This document shows positions 1 to 51,691 of a stretch of 51,691 nt of DNA, piece by piece (position 1 is the first letter of the stretch; the number at the start of each line of letters is the position of its first letter). A program made the translations under genes and the position numbers. Below the pieces are notes generated by a model. It saw nothing but the letters and a program-made list of their open reading frames with translations, was not told the DNA's origin and did no database searches. The DNA is from Ignavibacteria bacterium (GTDB lineage Bacteria > Bacteroidota > Ignavibacteria > Kapaibacteriales > Kapaibacteriaceae), in contig CANGZU010000004.1 in the NCBI GenBank assembly GCA_947458785.1, positions 1 to 51,691 of the forward strand, given 5' to 3'.

Positions 1-3
1 AGA

Positions 4-83
4 TGTGGATAACCATGCGTTTTTGTGTGGATTCTATACTGATTTAGATGGTAATTCGGGACTAAACCCCTATTTTATCCACA
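4..83. promoter_or_regulatory. DnaA-box-like cluster upstream of fibre cassette 1
   Basis: TGTGGATAA at 4-12 and TTATCCACA at 75-83 are perfect DnaA-box 9-mers in opposite orientations; a degenerate TGTGGATTC lies at 26-34. Confidence 0.55.
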
Positions 84-131
84 TTGACCTTGCAGTGAAA
101 TACTAACTTTACTTTTCATGGAGTTATTGGC

Positions 132-3100
132 ATGAGTTCACAATTCTACAGCGTTTGCAAACGACTTGGGGCACTAGTCGTTGCACTGCTTGTACTTGGG
201 GTGGCCACGAACGCCCAGCCTGGTATTCCTCGACAGATTTCGTACCAAGGCGTCATATATGATGCAACTGGCATCCCATCGTGCGACAGCACATACACGG
301 TGGACTTCGCTATGTATGACGTTGCAGTTGGTGGAGCACCGCTATGGTTTGAGCGTCACATTATCCAGACGAAGTCTGGCATGTTCAGTGTGATTCTTGG
401 GAACACAACGGCACTAAACGTGAACTTCAACCAGCGTCTCTGGCTCGGGCTCTCGGTGAATGGACGCACGGAACTCAATCCGCGAACATTCCTCACCGCA
501 GTGCCGTATGCATTGAACTCAGAGTGGTCAAACATGTCGGGCATGGCTAATGATGTTGCCGACTCTGTGCGCTTGAGGATTCGCGGACGCCTTGCAGCAG
601 TTGCAGGATCCGACATTGATGTCAGCGGCAGCTTGGACAGCATGAACCTCACAATAAAGCCGAACACGGTAGGCGCTGATGAACTCGAAGAACTTCACCC
701 TGGTGTCATTGGTCCATTTGGCTCGGCAACACAGTCGGCAGTGATCACGATCGACCCACAAGGACGTGTGGTTCGTGCCGGACAGGTTCCGATCTCGGGC
801 GTTAGTCCAGGGGGTGCTGCCGGTGGTGACCTTGCCGGTACATATCCCAATCCTACCATCAGAGATGGGGCGATTACGACTGCTAAGATTCCGGATGGTT
901 CGGTCACGGGTGCAAAGATTGCTCCGGGTACGATCGGCACTGCGAACATTGCTGATGGTGCAATTACAGCATCGAAGATCGCCAATGATGCAGTAACCAG
1001 CGCCGCCATCAAGGATGGCGATGTCAATACGATTGATCTCGCAGACGATGCGGTAACGAGTCCGAAGATCAGGGACGGCGAAGTAAGAACACAAGATCTT
1101 GCTAACGATGCAGTAACGACTCCGAAGGTTGTTGATGGTGCTATCACGAGCGCGAAGATGTCGACCATGCAGGCGATTTTCCCTTCTACATATGGTGCGT
1201 CATCAAAGGTCCCACAGTTCACCGTTGACCAAGCTGGTCGAATCACCAACATTCGCGAAGTAGATGTGACAATCGCTCCAGGTGGACTTATTGCTGGGGG
1301 CGACCTTGAAGGCTCATTCCCGAATCCAACGATTGGAACGGGTAGGGTCACCTCGACCAAGATCCTCGATGGAACGATCCAAGACATTGATCTTGCAAAT
1401 GGTGCGGTAACCACACCAAAGATTTCGGACTTTGCTGTAACAGCTCAGAAGATCGCTGACGGAGCAGTCACAGCTGCTAAACTTGAGAACAGCGGAGTTG
1501 GAGTTGGTACGTATGGTTCTCCAACGCAAGTTGGACAGTTCATTGTCGACGCAAAGGGTCGCATCGTCTCTGCTCAGAACGTCCCAATCGCCGGCATGCC
1601 CCCTGTTGGAGTTGCTGGTGGAGACCTTACGGGAACATATCCCAACCCCCTGATCGCACCTGATGCCATAACATCTGCCAAGATCCTTAACGGCACAATC
1701 GCTACGGGTGATATTGCACCAAACACGATCACTAACGAACTCATCGTTGATAATGCGGTTACAACAACGAAGATCGCCGATGGCAACGTGACAAATCAGA
1801 AGTTGGCTGACAACGCAGTTTCAACAATGAAACTCCAGGATGGTTCAGTTACTGGCCCGAAGCTTGCAGATAATGCAGTGACAACAACGAAGATTGCAGA
1901 TGGAAACGTCACAGGAGCCAAGCTCGCCGATGGTGCTGTTTCTACGGCTAAACTTGCTGACGGTGCAGTTACAACGAACAAGTTGGCAGACGGATCAGTT
2001 ACGGCAGCCAAATTAGCCCCTGGTTCGGTCACTGCAGACAAGCTGGAAAACTCAGGCGTTGTGCTCGGCCAATACGGTTCGGCAACACAAGTGGGTCAGT
2101 TTACTGTTGACTCAAAGGGCCGCGTTACGCAGGCTGCAAACATCACAATCAGTGGTGTCGCTCCAGGTGGCCCAGCCGGCGGCTCCCTATCAGGAACATA
2201 TCCAAACCCATCAATTGCTCCGAATGCAGTCAACTCATCAATGATTCAGGACGGTACAGTTTCTGCAGCAGACCTTGCAGATAATGCTGTAACGACGCAG
2301 AAGATTCTCGACGGAAATGTAACGACGTCTAAGCTGGCCGACGGAGCAGTAACAACAGCAAAAATCCAGGATGGAAACGTTACAACAGCGAAACTTGCTG
2401 ATGGTGCTGTAACGACATCTAAGATTGCTGACGGATCTGTAACAGGTGCAAAGCTTGCCCCAGGTTCAGTAACTGCAGATAAGCTCGATAACACTGGCGT
2501 AATCCTTGGGCAGTATGGTTCAGCCACCCAGGTCGGTCAGTTCACGGTGGACTCAAAGGGGCGCATCACTGCAGCTCAGAATGTCACGATAGCAGGCGTC
2601 GCACCGGCAGGTCCTGCAGGCGGATCGCTCACAGGAACATATCCTAACCCATCGATTGCTCCAAGCGCCGTTACCTCGCAGATGATCCTCGATGGAACAG
2701 TTGCAACTGTAGACCTTGCCGATAACGCAATTACGACTGCGAAGATTGCTGACGCAAATGTCACAACCGCAAAACTCGTTGATGGTGCGGTTACGACTGC
2801 CAAGCTTGGTGACAATGCTGTAACGACCGCAAAGATCCAAGATGGCAACGTGACAACATCAAAACTTGCTGATGGTTCAGTTACTGCGGCTAAGCTTGCT
2901 CCCGGATCTGTCTCGGGAGATAAGCTTGAGAACACAGCCGTGGTTGTTGGTCAGTATGGCTCGGCCACACAAGTAGGTCAGTTCACGGTTGATTCAAAGG
3001 GCCGTGTTACGCAGGCTGCCAACATCACCATCACCGGAGTAACGCCGGGTGGAGCAGCTGGCGGTTCTCTCACAGGCACATACCCTAATCCATCTATTGC

Positions 3101-4931
3101 ACAAAGTGCGGTAACATCAGGTACAATCCTGGATGGTACAGTTGCAACAGTTGACCTTGCAGATAACGCAGTAACAACGCCGAAGATTGCCGATGGTAAT
3201 GTGACGAATGCAAAGCTGGCGGACAATGCCGTTACAACGACGAAGATTCAGGATGGTAACGTAACCACGGCCAAGCTGGCAGATGATGCAGTGACAACTA
3301 ACAAGCTTGATGATGGTGCTGTCACAACGGCTAAGATTGCCGATGGCTCAGTTACGTCAGTGAAACTCGCTGACGGTGCAGTTACTGCAGACAAGTTGGC
3401 CAGCACCGCAGTCGTTACAGGTACGTACGGCTCTGCGACAGAAGTTGGTCAGTTCACTGTGGACTCAAAGGGTCGAATTACGTTCGCACAGAACGTTACT
3501 ATCTCTGGCGTTGCACCATCTGGCGCAGCTGGAGGGTCTCTGACTGGAACATATCCTAACCCAACCATCGCGAACAGTGCTGTTACATCGCCAATGATCC
3601 TCGACGGAACAGTTGCAACTGTAGACCTTGCTGACAATGCGGTCACAACAGCGAAGATTGCAGATGGCAACGTCACAACTGCCAAGCTCGCAGACGGCGC
3701 AGTGTCGGGGGCTAAACTTGGCGACAATGCTGTTACCACGACGAAAATCCAAGATGGCAACGTCACCGGTGCTAAGCTTGCAGATGGTGCAGTATCAACG
3801 GCTAAGTTGGGTGATGGTGCAGTAACGACTGCCAAGCTTGCTGATGGTTCGGTAACAGCCGCAAAGCTTGCTCCGGGCTCAGTCACTGCTGACAAACTTG
3901 AGAACTCAGGCGTTGTGCTTGGTCAATATGGCTCGGCAACTCAGGTAGGTCAGTTCACCGTCGATTCAAAGGGTCGCGTGACACAGGCTGCCAACATCAC
4001 GATCACTGGTGTAACTCCAGGTGGAGCAGCTGGTGGAGATCTTACAGGCACATATCCAAACCCATCGATTGCTGCAAACACGATCAATTCAAGTAACATC
4101 GTTGATGGTGCTGTTGCGACCGGCGACATTGCTACAGGCGCAGTTACAACACCACTGATCGCCGATGGTGCGGTAACAGCAGCGAAGCTCTCAACAACAG
4201 GTGTAAGTGCTGCGACATATGGTTCAGCAACACAGGTAGGCCAGTTCACGGTTGATGCGAACGGACGAATCACTGCGGCTCAGAATGTTACGATCACAGG
4301 TGTTACTCCTGGTGGCGCTGCTGGTGGTGACCTAAACGGAACCTATCCGAACCCAACAGTTGATGGTCTCCAAGGTCGTGCGGTCGCAGCTACGGCACCA
4401 ACGAACAATCAGGTTCTAACATGGGATGCTACCGCTAATACATGGAAGCCTGCTGCCGTAACAGCAACAGCCACTTCAATTGGTGGAATTGGCGTTGACC
4501 CTGTTCTCAATCCAAACGACGGAGATGCTCTCACGTATGATGCAGCTCAGAATAAGTGGGTTCCACTCAATCCGACGGCTAACATCAAACAGTTGATTCT
4601 GGGCGAGGGTACCGCAATCAATATCGACTTGCTTCGCGGTGCGGGAACTGTGATCAACAACATCGATATCTCAGATCACGCGTTCTTCCGGATGACGAAT
4701 GCTGGACAAGGCTCCGACATTACGGGATTTGATAACGGTGCGAATGGTCGCGTGATCATCATCATCAATCAGTCCGGCAAGAACATAACGTTCCAAAATG
4801 AGGATGCTCGCTCTGACGCTGACAACCAGCTCATTTTGGGTGTTGCTAACAAGACAATCGGTAACAACCAGTCAATCACATTCATCTATTCTGGTACTCT
4901 GGGCAAGTGGGTCCTCATGGCCACTACCTAA
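132..4931 (+). CDS. Secreted tail-fibre-like repeat protein (fibre 1), 1599 aa
   Basis: Sec signal peptide (..ATNA|Q) and an N-terminal 'ISYQG...AVPYAL' domain. Contains 9 copies of a ~49-aa [17 protein letters not shown]...[11 protein letters not shown] module, separated by 4-13 copies of a 10-aa [10 protein letters not shown] repeat. Ends in a beta-rich domain (..KWVLMATT). Confidence 0.9.
714..4361 (+). repeat. Nested intragenic protein repeats of fibre 1 (9 modules, ~71 decapeptides)
   Basis: Decapeptide runs between modules, counted from the translation: 10,5,13,9,9,10,11,4. Confidence 0.85.
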
Positions 4932-4950
4932 TCCAATCACAGTATCAAGG

Positions 4951-5868
4951 ATGAAAACAACTATGAAACACATACTCGTGATTGGTTGTCTTCTCTGCCT
5001 CGTGGGATCAACGATGCAGGGTCAGACAGTCGTAGGCGGGGTTGTTACCAGTGGAGCGACAACTGCGATCCAACTTGGTGACTACCACATGCAAGGGGCT
5101 GTTGGCCTCCCAATTGTTGGCGAAGCGGGTCTCGACCCAATCGTCCGCTCCGGCATCATCAGCCATGGTAACGCCGTGCAGAAGTTCTACGAATCAACTC
5201 TTATTCGAATCGACAGCGTCGTGAAGCAGATTGGCGACACGTTCGCACTCGATGTTCTTTACGGTGCGTCGTGCGCGTTGTTCCAAAGCAACGTGGCATC
5301 CCGCGATTGGGAACTCAAGGTCAGCTTTAACCGGACTGTTCTCGAGCCCCTTCGATATGACTCAATCGTTGATGATGGCGAACGCTACACGATCACTTTA
5401 ACAGGAAACGCTGCATCAAATGGCGGCGTGTTAACACGGCTGCTTCTGATGGGACGCTTGGGGAATGATTCTCTTACTGATGTTCGCCTCGAATCATTTA
5501 GATGGATTGATGCTCAGCGTCAGTACGTGCAATCAACGCCTGGCTCTGTCCTGCTGCGTGGACTCTGCAATACCTACGGTTCTACACGACTTCTCAAAGA
5601 TCCGAGCAAGATGGCTATCCTGATCGCACCGAACCCCGTTACGGGCTCGTCGTTCACCATGCGCACGTATTCCGATCGTCCGCAAGTTGGCACTCTTGTG
5701 GTAACAGACATTCATGGAAACGTGGTGTACACAGCAGACCGGGTGGAGGCAGGATCAACATGGCCGATGACAACTGTTGAGCTTCAGGTTATCCCTGCTG
5801 GTTCGTACACAGTTGCTCTCTTTACGGAAAACGATGTGGTACGAACAACTATGGTGAAGCTGCCATGA
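4951..5868 (+). CDS. Secreted partner protein 1 with Ig/cohesin-like core and T9SS-type C-terminal sorting domain
   Basis: ATG at 4951 (or 4963) followed by a signal peptide. C-terminal 'APNP...GSYTVAL...TTMVKLP' resembles a type A CTD. Paralog of 11932-12840. Confidence 0.75.
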   Translation: MKTTMKHILVIGCLLCLVGSTMQGQTVVGGVVTSGATTAIQLGDYHMQGAVGLPIVGEAGLDPIVRSGIISHGNAVQKFYESTLIRIDSVVKQIGDTFALDVLYGASCALFQSNVASRDWELKVSFNRTVLEPLRYDSIVDDGERYTITLTGNAASNGGVLTRLLLMGRLGNDSLTDVRLESFRWIDAQRQYVQSTPGSVLLRGLCNTYGSTRLLKDPSKMAILIAPNPVTGSSFTMRTYSDRPQVGTLVVTDIHGNVVYTADRVEAGSTWPMTTVELQVIPAGSYTVALFTENDVVRTTMVKLP

Positions 5869-6788
5869 TATCAAGCTTCTCTCTTGCTCTCATGGCAGCG
5901 TATATGCTTTGCATGACATCGGCATCTGCGCAGCAAACCGATACAACGCATGTGCATGATCACAACCATGGGCACTCACATCAGCATTCAACGAGCAGTC
6001 CTCACCCGCATGACCATTCGCATGCACACGGACACGTGCACGAGCATCAGCATGTGCATGATCACGGTGTACCACATTCGCACGACGAGTTCACGTTAGC
6101 GTTCATAGGCAACCTGGCCACACATAACGCATCATTCAACTCGCTGCCTCCAATCGAAAACTGTTGCACAGGATTCAGCGACAGCAAGGGGCTAGGGTTC
6201 GGCTTTGAGCTTGGATACACAACGCCCCTTACCGCTGATGGCCTTACGATCACCCCACACATCGGCTATTTGAACATGCCCGTGTCATTTGATTCGTATT
6301 CTACCGAGAAGGCGTTTACTGGTGGTGTTGTTTCTGGCGATGCCCTGTTCCGTCACACGCTCGATGTGACATGGACAACCGTAACGTTTGGTGCTCGACT
6401 TGAGTATCCTGTTCTTAGTGGCTTCTACCTTGGATTTGGGCTCGACGGCTACTTCTTTGCAACTGGGTCTTTCCATCAGACAGAGACACTTGAAGAGCCG
6501 TCCAACCTTGTTTTCGAAACGGGCACGCGCGTCCGTTTGGATAGGAATGGATACGTTCGCGGCCAGAATGCCGTCGTGTTCAATGCCACAGGGTCTGCAC
6601 GCATCCGCTTGATTGAAAAGCAACAAGGTTCTGTTGGTGTCGACATCTTCGGACGCTACTCCCTTCCCCTTCAGCCATTGTTCGCCGCCCAAACATGGAA
6701 GGGTATGTCCGGGAATCCACCGGGTAGATTCTTCATCGATTCGTATTCAATATCGATGCTGACGTTTGGAATCGGATTGGTTTTCTAA
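5865..6788 (+). CDS. Putative outer-membrane beta-barrel protein 1 with N-terminal His-rich tract
   Basis: Signal peptide, alternating amphipathic strands, C-terminal 'TFGIGLVF' (terminal Phe, BAM-signal-like), ENCC motif, and ATGA overlap with the upstream gene. Confidence 0.75.
   Translation: MISSFSLALMAAYMLCMTSASAQQTDTTHVHDHNHGHSHQHSTSSPHPHDHSHAHGHVHEHQHVHDHGVPHSHDEFTLAFIGNLATHNASFNSLPPIENCCTGFSDSKGLGFGFELGYTTPLTADGLTITPHIGYLNMPVSFDSYSTEKAFTGGVVSGDALFRHTLDVTWTTVTFGARLEYPVLSGFYLGFGLDGYFFATGSFHQTETLEEPSNLVFETGTRVRLDRNGYVRGQNAVVFNATGSARIRLIEKQQGSVGVDIFGRYSLPLQPLFAAQTWKGMSGNPPGRFFIDSYSISMLTFGIGLVF
5949..6083 (+). repeat. (HX)n histidine-rich tract
   Basis: 20 His in 45 aa (residues 29-73), all at odd-numbered positions. 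Confidence 0.9.
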
Positions 6789-6813
6789 AGCGCATAACAA
6801 CACAGATTACCGC

Positions 6814-6849
6814 GCGGGACTTCACGGTGAGTGAAGTCCCGCTTTTTTT
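6814..6849 (+). terminator. Rho-independent terminator ending cassette 1
   Basis: Perfect 12-bp stem GCGGGACTTCAC/GTGAAGTCCCGC with a 5-nt loop, followed by T7. Confidence 0.9.
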
Positions 6850-6867
6850 ATAATCAAATATTAGAAT

Positions 6868-6895
6868 TGTGGACAAGTAACCATGGTTATCCACA
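6868..6895. promoter_or_regulatory. Inverted DnaA-box-like pair upstream of fibre cassette 2
   Basis: TGTGGACAA (6868-6876, 1 mismatch) and perfect TTATCCACA (6887-6895); palindrome TAACCATGGTTA at 6878-6889. Confidence 0.55.
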
Positions 6896-6926
6896 GCCAT
6901 GCGCGCGCTACGAGACAGGCTCATCA

Positions 6927-6934
6927 TAATTTTG
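6927..6934 (+). promoter_or_regulatory. Bacteroidota-type -7 promoter element for cassette 2
   Basis: TAATTTTG matches TAnnTTTG, ~110 nt upstream of ATG 7043 and downstream of the terminator. Confidence 0.55.
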
Positions 6935-7042
6935 CGACGCAGGCGTAAAAGCACCGTCGACAAGGGGTTATCGAAATCGGCACTGACGGTCCACGCCACA
7001 TTACATCGAAACAAAACATATTTACACTGTGAGGTTTTTCAT

Positions 7043-10000
7043 ATGGCACAGACGATAGCACGTGGCCTGTTCATGGCGCTCATGTTTGCGGTTTTCATCG
7101 CAGCTGCGTCTATCAGCGCTTTGGCGCAGACGGGCATTCCAAAGAAGATCACGTATCAAGGGGTATTGATCGATACTACTGGCATCCCAGTCTGCGACAG
7201 TGTCTGGACAGTCGACCTCACGGTCTACAATGTAGCGATTGGTGGCACTGGTGTTTGGAATGAACGCCATACAGTTACGACCAGCGGTGGCGTGTTCAAT
7301 GTTATCCTTGGTGAAAAGTCACCACTAAACATTTCATTTGACCAATCCCTTTGGCTCGGCACATCGATCAACAGCCAACCGGAATTGACACCTCGCGTCT
7401 TTCTCACGGCTGTGCCTTACGCACTCAATGCACTCAATGCAAAGTCAGCAGAGATCGCAAGCGCAGTAACGCCGCAGGTTGCTGATTCCATCCGTCAGTC
7501 GATCAACAACCCAACGAACAATATGGGTGATGTACTGATTAATGCCATCAACGGCACTGGAACAACAACAATCAACGCCGCTCGCGTTCAGGGGGCTGCC
7601 TCAGGTGCAGGATCAGACATTACTGTTAACGGCCCACTGAACGCCCTGAACCTCAAGATCAATGACAACACCATTGGTGCTGCTGCTCTGCAGGAGATTC
7701 ATCAGGGTCCGCTCGGACCATTCGGTTCATCCAACACCAGCACTGTGCTTCGAGTCGACGAGCAGGGTCGCGTTACGTTTGCTGAGCAAGTCCCTATCAT
7801 CGGCGTACCACCAGGGGGAACAGCGGGTGGGGAACTCACGGGATTCTACCCGGCACCAACGATTAAAAATGGTGTCATCACTACGGAAAAGATTGCGCGT
7901 GGTGCAGTAACGACAACAGAGCTTGCCGATAATAGCGTTACGACTTCCAAGCTGGTTGACTTCAACGTCACAACACCGAAGCTTGCCGAAGGTGCCGTTA
8001 CATCAGAGAAGATCTCCGGTGGTGCAGTTACAACAACGAAGATCGCCGACAAGTCTGTCACTGAACAAAAGCTTGCAGACTTCGCTATCACTAGCCAGAA
8101 GATTGCCCCTAACACAATCACCGGTGCGAACATCAAGGATGGCTCGATTGGGAGCGATGAACTTTCGCAGATGCCACTCGACGCTGGTCTCTATGGCTCG
8201 TCGACGCTGATCCCACAGATGTATGTAGACAAGTCTGGGCGCATCGTTACGATTCAGAATGTTCCATTGGCTGGCTCGCCCCCTATCGGTCCAGCAGGCG
8301 GCGCGTTGGTTGGCTCCTACCCAAATCCGCAGCTTGCTCTCGGTGTCGTTGGTACTGAGAACATCAAGGACGCAGCGGTAACAACGGCCAAGATTCTTGA
8401 TGGCGCGGTTAGTAATGCCGACCTTGCTAGCAACTCGGTATCGACGGACAAGATCATTGACCGCTCTGTGACGTCACAAAAGCTCATTCCAACGGGTGTG
8501 AATCCAGGTCAGTATGGTTCGTCAACCCACTCAGCAGTTGTAGCTGTCGACTCGTCAGGTCGAGTAGTAACAGCATTTTCAATTCCGATTGCACCAACAG
8601 CTCCGAGTGGTCCTGCAGGCGGGTCATTAACTGGCACATACCCCGACCCACAACTTGGTAACGGTGTTGTCACGAGTGCCAACATCGCTGATGGTACAAT
8701 CCAATCGCTCGATATTGCCAATGGTAGCATTACATCCGCCAAACTGACGACAACAGGAGTTACGTCTGGAATCTATGGCAACGCAACGCAGGTAGGTCAG
8801 GTCACGGTAGATGCTCAAGGCCGCGTAACAGCAGCGCAGAACATCACGATCAGTGGCACAACGCCAGGTGGTGCAGCTGGCGGCGTCCTCTCAGGCACAT
8901 ATCCAAACCCAGGTCTTGGAACTGGAGTTGTAACGTCGAACAACATTCAAGATCTCACGATTACCACCAACGACATAGCTGATGGTGCCATCACCGCTCC
9001 GAAGCACTATCTATCGGGTGTGACAGCAGCAACCTACGGTTCGAACCTGCTTGTTCCTCAGATAACGATTGATGCCCGCGGTCACATCACATCAGCAACG
9101 AATGTTGCTATCTCCGGAATCTCCCCGAGTGGCCCGGCTGGTGGTGTCCTCTCTGGCACATATCCAAACCCTGCCCTTGCCGCTGGTGCCGTTACATCTG
9201 CAGCGATAGCAGATGGTTCAATAACATCTGCAGATCTGGCAGATGGGGCTGTTACAGCAAGCAAGCTGGCCAACACAACTGTTACCGCCGGTTCATACGG
9301 AACGCCAACACAGGTAGGTGCATTTACCGTAGATGCGCAAGGTCGTCTGACAGCAGCATCAAACGTGACAATTTCGGGTGTGACACCAGGTGGCGCGGCG
9401 GGCGGAGTCTTATCAGGGACATATCCGAACCCAACGCTTGCCATCAGCTCTGTGTCATCTGCCAACATTGTAGATGGCACAATAACATCTGCCGACATCG
9501 CGGCTAGCGGCATTGCAACAACCAATCTTGCTGATGCTGCTGTAACCGACGCGAAGCTTTCGGCTACCGGTGTTACCGCCGCAACCTATGGCAGTGCAAC
9601 ACAGGTCGGACAGTTCACCGTCAATTCACAAGGTCGTCTCACCTTTGCCGGCAACGTCACAATTACGGGCACTACACCTGGCGGTTCCGCTGGCGGAGCA
9701 CTCACAGGAACATATCCTAACCCAACGCTCGCAGCCAATTCTGTGAGCTCTAGCAATATCACAGACGGCTCGATCGCAACTGGAGACCTTGGTGATGGCA
9801 TTGTAACACCTGCAAAGCTTTCAAACACTGGTGTTTCTGCTGGCGTTTATGGTTCGTCATCGCAAGTTGGACAGTTTACGGTTGATGCTTCTGGACGAAT
9901 CACAAGCGCAGCCAACGTAACGATTGCCGCTGCAGCTCCAACAGGTGCGGCAGGCGGTGCCCTTGCTGGAACATACCCTAATCCAATTCTTGCAACTGGG

Positions 10001-11896
10001 TCAGTTTCTTCATCGAACATCGTCGATGGTACGATCACAGCCTCGGATGTTGCAGACGGAACACTGAGTTCGGCCAAGATGACTGCAACTGGTGTAACGG
10101 GGGCTTCATACGGTACATCGACACAGGTAGGACAGTTTACCGTTGATGCAGCTGGCCGCATAACCACTGCACAGAACGTTACAATCTCCGGTGTAGTCCC
10201 GGGCGGCAGTGCTGGTGGAGCTCTCACGGGAACGTACCCTAGTCCATCGCTCGCAACAAACAGTGTTGGCTCGGGCAACATCACAGACGGATCGATTGCA
10301 ACGTCTGATCTCGCAGACGGAGCTGTTACAACCAACAAGTTGGCTGCTACTGGCGTAAATGCAGGAACATTTGGTTCTGCCACGCAGGTGGGACAGTTTA
10401 CCGTAGATGCTTCCGGTCGGATTACAAGCGCTGGCAACGTAACGATCACCGGCGCCGCTCCTACAGGCGCGGCTGGTGGTGCACTGTCTGGCACCTATCC
10501 AAATCCAACACTCGCCACAGGCGCAGTAAGTTCTACGTCTATTGCAGACGGCGCTGTTGGCTCGGCTGACCTTGCAGATGGTGCAGTAACGGATGCGAAA
10601 CTTTCGAATACCGCTGTAACCAGTGGCACGTATGGTTCAGCCACGCAGGTTGGTCAGTTCACTGTCGATGCCAAGGGTCGCATCACAAGTGCCACCAATG
10701 TCACCATCACAGGGGCATCGCCAACGGGTACAGCCGGTGGTGCACTCGCAGGAACGTTCCCTAATCCAACACTCGCCAATGGCTCTGTAGGATCGGCAAA
10801 CATCATCGATGGCTCTGTATCAACAGTAGATCTTGCTGATAATGCAGTCACCACAGCAAAGGTTGCTGACGGCGCGATCACCAGTGCGAAGCTCAGCACA
10901 ACGGGTGTTGCCGCCGGTTCGTATGGTACTGCCACTGAAGTTGGATCGTTTACAGTCGATTCGAAGGGTCGCGTCACAGCAGCAGCCAACATCACGATTG
11001 CCGGTGTCACGCCAGGCGGAAGTGCGGGCGGCGCTCTCACTGGTACGTATCCGAATCCGACTCTCGCTACAGGGGCGGTCACATCCACATCGATACTTGA
11101 CGGAGCTGTGGGCACGGCAGATATTGCTGACGGTTCGGTAACAAGTGCTAAGCTCTCAAACACTGCCGTCACGGCAGGCCAGTACGGCACAGCAACACAA
11201 GTAGGTTCATTCACAGTTGACGCGCAAGGTCGCGTAACGGCAGCCAACAACGTAACCATCAGCGGTGTTGCTCCAGGTGGAACAGCTGGTGGTGATCTCA
11301 ATGGCTCCTATCCGAATCCAACGGTTGACGGCCTTCAGGGCCGCGCAGTAGCAGCAACGGCTCCAACGAACAACCAAGTGCTCACGTGGGATGCAACTGC
11401 TAACACATGGAAGCCGGCAACGGTTTCTGCTGACGCATCTACGATCGGTGGCAAGCAGATTACATCACCATTGACACTGCAAGATGGCTTTGCTCTCGTC
11501 TACGACGCTGCTACTGATAAATGGGTAGCTGAGAATCCATCTAGTAACATTGGCAAGTTTGTTCTAACAGAAGGCACAACCATCGACATTGATCTTCTAC
11601 GCGGTGCCACGACTGTCATCAACAACATCAACATTTCTGACAACGCATTTTTCCGCATGATCAATGCAGGCCAAGGCTCTGATATCACCGGCTTTGATAA
11701 TGGTGAGAATGGACGTGTGATCATCATCATCAATCAGTCCGGCAAGAACATCACGTTCCAGAACGAGGACAATCGTTCTGCTGTCGACAATCGCCTCGTC
11801 CTCGGCGTAGCGAATAAGACAATTGGCAACAACCAATCGATCACGTTTATCTACTCTGGAACGCTTCAGAAGTGGGTTCTTATGGCAACAACGTAA
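7043..11896 (+). CDS. Secreted tail-fibre-like repeat protein (fibre 2), 1617 aa
   Basis: ATG 7043 gives a signal peptide (..ISALA|Q) that aligns with fibre 1. Same N-domain, 13 modules with decapeptide runs, near-identical C-terminal domain. Confidence 0.9.
7718..11326 (+). repeat. Nested intragenic protein repeats of fibre 2 (13 modules, ~47 decapeptides)
   Basis: Decapeptide runs counted from the translation: 10,5,3,3,3,4,3,3,3,3,4,3. Confidence 0.85.
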
Positions 11897-11931
11897 TGAC
11901 AGCACCAATGCGTCATAATGAAGGAACAACC

Positions 11932-12840
11932 ATGAGAATAAACATCATCATCCCTCTCCTCCTCGTCATGCTACTTGTTGGCCGCGTGACTGCTCAATAT
12001 GGTGTTGCTGGTGGCGGCGTTACAAGCGGCGCAATCGCAAGCCCCGTTTCGGGCAAGTTCGGATTGCGCGTGTCGATTGGCCAACCATTGCTTGGAGATG
12101 CAGGCCCTGCACCTCGTCTTGCTGGCGGTCTGCAGAGTATCGGCGACTACTATCAACAGAGCTACGAGAACACAACGATTGTTGTTCCCGAGCAGATCCA
12201 ACAGGTTGGAGACACGTTCAACTTCGATCTTAACTACGGTGCTCCATGTGCGTTTTTCCAAGACGGTGTGGAGCGCGAATGGGAATTGAAGCTCACATTC
12301 AACCGAACGGTCCTAGAGCCGCTTGTCTTTGATGCGGTGGACGACAACGGTGAGTATCACACAATCACTGTCACTGGGAAAGCCTCGCTTCAGGCAGGCA
12401 AGCTTGCGACGCTGAAGTTTCTCGCGTTGCTCGGAAACGACAGTACGAGTGTGGTTCGCGTTGAGTCGTTCCGTTGGACGAGTGTACGTCGACAGTTCAC
12501 GCAATCAACTCCTGGATCTGTTACCCTCAAGGGGCTATGCACGACGTACGGCAACACGCGCCTAATCAAAGCACCCGGCAAGACTTCTATTCTTGTTGCT
12601 CCGAACCCAGTTACAGGCTCAACTGTTGGTCTGCGTGTATACGCAGAACAAGCGGTTTCCGGCACAATCGTGATCACTGATATGCACGGCAATGTGATTG
12701 CAAACAAGACAGACGTTGAAGCAGGCTTGCAGTGGCCACTCGTTACCATTGAACTGCCGGTTATTGCAGCTGGCACGTATACTGTGACGTTCGCTGCATC
12801 TGACATCATTGCAAGAACTACTCTTTTGAAACTACCATGA
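11932..12840 (+). CDS. Secreted partner protein 2 with T9SS-type C-terminal sorting domain
   Basis: AAGGA before ATG 11932 and a signal peptide. Shares WELKxxFNRTVLEPL, LGNDS, ESFRW, GLCxTYG and APNPVTGS with partner 1. Confidence 0.78.
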   Translation: MRINIIIPLLLVMLLVGRVTAQYGVAGGGVTSGAIASPVSGKFGLRVSIGQPLLGDAGPAPRLAGGLQSIGDYYQQSYENTTIVVPEQIQQVGDTFNFDLNYGAPCAFFQDGVEREWELKLTFNRTVLEPLVFDAVDDNGEYHTITVTGKASLQAGKLATLKFLALLGNDSTSVVRVESFRWTSVRRQFTQSTPGSVTLKGLCTTYGNTRLIKAPGKTSILVAPNPVTGSTVGLRVYAEQAVSGTIVITDMHGNVIANKTDVEAGLQWPLVTIELPVIAAGTYTVTFAASDIIARTTLLKLP

Positions 12841-13658
12841 TGAACCGCATTCTCGTTCTTATAACGATGTTGATGTTTGGATTGATCCATGCTAGTGCTC
12901 AAGAGTTGCGCTCGAGCGATAGCACAAAGCCTGAATCACGATCGACATCATCGACGGAATGGTCAGTTAATCTCATTGGCTCCTACGGAATGCACGATGT
13001 TGATTTCAATTCTCTGCCTCCAGTAGAGAATTGTTGTTTGGGTTTCGAAAACTCAAACGGCATCGGCTATGGCATTCAGTTAGGTGGCAGTTTCCCATTG
13101 TCTGAAAACGGCCTTCGTCTTTCGACGCGGGCTGGATATCAGCAATTGCCTGTTGCCTATTCGTCGTTTTCGACAAGCCCCGTGTACCTGCCCGGTACTG
13201 GCACTGTAAACGCAGTGTTTAAGCATGGCCTAGATGTTACATTCCACACCGTGCCAGTTCACATAACGTTGGAGTACGAACTTACTGACTGGCTATGGCT
13301 CGGATTGGGGCCAGATGCTTACTACATCGCATCATCTGCGTTTCAACAAACTGAGACGCTCGAGAATCCTTCAGATCTGTTGTTTGAGAACGGATCACGC
13401 ACGCGGATCGACACGACAGGTTCATTGTCGAACTACAATTCGATCGTCTTCAATGCCCACGCTTCACTGCGTGTTCGCCTTGGACGCGATATCGGTTCGA
13501 TTCGCAGTGTTGATCTGCTTGTGGGATATTCACTTCCCCTTACTCCAGTGTTTGATCCTCAAACATGGCAGGGTACAGCCGGGAGCCCCGTTCGCTCGTA
13601 CTTCATCAACAGGTACAACCTCTCACTTCTTACCGCCGGTATTGCGGTTGCGTTGTAG
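12837..13658 (+). CDS. Putative outer-membrane beta-barrel protein 2
   Basis: Signal peptide; shares FNSLPPxENCCxGF and QTETLExPSxLxFExGxR with barrel 1; amphipathic C-terminal strand; ATGA overlap. Confidence 0.75.
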
Positions 13659-13701
13659 CACGCAGCAACAACGTTGTCATCACTATTTGCTTGCACAAAG
13701 A

Positions 13702-14937
13702 ATGAACAAGATCTCCGTCGCAAATCCCGTCGTCGAGCTCGATGGCGACGAAATGACACGCATCATATGGAAGTTTATCAAGGATAAGCTGATCCTTCCC
13801 TACCTCGATATCGACATCAAGTACTTTGATCTTGGTATGGAGCATCGCGATGCAACGAACGATCAAGTAACCATCGATGCTGCCGAAGCCATTCGTCAGT
13901 ATTCCGTGGGCATCAAGTGTGCAACTATCACACCGGATGAAGCACGCGTCAAGGAGTTCGGGCTAAAGCAGATGTGGAAGTCGCCCAACGGCACCATTCG
14001 CAATATTCTTGACGGAACAGTATTCCGCGAGCCTATCGTCTGTTCAAATGTTCCGCGCCTGGTGCCAAATTGGACCGCGCCGATCTGTATCGGACGTCAT
14101 GCCTTTGGTGACCAGTATCGTGCAACAGACTTCGTTACAAAGGGTAAGGGTAAGCTTACCGTTACATTTACCCCTGAAGACGGCTCTGAGCCACAGAGCT
14201 TCGAGGTATACAACTTCAAGGGTGATGGTGTGGCTCTGGCGATGTACAACACCGATGAATCGATAAGCGGCTTTGCGCGTGCTTGTATGAATCAGGCACT
14301 CGCTAAGGGTTGGCCCTTGTACCTTAGCACGAAGAACACCATTCTCAAAAAGTATGACGGTCGCTTCAAAGACATTTTCGAAGATGTTTACAGTAGCGAA
14401 TTCAAAGATCGATTCGAGGCTGCAGGCATCACCTATGAGCACCGTCTCATCGATGACATGGTGGCCTCGGCACTCAAGTGGCACGGCAACTTCGTATGGG
14501 CATGTAAGAACTACGACGGTGATGTGCAGTCTGACACCGTTGCGCAGGGATTTGGCTCGCTCGGACTGATGACATCAGTCTTGGTTACACCCGATGGTAA
14601 GACCATGGAATCGGAAGCAGCTCATGGTACAGTGACACGTCACTATCGCGACCACCAGCAAGGAAAACCTACCTCAACAAATCCGATCGCCTCAATCTTT
14701 GCATGGACAAGGGGCTTGGAGTTCCGCGGTAAACTTGATGGAAATCAAGAGCTCATCAATTTCTGCCACACTCTCGAACGTGTCTGCATAGACACGGTTG
14801 AGAGCGGCAAGATGACAAAAGACCTCGCTGTGTGCATTCACGGCAACAAGGTCAACCATGGAGAGCACTACCTCTACACACAAGAATTCCTCGACGCACT
14901 CGATACAGAATTGCGCAAGCGCCTAGCTGCAGCATGA
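13702..14937 (+). CDS. icd: NADP-dependent isocitrate dehydrogenase (eukaryote-like dimeric type)
   Basis: [39 protein letters not shown] and [10 protein letters not shown] motifs. Confidence 0.97.
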
Positions 14938-15584
14938 GCATTGAGAACATTGAGCGTCCGACGCTTCACTATTTCCAAGACACTCTGTGCGGATGGTGCT
15001 ATGGGTTTGGTCCCGTTGTGTCTCGCATAGCAGAAGAATGGTCAGAGCACCTCGAAATCGTCGTTTATGCCGGCGGTATGGTCACGGGAGATAGCATACG
15101 GGCGCTCTCTGAGATGTCCGACTTCATTCGTGGTGCCCGTGCCCGTGTGGAAGAGACCACCGGCGTAACGTTTGGCGAGGCCTTCCTGCATGGACTGCTG
15201 AATCGTAAGGACGTCGTTCTCGACAGTGAGCCCCCTGCCAGAGCCCTCGAGGCCATGCGAGCCATGCAGCCAAGTAATCACATCGCATTTAGCCATCGCC
15301 TCCAGCGTGCGCTGTATGCCGATGGACTTGACATGAACGCTGAGTCGACCTATCGTGTGCTCTCCAGCGAGGCTGGTTTGAACCCAGATGAGTTCATCAT
15401 GCTCATGAACTCCCCCGAGATCAGTGATGCAGTTGCCGACGAGTTCGAATACGTTGCATCTCTTGGCATAGGGGGCTTTCCCACGATGCTTCTCGAAATC
15501 GGCGATAATGTGCACCTGCTCTCGAATGGGTATGCCCCCTATGAGCACATCGACACTATGCTACGATCCGCACTTCATGGGTGA
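14934..15584 (+). CDS. DsbA/thioredoxin-fold protein
   Basis: CGWC active-site motif and GFPT cis-Pro motif; ATGA overlap with icd. Confidence 0.85.
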
Positions 15585-15981
15585 TGTCTGAGGCCTTCTC
15601 GAGCATCGCATGGACACCACAGTACTTCGTAACCGACAGCTCAACGGCTCGTTCGACGCTCTCCCTGTCGTCTTCATTGCAACCTACCTCGTAGACCATA
15701 TGCATCGTTGCATACGTCCGTGGGTGGTCCTCCGTTAGCGTGGCTTCAACAACAACTCTTAGCGAGCTAAACTGCACACGCATCTTTGGCAGAATCGAGG
15801 CAACATCGAGTCCTGTACAGCCCGCAAGTCCAGTCAATAAAAGCTGTTTCGGTGATACAGCCTTGCCATCAGGATCCTCATGCGGAGACGACATGATCGT
15901 AAGCGTCCGCCCCTGCTGATGAGCATCAAAAGTGAGGTCGTTTCTCCAAACAACATCGACGACTTGGTTTGGCATGGGCAT
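15556..15981 (-). CDS. OsmC family protein
   Basis: SPKQLLLTGLAGC and LSVTKYCGV motifs. Confidence 0.88.
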   Translation of the reverse strand: MPMPNQVVDVVWRNDLTFDAHQQGRTLTIMSSPHEDPDGKAVSPKQLLLTGLAGCTGLDVASILPKMRVQFSSLRVVVEATLTEDHPRTYATMHMVYEVGCNEDDRESVERAVELSVTKYCGVHAMLEKASDITHEVRIVA

Positions 15982-16032
15982 GCTCCACGGTGCATAGGGT
16001 GTGAATAACTATGTTGATAGCACACAATTTCG

Positions 16033-16040
16033 TATGTTTG
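16033..16040 (+). promoter_or_regulatory. -7 promoter element upstream of DEAD-box helicase
   Basis: TATGTTTG matches TAnnTTTG and implies a ~160-nt 5' UTR. Confidence 0.45.
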
Positions 16041-16202
16041 TGCGTCATACAAAAGACAACGATGCACATGCATCGCGGTTGTTCTTCTCTCTGCCCCGTT
16101 CTCTCCTAGTTGTCGCGGTGAATCACGGTTGCACAGTTGCTGACAAGGTCAGCATGAGAGTTGGTAGCCGATTCACACATATTCACAATTACGGAGAGGT
16201 CT

Positions 16203-17330
16203 ATGACCTTTGCTGATTTGTCGTTGTGCGCGCCCCTACAGAAGGCCGTACAACAAGCGGGTTACACGAACCCAACCCCAATCCAAGAACAAGCTATTCC
16301 CGTTGTCCTCTCTGGACGCGACGTCTTCGGATGCGCACAGACAGGTACAGGTAAGACGGCTGCGTTCGCACTTCCAATTCTGAATAGACTTCACGCCGAA
16401 GGTCCGCAACGTGGCGGCCCCCGCGTGCTTATCCTTGCTCCAACGCGCGAACTGGCCATCCAGATCGACGAGAGCTTCCGCGCTTACGGTGCAGGCATCA
16501 AGGCTCGCACGGTTGTGCTACTCGGTGGAGTTAGCATCCGCCCGCAGATCGAGCGCATCCGACGCGGCGTAGACATCGTGATCGCAACACCTGGGCGTCT
16601 GCTCGATGTGATCGATCATCGTGCCTTGCGCCTTGACAACGTCCATACGTTTGTACTCGACGAAGCAGATCGCATGCTCGACATGGGCTTCTTGCCTTCG
16701 ATCAAGCAGGTCGTCAAGCTTATCCCAACGGAACGTCACACGTTGTTCTTCTCGGCTACCCTGCCGAAGGAGATTCGCTCTCTTGCGAACTCGATCCTTA
16801 CAGATCCAGTGCACATTGCCGTTACGCCAGAGAACACTACGACAGAGATGGTCGATCAACGACTCTACTACGTCGAGCGTGATCGTAAGCGTGCCCTTCT
16901 GACACACCTTGTTAAAGAAGATCTCGATGGAAGCGTTCTTGTGTTTACGAGAACAAAGCGTGGCGCTGACCGAGTTGCGAAGGACCTCATGACTGCTGGA
17001 CTGCGTGTTGCGGCCATTCATGGTGATAAGTCACAGATGGCACGCCAGCGAGCTCTGCAGGACTTCAAGTCCGGCAAAACACGAGTTCTCGTAGCAACAG
17101 ACATTGCCGCTCGCGGTATTGACATAGCAGAACTGCCGTTCGTTGTCAACTACGACGTTCCGGAGAGTCCTGAGACATACGTACACCGCATCGGACGAAC
17201 AGGTCGCGCCGGACGCAATGGTGTAGCACTTACCATTGCAACACCTGAAGACCGTAACCCGCTGCGCGATATCGAGAAGCTCATCAAGATGCGCATACCA
17301 ACTGTGCGCGATCATCCGTTCGAAGGGTAA
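16203..17330 (+). CDS. DEAD-box RNA helicase (RhlE-like)
   Basis: Q motif, AQTGTGKT, PTRELA, TPGRL, DEAD, SAT and HRIGRTGR; GGAGAGG before the ATG. Confidence 0.95.
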   Translation: MTFADLSLCAPLQKAVQQAGYTNPTPIQEQAIPVVLSGRDVFGCAQTGTGKTAAFALPILNRLHAEGPQRGGPRVLILAPTRELAIQIDESFRAYGAGIKARTVVLLGGVSIRPQIERIRRGVDIVIATPGRLLDVIDHRALRLDNVHTFVLDEADRMLDMGFLPSIKQVVKLIPTERHTLFFSATLPKEIRSLANSILTDPVHIAVTPENTTTEMVDQRLYYVERDRKRALLTHLVKEDLDGSVLVFTRTKRGADRVAKDLMTAGLRVAAIHGDKSQMARQRALQDFKSGKTRVLVATDIAARGIDIAELPFVVNYDVPESPETYVHRIGRTGRAGRNGVALTIATPEDRNPLRDIEKLIKMRIPTVRDHPFEG

Positions 17331-17339
17331 CAACCTCCG

Positions 17340-17347
17340 TATATTTG
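17340..17347 (+). promoter_or_regulatory. -7 promoter element
   Basis: TATATTTG, 30 nt before ATG 17378. Confidence 0.45.
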
Positions 17348-17377
17348 ACGAAATCTTTCGACATTCATACCGAAACC

Positions 17378-18286
17378 ATGACAGCGTCAGAGGCACAACA
17401 CGAGCAACAATCTCCAGCAACCGCCGAAGGGGGCGCGCAAAGTGGCGAAGGCCGCAACAGGCGCAGACGCCGTCGCGGCGGGCGCAGGCCAGGTGAAGCT
17501 CGACAAGATGGACAAGAAGTAACTCAATCAGAACAACCTCAGCGGGAAGCAGACAACACTCCCGCTGAGAGCTCTGAATCCCAACAGCAAGGTGCAGACG
17601 GTGAGCGCCGCGGCCGCAATCGGCGCCGTAACCGCCGTGGCAGAGGTGCCGAGGCTGGATCAGAGGGCACCTCCGAGATTGCACAAGAGCCTACAGGCGC
17701 CGAGGGCGACCAAGGTGTCGTGCCAGCTCCCAAAGCTCCTCCTGCGCAACAGCAGAAGCCAAAGCAGGGTCAGCCACAACAGCAGCAGTCAAAGAAACAG
17801 CAAGATCAGCCCAAGAAAGAGCGTCCGCCGCGTGGTTCCGTGCTTAACAGGCGCCAGACAAGGGGCGATTACGACGATGCTCCTAAGGCCAAGGAAGAAG
17901 CGCCAGCATACGTTCCTGTGGTTGCGGCAACAGTCGATGCATATGTGACGCAACATCGTGGCTGGCAGCGCGATGTTCTTGCATCGCTACGCTCTCTCAT
18001 CAAGAGTGCTGTACCCGACATCGAGGAAACAATCATGTGGTCACAACCAGTGTTTCTGTCGAATGGACCAGTCTGTTTTATAAAGGCCTATGCCGAGGCC
18101 GTGCATTTCGGTTTCTGGCGCGGCACAGAGCTGGAAGACTCCGAGGGCCTGCTCACGGGAGACTTGACGAAGATGCGCCACATTGCCATCAAGTCGGCCA
18201 AAGAGATCAAGTCCGATGTCTTTGAGGTGATGGTGCGTCAAGCGACAAAACTCAATCGAGACAAGGGCGACCCAACACTGTCGTAG
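17378..18286 (+). CDS. DUF1801-like domain protein with long Arg/Gln/Glu-rich disordered N-terminus
   Basis: C-terminal 'EETIMWSQP...HFGFWRG...MRHIAI' is DUF1801/YdhG-like. N-terminal ~180 aa is low complexity with two poly-Arg blocks. Confidence 0.75.
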   Translation: MTASEAQHEQQSPATAEGGAQSGEGRNRRRRRRGGRRPGEARQDGQEVTQSEQPQREADNTPAESSESQQQGADGERRGRNRRRNRRGRGAEAGSEGTSEIAQEPTGAEGDQGVVPAPKAPPAQQQKPKQGQPQQQQSKKQQDQPKKERPPRGSVLNRRQTRGDYDDAPKAKEEAPAYVPVVAATVDAYVTQHRGWQRDVLASLRSLIKSAVPDIEETIMWSQPVFLSNGPVCFIKAYAEAVHFGFWRGTELEDSEGLLTGDLTKMRHIAIKSAKEIKSDVFEVMVRQATKLNRDKGDPTLS

Positions 18287-18326
18287 TACAGCGTTACATG
18301 CATGTTGATGTTTCGTGTTTCGTTCC

Positions 18327-19166
18327 TTATCGGAGCGCGGCCTCAAGTGCCGTTCGGGCGTCGGTCTTGTCGTCTCGATACTTGACGATGAGTGGTGTAC
18401 TCACCGACAGACCATTTTCTGTACCCCATCCCGTTTGCACAGCCCTTGATCCTGCTACTACGACAGCCCCCTCGGGAATCTCCAGCGGTACCTCAGAAGA
18501 ACTGCGGATAACTGTCTCACGGACAAGGTCGTAGACCGGCGTGGATGCATTGAGCACAACACCGCTACCGAGAACCGCGCGCTTGCGCACACAGACGCCT
18601 TCGTACACACCGCAATTGCCCCCGACCATGACATCATCTTCGATGATCACCGGACGAGCGCCTGCAGGCTCAAGTACACCACCGATCTGCGCAGCAGCGC
18701 TGATGTGAACACGGGCACCGATCTGCGCACATGTACCAACGAGCGCGTGAGAATCGATCATCGTGCCCTCACCAATCCAGGCACCGATGTTGATGTACAT
18801 AGGGGGCATGCAGATCACGCCAGGCGAGAGGTATGCTCCGGTTCGAATGGATGAGCCACCTGGCACAATACGCACGCCGTCGTCAAGCCCAATTGTCTTC
18901 GTTGGAATAGTATCCTTGTCAAAGAACCTGAAATTGTCATCGGTGGACATATCAATCATCTTGCCTTTGCGGAACAACAGCAGGATCCCCTGCTTCACCC
19001 ACGTGTTCACGATCCAAGAACCATCGTCAATCGGGCTGGCTGCTCTAACAGCGCCAGTATTGAGCGCAAACAGAAAGTCTGAGCATACATCGTTAAGTGC
19101 TGCGTCATAGATAAGCTCGGATGACGGCAATGCAAACAGGCGTTCTACTTCGTGTTGGAGATTCAT
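18327..19166 (-). CDS. dapD: Tetrahydrodipicolinate N-succinyltransferase
   Basis: [13 protein letters not shown] and GGVLEP motifs with hexapeptide repeats. Confidence 0.93.
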
Positions 19167-20089
19167 GGTTTCTTCTTTGCAGTCCGAAGGGTTGAAGGAG
19201 AGAAGGCAAGATTCAGGATCTTGTATATCAAACGTGCGGTCGTAAGATCAGGGTGAGAGACATCCTTGACAGGAGCCAATTCGACAACATCAAGTCCAAC
19301 GATGCGCCGTCCCGATGCTATGACCTGTCGGATCACATCGATCGTTTCACTGTAGTAGAGTCCGTCTGGCTCCGGCGTACCGGTAGAGGGCATGATTGCG
19401 GGATCGAAGACATCTACGTCAAACGTGATGTAGACGTCTTTGGCAAGTGTGTCAACAACAGTCTTCTGCCAGTTTGCTCCATGTAATCCCCTTCGGATAG
19501 CAGAGGCATAGAACGTGTTGATTTTTTTCGATCGAATGAACTCTGACTCTTCCTTGCATTGGGCGCGGATACCGACCTGTGTTATGCATTTGGTTGGAAA
19601 GAATTCTGCGACGCGCGCCATGAAGGATGCATGCGACCAAATCGAGCCCTGATACTCCTGGCGCAGGTCAGAATGTGCGTCAAAATGCAGGATGCTCATC
19701 TTCGGATACTTACGATAGTGTGCAGCAATTGGTGCCGTCGAAATGGTATGCTCTCCACCAAGTGTGACCACAAACTTGTCCATCTCCAACAGGGCATCAA
19801 CATGCTCCTCAATGATCGTCAGCGCTGCTTTGTTAACGCTCTTGCCAAACGATAGGGGCTTTAGGGTAGCTATCCCCTTGTCAAAGCAGAGCTCGCGATC
19901 GGTCTCATCATCATAGAACTCTACATATGCGCTCGCATTGAGGATACCTTTGGGTCCATGCTTTGCCCCACCGCCATAACTAACAGTATGCTCGTAGGGG
20001 GCTGAAACAATTGCAATAGCAGACGACTCGAGGGAGGAATGCTCTTCGTCAATTGCCAGGAAGTTCTTTTTCGGTCCAAGAGTTTGCAT
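19163..20089 (-). CDS. speB: Agmatinase
   Basis: GGEH, DAHSD, DVDVFDP and TGTPEP ureohydrolase motifs. Confidence 0.9.
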
Positions 20090-20170
20090 GATCAGTTTGG
20101 AGTGGTGTAGAAGAGTTGCAATTTAGCTGGTAGGCCACAGAGAACGAACTCATGGGAAGTATATAGAGGA

Positions 20171-21433
20171 ATGTCTACAATTCAACGACAGCGACGTGGC
20201 TGGTATCTCTACGACTTTGCCAACAGCGGCTTTAGCACGTCAGTGATCACGGTGTTTTTCGGACCGTATCTAACGATGCTTGCCATATCGATGACGGAGC
20301 GCACCGGACAGATGTCGTTTCTTGGTATGCATGTCCATCCCGGAGCGGTATACTCCTACTGCGTCTCGCTCTCGGTGCTACTTCAAGTAGCGATCATGCC
20401 GCTGCTTGGAAGCTACATTGATGCTACTCATCGCAAGCGGTTGTCCCTTCTGGTAACATCTTCGATTGGAGCCTGCGCAACAATCGGCATGTATGTCCTC
20501 GATGTTCAGCATCCGAACCCAATCGTTGTTGGCGCGATGTTGTTTGTTCTGGCAAATGTGGCTTTCGGTGCAAGTATCGTTGCCTCGAATTCATTTCTCA
20601 ACGACCTAGCAGCGCCGAGTGAACGAGATACCGTCTCATCGCGAGGATGGGCACTAGGATATCTTGGCGGTGGACTGCTACTGGTGATCCACCTGTACAT
20701 GTATTCGCAATGGCCTGATTCAATCAATGTTATACTGGCAAGCACTGGACTCTGGTGGCTTGTTTTCTCGATTGCATCGGTAGCTCTGCTCAAGGATCCA
20801 CCAGCCCCTTCACAGCGCCGGCGTACAGGTATCATCCGTCAGGCATGGACATCACTCAAGGGGCTTAGAGAACATCCAAGTGCTTTTCGCTTTCTGATCG
20901 CCTATCTCATCTATAACGAGACTGTTCAGACTGCTATTTCGATGGCCAGTATCTACGGTAAAATGGAAATGCGCGTGGGCGACGATGTCCTCATTCTCGG
21001 GATTCTGTTGGTTCAGTTTGTTGCGTTGTTCGGTGCGCTTCTGTTCAACAGAATAGCAAGCCTTCTGGGCACACTTAATGCGATCCTCATTTCGATAGCT
21101 GGTTGGGCATTTGCACTAGGAGCGGCGCTCGTGATACCACCGTCGGATGCCAGCTTCTATGGTTTAGCTGTAACCATTGCCGTTGTGCTTGGAGGCATTC
21201 AAGCGCTGAGCAGGTCATACTTCTCCACGCTGATTCCTGAAGGTACAGAAGCAGAGTATTTTGCTTTGTATGAAATCAGTGATAAGGGCACTTCGTGGAT
21301 TGGCCCGCTGCTCTTTGGCGTAGTTGTATCAGTGACCGCCAGTTACCGACTTGCGCTCGCTTCGTTGGCCATTTTTCTCGTTGTTGGAGCGCTGTTGCTT
21401 CTACAAACAAAACGGCGTGGGCTCGTTTCCTGA
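20171..21433 (+). CDS. MFS transporter (UMF1/Atg22-like)
   Basis: WYLYDFANS, SSRGWALGYLGG and QALSRS motifs; about 12 hydrophobic segments. Confidence 0.88.
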   Translation: MSTIQRQRRGWYLYDFANSGFSTSVITVFFGPYLTMLAISMTERTGQMSFLGMHVHPGAVYSYCVSLSVLLQVAIMPLLGSYIDATHRKRLSLLVTSSIGACATIGMYVLDVQHPNPIVVGAMLFVLANVAFGASIVASNSFLNDLAAPSERDTVSSRGWALGYLGGGLLLVIHLYMYSQWPDSINVILASTGLWWLVFSIASVALLKDPPAPSQRRRTGIIRQAWTSLKGLREHPSAFRFLIAYLIYNETVQTAISMASIYGKMEMRVGDDVLILGILLVQFVALFGALLFNRIASLLGTLNAILISIAGWAFALGAALVIPPSDASFYGLAVTIAVVLGGIQALSRSYFSTLIPEGTEAEYFALYEISDKGTSWIGPLLFGVVVSVTASYRLALASLAIFLVVGALLLLQTKRRGLVS

Positions 21434-21478
21434 ACCCACGCCGCATGATACTAGTCGGTACCTGTTTTGACGTATATG

Positions 21479-22792
21479 CTAGTCCATGATCTTTCGAAGG
21501 AAGGCCGGCTGATTACCCGCAGCTACTTTCTTTGCAGGTACTGCCATTGACGACGCATCCTGATTCGTTGAGATCGTTACGCTCGCGGGAGTAGGCGGAT
21601 CCACACGCGGTGTACCCGCGGACATTCCTCCCTGACGCTGTTCCTGTTCACGCTGACGCCTGATGTATGCCGGTACATTGAGGTCGGTCATATCAATGTC
21701 TGTTTGGGGCGTCGGCGCAAGAGCCGGTGTTGAGCTTGATGGACGAGCTACGTCTAACGATATCTCCTGCTCAGGCTGCGTGCGGACGATTTCAATCGTT
21801 GGAACAGAGATTTGCAGCTTTCTTTCTTCTTGTCTGCGGAACCCTGTTGCCACGACGGTGATGGCGAGCTCGTCTTCCATGCGCTCATCGACAACGACAC
21901 CATGAATCAGGTTCACCTCGTCACCGGCGGCCTTCTCAATAGCTGAGACAGCCTCGCTCACTTCAAACATGGTAAGGGTGTTGCCGCCTGTGATGTTTAC
22001 AAGCAAGCCCTGTGCACCATAAATGGACATGCCCTCAAGAATCGGAGAATTGAGTGCGTTCTGAGCTGCCTCGATCGCACGATGTTCACCGCTAGCTACC
22101 CCGATGCCCATCAAGGCATCCCCCATTCCACTCATTACTGTACGAACATCTGCAAAGTCAACGTTGACGTAACCGACTCCTGAGATGATATCGGCTATTC
22201 CCTTCGTGGCATTGTAAAGAACTGTATCAACCATAGCAAGCGCATCAGCAAACGTCACATTCTTATCGACTACGCTCAGGATTCGCTCGTTCGGGATCAC
22301 GATCAATGCGTCGACGTTCTCGCGCAGCTCTTTGATACCGTTTTCAGCCACCTGCATGCGTCGCTTCGACTCATAGCCAAACGGCTTTGTAACGATGCCA
22401 ACAACGAGAGCACCCATCTCACGGCCCACACGTGCGATCACGGGTGCCGCTCCGGTGCCAGTGCCACCACCCATGCCCGCAGTTACAAAGATCATGTCGC
22501 TTCCAGCAAGAGCGTCATGTACCTCCTCGATGCTCTCTTCAACTGCAGCACGACCCTTCTTCGGATCGGCACCAGCACCGAGACCACGAGTAACATCCTT
22601 GCCAAGCTGAAGCTTGATACCTGCAGGGTTGTTCATGAGGGCTTGACGATCGGTGTTTGCTGCTACAAACTCAACCCCGTCCAAGCCGCGTGAGATCATT
22701 GTTTTGACGGCATTACCACCGCCACCGCCGACTCCGACCACGCGTAAACGTGCATCGGACATCAGCGAAGATGTATCCAATTCGATTGCCAT
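21479..22792 (-). CDS. ftsZ: Cell division protein FtsZ
   Basis: GGGGGN, GGGTGTG, NVDFAD and a C-terminal PAFLRK peptide. Confidence 0.99.
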   Translation of the reverse strand: MAIELDTSSLMSDARLRVVGVGGGGGNAVKTMISRGLDGVEFVAANTDRQALMNNPAGIKLQLGKDVTRGLGAGADPKKGRAAVEESIEEVHDALAGSDMIFVTAGMGGGTGTGAAPVIARVGREMGALVVGIVTKPFGYESKRRMQVAENGIKELRENVDALIVIPNERILSVVDKNVTFADALAMVDTVLYNATKGIADIISGVGYVNVDFADVRTVMSGMGDALMGIGVASGEHRAIEAAQNALNSPILEGMSIYGAQGLLVNITGGNTLTMFEVSEAVSAIEKAAGDEVNLIHGVVVDERMEDELAITVVATGFRRQEERKLQISVPTIEIVRTQPEQEISLDVARPSSSTPALAPTPQTDIDMTDLNVPAYIRRQREQEQRQGGMSAGTPRVDPPTPASVTISTNQDASSMAVPAKKVAAGNQPAFLRKIMD

Positions 22793-22834
22793 TATTCCCC
22801 CCGGAATACAGTCGTGATCTTCAAATTACGTGAA

Positions 22835-24142
22835 TTAGAAGTTCTCAAACCAGTCTTTGACTCGATTTAGTAAACCTCTTTTTTCCACATGAATCTCTTC
22901 TGTGGTATTCGTGGATTGAGGAGGCGCTACTGTTGATAAAACCTGTGCAGTGATCGTGCTTTGCTGAGGTGTTGAGCTCTTCGCAAACTCTTGCTCATGA
23001 TCAATGCTGTAGAGTGCTAGGCCGATCGCTGTTGCATGTGATGGCGTGGTGACCTCGCGTGCAAATCCCTCTGAGCCGAATCCACGTGGAAGTCCTTTAT
23101 TCACCGGTAGTCGGAAGGTTCGCTGAGCAAGCATCTCAGAGCCATAGAGATCTGATGAGCCACCCGTGATGACAATACCTGCAGCAAGTTGATGCGACAG
23201 ACCGCTTTCGTGAATACGCGCTAGGACGAAGTCGTAGATCTCTTCCATGCGGGGCTCAATGACCTGGCAAAGGATGGACTTCGAAAGATCCGTTGGTGTA
23301 CGACCACCAACACCTGGTACCTGAAAATGCTCGTCACGCAGAATACTATCGGCAATGGCATGGCCGTATTGGACCTTGATCGACTCTGCATCTGCATTAC
23401 GAATACCAAGCACTGTTACAATGTCATCCGTCACACGTTGGCCTGCAATTCCAATGACACTTACGAAACGCAACACGTTGTCTTTGAAGATTGCCATGTC
23501 AGTTGTTCCGCCACCGATGTCAACAACAGCAACACCAACCTCTTTCTCTGCCTCATCGAGCACAGCAAGTGAGCTAGCCATTGACTGAAGCACGACGGCA
23601 TCAACATGAAGACCGGCGCGCTCGGCGCACTTGTGAACATTCTCCACTGCTGATGACGATGCTGTAATTACAAGGGCATTTGCCTCCAGACGACGTCCAC
23701 TCATACCAAGAGGGTCGCTAATGCCGTCCTGCCCATCAATGATGTAGTCCTGCGGAATCACATGCAGGATGCGTCGATCGGGTGTTACATGAACCTGATG
23801 CAGCTCGTCACGCAGTCGCTTGACATCGTCTTCTGTTATCTCCGAGGTGCGTGTAGTAACAATGCCACGGGTGTAGAATGTTGATACGTGTTCGCCACTG
23901 ACACCAATAACAACACGTGCAAGCTTATATCCACTTTGCTGTTCGGCTCGCTCGATAGCAACCTTGATTGCCTCGGCAGTCTTGTTGATGTTACTGACGA
24001 CTCCCCGCTTGAGTCCGTCACAATCTGCAACACCATTACCGATAATCTCAACCGATTTGCGAACTGGATCGAATGCTGCCACAACAACACAAACCTTGGT
24101 CGTGCCGATATCCAGCCCTACGTGAATCTCTTGAGCACTCAT
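22835..24142 (-). CDS. ftsA: Cell division protein FtsA
   Basis: GLDIGTTK and DIGGGTTD motifs, amphipathic C-terminal helix, directly upstream of ftsZ. Confidence 0.97.
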   Translation of the reverse strand: MSAQEIHVGLDIGTTKVCVVVAAFDPVRKSVEIIGNGVADCDGLKRGVVSNINKTAEAIKVAIERAEQQSGYKLARVVIGVSGEHVSTFYTRGIVTTRTSEITEDDVKRLRDELHQVHVTPDRRILHVIPQDYIIDGQDGISDPLGMSGRRLEANALVITASSSAVENVHKCAERAGLHVDAVVLQSMASSLAVLDEAEKEVGVAVVDIGGGTTDMAIFKDNVLRFVSVIGIAGQRVTDDIVTVLGIRNADAESIKVQYGHAIADSILRDEHFQVPGVGGRTPTDLSKSILCQVIEPRMEEIYDFVLARIHESGLSHQLAAGIVITGGSSDLYGSEMLAQRTFRLPVNKGLPRGFGSEGFAREVTTPSHATAIGLALYSIDHEQEFAKSSTPQQSTITAQVLSTVAPPQSTNTTEEIHVEKRGLLNRVKDWFENF

Positions 24143-24951
24143 GCAGAGCCCCCTGGAATGCTAGCTTGTTGATGGTAGCGCAACACGACCTGATGATGCC
24201 AGCGAAGATCAACCTCGCGTACACTTGCCATGTTGATGGTGTTGGCAGCTTCCCGCCAGAATACATTCATGTCTGTCAATGCCTGCTGAATCCGATCAGG
24301 ATTTAAGGCACCTAGATTCCATCGCGTTTCGTCTGTGATCACTGCAACAGTCGAGCGTGCCCTATCGACAGCTACCTCGGAAATTGACTGGTATAGACGC
24401 CCGTCAAGCACTCTCGACGCATTAACAAGGATGGCAGCAACCCGGGCAACATCGGACGAGGTAAGCCTGCTGCCATCATGCGACCGCAGGACCGGAACAT
24501 TGTGTGCCGTGCGCTCATGTGCAAGTGGAAGAATTGTACCGTGCTGATCAACATAGCGAAGCGTACCGTCCTCATACAACACATGTGCAATGGGCAAGCG
24601 TTCATCCACGAGCACAGTGATCTCACGGACACCGGAGAAGTACACCGAGGCATTGCGAACATAGGGAAGAGCCTCTACCTGTGCTCGTATAGAGGCCAGC
24701 GATAAAGACTTGATGCTGCGGAAGCGCAGTGAATCAACAGATCTCTGCACGGCGATACGACTCAAACCTGTGGCACCCTCGATAGCGATGCTTGAAATCT
24801 TCTGCCGCTCGTGCCACTGGGCAGACATGAATGCCAAGAACACCACGCTCAACAGGGCTATGACAAGCCCCGAGGAACGCTTGCCCTCATGTGCGACATG
24901 CTTTGATTCTTGACGTTTTCGTGCCACCACTTCCTCAACCGCGAAACGCAC
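24139..24951 (-). CDS. ftsQ: Cell division protein FtsQ/DivIB
   Basis: Single TM segment, POTRA-like region, ERLPIA and VDLRW motifs; upstream of ftsA; start uncertain (GTG). Confidence 0.85.
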   Translation of the reverse strand: MRFAVEEVVARKRQESKHVAHEGKRSSGLVIALLSVVFLAFMSAQWHERQKISSIAIEGATGLSRIAVQRSVDSLRFRSIKSLSLASIRAQVEALPYVRNASVYFSGVREITVLVDERLPIAHVLYEDGTLRYVDQHGTILPLAHERTAHNVPVLRSHDGSRLTSSDVARVAAILVNASRVLDGRLYQSISEVAVDRARSTVAVITDETRWNLGALNPDRIQQALTDMNVFWREAANTINMASVREVDLRWHHQVVLRYHQQASIPGGSA

Positions 24952-25061
24952 ACGTTATCAACATGTGTGCAAAAGCTTCAGCATCTGGGTCGTAAACTCA
25001 TTGAGCCGTTTCACGAAAAACTAGCTTACTAACACATATTATCAAGGAGTTACAACTTCGG

Positions 25062-25092
25062 CAAAAGTATAGTATAGAAACGCAAAACGCAA
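25062..25092 (-). promoter_or_regulatory. Bacteroidota-type promoter for ftsQAZ
   Basis: TACTTTTG (-7) at 25069-25062 with TTG (-33) 20 nt upstream on the minus strand. Confidence 0.55.
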
Positions 25093-25130
25093 GTGGAAAT
25101 CATGGGGCAGCAGACGGCAGTGCACACACG

Positions 25131-25151
25131 ATTTCCACACTGTGTGGATAG
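25131..25151. promoter_or_regulatory. Palindrome of two near-consensus DnaA boxes upstream of ftsQAZ
   Basis: ATTTCCACA-ctg-TGTGGATAG; core TCCACAC-T-GTGTGGA is a perfect inverted repeat. Confidence 0.4.
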
Positions 25152-25173
25152 TGGTACGGGGCTTCATGGCGAG

Positions 25174-25968
25174 TTAGCTCAATGATTTCGTCCTGCCTCC
25201 GTCGACCATGATACTAGTCCCGGTAATGTAGCCGGCGGATGGGGAAGCCAGGAACGCAACGGCATTTGCTATCTCAGAGGGCTGTGCAAAGCGGCCCATC
25301 GGAATCTCTGCAAGCATGTTGCTCCGGGCTTCAGACTCTGATACTCCGCGCACATTCGCTTGCTTGGTGATGATGGCTTCTAATCGCTCGGTTTCTGTTG
25401 CACCAGGTAGAACATTATTCACGGTGATATGACGAGCGGCGAGTTCTGTTGCCAGGGTCTTTGACCAGCTAGCCATTGCTCCACGAATCGTATTACTCAC
25501 ACCTAATCCATCGATTGGCTGCTTGACGGACGTAGAGATGATGTTGATAACGCGGCCATACTGGTCGGACGTCATTCCAGGAGTTAGAATTTTGATTAAG
25601 CGCTGCGCCGTAAGGATATGCTGCACAAAGGCTTCCATCAAGCTGTCGACTGTGCTGTCGATCAACTTCCCTGCCGCTGGTCCAGCCGTGTTATTCACAA
25701 GAATGTGAAAGGAGCCATGTTTTTCCACATGGTTATTCACCGCTTGAATAAGCTCAAAGTCTTGAGTTGCATCAACCGCCAACGCATAATGGACCTGCCC
25801 TGCGTGGATGACGGGAAGTGTGGTTCTGACGTGCTCAAGCTGCTCAGCTGAGCGAGCAAGCACGGTAACGGAAGCCCCATTGGCGGCAAGCTCCATTGCC
25901 GTGGCCTTGCCAATGCCTCGGGAGGCCCCACAAACAAGTGCTCGTTTTCCAGTCAGATTCAGATCCAT
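25174..25968 (-). CDS. Atypical SDR family oxidoreductase
   Basis: GASRGIG and NNTAG motifs; SNTIR occupies the usual YxxxK position. Confidence 0.9.
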   Translation of the reverse strand: MDLNLTGKRALVCGASRGIGKATAMELAANGASVTVLARSAEQLEHVRTTLPVIHAGQVHYALAVDATQDFELIQAVNNHVEKHGSFHILVNNTAGPAAGKLIDSTVDSLMEAFVQHILTAQRLIKILTPGMTSDQYGRVINIISTSVKQPIDGLGVSNTIRGAMASWSKTLATELAARHITVNNVLPGATETERLEAIITKQANVRGVSESEARSNMLAEIPMGRFAQPSEIANAVAFLASPSAGYITGTSIMVDGGRTKSLS

Positions 25969-26032
25969 GAGGTGTTCCCTTCAGTTTGTAGCTTTGTCGT
26001 TTCTACGAAACTACAATCCTACGGGAAGGAAT

Positions 26033-26557
26033 ATGGCGATTCTACCACCTTTCAACCTGCAATCGTGGATCGACGAGCACCGCGATCTCCTGAAACCTCC
26101 TGTTGGTAATGCTACGATCTACCAGGACACGGAATTCATTGTGATGATCGTTGGGGGTCCAAACTCGCGCAAGGATTACCACTACAACGAAGGTGAAGAG
26201 CTGTTTTATCAGATCGAAGGCGACATTACTGTCAAGATCATCGATGATGGACAGCCCAAAGACATCCATATCAAGCAGGGCGAAATGTTCTTGCTTCCCC
26301 CGCGGGTTCCTCATTCTCCTCAGCGCTCTGCCAACACGGTTGGATTGGTCATCGAGCGCAAGCGTCGCGACGGCGAACTTGACGCTTTCATGTGGTTCTG
26401 CGAATCCTGCGGGACGAAGCTTCATGAGAAGTTTTTGCCACTGACGAACATCGTAACCGACCTGCCGAAGGTCTTTGAAGAGTACTACGGAAGTGAAACA
26501 AGCCGCACATGTTCAAGTTGCGGTGCCGTGATGCAGCCCCCTGTTAAGCTTGCCTAA
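26033..26557 (+). CDS. nbaC: 3-hydroxyanthranilate 3,4-dioxygenase
   Basis: LKPPVGN, GGPNSRKDYH and PHSPQR motifs with two C-terminal CxxC (rubredoxin-like site). Confidence 0.96.
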   Translation: MAILPPFNLQSWIDEHRDLLKPPVGNATIYQDTEFIVMIVGGPNSRKDYHYNEGEELFYQIEGDITVKIIDDGQPKDIHIKQGEMFLLPPRVPHSPQRSANTVGLVIERKRRDGELDAFMWFCESCGTKLHEKFLPLTNIVTDLPKVFEEYYGSETSRTCSSCGAVMQPPVKLA

Positions 26558-26564
26558 TCCCACA

Positions 26565-27587
26565 ATGAAAATCGACTGTCACGCACATATCCTACCTAAG
26601 TCATGGCCATCACTCAAAGAGAAGTTTGGCTATGGAGGTTTTATAACACTAGACCACCACACGGCCGGAAGTGCACGCATGATGCGCGACGACGGGGTGT
26701 TCTTTCGCGAGATTGATGAGAACTGTTGGAACCCAGAGGCCATCCTTCGAGACATGGATGCCCATGGGGTGGATGTCATGGTGCTCTGCACTGTGCCAGT
26801 GCTCTTCTCCTACTGGGCGCAGCCAGAGCACACTCTTGAATGGTCGCAGTTTCTCAACGACCACCTTGCTGGTGTCGTTAGCGCCTACCCCAAGCGGTTC
26901 GTCGGACTCGGCACATTGCCCATGCAGGATGTGACTCTTGCGTGCGAAGAACTTCGTCGCGTTGTTCTTGAACTTGGCATGCCTGGCGTAGAGATTGGTT
27001 CCAACATCAATGGCATGAACCTTGACGACGCTTCCCTTGATCCATTTTGGCGTGAAGCCGAACGACTAGGTGCAGCCATATTTGTTCACCCATGGGAGAT
27101 GATGGGTGCAGATCGCACATCGCGGTACTTCCAACAATGGCTCGTTGGTATGCCCGCTGAAACCACTCTTGCTGCAACCTCAATGATGTTTGGCGGCGTA
27201 TTCGACCGCTTCCCCAAGCTCCGCGTGATGTTCTCTCATGCAGGGGGCTCTTTGCCGTTTACCATCGGCAGAATCTCGCACGGCTATCATGCCAGACCAG
27301 ATCTCTGCAACGTTAACAATGTCCAAGACCCGCGCTCGTATGTGGGGAAGTTTTGGGTGGACGGAATTACACACGACGCCGATGCGCTGCGATTCCTCAT
27401 CAAACTCATGGGAGCTGAGAAGATTGCCTATGGAACAGATTACCCGTTTCCACTGGGCGACCTCGAGCATGGCAGGTTCATCGAAGACATGACCGATCTT
27501 GATGCAGCGACGAAAGAACGACTCTTTTCTACGTCTGTGTGCGAATTTCTTGGAATTGATGTTCGGAAATTTCAGCCGACTGCGTAA
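26565..27587 (+). CDS. nbaD: 2-amino-3-carboxymuconate-6-semialdehyde decarboxylase (ACMSD)
   Basis: DCHAH, FVHPW, WLVGMPAET, HAGG and GTDYPFPLG motifs; adjacent to nbaC. Confidence 0.92.
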   Translation: MKIDCHAHILPKSWPSLKEKFGYGGFITLDHHTAGSARMMRDDGVFFREIDENCWNPEAILRDMDAHGVDVMVLCTVPVLFSYWAQPEHTLEWSQFLNDHLAGVVSAYPKRFVGLGTLPMQDVTLACEELRRVVLELGMPGVEIGSNINGMNLDDASLDPFWREAERLGAAIFVHPWEMMGADRTSRYFQQWLVGMPAETTLAATSMMFGGVFDRFPKLRVMFSHAGGSLPFTIGRISHGYHARPDLCNVNNVQDPRSYVGKFWVDGITHDADALRFLIKLMGAEKIAYGTDYPFPLGDLEHGRFIEDMTDLDAATKERLFSTSVCEFLGIDVRKFQPTA

Positions 27588-27608
27588 ATTCGTACTCGCT
27601 CTCGCGAC

Positions 27609-27690
27609 GGAGGGCTCGCATAATGGTATTGCAGCTGTCTTGAAAACAGCCGGGAGAGATCCTGTGGGGGTTCGAGTCCCTCGCCCTCCG
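27609..27690 (+). tRNA. tRNA-Ser (anticodon TGA), CCA not encoded
   Basis: Acceptor stem GGAGGGC/GCCCTCC, anticodon arm GCTGT-CTTGAAA-ACAGC, long variable arm, GTTCGAGT T-loop, discriminator G. Confidence 0.95.
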
Positions 27691-27764
27691 CTCCGTCCTG
27701 AAGATTCACCACATTCTTTCATTCACGAAGGCACGGACGTCCTGTTCGTGCAGGAGCGACCAAC

Positions 27765-28535
27765 ATGAAGCGTATAGCAGCCCTTGCTATCCTTGCTGGC
27801 GCAGTTCTCACCTCTTGCGGTGACGACGCCACAACACCTGAACCAACCAATGAAACATACGTTGCAGCATCTGGAAGCTACATGCTTCACCAGAACACCG
27901 AGCTTGCAATTGATACAGCCACGAAGGCCGTTTCGGAAACTCCGGCCCCTTCAGACAGCACAGTTGCTGGTGCAGTTGTAACCTATAACGGCAAGTCAGC
28001 CACACCGTTCTACGCCTTTGTTGGTGGCGTTGCATTCGATACCACTTACTATTATCAGGACGGCGCAGCGCTGTACACATCCATTCCGCTTTCCTACGAC
28101 ATCGGCGGCATCCCGTTGGATCTCGGCTCGAAGTGGGCAAAGATTATGGATCAGGGCGCTACAACCTGGACAGCTCTCACGGACTCAATCGCTCCGATCG
28201 ATCTTCCAATCGGTGGGTACAAGCTTTCTGCAAAGCTCAACTTCACAGGACAGTCACTTGGATCAGAGAACGTAACGATCAACGGTGTAACCTTGGCAAC
28301 AAAGAAGGTACAAGTTGACCTCAATGCACGCCTCTATGCAATGGCAGGGCCGACAGCTCTGCCAGTTGATGTGAACCTGAAGGTCATGTATTGGCTCGCC
28401 GACAAGGTTGGTCTGGTGAAGCGCGAACAGCCGGCAGCGATTGTCAACCTCGGTCTTCTCGGCCAATTGATGGGCTCGCCAATCCAAGCAGTCCCTGGTA
28501 TTCGCCAAGTAACAACCAAGTACGAGATCAAGTAA
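27765..28535 (+). CDS. Hypothetical lipoprotein
   Basis: Lipobox LTSC followed by acidic GDD; AGGAG upstream; beta-rich body. Confidence 0.8.
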   Translation: MKRIAALAILAGAVLTSCGDDATTPEPTNETYVAASGSYMLHQNTELAIDTATKAVSETPAPSDSTVAGAVVTYNGKSATPFYAFVGGVAFDTTYYYQDGAALYTSIPLSYDIGGIPLDLGSKWAKIMDQGATTWTALTDSIAPIDLPIGGYKLSAKLNFTGQSLGSENVTINGVTLATKKVQVDLNARLYAMAGPTALPVDVNLKVMYWLADKVGLVKREQPAAIVNLGLLGQLMGSPIQAVPGIRQVTTKYEIK

Positions 28536-28560
28536 CGCGATCTCTCCTCGAAGAAAACAC

Positions 28561-28594
28561 AACGGGCATCATCAATATCGATGATGCCCGTTTT
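28561..28594. terminator. Intrinsic terminator between convergent genes
   Basis: 13-bp stem AACGGGCATCATC/GATGATGCCCGTT with a 6-nt loop and T-rich tail. Confidence 0.75.
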
Positions 28595-28626
28595 CGTTTC
28601 GGCTAATCTGCAGGTTGGTGGGCCGA

Positions 28627-29472
28627 CTAAGGTCTCTCTCGTCCAACATGAGGCAACAGCCACAAGACAGACGCCCCCTGTTGTTCACTTGTATTGCGCA
28701 CAAAGATCATGTCACCATCACGGGTCACTACGGCGTCTGTTTCGTTAAGGTGGGAGTTCACCTGTTCCACCGGCACTGGATCTTGCCAAGCCCCATTGCG
28801 ATAGACAGACAAGAACACATCCATTCCGCCCTGACCTCCGAATCCATCCGAGCTAAACAGAAGCGTATCGTTTGCAACGAAATGCGGCGTAGTTTCAGCT
28901 AGCGGAGTGTTGATGGACCCACCGCAGTGCTGTGGCGTTGACCACGAGTTATCTGAGAGTCGCTCTACATACCAAAGGTCCGTCTGCCCTACCGTCCCCA
29001 GACGATTTGAGCTAAACACGATTCGCGACCCATCGGGTGATATTGTTGGGAACGAGGCGTAACTCTCGGAACGGACACTCTCTACCGGATCCCCGATCAC
29101 GATTGCATTCTCTTCGAGAAAGACCCGTACGATGTTTGCATGTCGCTGCCGTGCACCCATGAAGTAGGCAACGCCATAGGCCTCCCCGCTCTCCGAGATT
29201 GTAATGCAACCGAGACCTCGAGCCGCCGCTGACTCCTGCACACGCATTTGAGCAGGTGGAGTGCTGAATCCACTTGTAGCAAAAATCATCGGCCCATTGG
29301 CACCATCCATCGTGATGAGCCAGCGCTGATGTACTCTATCAAAACATGGAGCATACATTGCTGCATCAGCACGCCACGCGTTTAGCACTTGCGGCTGGAC
29401 TGATGTGGTGTCACCATCGAACGCTTGTGGCAATCCAGCCACGGCAAGCGCTAGTAGCGTATGCAGCATCAT
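28627..29472 (-). CDS. PD40 (WD40-like beta-propeller) repeat protein
   Basis: PTISPDGSRIVFSSNR, INTPLAETTP and FSSDGFGGQGGMDVF motifs; possible signal peptide. Confidence 0.8.
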   Translation of the reverse strand: MMLHTLLALAVAGLPQAFDGDTTSVQPQVLNAWRADAAMYAPCFDRVHQRWLITMDGANGPMIFATSGFSTPPAQMRVQESAAARGLGCITISESGEAYGVAYFMGARQRHANIVRVFLEENAIVIGDPVESVRSESYASFPTISPDGSRIVFSSNRLGTVGQTDLWYVERLSDNSWSTPQHCGGSINTPLAETTPHFVANDTLLFSSDGFGGQGGMDVFLSVYRNGAWQDPVPVEQVNSHLNETDAVVTRDGDMIFVRNTSEQQGASVLWLLPHVGRERP

Positions 29473-30134
29473 ACACCTCGTGTCTCAGGAGGCCAGACGA
29501 ACTTGTGCATCTGCAGCTGGAATCGGACGTTGAGATGATCGGCTAAAATCCACAACACGAGATCGACAAACTGCAAACTCCCGAACACACACGAGAGCAG
29601 CACGGCACCAACATTTTTCTCAAGGTTGTACTGTCGAACGATGTCTCGCGCAAACTCATAGTCACCGCGCGAGGCAATGACGAACTTGGCCTCATCCTTT
29701 GCTTGCAGAAGCGGAAGATTTTCAAGCTTATTAAGGGTCGACATTTTCGAATCTGGGCATTTTACATCCATGATGATGACAACCCTGGCGTCAACGTAAC
29801 TCACATCAACATGTCCGCCGGTCTCTACGGCTACGGTGTAGCCTCGATCACAAAGCTGACTCATAATCTCAAAAACGGCTTCTTGTTCAAGGGGCTCGCC
29901 ACCAGTAAACTCGATGAAGGAGCATTGATGCTCTTCTGCATAGGACACGATGTCTTCGACTGACATAGCAAGCCCCTTCTGACGATGATCCAGCGCATAT
30001 GGCGTATCGCACCAGACACAGCGCAGCTTGCACCCCTGCAATCGGATAAAGACACATGGCATTCCAGCTCTGGTGCCCTCTCCCTGGATAGAGTAGAATA
30101 CTTCGTTGACGTTGACAATCTGCTGATGGGTCAT
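29469..30134 (-). CDS. queE: 7-carboxy-7-deazaguanine synthase (radical SAM)
   Basis: FYSIQGEG, CKLRCVWCDT, TGGEPL and QLQMHK motifs. Confidence 0.93.
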   Translation of the reverse strand: MTHQQIVNVNEVFYSIQGEGTRAGMPCVFIRLQGCKLRCVWCDTPYALDHRQKGLAMSVEDIVSYAEEHQCSFIEFTGGEPLEQEAVFEIMSQLCDRGYTVAVETGGHVDVSYVDARVVIIMDVKCPDSKMSTLNKLENLPLLQAKDEAKFVIASRGDYEFARDIVRQYNLEKNVGAVLLSCVFGSLQFVDLVLWILADHLNVRFQLQMHKFVWPPETRGV

Positions 30135-30144
30135 GGCAACAAAA

Positions 30145-32376
30145 CTACGCTACCGAGCTCATGCTTGATTCGTCAAACATCTTGAGCAGCTCACGCTTGA
30201 GAAGTTGATGCTCATCCCGCCGCAGCTGAGGGTCTTGGTCGAGCACGGAGAATGCATCATTGCGGGTTGTACCAATAAGTTCGGCGTCCGTTACGAGATC
30301 GGCGAAGGTAAAGTCCGGCACGCCACTCTGACGCGTCCCCATAACGTCGCCCGGGCCGCGCAATCGCAGATCTACTTCTGCAATGCGAAATCCATCAGTT
30401 GTCTCTTCCATGGTCTTGAGACGGACGGGTGCCTTTGCCATGTCCTCTGCGTGCGCAGACCGATGTAGCTGATAGCGAAAGTGGTCCTTCGTTGCCAGAA
30501 AACAATATGATTGTTCTCCGCCCCGACCTACCCGGCCGCGCAACTGATGCAGTTGTGACAATCCAAATCGCTCGGCATTTTCAATCAGCATAACGGTTGC
30601 ATTCGGAACATCAATACCAACCTCGATAACTGTGGTTGATACCAGGATGTCAAACTCACGCGCAAGAAAGGCCTTCATCACATCTTCTTTTTCGTTCCAC
30701 GCCATCTGACCGTGCAAAAGCCCAACGCGCAGATCGTCGAACACCGAGTCGCATAGGTATTGATAATGCTCCACTGCGCTCTTAGCATCGATCTTCTCGC
30801 TCTTCTCAACAAGCGGGTAGACAATGTAGGCCTGGCGGCCAGCAGCGATCTCAGTACGGATGAACTGGTGAACATCAAACAACTTTGATTCAAAGACCAC
30901 GTGCGTCTTGATCGGCTTACGTTGAGCAGGAAGCTGATCGATCACCGATGCGTCGAGGTCACCATAGAGCGTCATAGACAAAGTGCGTGGAATGGGCGTT
31001 GCCGACATCACCAGGATATGCGGAGTGCGCTGGCCTTCTGGATGGGAGTGCTGTCCAAGACGCTTGAGCTCTGCGCGCTGCGCAACACCAAATCGGTGTT
31101 GCTCATCAATCACAATCAGTCCAAGCCTATTGTAGACCACGTCTGACTCAAACAATGCATGTGTCCCAATAACGATGTTAGCACTTCCGTTAGCGATCTG
31201 CTCAAGCACTGCTGCGCGCGCCTTCTTACGCTGTGAGCCTACGAGCTGTACGATTCCCAATCCGTGATCAGGTCCAAGGAGACGTTGAATTCCGTGATAA
31301 TGCTGCTCAGCTAGAATCTCAGTGGGCGCCATGAGCAGTGTCTGATAGCCGTTATCGACGGCACTGAGCATGCACAACAGAGCAACAATCGTCTTGCCCG
31401 AGCCAACATCGCCCTGTAGGAGTCGGTTCATTGGTGTTCCTGACGTCATATCGGCAACGATCTCACGAATGACGCGCTTCTGCGCTGTCGTAAGCTCAAA
31501 CGGCAAATGCTCTATCAATGTGCGCGCTCTTGCACTTTGTGCCTGCATCGGAATGCCCCTTTCAGGACGCTTACGAGAGCGTCTGCGCGCTGCGAGCAGC
31601 AGTTCAAAGAGGAACAGCTCCTCATACTTCATCCTCCAGCGAGCACGATGAATATCCGCATGACTACTTGGGTGGTGCAAGGCGTTCAACGCGTCGGCCC
31701 TTGCCATGAGTTCTCGGTGCTGCAGCAGCGAAGTCGGCAATGGATCGTGGAGTTCGGACATCACCTTTTCGAGACACTGATCCACGATCGAGCGGAGCAG
31801 CTTCATCGTGATGCCGGCCTGTGTCATCCCCTGTGTGATCCGATAACGCGGCAGGATCGCGCCCGTTCCATACTGCTCTATCTCCTCTTCATCAACCAGT
31901 TCAAGTTCTGGATGGTGCATAGAGAGTGTATTCCACCGCGTGTCGAATTGAGGTGATCCGTGCACAACAAACGTTTGCCCCGGCTGAAGAAGTTTTGTGT
32001 AGTAAGGGATCTGATTCCAGAACACCAGCTGCAGGATGGCCTGGGAGTCATCTGTGAGATCCACTTGGAGCATAGTACGCCCCTTACCAACAGTCCGCTT
32101 TTCTGCGCGCACGACTGATGCAACGATCGAGATCTGCTGTTGCATTGCACTGAAACCGGAAGCCTCTTCGTTCCCTGAGGTTGATGCGCTGCGCTGCGAC
32201 TGACGCAACTGAGCGATGCTGTTCACACTACGCCTATCGACGTAAGCCCTGGGAACGTACATCACTACATCACTGTAGCTAACAAGCCCCTCTGTTGCGA
32301 GTGCTTCAGCTCGTCGAGGGCCAACGCCTTTGAGGTACTGAAGCGGCAGTATCGTGGGTGTTCCTTCCGGTTTCAT
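30145..32376 (-). CDS. recG: ATP-dependent DNA helicase RecG
   Basis: QGDVGSGKT, DEQHRFG, SATPIPR, QLHQLRGRVGRG and RGPG motifs. Confidence 0.97.
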   Translation of the reverse strand: MKPEGTPTILPLQYLKGVGPRRAEALATEGLVSYSDVVMYVPRAYVDRRSVNSIAQLRQSQRSASTSGNEEASGFSAMQQQISIVASVVRAEKRTVGKGRTMLQVDLTDDSQAILQLVFWNQIPYYTKLLQPGQTFVVHGSPQFDTRWNTLSMHHPELELVDEEEIEQYGTGAILPRYRITQGMTQAGITMKLLRSIVDQCLEKVMSELHDPLPTSLLQHRELMARADALNALHHPSSHADIHRARWRMKYEELFLFELLLAARRRSRKRPERGIPMQAQSARARTLIEHLPFELTTAQKRVIREIVADMTSGTPMNRLLQGDVGSGKTIVALLCMLSAVDNGYQTLLMAPTEILAEQHYHGIQRLLGPDHGLGIVQLVGSQRKKARAAVLEQIANGSANIVIGTHALFESDVVYNRLGLIVIDEQHRFGVAQRAELKRLGQHSHPEGQRTPHILVMSATPIPRTLSMTLYGDLDASVIDQLPAQRKPIKTHVVFESKLFDVHQFIRTEIAAGRQAYIVYPLVEKSEKIDAKSAVEHYQYLCDSVFDDLRVGLLHGQMAWNEKEDVMKAFLAREFDILVSTTVIEVGIDVPNATVMLIENAERFGLSQLHQLRGRVGRGGEQSYCFLATKDHFRYQLHRSAHAEDMAKAPVRLKTMEETTDGFRIAEVDLRLRGPGDVMGTRQSGVPDFTFADLVTDAELIGTTRNDAFSVLDQDPQLRRDEHQLLKRELLKMFDESSMSSVA

Positions 32377-32394
32377 CGCAGAAGGCCGTTCGTG

Positions 32395-33495
32395 TTACTT
32401 CACGAAACCGTCGATGATCGTCATCCAGTTATGTGCGTCAGGAGCTGCACCAGTGCGAATGTCAAGAAGCTGCTGCTTAAAGCCAAACATGAGAGCATCC
32501 TGCTTAATCTCGAGATGATAGTCCTCACCATCGATGCCTACCGTTGTGATCGGCGCTACAGATGCCGCCGTACCCACACCGAAAGCTTCGGTGAGAGACC
32601 CATCGAGAATGCGCTCCCGAAGCTCCGTAACAGATACTGATCGCTCGTCGATTGGGATGCCCTGTTCTCGCGCCAAGACAAGGATAGAGTCGCGGGTGAT
32701 ACCATCAAGAATCGTATCGCCCAGCGGAGCTGTTGTTAGTACACCGTTGATAAAGAACATGACGTTCATTGTGCCCGACTCTTCAATGTACTCGTGCTCA
32801 TGAGCATCTGTCCAGAGCACCTGGTCGTAGCCTGCTTCGTTGGCCAGGATTGTTGGCAGCATAGCTGCAGCGTAGTTACCGCCACACTTTGCGTATCCGG
32901 TTCCACCCTTTGAGGCACGCGTATACTGACGCTCGACGCGCACACGCAGAGGCTTCGGGTATACTGGGCGAAACGGGCCACCACCGACAAGGAACATGAA
33001 TTCTTCGGATGGCTTTAAGCCGATGCGCTCTTCTGTTGCGATAACGAACGGACGGATGTAGTAGGCCGAGTCGGGTCCTGGTGGCACCCATTCTCTTTCA
33101 AGGTCCACAAGTGTGTGCACAGCATTTGCAAACATGTCTGTCGGCACCTCAGGCATAGCCATTCGGCGCAGCGAAGCATTAAATCGTTGTGCATGACGAT
33201 CTGTTCGGAACACGCCGATACGACCATCATTCATGCGGTATGCCTTCATCCCCTCGAATACCTGCTGGGCGTAATGCAGACCCAACGACAGCGGGGTAAG
33301 CTGCAACGGCCGGTAAGGGGCTATGCGCTCTTTACGCCATTCCATGTGGGCGTACTCGGCGATATAGAGGTGATCGCTCGGTACATTGGAAAGCTTCAGA
33401 TTCGCCACAGCGTCTGCGTCGAGTCGTGGGTTGGTGCATCGATCTATAGGAAGTCGCATGCGCGAATCTATGGAGTTCGGTTGAGTCAACATCAA
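32395..33495 (-). CDS. ilvE: Branched-chain amino acid aminotransferase
   Basis: LHYAQQVFEGMKAY, YIRP, AKCGGNY, EESGTMN and ILDGITR motifs; start may be ~12 codons further in. Confidence 0.94.
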   Translation of the reverse strand: MMLTQPNSIDSRMRLPIDRCTNPRLDADAVANLKLSNVPSDHLYIAEYAHMEWRKERIAPYRPLQLTPLSLGLHYAQQVFEGMKAYRMNDGRIGVFRTDRHAQRFNASLRRMAMPEVPTDMFANAVHTLVDLEREWVPPGPDSAYYIRPFVIATEERIGLKPSEEFMFLVGGGPFRPVYPKPLRVRVERQYTRASKGGTGYAKCGGNYAAAMLPTILANEAGYDQVLWTDAHEHEYIEESGTMNVMFFINGVLTTAPLGDTILDGITRDSILVLAREQGIPIDERSVSVTELRERILDGSLTEAFGVGTAASVAPITTVGIDGEDYHLEIKQDALMFGFKQQLLDIRTGAAPDAHNWMTIIDGFVK

Positions 33496-33515
33496 TGTGT
33501 TGATATCTTCGCCAC

Positions 33516-34406
33516 ATGAAGAATGAACATCCTCTCGTTGTTGTCTGCGCTACTATCACCGAAATGCACGCTCAGATCGCGCAGGCCCGAAGCACGGGGA
33601 AGTCTGTTGGATGTGTTCCTACCATGGGATATCTCCATGAGGGGCACGCCTCACTCATTCGTGTCGCTGCTCAAAACCACCCATTCGTGGTTGTCTCGAT
33701 TTTTGTGAATCCGACGCAGTTTGGGCCCTCGGAGGACTTTGAGCGCTACCCTCGCGATCTGGAACGCGACATGCAGATTGCAAGTGAAGCAGGGGCAACG
33801 CATGTATTCCTGCCGAGTGTTCAGGAAATGTACCCCGACGAGGTCCGCTCCACCATTCACATAGACGGGATTACGGATGTGTTGGAGGGGGCAAGCAGAC
33901 CAACGCACTTTGATGGCGTGGCAACAGTAGTTGCGCGGTTGTTCCAGGCCATGTTACCCGACGAGGCCTACTTCGGTCAGAAAGACCTACAGCAGACCCT
34001 TGTTATTCGCAAACTCGTGGCTACGTCAACGGACGATGCTGTGCGCTCAACAAAAGTTACCGTTCTGCCAACGGTGCGTGAAGAAGATGGGCTTGCCAAG
34101 AGCTCACGCAACGTCTATCTCAACGACGTCGATCGGCGCGATGCCACGGCGATCTACGATGCGTTGTGCTCGGCCCGCGATCAGATAGTCGCCGGATGCT
34201 CATCGCGCGCAACCATCGAACTGCTGATGAAGGTGATGCTTCAGCGTGTTGATCGCCTAGAGATTGACTACGCAGTTGCAGTTGAAGCTGAATCACTTCG
34301 ATTAGACTCCGATACCCTGCCGGCCCATGTTGCCCTCTGCATAGCAGCGCGACTTGGGGGAACAAGGCTCATCGACAATATGCTTGTCGAACGTCCTACA
34401 ACGTGA
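33516..34406 (+). CDS. panC: Pantoate-beta-alanine ligase
   Basis: PTMGYLHEGH, FVNPTQF, FGQKD, SSRN and RLIDN motifs. Confidence 0.96.
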   Translation: MKNEHPLVVVCATITEMHAQIAQARSTGKSVGCVPTMGYLHEGHASLIRVAAQNHPFVVVSIFVNPTQFGPSEDFERYPRDLERDMQIASEAGATHVFLPSVQEMYPDEVRSTIHIDGITDVLEGASRPTHFDGVATVVARLFQAMLPDEAYFGQKDLQQTLVIRKLVATSTDDAVRSTKVTVLPTVREEDGLAKSSRNVYLNDVDRRDATAIYDALCSARDQIVAGCSSRATIELLMKVMLQRVDRLEIDYAVAVEAESLRLDSDTLPAHVALCIAARLGGTRLIDNMLVERPTT

Positions 34407-34851
34407 TCCGATAGAGCAGCCACTCATTCATGCAGACAGCCCCCTGCTTGGTATAAAACTCACGTGCCGTGGTGTTCCAGTCGAGCACCTGCCAGTCTAC
34501 CCTGCCACATCCGCGTTGCCTAGCTTGGCCTACGACAAAATCGAACAGTAATCTTCCGAACCCATTCCCTCGGTGCGACTCGAGAACGAAGATGTCCTCA
34601 AGGTACATTGTTGGTAATGCTAGGAACGAAGAGTACGTCTCGAGGATGATCGCATAGCCAACCGCCTGACCTAGTTCTGTATCAAGCAGGTAGGCCTCAA
34701 TGCGCGGCATCGACCCAGTTATATCTTGATGCAGCCGATGTTTGGCTTCTTCCGTCGGACGGTCCAAGTGCTCGTAGTCAGCAAGGGCACACACGAGCGA
34801 AAAAAACTCCTCAAACCGAGATGCATCAACCCTTCGAACTACTCCGTTCAC
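34396..34851 (-). CDS. GNAT family N-acetyltransferase (diamine acetyltransferase-like)
   Basis: YLEDIFV, RGNGFG and WQVLDWN motifs; GTG 34851 just after the dsbD stop preferred as start. Confidence 0.85.
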   Translation of the reverse strand: MNGVVRRVDASRFEEFFSLVCALADYEHLDRPTEEAKHRLHQDITGSMPRIEAYLLDTELGQAVGYAIILETYSSFLALPTMYLEDIFVLESHRGNGFGRLLFDFVVGQARQRGCGRVDWQVLDWNTTAREFYTKQGAVCMNEWLLYRITL

Positions 34852-34852
34852 C

Positions 34853-36859
34853 TTAGAGGGCCTTCTCAAGGAATGCTACAAACAGTCCCGGATTGGAACG
34901 GAACTGCGTCTGGAACCCTGTCTGAGCTACGTACGTCCCATCTGACTTAAGCAATACGTACAACGGGTTGGCTACCGTACCGTAGGTCTTCAGGATATTC
35001 TGATTGGTAATGTAGGGCTCTGTCTTTCTGTCGGTATAGAGCTGCACAAGAACGAACTTCTTGAACTGTTCAACGACATCGGGCCTTGGGAAGACATCCT
35101 TCTCCATGAGCCTGCAATTCACACACGCAAATCCGGTAAAGTCGATAAAGATCGGCTTGCCTTCACGAGCAGCAATCTTCTTTGCTTCATCAAGGTTGTT
35201 AAGCCAGACAAGCCCACCATGTGCATCAGAAGCTTCCTTCGAAGGAGCCTGCGATGTTGATGCAATGACAGCCGTACCATTCATCTGGGCGAGAAGCTCA
35301 TGGTAGTTTTCAGGCGGGAGTAACGCTTCGAGGTCTGCGGCAAGGGGCTTGCCTAACATACCTGCGGCAAACCAAAGACCAAGCGTTGCGAAGATGACAG
35401 CAAAGAGTGCACGTAGGCCGCCGATGCGCTCAACGGGTGTATCAAGTGTGAGTTGGTAGGTACCCAAGATGTAGAGCACGATCAGAAGACAAACACCAGC
35501 CCATATGGCAAGAAAGACTTCACGCGGCAGCAGCCCAAGTCCAAAAATGAATTCGGCTGTGGAGAAGAACTTCACCGCAGCGGCGATCTCGAGAAATCCC
35601 ATCACAACTTTCAGGTTGTTCATCCAGCCGCCTGCGCGTGGTAGTCGCACAAGCAACGACGGGAACATCGACAGCACAACGAACGGGATGGCAAATGCTG
35701 TGGCAAAGCCGAGTGTGCCAACGGCCGGGTAAAGGTAATCGCCTCCCGAGGCACTCAGCAGCAGTGTGCCCACAAAAGGGACCGTACAGGTGAAGGACGT
35801 CAACGAGAATGTTAGCCCCATGAGGAGAACGGAGAATACTCCATCGCCTTGCGACTTCTTGTTGAGCGCGTTCATGATCGAGACAGGAACTTGAATCTCG
35901 AACGAGCCAAAGAGATTAAAGGCCAACGCCATGAACAACAAGCCAATACCAAGATTCAACCATGGGTTGGCGGCCAGATCCTGAACGGCCGTTCCGCCGA
36001 ACAGGATTGAGGCAATGATGCCCACTGCCGTGAATGTCGAAATGATGCCAACCCCGAAAAGCACACTATCGCGCAGGCCAGAGCCTTTGGTCTTCTCGTG
36101 GCGCTTCGTAAAGAACGATACGGTGATTGGAATCATTGGGAAGACGCACGGCGTGAGCAACGCCAGAAAGCCGATTCCCATGGCATAGAGGAAAAAGCTC
36201 AGAAGCCCCTTACTCTTTTCTGCCTCGATTTCCTGCTGCGTATCCATAGGAGCAGCAACAGTTTCCGATGCCTTGCCTGGAAGATCTGCAGGTGCTGATT
36301 CCGTCGTATCCTCGAGTGGGAGAGCTGCGCTGGATGCTACGTCTGTGATCGTAATCGAAACTTCCTGCGGCATATCCTCTGAGGGCAAGCAGGCCGACGT
36401 GTCGCAGAGCTGCATGAGGAAATTCACGCTGGCCTTTTGCGTTCCTTTTGGCAGTGTGGGCGACAGACGCACGGGGATTCGCAGTTCAATGCTACCTGAG
36501 AGCTCTTCAACGTTTGTCTCCCACGTTTTATCAAAGGCTGTATGCGCTCCCTTGGTGAAACGGGGCTTACCAGCGATTTTGAGAGCAGACTTAGGCCCGA
36601 CTGTGACGACTGTAGCCTCAGGTCCGAGGCCGTCGGGTCCGACTGCAGGTGTTAGACCGTAGCTATGCCAGTGCTTGGCAATCTTGGCCGCAACAACAAT
36701 CTCAACGGTATCGCCTGCACGCCCACTGATCGGGGCAACCGGCGCAAATGTGATCTTGTTTTTCGCAGATGGCATCTGTGCTGCAAGATTAGCAGCAGAA
36801 AAGCCGAGGCAGATGACCAGGGCAACATAGCAGCGAACTACGGCGCGTACGTGTTTCAC
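34853..36859 (-). CDS. DsbD-like thiol:disulfide interchange protein
   Basis: N-terminal Ig domain with C-x4-C, TM domain with TPCVFP and FTCTVP, C-terminal thioredoxin CVNC. Confidence 0.92.
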   Translation of the reverse strand: MKHVRAVVRCYVALVICLGFSAANLAAQMPSAKNKITFAPVAPISGRAGDTVEIVVAAKIAKHWHSYGLTPAVGPDGLGPEATVVTVGPKSALKIAGKPRFTKGAHTAFDKTWETNVEELSGSIELRIPVRLSPTLPKGTQKASVNFLMQLCDTSACLPSEDMPQEVSITITDVASSAALPLEDTTESAPADLPGKASETVAAPMDTQQEIEAEKSKGLLSFFLYAMGIGFLALLTPCVFPMIPITVSFFTKRHEKTKGSGLRDSVLFGVGIISTFTAVGIIASILFGGTAVQDLAANPWLNLGIGLLFMALAFNLFGSFEIQVPVSIMNALNKKSQGDGVFSVLLMGLTFSLTSFTCTVPFVGTLLLSASGGDYLYPAVGTLGFATAFAIPFVVLSMFPSLLVRLPRAGGWMNNLKVVMGFLEIAAAVKFFSTAEFIFGLGLLPREVFLAIWAGVCLLIVLYILGTYQLTLDTPVERIGGLRALFAVIFATLGLWFAAGMLGKPLAADLEALLPPENYHELLAQMNGTAVIASTSQAPSKEASDAHGGLVWLNNLDEAKKIAAREGKPIFIDFTGFACVNCRLMEKDVFPRPDVVEQFKKFVLVQLYTDRKTEPYITNQNILKTYGTVANPLYVLLKSDGTYVAQTGFQTQFRSNPGLFVAFLEKAL

Positions 36860-36966
36860 GACTCTCTCACAAGTGGTTGAATACGGCGGAAGGGGCGTAA
36901 ACTACGCAACAGAGCGGACTTCGTATTTTGCTGGACTTTCTCACGACGAACTAATGACAACAACTT

Positions 36967-38400
36967 ATGGCCTCACAAACTACGCTTGACGCAATCCTCT
37001 CGCTCTCGAAGCGAAAAGGGTTTGTTTACCAATCTTCTGAGATCTACGGTGGGCTTAACGGCTGCTGGGATTTTGGCCCACTTGGGGTCGAGCTTCTCCG
37101 GAACATCAAGGACTCATGGTGGAAGGCAATGACCTACCGCTCTGACATTGTCGGCATCGACTCTTCAATCCTGATGCATCCCAGGGTATGGGAGGCGTCA
37201 GGACACGTTGGGCAGTTCTCCGACCCAATGATTGATAACAAAACGTCGAAGTCACGTCATCGTGCAGACAATCTGATCGAAGACTTCATATTCCGCCTGC
37301 GCAATAAGGGCAAGACAGAGCAGGCCGATGCCATCGAACAGGCGCTCAACAGTTCATCAAACAATGAGGATCTTCACACGATCATCATGTCGAACAATAT
37401 TCCCGATCCAATCTCCGGAACAACTGATTGGACGGAGGTACGCAATTTCAATCTGATGTTCGAGACGCATGTGGGTCCCGTTGCCGACGCGGCAAACGTT
37501 GTCTACCTGCGACCAGAGACTGCCCAGGGGATCTTTGTGAACTTCAAGAATGTCATGGAATCGGCCCGCATGAAGCCTCCATTCGGCATTGCACAGATCG
37601 GCAAGAGTTTCCGCAACGAGATCAACACAAAGAATTTCCTGTTCCGCACCCGTGAGTTCGAACAGATGGAGATGCAGTTCTTTATCAAGCCCGGCACGCA
37701 GGACGAATGGTTTGAATATTGGCGCAATGCCCGTTGGAATTGGTTCACGGAGACGCTCGGTATAGACGCCGCGAAGCTACACCGCAAGCCCCATGAGAAG
37801 CTCGCTCACTATGCTGCAGCAGCAGAAGACATCGAGTATCTCTTCCCATTTGGATGGGGCGAGATTGAAGGTATTCATTCTCGAACCGACTTCGACCTGG
37901 GGCGCCACCAGGAGTTCTCAGGCAAGAAGCTTGAGTATGTCGACACTGCCACGAAGGACAGATTCACTCCGTACGTTATTGAGACGGCCGTTGGGGCCAC
38001 GCGGACGTTCATGGCTGTTCTCTGTGATGCCTATCGCGAAGAGCAACTCCCAACGGATGATGGCGGCACCGATACACGGTCAATGCTGAAACTCAAGCCG
38101 TCGATCGCGCCGATCACTGCTGCCGTTCTGCCACTTGTGAACAAGGACGGAATGCCCGAAGCCGCCGAGAAGATCATAACGAACCTTCAGCAGCACTTCC
38201 GCGTTGACTACGACACAAGTGGAGCGATTGGTCGCCGATATCGCCGTCAGGATGAAGTTGGAACGCCGTTCTGTATCACCGTTGACGGTCAGACACTAAG
38301 CGACTCCACGGTTACGCTTCGTGATCGGGACACCATGCAGCAAGACCGTATACAGGTTGATGCACTGGTAGCCGAGATCCAACGTCGAATGCATTCATGA
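36967..38400 (+). CDS. glyQS: Glycine--tRNA ligase (alpha2 type)
   Basis: YLRPETAQG, FRNEI, REFEQME and IGRRYRRQDE motifs. Confidence 0.96.
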   Translation: MASQTTLDAILSLSKRKGFVYQSSEIYGGLNGCWDFGPLGVELLRNIKDSWWKAMTYRSDIVGIDSSILMHPRVWEASGHVGQFSDPMIDNKTSKSRHRADNLIEDFIFRLRNKGKTEQADAIEQALNSSSNNEDLHTIIMSNNIPDPISGTTDWTEVRNFNLMFETHVGPVADAANVVYLRPETAQGIFVNFKNVMESARMKPPFGIAQIGKSFRNEINTKNFLFRTREFEQMEMQFFIKPGTQDEWFEYWRNARWNWFTETLGIDAAKLHRKPHEKLAHYAAAAEDIEYLFPFGWGEIEGIHSRTDFDLGRHQEFSGKKLEYVDTATKDRFTPYVIETAVGATRTFMAVLCDAYREEQLPTDDGGTDTRSMLKLKPSIAPITAAVLPLVNKDGMPEAAEKIITNLQQHFRVDYDTSGAIGRRYRRQDEVGTPFCITVDGQTLSDSTVTLRDRDTMQQDRIQVDALVAEIQRRMHS

Positions 38401-40034
38401 GCCCCCTTCGAAGACTTGTCCTCATCGTCACGATTGCTGTAGCACCCGCTGCAGCGCTCGCCTACACGGATGATGCATATGTGCGCATTGCGAAGGCCAT
38501 CGAGGCCTTTGGGGAAGTATTCCGAGAAGTACAGGTGCGCTATGTAGACCCTGTAGATCCCATCGAGCTTGTCGATGTCGGGATCAGTGCTATGCTCGAG
38601 CATCTCGATCCGTACACGGAGTACTTCGTGGGCGATGAGTCCGAAGACATGCAGAATTTGACCACGGGCAACTACGTGGGAGTAGGCATCGTTGTCGACG
38701 AGGTAGACAGCGCACTCTACATCGCAGACCTCAGGCAGGGTGGATCAGCGCTTGAGTCGAAGGTCCGGATTGGAGATCGCATCGTGCGGGTTGATACCGT
38801 CTGGGCAGACTCGCTGGATCAAGAAACACTGCGCACTCATACACGCGGGGAAGAGGGTACATCGGTGTCGATGTGGCTGCTCCGGGCTGGCAGGCCCGAC
38901 ACGATGAAGGTTATGCTCGAGCGCCGCGCACTTCAGCTCGAGTCGGTCTACGCGGCCGATCGACTCGGACAATCGGTTGGCTACGTTAAACTCACGCGAT
39001 TTACGAGCACAACTCGTGATGAGCTGTTGGAATCGATACGCGCATTAGAACGTTCTGGTCCGCTGAGTGCCCTGGTCCTTGACCTACGTGACAACCCTGG
39101 AGGACTGCTTGAAGCTGCTATTGGTGTTACCGAACTATTCGTTCCGCAGGGTCGTGAAATCGTAACGACGCGCGGACGAGCATATGAAGAGACCCGTCTC
39201 TATGCCTCAACAAGGGCACCACAATACCCGAAGCTTCCGCTGGCCATCTTGATCAATGCCAATAGCGCAAGCGCCAGTGAAGTTGTGGCCGGAGCGATCC
39301 AGGATCTCGATCGTGGGGTGATCATTGGTGAACGTTCCTACGGAAAAGGATTCGTTCAGTCGATGGTGCCGATCTCACAGGGATCTTCCATCCTCAAACT
39401 GACAACTGCTCGCTACTTCACTCCCTCTGGACGCTGCATCCAGCGCATCGATAAGCGTGGTGCAGATCCATCTGGTCAGAAAGAATCGTTTGCCACGGCG
39501 GCTGGACGCGCAGTAGAGGCGCGACACGGGATCGATCCCGACACTATTGTCGTCGATTCCGTCCTACCCACAGTGCTGCACAATCTCGAGAGCTCAGGGG
39601 TTATCGGAATGTTTGCTACACAATATGCTGCCCGGTTTGCCAGCCTGCCGCAGGACTTTGAAGTTCGCAAGCCCCTTGTCGAGGAATTCCTGCGCTATAT
39701 CACGAGTCTGCCCACGAAGAAGCGCGATCCCCTCTTGCAGACCATGCAACGGTTGCAACGCGGATTCGACGGAATGAACATGCAGCAGGCAACCAAGACG
39801 GCCATCACGAATCTCCAAGCGCAGATAGAACGTGAGTACATAGCACTAGTTCGGTCGCACACCCCGCTGTTGCAACGGTTGCTTGATGAGCAGATTCGAT
39901 TGCGATTTACGACCGGAAACGTACAATATCTGCGCACACTGCTCGACATACCAACCGTGCTGACAGCTTACGAGGTTCTACGAGGCCCGAAATATGGTGC
40001 ATTCCTCGCACCGAAATTGCCGTCAGATCAGTAA
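38397..40034 (+). CDS. S41 family carboxy-terminal processing peptidase
   Basis: LDPYT, PDZ region, DLRDNPGG, SASASE and GKG motifs. Confidence 0.92.
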   Translation: MSPLRRLVLIVTIAVAPAAALAYTDDAYVRIAKAIEAFGEVFREVQVRYVDPVDPIELVDVGISAMLEHLDPYTEYFVGDESEDMQNLTTGNYVGVGIVVDEVDSALYIADLRQGGSALESKVRIGDRIVRVDTVWADSLDQETLRTHTRGEEGTSVSMWLLRAGRPDTMKVMLERRALQLESVYAADRLGQSVGYVKLTRFTSTTRDELLESIRALERSGPLSALVLDLRDNPGGLLEAAIGVTELFVPQGREIVTTRGRAYEETRLYASTRAPQYPKLPLAILINANSASASEVVAGAIQDLDRGVIIGERSYGKGFVQSMVPISQGSSILKLTTARYFTPSGRCIQRIDKRGADPSGQKESFATAAGRAVEARHGIDPDTIVVDSVLPTVLHNLESSGVIGMFATQYAARFASLPQDFEVRKPLVEEFLRYITSLPTKKRDPLLQTMQRLQRGFDGMNMQQATKTAITNLQAQIEREYIALVRSHTPLLQRLLDEQIRLRFTTGNVQYLRTLLDIPTVLTAYEVLRGPKYGAFLAPKLPSDQ

Positions 40035-40039
40035 CTTTG
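40032..40039 (+). promoter_or_regulatory. -7 promoter element upstream of sigma factor
   Basis: TAACTTTG, 40 nt before ATG 40080. Confidence 0.5.
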
Positions 40040-40079
40040 CAGTCTTTCCCCGCAAACGTCTCATAATAGGTCCCTGTCC

Positions 40080-40943
40080 ATGAGGATTACGAAACAATAC
40101 ACCAATCGCGAAAGCCAATCACTCGACAAGTATCTCCAGGAGATCGGACGAGTTGACCTTCTAACTGGTGATGATGAAATTGTGTTGGCCCAAGCTATCA
40201 AGCGTGGCGGTTTTGAAGGCTCCATGGCTCTTGAGCGCTTGGTCAAAGCTAACCTCCGGTTTGTGGTGTCTGTTGCGAAGCAGTATCAGAATCAGGGACT
40301 TTCGCTTGGCGACTTGATCAACGAAGGCAATCTAGGATTGATCAAGGCCGCAAAGCGCTTCGATGAAACACGCGGGTTTAAGTTCATTTCCTACGCCGTT
40401 TGGTGGATTCGTCAATCGATTCTTCAGGCACTTGCAGAGCAGTCACGTATCGTACGTCTACCACTCAATCGAGTCGGTGCTCTCAACAAGATTGGCAAGA
40501 AATTCTCAGAACTTGAACAGCAGTACGAGCGCGAACCAACCGCAGCTGAGCTGGCAGAACAGCTCGAAATGTCGATCGCGGAGATCTCTGAGACAATCAA
40601 GATCTCGGGACGCCACCTCTCGGTTGATGCGCCGTTTGTTCAAGGTGAAGACAACCGTCTTTTGGACATTCTTCCAAACGATCAACAACCGCCCCCTGAC
40701 AGCGAGTTGATGCGTGAATCTTTGCGCGTCGAAGTGCAGCAGGTTCTCAATACCCTGAGTGAACGTGAAGCCGAAGTCATTCGCCTCTATTTTGGTCTCG
40801 ATGATCAGCAGGCTCTGACTCTCGAAGAGATCGGCGAGAAGTTTAACCTTACGCGTGAGCGGGTTCGTCAGATCAAGGAAAAGGCCATCCGCCGTCTGCG
40901 TCATGCATCGCGTTCGAAAGCTCTCCGCACCTACCTCGGTTAA
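40080..40943 (+). CDS. rpoD: RNA polymerase sigma-70 factor, Bacteroidota/Chlorobi short SigA type
   Basis: [23 protein letters not shown] and TRERVRQI motifs; lacks region 1.1. Confidence 0.93.
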
Positions 40944-41507
40944 GTGAGGACTCCTTTGGCTTCCCAACAACTCGAGTACATCGGTGTGCTTGGTCGTACA
41001 CACGGCCTTGATGGGACGCTTGTGCTCGACGATGCAATTGCGCTTCCAAATGGACTAGCTCACGGTTGTATCGTGCATGTTGGTTTTTCCAGAGATTTCA
41101 CCAAGAGCTTTGCGGTTGAATCCTTTGCGCAAACAGAACATCGCACGCTGATGAAACTCCGTGAACTATCCACTGCCGAACAGGCTTCTGGTCTTATTGA
41201 TCATGCCGTCTTTGCTCGCGGAGAGGACCTTGGTATCAACTCGAGCGACCGCTATCGTGTAGGCGACATTCAGGGATGCCGTGTGATCAACGAACAAGGT
41301 GATGAGATCGGCGTTGTTACAGACGTGTGGATCCTGCCAGCAAATGATGTTTGGGTTGTAACCACAGCATCTCGGACAACGATCCCCCTACCTGTTATCG
41401 AGCAGGTCATTCTTGGTGTTGATATCGAACATCGTACGATCACTGCGCGCCTGCTCGACGGATTAGAAAACGTTGACATTCACGAGGATCTTGAACCCGA
41501 TGCCTGA
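40944..41507 (+). CDS. rimM: Ribosome maturation factor RimM
   Basis: GRTHGLDG, PRC barrel (ANDVWVV...IPLPVI), upstream of trmD; start uncertain. Confidence 0.87.
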   Translation: MRTPLASQQLEYIGVLGRTHGLDGTLVLDDAIALPNGLAHGCIVHVGFSRDFTKSFAVESFAQTEHRTLMKLRELSTAEQASGLIDHAVFARGEDLGINSSDRYRVGDIQGCRVINEQGDEIGVVTDVWILPANDVWVVTTASRTTIPLPVIEQVILGVDIEHRTITARLLDGLENVDIHEDLEPDA

Positions 41508-42204
41508 ACCGGTCATCCGCATCGACATCGTTTGCGTCGTTCCCCAGGTACTCGAGTCCGTCATCTCCACATCGATCCTGAAACGAGCACAGGATAAGGG
41601 GCTTGTACAGATCCATCTGCACAACCTGCATGACTATGCGACGGACACGTACCGTCATATTGATGACACCCCCTATGGCGGCGGCGCAGGCATGGTGATT
41701 CAATGCGAGCCCGTGTTCAGCTGCATTGAGGAGTTATTACGTGCTCGTTCCTACGATGATGTTATCTACCTTAGTCCGGATGGAGAAGTACTGACGCAAG
41801 AGCTGTGCAATGAGCTCTCATTGCGAAAGAACATCATCCTTCTATGCGGTCATTACAAAGGCATTGATCAGCGCATCCGAGACGTGCTGGTAACGCGGGA
41901 GATATCGGTTGGCGATTACGTGTTAACAGGTGGAGAGATCGCTGCAGGCGTTCTCACTGACGCCATTGTGCGTCTCGTCCCTGGAGTGGTTGGTGATGCT
42001 GAAAGTGTCCTGGAAGATTCGTTCATGAACGGACTCTTGGATGCGCCGCTCTACACAAAACCTGCAACCTTTCGAGACATGACCGTACCAGATATTCTTC
42101 TTTCAGGCAATCACGCCAAGATTCGTCAGTGGCGACATGAACAGTCACTTGCCAAGACTCGCACACGCAGGCCAGACCTTCTAGATCCTGGAGCCGACAC
42201 ATGA
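41500..42204 (+). CDS. trmD: tRNA (guanine-N1)-methyltransferase
   Basis: DDTPYGGGAGM, CGHYKGIDQR, SVGDYVLTGGE and LLSGNH motifs. Confidence 0.97.
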   Translation: MPEPVIRIDIVCVVPQVLESVISTSILKRAQDKGLVQIHLHNLHDYATDTYRHIDDTPYGGGAGMVIQCEPVFSCIEELLRARSYDDVIYLSPDGEVLTQELCNELSLRKNIILLCGHYKGIDQRIRDVLVTREISVGDYVLTGGEIAAGVLTDAIVRLVPGVVGDAESVLEDSFMNGLLDAPLYTKPATFRDMTVPDILLSGNHAKIRQWRHEQSLAKTRTRRPDLLDPGADT

Positions 42205-43061
42205 TCGTGCCTGAAACTGAGCATAGTATTGTCAATCGACACGGCGACGTTCTCTACAGCACAGTGACGACCCCTCTCCAGAGTGCTGATGGCGGCCTGC
42301 CGCTATTGTTGCTGTTGCATGGATTCAAGGGATTCCGCAATTACAGCTTCATCCCCTGGCTATCGCAGTTTGCTGCTCACGCTGGCGCTATCGCAGTGCG
42401 TATGTGCTTTTCACTGAACGGTATGAAGAATACCTCTTGGCTCGTGCAGGCAACCGATGACTTTGCCAGGAATACAATCTCCCGCGAATGCGATGATGTT
42501 GCCGATCTTGTTGATGCGCTCTGCCACCATGAGGAGTTCGCCAATCTGCGGCGCGTCTGGAACGGCAAGATCAGTGTGCTAGGGCACTCACGCGGAGGAG
42601 GCATTGCAATGATTGCATCCAGCGAACTCCTGAAAACGCATCAAGAACAGTTGCATCATGTAGCTGTATGGAATTCTGTGGGCACGTGGACACGATGGAC
42701 TCCCCGCCAGGCAGCCACATGGAAGGGGGCCGGTACATTTGAGATGCAGAACCAACGAACGCTTCAAACTCTGAACATGCATTCGACATACCTCGTTGAT
42801 ATCGAGGAGAACGCCCCACGGCTCGACCTCGTAACTGCCAGCAGTGCCCTATCCGGCAAGCTGCGGTACGTTCACGCTCAGCATGATCTGACAGTGCCTC
42901 TGCGGGAGATCGAACTGTTGGCGCAGGCCTCTCGCACCGAGGATTCGATTACAATTATCGGCAACACAACCCACACATTTGGCATGGAGCACCCTGTAAG
43001 CCGCATTACTCGTGGATTTGCAGACGCCATCGAAGCAACATTTCCGTGGGTTGTGCGATGA
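42201..43061 (+). CDS. Alpha/beta hydrolase
   Basis: HGFKG, nucleophile elbow GHSRGG, D (DLTV) and H (HTF). Confidence 0.87.
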   Translation: MIVPETEHSIVNRHGDVLYSTVTTPLQSADGGLPLLLLLHGFKGFRNYSFIPWLSQFAAHAGAIAVRMCFSLNGMKNTSWLVQATDDFARNTISRECDDVADLVDALCHHEEFANLRRVWNGKISVLGHSRGGGIAMIASSELLKTHQEQLHHVAVWNSVGTWTRWTPRQAATWKGAGTFEMQNQRTLQTLNMHSTYLVDIEENAPRLDLVTASSALSGKLRYVHAQHDLTVPLREIELLAQASRTEDSITIIGNTTHTFGMEHPVSRITRGFADAIEATFPWVVR

Positions 43062-43492
43062 AGACTCTAGGTACTTCGTTATGCATGATTGCTCTTGCCT
43101 TGGTTTGTGCAGGATGCGAACTCTTCGTGGTTGGCACACCAGCACGACCGCGCATGATCATTGAACGGAGCCAGCGCACAGCTCCAGGCGTCGTTCATCT
43201 CTTCAAAGCAGAGCTTGATTCGGGCAACACAACCGCAGCAACGGAACTCATGGTCTCAGCTACTGGACGTGCGTTGCTAGCAGTTGAGAAATATGAGTTG
43301 GCTGATGATCTGCAGCGTTGGAAATCTGTTATGTCGGGCCTGCCAATCTCTGATACGCGCGTCGATACGCTTGGACCGGACGCACATGAGGTTTCGATCA
43401 CGCTGGACTATATCCGCAAGATGAACTTCAGCGCCGTACGGCGCGACGGCCTCTGGTGGGTAACAAAGGTTACCGATCCGCAACGGAAGTAG
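43058..43492 (+). CDS. Hypothetical lipoprotein
   Basis: Signal with lipobox CAGC; ATGA overlap with the upstream gene. Confidence 0.7.
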   Translation: MKTLGTSLCMIALALVCAGCELFVVGTPARPRMIIERSQRTAPGVVHLFKAELDSGNTTAATELMVSATGRALLAVEKYELADDLQRWKSVMSGLPISDTRVDTLGPDAHEVSITLDYIRKMNFSAVRRDGLWWVTKVTDPQRK

Positions 43493-43495
43493 GTC

Positions 43496-44845
43496 TTAGT
43501 TCGTTTTGACGAATGTCTTTGTCACCGTTGCAGCACCAATGTTGGCAACTAGAGTGTATGTACCAGCGGCAAGGGGCGCTGCATTCAGATGCACTGACGC
43601 TCCCGTGATTGCATATCCTGGCAGCGTAAGGCTTGGAAGAGCTTCGGTTCCTAGCAGAGAGTATACACGGATAACTACATCTGCCCCAGCCACGACCGAA
43701 CGCAAGTCAACCGAGATCTGATCGCGCACCGGATTAGGATGCGTTTCGATGAAACTTTGTCCGCTGAACAGTTCATCGACACTGGATGCAGGATCAAGAT
43801 GACGGTGAACGAAGGTACCTTTAGGAGCAACGAAGACGTGGTTGTCTTTGGTTACAATGACGCCATTGGCAGAGCCATCGATCGACTCAAGACCTTCTCG
43901 GACAAGCGTCCAGGTAGCCCCGTAGTTGGTGCTATGAAATGGCCCTGAGATCTTTTCCGTCGTTGCCCACATCTCACCGTTCTTGCCAATGGCAATGCCG
44001 GAGACTCTGTTGTTGGTAACATCGGCGTTATCCCAACCGGTTGTCAGATACGTCCACGAGTCGCCGTCATTGACTGATTTCATAACAACAGCGTTCTTGC
44101 TACGTGTCGATCCCGGAAGTGCATTCCTGCCAATGTAGAGGTGCCCTTTTTCATCGTGCGTCATCACGCGGAAGTTATCGTCACTCTCACCAGACTGCGG
44201 ATCAGAATCGATGCGCGTCCATGACGCGCCCTTATTGGTTGAGCGATACAAGCCCTTGTTGTAGGCAACAAGAACAAAGAGCTTATCGGAATTCGGCGAC
44301 TGAAACACTTCAAACAAAGCCGAGGTAGCACCCGGGATATTTGACCGTGGAATGTTCACAAACGTCTCGCCATTGTCAGCCGAGAGGCACATGCGCAAAT
44401 CTGCAGGACCGTTGTCGTATCCTACGAAGAGACTCGTAGCTCCTCCAGCGAGGATCTTTGTATCTACATAGATGCGGCTACCCGATGAGACCTGAAATCC
44501 AAGATTGAGTTTCTGCCATGTTTGGCCGTCGTCCGTTGATCGCATAACACCAACGCCATTGACAGACGCAAACACAACATCATTGGCACCAACCTTGATG
44601 TTGCTAATGGTTACAAAGTTGATTCCGTCATCAATACCGCGGTCGGAAAAATCCCACGTCTCGCCTTTGTCAGTCGTGCGGTAGACCTTGCTGTAGTCTG
44701 TACCGGCAAACACATGCCCCTTACTGTTTGTCGCAAGGCATACAGCAGAAGCTGCAGGCCCGGTAGTCACCTGCCAGTACTGCCCAACACTCGGAGATGG
44801 AGAGAGGAGCAGCAAAGTAGTGCAGAGGAGTGCTATGAAGCGCAT
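43496..44845 (-). CDS. Secreted BNR/Asp-box beta-propeller protein with T9SS-type C-terminal domain
   Basis: Signal peptide; repeated SxDxGxTW (TTDKGETW, STDDGQTW, STNKGASW, SVNDGDSW, STNYGATW); 'HPNP...GTYTLV...TFVKTN' CTD. Confidence 0.87.
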   Translation of the reverse strand: MRFIALLCTTLLLLSPSPSVGQYWQVTTGPAASAVCLATNSKGHVFAGTDYSKVYRTTDKGETWDFSDRGIDDGINFVTISNIKVGANDVVFASVNGVGVMRSTDDGQTWQKLNLGFQVSSGSRIYVDTKILAGGATSLFVGYDNGPADLRMCLSADNGETFVNIPRSNIPGATSALFEVFQSPNSDKLFVLVAYNKGLYRSTNKGASWTRIDSDPQSGESDDNFRVMTHDEKGHLYIGRNALPGSTRSKNAVVMKSVNDGDSWTYLTTGWDNADVTNNRVSGIAIGKNGEMWATTEKISGPFHSTNYGATWTLVREGLESIDGSANGVIVTKDNHVFVAPKGTFVHRHLDPASSVDELFSGQSFIETHPNPVRDQISVDLRSVVAGADVVIRVYSLLGTEALPSLTLPGYAITGASVHLNAAPLAAGTYTLVANIGAATVTKTFVKTN

Positions 44846-44908
44846 GATTGTCCCGTTCTATCTTTGTAACAACACAAGATACCACATTTCGCGCAAGGCA
44901 CTGAAAGC

Positions 44909-46339
44909 ATGCATATCCATTTCGTTGGCATCGGAGGAACCGCTATGGGTTCTGTTGCAGTGGCATGTAGACTGCAGGGACATACCGTCACGGGTAGTGA
45001 TGGGCCTGTCTATGAGCCGATGCGCAGTGTTCTTGCCAATGCCGGCATCGAACGGTTCGAGGGGTATGATGCTACACGATTGCTGGCCCTCTGCCCAGAT
45101 TTGACGGTTATAGGCAATGCGATCAGCAGAGGGAACGAGGAGTTGGAGTTCGTTCTCGATAATCGATGGCCGTATTCATCGATGGCCGAACTGGTGGGTC
45201 GGTTGTTCATTGACCGCAACACGTCGATCGTATGTGCTGGTACGCACGGCAAGACTACAACCTCGAGTATTACTGCTTGGCTTCTCGAACACGCAGGATT
45301 TCAGCCAGGATACCTAATCGGAGGAGTCCCACAAAACTTCGAGTATGGTTGCCGACCTGTTTCAGCGGACATCCACAATACGCGTGCAGGGGTGTTTGTA
45401 TCCGAGGGCGACGAATATGATACTGCGTTTTTCGACAAACGAAGCAAGTTTGTGCACTATCGTCCGACGATTGCAATCGTCAACAATCTTGAATTTGATC
45501 ATGCCGACATCTTTTCGTCTGTCGAGGCCATTATTACCTCGTTCAAACAGATGATCCGTGTTATCCCCCAGAGTGGTGTTGCATTGGTAAATGCAGATGA
45601 TGACAACGCCCTCGCAACAACAGAGAACGCACACTGCACAGTTGAGACAGTCGGCCTTTCTCTAGATGCTACCTGGTGCATCGACGACGTGCAAGAGCTC
45701 GGCGGCACAACAATCTGGAACGTCAAACACGCCGGCTCCAACTATGGTACATTTTCCCTGCCAATGCCCGGAATACACAATGTTCGTAACGCAACTATGG
45801 CCATAGCGGCAACATTTCATGCTGGGCTTTCACGTGAAGAGCAGCAGCAAGCCATGCCGCTGTTTTCCCCGCCCAAGCGACGTCTAGAGGAGCTCGGGTT
45901 GTGGAATGGTGCAACAGTGATCGACGACTTCGCGCATCATCCAACAGCCATCGAGTTAACCCTGCGGGCGTTGCGTCAGAAGTATCCGAGCGCGCGTCTG
46001 CACGTTGTGTTCGAACCACGCTCAAACACGACGACACGAAACTTTTTCCAGCACGAACTGGCATCTTGTTTTGCCGGAGCAACAACAGTATGCCTTGGAC
46101 CAGTCAACAGACCCGAACGCTATGCACCCGAGGAACGGCTCGACACAGACCGCCTTATGCATGAAATCAAGCTTCAGGGTATCGAAGCTATCGGCTTAGA
46201 TGCAGCACTTGCATCCGACAAAGAATGGGGCCGCGTCGTGATTGAACACCTGGTCTCCCGGGTCCACCCTGGTGATGTACTTGCCATCTTGAGCAATGGT
46301 GATGTAGGGGGCTTGCGGCGACTGCTTATCGCTGGATGA
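44909..46339 (+). CDS. mpl: Murein peptide ligase (MurC/Mpl family)
   Basis: GIGGTAMG, GTHGKTTT, EGDEYDTAFFDK, DDFAHHPT and EPRSNT motifs; TATCTTTG -7 element at 44859-44866. Confidence 0.92.
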   Translation: MHIHFVGIGGTAMGSVAVACRLQGHTVTGSDGPVYEPMRSVLANAGIERFEGYDATRLLALCPDLTVIGNAISRGNEELEFVLDNRWPYSSMAELVGRLFIDRNTSIVCAGTHGKTTTSSITAWLLEHAGFQPGYLIGGVPQNFEYGCRPVSADIHNTRAGVFVSEGDEYDTAFFDKRSKFVHYRPTIAIVNNLEFDHADIFSSVEAIITSFKQMIRVIPQSGVALVNADDDNALATTENAHCTVETVGLSLDATWCIDDVQELGGTTIWNVKHAGSNYGTFSLPMPGIHNVRNATMAIAATFHAGLSREEQQQAMPLFSPPKRRLEELGLWNGATVIDDFAHHPTAIELTLRALRQKYPSARLHVVFEPRSNTTTRNFFQHELASCFAGATTVCLGPVNRPERYAPEERLDTDRLMHEIKLQGIEAIGLDAALASDKEWGRVVIEHLVSRVHPGDVLAILSNGDVGGLRRLLIAG

Positions 46340-49300
46340 GTAACTTTTTCATCGGCCAAACATCGGAACTTCCATCAGGATCTCGGCTCGTGACAATGTA
46401 GTAATAGACGCCAGGTTCAATATCTCGAGCCGACGCTGTACGGAGATTCCATCGCAGTCCACCGTTACCGTCAACACTGCGCAGAAACGCTACTGGTTTG
46501 AGGTTGACATCGAAGATCTCAACATCGGCGATCGCTGGCAGTCCAGCAAACACGAGTTCCTGATGCGCCTGCAGTCTCAGCGGCTGAGGGTAGGCGTAGA
46601 CGTCCTGCTCCCCGCTCCCAAACACGCTGAAGGTGAGCGTGCTGCCAGCACCTTGGGCAATTGCGTGCGTTGTGTCAAACGTGACATCTCTTGCCGTGAT
46701 GGCATACGTGATGCCAATCGCCTTCAACGGCGCCCCTGCATCGAGTGCCAGCAAGACTGTCGAATCGTCGATACGTGCCACGCTGCTCACCACTCCTGCT
46801 GGACGAAGCTGATATGCTGATGCTTTAAGTGCACTGCCATCCACTGGGTGTGAGAACCGGATAGTGAGCTCAAGAGGTGTTCGCACGGTAACGCCTGATA
46901 GAGTTATCAGCTTACGTAAACGCTCCGGCTCTGGTGTATCAACAACTCGCAGAGTAAACGTCCTACCCACATATAGATCCCGGCTGACCGGAATCTTAAT
47001 AGTCACGCGAAGAGAATCTTCTGTGTACTCAACACCGGGAAAGACAAGATCGAGTGCTATGTCACCACGCGGCCGGCCATAACGCGCTGTCGTGATCACG
47101 TCGTTGCTTCGAACAGATAGAAGTTGCTGGGCCGGCAATGAGAGTCCACGTGGGAACACTCCGCCTGCGCCAATGGCAAAGCTCAAGGTCAACCCATCAC
47201 GAAGTTCTCGCCTCGTGATCGTTGTGCGATCGAGCCCTACTCCGAGGATAACAGGGCGTGCGTCGATGACAACCCGGTTTGATTCTCTGCCTGCAAGGAC
47301 AGAATTACCACTTGGAACAGCACGCACGACAAACGAGATCACTGAATCTGCTATGCCCCGCATCTTGTATACGTGGCTTGTTGACGTAGTCTCTGCAATC
47401 ACGGAATCAACTCGTCCTACTCGTCGAGTTAACTGATAAGAGGCAGCTCCATCAACAGGAAACCATGATAGCCGAATGGTACCGAGTGTACTGTCAGTTG
47501 GTTCATGTACTCCTCGCAGCGCACTCGGAGCCGGGAACTGCACACGATCTGTTTGCCGAACGAACGTGAAGTTCGTCATAGCGCCGATTTCAGGAATCGT
47601 TGATCCGAAGCCAAGCTCTACGCGTCCATCGTTATCGACATCGTAGGCAAGAACGCGCGGCGTTGCTACGTCATCGAAAAAGGCCTTCGGGACAATCTCA
47701 CGCTGCACAGTGTCGCGGCCGAACACAAAGAGTCGCGGGAATGCACTGATAATGATTTCCGCACCGGGCATTGAATCGATGTCGGCAATAGCAACTCCGT
47801 TTCGATAACCGATGCCGAGTCGAACACCAGCAACTCGATCAGTCCATACTTTGAAGTGGCCAGTTGACTGGTCTGCCGTGTAGAGATTGTAGGTCCATAC
47901 CTGACGCCCATACTCGCCATCTGCATTTGCCTCGACGCTGTCTGGTATGCCATGCAGGATGTCAGGAAGTCCGTCGGCATTCACATCTCCTGCAGCAACG
48001 AAACCCGAGCCCCCTGCCCCTGGATTCTCAAAAACAATCTCCTCCTCGAATGAGGCACCGTTCCATTCGTGTATAACGAGATCTCCGTCTGTGTCAGAAA
48101 ATGCGATCTCCATCTTACCATCACCATCGAAATCACCCGCTGCGATGCTTATCTCATCAACACGATTTGTTGCGCTTGACGAAGGGGGCTCACTCGTATT
48201 CTTGGCAATACCTAGGAGCGAGAACTTGTCGTCCTTGCAGGTGTAGACATAACATGCGTTATCAGCAAGCGCAAGGATCTCTTCCCTGCCATCGCCGTCG
48301 ATGTCTGCTGCGCCAGCAGCGTTCAGAACGTTTGTTGTGTCAGCAAAGAGGACAGAACCAAAGAGCGAGGAGGTTGGTGTTTGCTGTTCAAAGAGCACAG
48401 TCTTACCAACAACATGACACAGCACTTCGTAACGACCGTTACCATTTACATCACTCAGTGCGCGAGGGATGTACGTATCGCTCAACGAATCACGCAGAAT
48501 CCATCGTCCGTCCTTGAATTGCGTTACAATGGTACGTCCGAACGAACCATCGGACAGATCGTTCATAACAACGCACTTGCCACCATCGCGATAAATGTCA
48601 CGTACGTCATTGAGAACGTATCCCGCCCAAGGGGCTGATAGAACCGTATCCCATCCCGTTGTCGGGATGGCTTGATACGGGGGCTTAACCAACGAATGAC
48701 CAGTACTGAATGACTCTCCAACCATGGGCGTTGTTGTTATCTGTATCAATCGGTCGGATGTTGTTGTTCCCCATGTATCTGGAAGAACAATACTATGCAA
48801 CGCTGCATACTTCTTTGGAGTTGATGCGACATCGGCAAATGGTGCACTGCCATCAGTGATCGCGACGTTCGTTGGAACAAACGTTGAGAGGGTCACAACA
48901 TCGGTCTTTCGCTCTCGCATCCATGCCGTTACGTGCTCATATGCTCGTCGATTATCTGTCTGCCTTGTGACTCGAATGCGCACGTGCGCATCATGATGAC
49001 GCCCGTCTGTACAGTATACCCGCATGCGTATCGTATGCAGGCCGAGAGAAAGTGTATCGATGCTCAGCTCGCCAATCGTGTCATTGATGACAGAAACCGA
49101 CCGAGTGAAGGCTACGGTCCATTGCCGCGGATCAACACCCTGTCCAACGGATACTTCGTAACGTTCGAAGTTTGTGATATGGTTTGAACCGCGAAGTACA
49201 ACCATTTCTTGGGTTTCCGCGAAGAACTCCTGCTCGTTCAATGGGTGTGTGATTGCAAGCCGGCTCGTGCCGAGCGCGGCAAGAGCAGCATCTGCACGGA

Positions 49301-50630
49301 GTCTGCCAGCCCCATACAGAGGATCCCAACCGATCTCACCGAGATCCTTTGAGCTTGCCATAAGCGTACCGCGTATCTCCTCTGCCCCAAGATCTGGGAA
49401 CCTCTCCAGCAGAAGTGCTGCGGTAGCCGCAACGTAGGGCGCAGAGAACGATGTACCGCTCACGGTACGATACCGCGAGTTAACACTGGTCGTAATGATG
49501 GCCTGACCCGGCGCGCTGAGCGAAACAACTGGTCCTGTTGATGAGAACGGGGCTCGCAGGTCTTTGTTGGTGGTTGCAGCAACAACGATAACACCTGTAT
49601 AGCTAGCAGGATATTGCGTCGATACAATGCCACTGTTTCCGGCAGAGGCCACCAGTATGCAGCCTTGTGTACGGGCATATTCGATGGCATCCTGCATGAG
49701 CGGTGAATTGACTCCGTCACCAAAGCTCATATTGACAATGTCAACTCCGTTGGACGCCGCATATACAAGTCCTGCTGCGATGTCATCTTCCTCTGCAGAA
49801 CCTGTTGCATCAAATGCTCGAATCGCACGCAGACGAGCGCCGTGTGCAAGCCCTGCGATGCCTTTTCTGTTGTCCTTCGTTGCAGCGATAACACCGGCAA
49901 CAAGTGTGCCGTGACCATGTTCATCAAACGGCACAGGGTCATACCATCGGTCATCACCAAGGTTGCGAAACTCCTGATCCACAAAGTCAGCGCCAATCAC
50001 ATCGTCGACCATGCCGTTGTCGTCGTCATCAATCCCGTTGAGATCGCCCCATATGCCGGCGCGTTCCTGATCATAAGGCCATGCGTCGAACCGGCCGTTG
50101 GCATTGAGATCTTCTTTGGGGGATATCGCGAGAGCATCTCGCAGATCTTCATGGTCCCAATCGATTCCAGTGTCGATGATTCCGATCGTAATACCTGTTC
50201 CACTTGCAAGCTGCCATGCTTGTCGGGCTCCTACTAGCTCGAGTGCGTATTGGCTCGATGAAAGTGAATCATCACTGATGGGAGTCTCCTCGGGCGGTCC
50301 AGCATGTAGCTGAATGCGTTGCACATTCCATGCGGCGATCACACCAGGGATCGATCGAATCGAGTCGATCGTAGCTGTCATGTTGGATCGTGAGATCCGA
50401 ACATACCGATGCAGTCGCCGTAACAGTGATGCACTGACCTTCCCGTCTTGCAGCGTTTCGCTCCCCTTTTCAAGAAGTCCGTTTGGAACAACCCGTGTTG
50501 GTTGCATGGAACGAAGTTCTGCAGGCAGCTGATCCGTAGACGTGAGCACCAGAATGTCCTGAGCCGAGGCGTTTTGCGCGCTGCCGAACAACACAATGCA
50601 TGCAACAGCTATGGTCAATCGAACGATCAT
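46326..50630 (-). CDS. Large secreted S8 subtilase with FG-GAP repeats, Fn3/Ig-like domains and T9SS/FlgD-like C-terminus
   Basis: Catalytic IIDTG, HGTLVAG and GTSFSAP; DIDGDG, DFDGDG, DVNADG and DVDNDG repeats; C-terminal 'YAYPQP...GVYYYIV...KLLIQR'. Confidence 0.9.
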   Translation of the reverse strand: MIVRLTIAVACIVLFGSAQNASAQDILVLTSTDQLPAELRSMQPTRVVPNGLLEKGSETLQDGKVSASLLRRLHRYVRISRSNMTATIDSIRSIPGVIAAWNVQRIQLHAGPPEETPISDDSLSSSQYALELVGARQAWQLASGTGITIGIIDTGIDWDHEDLRDALAISPKEDLNANGRFDAWPYDQERAGIWGDLNGIDDDDNGMVDDVIGADFVDQEFRNLGDDRWYDPVPFDEHGHGTLVAGVIAATKDNRKGIAGLAHGARLRAIRAFDATGSAEEDDIAAGLVYAASNGVDIVNMSFGDGVNSPLMQDAIEYARTQGCILVASAGNSGIVSTQYPASYTGVIVVAATTNKDLRAPFSSTGPVVSLSAPGQAIITTSVNSRYRTVSGTSFSAPYVAATAALLLERFPDLGAEEIRGTLMASSKDLGEIGWDPLYGAGRLRADAALAALGTSRLAITHPLNEQEFFAETQEMVVLRGSNHITNFERYEVSVGQGVDPRQWTVAFTRSVSVINDTIGELSIDTLSLGLHTIRMRVYCTDGRHHDAHVRIRVTRQTDNRRAYEHVTAWMRERKTDVVTLSTFVPTNVAITDGSAPFADVASTPKKYAALHSIVLPDTWGTTTSDRLIQITTTPMVGESFSTGHSLVKPPYQAIPTTGWDTVLSAPWAGYVLNDVRDIYRDGGKCVVMNDLSDGSFGRTIVTQFKDGRWILRDSLSDTYIPRALSDVNGNGRYEVLCHVVGKTVLFEQQTPTSSLFGSVLFADTTNVLNAAGAADIDGDGREEILALADNACYVYTCKDDKFSLLGIAKNTSEPPSSSATNRVDEISIAAGDFDGDGKMEIAFSDTDGDLVIHEWNGASFEEEIVFENPGAGGSGFVAAGDVNADGLPDILHGIPDSVEANADGEYGRQVWTYNLYTADQSTGHFKVWTDRVAGVRLGIGYRNGVAIADIDSMPGAEIIISAFPRLFVFGRDTVQREIVPKAFFDDVATPRVLAYDVDNDGRVELGFGSTIPEIGAMTNFTFVRQTDRVQFPAPSALRGVHEPTDSTLGTIRLSWFPVDGAASYQLTRRVGRVDSVIAETTSTSHVYKMRGIADSVISFVVRAVPSGNSVLAGRESNRVVIDARPVILGVGLDRTTITRRELRDGLTLSFAIGAGGVFPRGLSLPAQQLLSVRSNDVITTARYGRPRGDIALDLVFPGVEYTEDSLRVTIKIPVSRDLYVGRTFTLRVVDTPEPERLRKLITLSGVTVRTPLELTIRFSHPVDGSALKASAYQLRPAGVVSSVARIDDSTVLLALDAGAPLKAIGITYAITARDVTFDTTHAIAQGAGSTLTFSVFGSGEQDVYAYPQPLRLQAHQELVFAGLPAIADVEIFDVNLKPVAFLRSVDGNGGLRWNLRTASARDIEPGVYYYIVTSRDPDGSSDVWPMKKLLIQR

Positions 50631-51691
50631 GTTATCTCAATCTCGGAATAGAGAGCACGTCTGGCAAATGCTAATGCAACCCGCAACTCTGGCAACGATG
50701 GTTCGCCACCAAGATGCTCACGGACATCGCGCAGCTTGGCATAGCGATGATAGCGCATGTAATCGATAACACGCGCAAAGAGGGATTCATCGATCAAGCT
50801 ACCGCGATCAAGGGGCCGACCCGACTCTATGGCTCTCTGCAGCATCGCAGCAAGTGCTGGTTTGGTCATCTTCATTTCCTGCGCAAGCCCCTCAAACGTG
50901 GTTCTGTCACTAAGGACCCTGAGCATGCGCTCAACGTCGACGTCCACGGGACCTTTTGCGGACGTACCTCGCTGGTCTTCATCCTGCATGCAACCGAATA
51001 TCTCACCGGCATATTGTGTCAGGAACATTGCACTGCCATGACGGCCAGGCACGACCTCTGCAAGCGACGTCGGACAATCCTTGGCAAGTGCTGCCAGCTC
51101 AGCATTCGTACAGAGTGATTGCTCCGAAACACCTTGAAGAGCCGCAATACGCTCGCGCATCGCAAACAGCCGGCCAAGGACACGATCATAGATACCTTGG
51201 TTACGTTCTTGCTGAAAGTCGTTCGACCGCTGCATTGCCAGCGGCTTTGGTAAGGGGCCCGCATGGTCAACACCCTTTTCCGTAACTCCGATCACTGGAT
51301 AGAGATCTGCACTCTTAACAAGTAGTCCTGCATCAAGCGCAACATCAATGGCTTCGAGTAGCTCTGGCTTCGATCTCTCCCGCAATGCTCCGAATGCGAT
51401 GCTTCGGTCGAGTCGGTAGTCTTGGACCTTTGCAGATGCGATACCACGCACAATGTCTACGATCACATGCCGGCCAAACTTGCCGCGCACCTGCCATGTA
51501 GCTGTGATCAGCGCGTTGATATTTTCACGCATGCGATCTGAGATGGGCGTCCGCTGCTGGCTAGCAGAAGTGCAGCTCGAGCATGTACCGCAGGTACCTT
51601 CGTGAGTGCGGTCACCGAAATATGCGAGAATAACATTACGCTTGCACTGGCGTGACTCTGCGTAGCCGACCATGACATTGAGTTTCTGAAG
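50627..51691 (-). CDS. recQ: RecQ-family helicase, C-terminal part (5' end outside the window)
   Basis: Zn-binding C..YFG..CGTCSSC, RQC-like and HRDC-like regions; the frame stays open to the window edge. Confidence 0.8.
   Translation of the reverse strand, partial: LQKLNVMVGYAESRQCKRNVILAYFGDRTHEGTCGTCSSCTSASQQRTPISDRMRENINALITATWQVRGKFGRHVIVDIVRGIASAKVQDYRLDRSIAFGALRERSKPELLEAIDVALDAGLLVKSADLYPVIGVTEKGVDHAGPLPKPLAMQRSNDFQQERNQGIYDRVLGRLFAMRERIAALQGVSEQSLCTNAELAALAKDCPTSLAEVVPGRHGSAMFLTQYAGEIFGCMQDEDQRGTSAKGPVDVDVERMLRVLSDRTTFEGLAQEMKMTKPALAAMLQRAIESGRPLDRGSLIDESLFARVIDYMRYHRYAKLRDVREHLGGEPSLPELRVALAFARRALYSEIEIT

Follow-up and report, generated by a model that had tools for sequence, protein, structure and literature searches.

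The 51,691-nt window analysed here, that is, the whole stretch of DNA from position 1 to 51,691 on the forward strand of contig CANGZU010000004.1 (assembly GCA_947458785.1, Ignavibacteria bacterium; Bacteroidota, Kapaibacteriales, Kapaibacteriaceae), carries two diverged fibre-partner-barrel (A-B-C) cassettes in tandem. On balance, we think it probable that the small partner B docks on the base of the fibre and supplies a type IX secretion system (T9SS) signal in trans, and that the barrel holds B. Each cassette would build one cell-surface fibre out of three parts. The fibre, Sec-exported, presumably trimeric, similar to a phage tail fibre and without a T9SS signal of its own, would receive the N-terminal motif of B in the base of its N-domain trimer, with one adaptor per three chains and the motif pairing as a beta-strand with a conserved Y-Q-G strand of the fibre. 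The type A C-terminal domain (CTD) of B would give the complex access to the T9SS, and B, once exported, would be retained at the surface by the barrel whose gene lies directly behind its own, possibly with a disulfide between a cysteine preceding the CTD and twin cysteines of the barrel. That the fibre leaves by piggyback on B, that the barrel retains B and that a disulfide joins the two are steps that we infer. The initial annotation of the region had interpreted it in terms of export or anchoring in trans; that interpretation is supported, and none of the tests proposed for its refutation came out against it.

The same annotation had described one gene order occurring twice, tight coupling of the genes, a clean terminator between the copies and Sec signal peptides on all six products, and this description holds (Table 1). 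The cassettes span 132-6788 and 7043-13658. Read directly, the A1/B1 gap is 19 nt (stop TAA at 4929-4931, next ATG at 4951) and the A2/B2 gap 35 nt (stop at 11894-11896, next ATG at 11932), and in each cassette B and C overlap by ATGA (5865-5868 and 12837-12840). The hairpin between the cassettes is strong, with a 12 bp stem containing 8 G-C pairs and followed by T7, and ranked first in the terminator scan; across the region, terminator-like sites are not in excess (12 vs 12.3 in shuffles). The six N-termini, read by eye, all begin with basic residues, continue with a hydrophobic stretch and close in the A-x-A/Q manner, and extending the A2 reading frame to 6899 merely gains a non-signal leader. 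Metatranscriptome contigs from three runs in two studies cover parts of both cassettes, which, for contigs from RNA libraries, does not prove transcription, and the uncovered parts carry no meaning. Three such contigs bridge the A1-B1, B1-C1 and A2-B2 junctions, a single transcript not being thereby proven.

Table 1. Features of the two cassettes and their flanks (window coordinates)
Feature	Position	Strand	Remarks
14-mer TGTGGATAACCATG	4..17	+	upstream of cassette 1; contains DnaA-box-like TTATCCACA
Fibre A1, 1599 aa	132..4931	+	signal peptide, MAT-like N-domain, shaft, C-terminal region
A1 N-domain	about 219..578		MAT-like
A1 C-terminal region	4356..4928		191 aa
Adaptor B1	4951 (alternative start 4963)..5868	+	signal peptide, docking motif, cohesin-like domain, pre-CTD Cys motif, type A CTD
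B1 docking motif	about 5014..5178		
B1 cohesin-like domain	5179..5565		
B1 type A CTD	5605..5865		preceded by Cys motif
Barrel C1, 307 aa	5865..6788	+	His-rich N-terminal extension, twin-Cys loop
Intrinsic-terminator-like hairpin + T7	6814..6842	+	between cassettes
14-mer, second exact copy, inverted	6882..6895	-	upstream of cassette 2
Fibre A2, 1617 aa	7043..11896	+	N-domain, 13 shaft modules, C-terminal region
A2 N-domain	about 7127..7504		mature part
A2 C-terminal region	11321..11893		
Adaptor B2, 302 aa	11932..12840	+	docking motif, cohesin-like domain, type A CTD
B2 docking motif	about 11989..12153		
B2 cohesin-like domain	12154..12537		
B2 type A CTD	12577..12837		
Barrel C2, 273 aa	12837..13658	+	8 long strands (model), twin Cys in first loop
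C2 twin Cys	13032..13037		residues 66-67

The fibres had been described as tail-fibre-like filaments devoid of a recognizable T9SS CTD, and both statements are borne out. Neither A1 nor A2 matches TIGR04183, PF18962 or the type B CTD models at E<=1, and both are absent from a CTD list trained on their own genome. Their shafts, with 9 modules of 87+10n residues in A1 and 13 modules in A2, are built from decapeptide repeats and DUF5907-like knots, and it is through the shaft that PHROG profiles are matched (A1: phrog_892, E 8e-149, and phrog_28766, E 8.5e-147; A2: E 8.1e-80 and 7.4e-45, respectively). Directly behind the signal peptide lies a beta-rich domain of ~130 aa. In A2 it is hit by NF053851, the N-domain model of the mosaic adhesive trimers (MAT), with 29.4 bits, under the cut-off of 60; A1 gives no match to this model at E<=1.

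The adaptor consists of an N-terminal motif of ~50 residues, a sandwich of cohesin-like fold, which goes beyond the original description, and a type A T9SS CTD. The type-A-CTD-like ending previously attributed to the partner is confirmed by TIGR04183, which B2 matches with 23.9 bits (cut-off 23) over residues 222-298 of 302, B1 falling just short with 21.6 bits; PF18962 is weak for both (15.3 bits for B2, cut-off 27), and one close homologue has a precomputed PF18962 annotation. In the structural model of B, residues 17-74 are of low confidence when modelled alone and are followed by two sandwiches, the CTD being that at residues 218-300 (pLDDT about 88). The first sandwich resembles type I cohesins in fold (TM 0.53-0.62 on target length), the sequence match of this middle domain to cohesin PF00963 not being significant. 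The docking motif, located at the mature N-terminus, reads roughly V-x-S-G-G ... G-Q-x-x-x-G ... G-F-W. Searched against the own genome, a profile built from genus-level docking motifs recovered the three B proteins alone; a 197-aa CTD protein of a cluster on contig 2, whose likeness is visual and by alignment only, escaped it. The T9SS genes SprA, PorV and PorU are present in this genome, all over cut-offs.

The interaction between fibre N-domain and partner that the proposal calls for was recovered by structure prediction. With three fibre N-domains, the trimer being assumed, and one B, modelled with our own alignments, the complex attained an ipSAE of 0.74 (0.70, 0.74 and 0.78 in separate runs), against 0.00 for the best of three controls. 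Of 80 solved complexes, 58 attain the mark set for this tool, as do 2 of 110 mismatched pairs, counts that are only a rough guide for own alignments and three copies. Partner pLDDT was at least 79 and contact agreement at least 94%. The predicted interface lies between residues 21-78 of B and the segments 36-50, 81-86 and 105-126 on all three fibre chains. Within it, the residue numbers of the lowest-error pairs (39/48, 38/49, 41/46 and others) always add up to the same value, which points to an antiparallel strand pairing of the B motif with the fibre. Among these residues are Q39 and G40, invariant in the fibre alignment, and the G-Q that is nearly invariant among adaptors.

According to the model of C2 (pLDDT 87; 8 long strands and 2 short ones), the third gene product is an 8-stranded barrel of the OmpA or OMP_b-brl_2 type. 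The small outer membrane barrel of the initial annotation thus stands. It is not PorP/SprF-like, and C was rejected as a carrier of that family: C1 and C2 match neither PF11751 nor TIGR03519 at E<=1, and the model has 8 strands, not 14. A PF11751 search of the own genome also came back empty, but as control genomes gave no match either, it carries no information. Fold searches returned OmpA, OmpT and OpcA as best hits with low TM, that is, generic small-barrel matches only, and PF13568 (OMP_b-brl_2) is matched at E<=1e-3 by 8 of the 26 members of the barrel alignment, C1 and C2 not among them. The twin cysteines of C2 lie in the first loop, which the usual topology rule, applied to the model, would place on the outer face; the protein ends with its last strand. 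In the own genome, a C-like barrel gene is found directly downstream of 12 of 109 CTD reading frames, and the pre-CTD cysteine motif occurs in 8 of these 12 as opposed to 1 of the 97 others. Conversely, 11 of 14 twin-Cys barrels have a partner with a pre-CTD cysteine, and 4 of 5 barrels without twin cysteines lack one.

The co-occurrence of the three families extends to other genomes. Of 31 full-length fibre-tip matches (E<=1e-50) in 20 genomes of the order, 29 are accompanied by a B match no more than about 100 nt away, the three families staying together there, and the triad is complete in 12/12 loci recovered by a scan of genome contigs whose strict patterns reached only the same genus-level group. 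Starting from the adaptor, a C-like barrel directly follows in all 20 sampled B-like loci (four families), a giant same-strand reading frame precedes in 18, and the N-domain is present on each of the seven giant reading frames whose 5' end falls inside the locus. On the other hand, two genomes of another family (G094 and G127; loci L029 and L030) have same-tip fibres with no B or C downstream; in G127, a different contig carries B and C as a pair (L049). In four loci of one family (L050-L053), the giant upstream reading frame ends in a CTD-like domain of its own, which in L051 and L053 reaches 24.7 and 25.8 bits against PF18962 (cut-off 27) and lies behind an S74 chaperone match. Hence, B is not always the sole possible export signal. 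Part-by-part identity correlations in the style of mirror trees are uniformly high (0.76-0.93) and therefore cannot discriminate.

Fibres with this N-domain are common, as it was found in 78 of 301 sampled Bacteroidota genomes. Among 20 fibre loci sampled in 18 genomes that do not belong to the order, a small CTD protein lies directly beside the fibre in 12 and two genes away in 2 more, and 6 have no adjacent CTD protein; a strict automatic count gives 9 of the 20, with CTDs in 10 of 25 adjacent reading frames vs 4 of 71 others. All ten small neighbours tested are over the TIGR04183 cut-off, and the docking motif stands directly behind the signal peptide in these phylum-level proteins. The minimal partner across the phylum is the motif and the CTD alone, without barrel or extra domain, which makes the CTD the constant feature. 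At E<=1e-3 the docking-motif family comprises 1954 cluster representatives, the best 150 of which have a median length of 176 aa and a TIGR04183 match in 92 cases.

Since the fibre of one related family has its own borderline CTD, B may be more of an anchor than an export pilot. In the extreme, B and C would only tie the fibre base to the barrel after export, the fibre itself leaving by another route or through an unrecognised signal. That family still keeps B and C, in 18/20 sampled loci the barrel carries a peptidoglycan-binding OmpA domain as a fusion, which points to anchoring, and the docking model fits anchoring equally well. Profile searches of the cassette, however, found no other signal or export gene, and the constancy of the CTD down to the minimal partner speaks against a pure anchor, a reading that we consider unlikely. 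Alternatively, the fibre C-terminal domain might be a new T9SS signal served by the barrel in the manner of SprB/SprF, with B as accessory cargo. The tip is indeed the best conserved part between cassettes (79% identity in the last 191 residues vs 33-55% in other parts), and type B CTDs with cognate barrels next to the cargo are known (PMC9143113 and PMC12618676, available sections). Yet, for the relative L037, Pfam assigns to PF25692, a phage depolymerase C-terminal sandwich, the very stretch covered by the final ~90 residues, the terminal subdomain is internal in the fibres of L041-L043, the tips match no CTD model, and the same-tip fibres of L029 and L030 have no neighbouring barrel; a signal at the tip is thus distinctly improbable.

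It is very unlikely that B serves instead as a periplasmic assembly cap, nucleating or protecting the N-domain trimer before being exported and discarded separately. Like chaperone-like caps, its motif is disordered alone and folds in the model only against the trimer, but a periplasmic chaperone would need neither a CTD nor a dedicated barrel, and the strict coupling of B to the barrel (20/20), together with the pre-CTD cysteine motif, points to a surface fate. The very strong tail-fibre PHROG matches might also suggest prophage or tailocin remnants rather than a cellular surface system. B and C match no PHROG profile, though, all three proteins carry Sec signal peptides, and the locus is chromosomal, conserved across an order and adjoined in several genomes by isocitrate dehydrogenase, so a phage origin of this kind seems extremely improbable.

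The docking of a T9SS-competent adaptor can be set against several known systems. Type A CTD cargo involves the PorV shuttle, the PorU sortase and attachment to A-LPS. B likewise ends in a TIGR04183-type domain in a genome with PorV, PorU and SprA but, unlike ordinary cargo, it is an adaptor of ~175-300 aa whose sole passenger is the docking motif and which, in this order, is paired with a barrel of its own. The phage tail fibres in PHROG 892/28766 share the shaft repeats (E about 1e-147) and a terminal subdomain related to PF25692, whereas the cassette fibres belong to a cell, are chromosomally encoded and Sec-exported, and have an N-domain and partner proteins absent from phages. Cellulosome scaffolds offer an analogy only, B being a connector with a cohesin-like middle domain; its predicted contact with the fibre is through the N-terminal motif and not through that domain. 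In type B CTD systems (SprB-SprF; PG1035-PorP-PorE), as far as the available sections of PMC9143113, PMC12618676 and PMC12635249 describe them, the cargo gene also adjoins its own outer membrane barrel gene, the barrel frequently has a link to an OmpA-type peptidoglycan binder (PorE in those systems, a fusion in the present one) and the barrel protein has conserved twin cysteines. Here, in contrast, the CTD is type A-like, the fibre put on display and the CTD are on different polypeptides, and the barrel has 8 strands and a length of about 270 aa, as opposed to the 14-stranded FadL-type PorP/SprF (PMC9143113, available sections). Its cysteines are C-C in the first loop, not the C-x-C in the periplasmic C-tail through which PorP/SprF and PorG bond GldK (PMC12635249, available sections). 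The closest fibre relatives, the MAT proteins of Bdellovibrio bacteriovorus, likewise have a Sec signal with, directly behind it, a conserved beta-rich N-domain of ~130 aa, then a long fibre and a C-terminal tip (PMC10769870, available sections). The cassette fibres differ from them in the decapeptide repeats and DUF5907-like knots of the shaft, in a conserved rather than variable tip without S74 domain, and in belonging to an organism with a T9SS, a dedicated adaptor and a barrel.

Our literature search found neither a paper describing such a fibre-adaptor-barrel system nor a T9SS signal acting in trans, and we know of no earlier case of the latter. If true, the mechanism proposed here would provide the first case known to us, and the roughly 1,950 clusters with the motif would form a protein family so far without annotation. 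The triads also suggest a way in which surface fibres of a widespread bacterial class get exported and anchored. N-domain fibres are also the prey-recognition fibres of Bdellovibrio. In its available sections, the 2024 MAT paper leaves the attachment of the fibre to the cell as an open question, the N-domain presumably binding an as yet unnamed surface element (PMC10769870). The locus offers a testable answer, in the form of a small adaptor whose motif would insert into the base of the fibre and which would bring the signal for secretion and anchoring. A broader reading, tentative and rather doubtful as a joint claim, would make the docking motif a general handle for MAT-type N-domains, fused to lineage-specific anchors: in most Bacteroidota, the CTD alone; in this order, the CTD together with a cohesin-like domain and a private barrel joined by a disulfide; and, beyond the phylum, perhaps further modules. 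If so, the MAT anchor of Bdellovibrio would be a protein with the same motif.

The cassettes themselves are well separated in sequence, with 48% identity between A1 and A2 over 1457 columns, 49% between B1 and B2 (E 4e-104) and 44% between C1 and C2 (E 1e-73). Judging from sequence, their duplication is old, since 151 of the last 191 fibre residues are identical while the underlying DNA is 69.6% identical and 88 of these 151 residues use different codons. A third A-B-C cassette is found elsewhere in the same genome, and its barrel matches PF13568 with 37 bits (cut-off 27). Finally, the 14-mer lying upstream of each cassette has no exact copies other than these two, and allowing up to two mismatches yields 6 matches against 0.39 expected.

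Six plus-strand genes in two sets, each of a giant fibre (A), a partner (B) and an outer-membrane barrel (C), lie in the opening 13.7 kb of the window. The window begins at a contig end, with further sequence possible upstream of set 1. The tandem triad described in the initial annotation was borne out when the sequence was read base by base, with gaps of 19 nt (A1-B1) and 35 nt (A2-B2), an ATGA overlap at each B/C junction and a hairpin between the sets. Judged by eye, all six products start with a Sec-type signal peptide. The paralogues are 48% (A), 49% (B) and 44% (C) identical, and the duplication is old, because even the best conserved stretch of the fibres, their last 191 residues, is only 69.6% identical in DNA, with different codons at 88 of its 151 identical residues. 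An exact 14-mer containing the DnaA-box-like TTATCCACA occurs at 4-17 (+) and 6882-6895 (-), 115-161 nt upstream of the A1 and A2 start codons and in opposite orientations. Allowing up to two mismatches, there are six matches to it (0.39 expected), and copies precede 5 of the 14 fibre starts examined, the window's two included; it may be a regulator site.

Features of the two cassettes and their positions in the window
Feature	Position	Strand	Remarks
Fibre A1	132-4931	+	1599 aa, set 1
Partner B1	4951/4963-5868	+	set 1
Barrel C1	5865-6788	+	set 1
12-bp hairpin followed by T7	6814-6842		separates set 1 from set 2
Fibre A2	7043-11896	+	1617 aa, set 2
Partner B2	11932-12840	+	set 2
Barrel C2	12837-13658	+	set 2

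Directly after its signal peptide, each fibre carries an N-domain of about 130 residues, which in A2 scores 29.4 bits, under the cut-off of 60, against the NCBIfam model for the N-domain of the Bdellovibrio mosaic adhesive trimer (MAT) fibres. The shaft is built strictly of modules (9 in A1, 13 in A2) whose length is 87+10n residues, made up of n decapeptide repeats and a knot of about 47 residues with the C-terminal signature G-G-x-L-x-G-x-Y-P-N-P. A1 matches DUF5907 (46 bits), and the shaft matches the phage tail-fibre families phrog_892 (E 8e-149) and phrog_28766 (E 8.5e-147). At the other end, a profile of the last 90 or so residues matches the relative L037 exactly where Pfam places PF25692, the C-terminal sandwich of phage depolymerases; in other, short fibres (L041-L043) this subdomain is internal, not terminal.

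The partner had been described as ending in a domain like the type A C-terminal domain (CTD) of T9SS cargo, and this stands for B2, which reaches the TIGR04183 cut-off of 23 bits (23.9), with B1 slightly under it (21.6); the anatomy was corrected by adding an N-terminal segment and a cohesin-like sandwich. In a structure model built from 17 sequences (pLDDT 74), residues 17-74 are of low confidence, residues 75-200 form a sandwich resembling type I cohesins in fold (TM about 0.6, by target length) and a second sandwich spans 218-300. Directly after the signal peptide, B proteins and the small CTD proteins found beside fibres elsewhere share one docking motif, approximately V-x-S-G-G, some 10 residues, T-x-G-Q-x-x-x-G, again some 10 residues, and G-F-W, which Pfam covers in none of eight adaptor proteins examined. 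Searched against 1.84 billion cluster representatives, a profile of 24 such segments found 1954 at E<=1e-3, and 26 at E<=1e-10. The best 150 of the 1954 have a median length of 176 aa (91 are of 150-215 aa) and carry the motif at about residues 20-75, and 92 of them match TIGR04183 at E<=1e-3. The few with a recorded name are called either hypothetical protein or T9SS type A sorting domain-containing protein; a Calditrichia MAG and a MAG labelled Chloroflexi are the source of one each. Thirty of the 150 (P0028 and 29 others in one alignment, A8) also match NF058579 weakly, with a best E of 1.2e-9 and, in one example, 33.8 bits where the cut-off is 240. This NCBIfam family is the predicted tip protein PamT of a CPR pilus, and according to the available text of the preprint that named it (PMC13278184), PamT neighbourhoods contain a conserved tail-fibre-like gene. 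Use of the motif by fibres may extend beyond Bacteroidota.

Pairing of such fibres with motif-plus-CTD proteins extends throughout the phylum. The N-domain profile is present in 78 of 301 sampled phylum genomes, and 20 loci were examined in 18 genomes belonging to other orders and classes. In 12 of these loci the fibre gene has an immediate same-strand neighbour that encodes a small CTD protein, in a further 2 such a protein is encoded two genes away, and in the remaining 6 none is seen near the fibre. A strict automatic count, which overlooked two proteins confirmed by NCBIfam, places such a protein in 9 of the 20 loci, with CTDs in 10 of 25 fibre-adjacent ORFs vs 4 of 71 other ORFs of the same loci. 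All ten small proteins tested exceed the TIGR04183 cut-off.

An interaction between fibre and partner, as the initial annotation had anticipated, is also predicted by a complex model that passed its controls. Three A2 N-domains (residues 29-190) modelled with B2 residues 20-205 gave an ipSAE of 0.74 (runs of 0.70, 0.74 and 0.78) vs 0.00 for the best of three controls, with a partner pLDDT of 79 or higher and 94% or more of the contacts common between runs. In calibration, the tool's mark was reached by 58 of 80 solved complexes and 2 of 110 mismatched pairs, counts only roughly valid here because our own alignments and three copies were supplied. In the model, the interface occupies B residues 21-78, the stretch disordered when B is modelled alone, and fibre residues 36-50, 81-86 and 105-126, the same in all three chains. 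The best pairs indicate that a fibre strand, I-T-Y-Q-G-V, would pair antiparallel with an adaptor strand ending in G-Q, and the most conserved residues of both families fall in these two strands. No solved structure of the N-domain is on record: according to the available text of the MAT paper (PMC10769870), it has no structural homologue in the PDB, and the score is therefore unlikely to reflect a memorised structure. The prediction supports, rather than shows, binding of the fibre N-domain trimer to B.

For the third gene, a small outer-membrane-type barrel was correctly called, and it is its family that had to be revised. Neither C1 nor C2 matches a Pfam or NCBIfam model. The barrel is not of the 14-stranded PorP/SprF type, because 8 long strands are seen when it is modelled (pLDDT 87), short turns fall at 88-92, 149-152 and 220-221, and its closest folds, all at low TM, are OmpA, OmpT and OpcA. 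The family has 20 members in the own genome, and most C paralogues are of about 650-760 aa with a C-terminal OmpA peptidoglycan-binding domain; of 26 aligned members, 8 match PF13568 (OMP_b-brl_2). Twin cysteines in the first loop (C66 in at least 90% of the 26 sequences, C67 in all) would face outward by the usual barrel topology rule. C1 orthologues (L002, L003, L004, P0010, P0012) share with C1 a His-rich stretch of about 45 residues between signal peptide and first strand (C1 residues about 27-72), absent from C2-type barrels; the stretch may bind metal.

Barrels of this kind are not confined to the cassettes. Within the own genome, 12 of 109 ORFs with a CTD-like C-terminus are immediately followed, on the same strand, by a C-like barrel gene. 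A pre-CTD Cys motif (C, 1-5 residues, G, 1-3 residues, R, hydrophobic) is present in 8 of the 12 vs 1 of the 97 others. Conversely, a cargo partner is present for 11 of 14 twin-Cys barrels and absent for 4 of 5 barrels lacking the twin Cys. The large barrel-linked cargo proteins carry the same cohesin-like module as B, and from this shared module, together with the pairing of pre-CTD Cys motif and twin-Cys barrel, B resembles the module that anchors such cargo at its C-terminus, with a segment of about 55 residues in place of the passenger. Large cargo and C-like barrel seem to form a cargo-carrier class that parallels the pairing of type B CTD with PorP/PorE. Nine such cargo genes (contigs 10/3, 15, 17, 72, 78, 92, 95, 115 and 116), each followed by a C-like barrel gene that is usually OmpA-fused, encode 591-1677 aa in stop-to-stop frames, four being cut by a contig end; the Cys motif is found in five (C72, C92, C10, C95 and C78).

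Across the order Kapaibacteriales the three genes are coupled, as had been proposed. The order of tip (fibre C-terminal region), B and C is preserved in seven other genomes of the genus, where the complete fibres (n=5) measure 589 to 1898 aa, and a pattern scan found it in 12 of 12 loci, labelled Candidatus Kapaibacterium, Ignavibacteria bacterium and the like. Among the 201 order genomes searched, 20 contain 31 tip matches at E<=1e-50, and 29 of these are accompanied by a B match no more than about 100 nt away; the two exceptions, in G094 and G127 of another family, have neither B nor C downstream of the tip (L029, L030). B-like stand-alone proteins occur throughout the order, and in 20 sampled loci from four families B is always followed by a C-like barrel (the long OmpA-fused form in 18) and is preceded in 18 by a giant same-strand ORF, which carries the N-domain in all seven cases where its 5' end falls within the locus. 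A third, more diverged cassette of the own genome is divided between contigs 25 and 20. The assembly breaks inside this fibre gene, and inside a barrel-OmpA gene (contigs 10/3), with contig ends overlapping in sequence; in many relatives, too, contigs stop shortly before a B-like gene, as expected because fibre genes are repetitive. In one relative (L002, 7502-9330) a second cassette has decayed, a fibre N-domain fragment directly joining a barrel remnant with three stop codons in its search match.

The claim that the fibre lacks a recognisable T9SS CTD holds: CTD models have no match to A1 or A2 at E<=1, and neither is among the 109 CTD-bearing ORFs of the own genome, which also encodes SprA, PorV and PorU. 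The initial reading, a CTD-less fibre exported or anchored in trans, is supported computationally, with barrel family and partner anatomy corrected. We infer that adaptor B would bind the fibre base in the periplasm and that its CTD would carry the fibre-adaptor complex through the T9SS translocon; in the order, the adaptor would then be held by its private barrel, usually tied to peptidoglycan via the OmpA domain. The main rival reading, in which B and C serve only to anchor the fibre, draws on relatives whose fibres bear their own borderline CTD: in L050-L053, all of one family, the giant ORF terminates in a CTD-like domain, which in L051 and L053 scores 24.7 and 25.8 bits with PF18962 (cut-off 27) and follows an S74 chaperone match. 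Holding by the barrel could involve a disulfide between the pre-CTD Cys of B and the twin Cys, a speculation that draws on their co-occurrence and on the recent precedent of SprF and PorG, which bond GldK via twin cysteines in a periplasmic C-x-C (available text of PMC12635249).

The nearest known systems are MAT fibres and, in the available text of the respective articles, type B CTD cargo and its cognate PorP/SprF carriers (PMC9143113) and the PorP-PorE-PG1035 complex (PMC12618676). The system described here is a variant on MAT-like fibres and T9SS cargo with private carriers. Its CTD is type A-like, whereas PorP/SprF-carried cargo has type B; its barrel differs from PorP/SprF in fold and family; its cysteines lie in the first barrel loop, and not in a periplasmic C-x-C as in SprF/PorG; and, unlike in the closest systems, the displayed fibre is a separate polypeptide linked by a docking motif. 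The article texts searched yielded nothing relevant on T9SS piggyback or CTD-less cargo. The provision of a secretion signal in trans via a conserved docking motif may represent a new principle.

Other fibre clusters are also present. In the order, L035, L041 and L043 represent another operon type, in which 3-5 short tandem fibres adjoin conserved proteins of about 430 aa and about 700-900 aa; L041 and L042 fibres have PF25692 tips, the L043 operon includes a 274-aa barrel-like protein and in L035 a neighbouring protein of 226 aa has a CTD-like end (TIGR04183 only 13.2 bits, cut-off 23). A second cluster kind in the own genome (L016, contig 2, 7000-17000) comprises a barrel-like protein of 210 aa, a CTD protein of 197 aa in which the N-terminus can be aligned with the docking motif, and a group of three short fibres that starts with one bearing a MAT-like N-domain.
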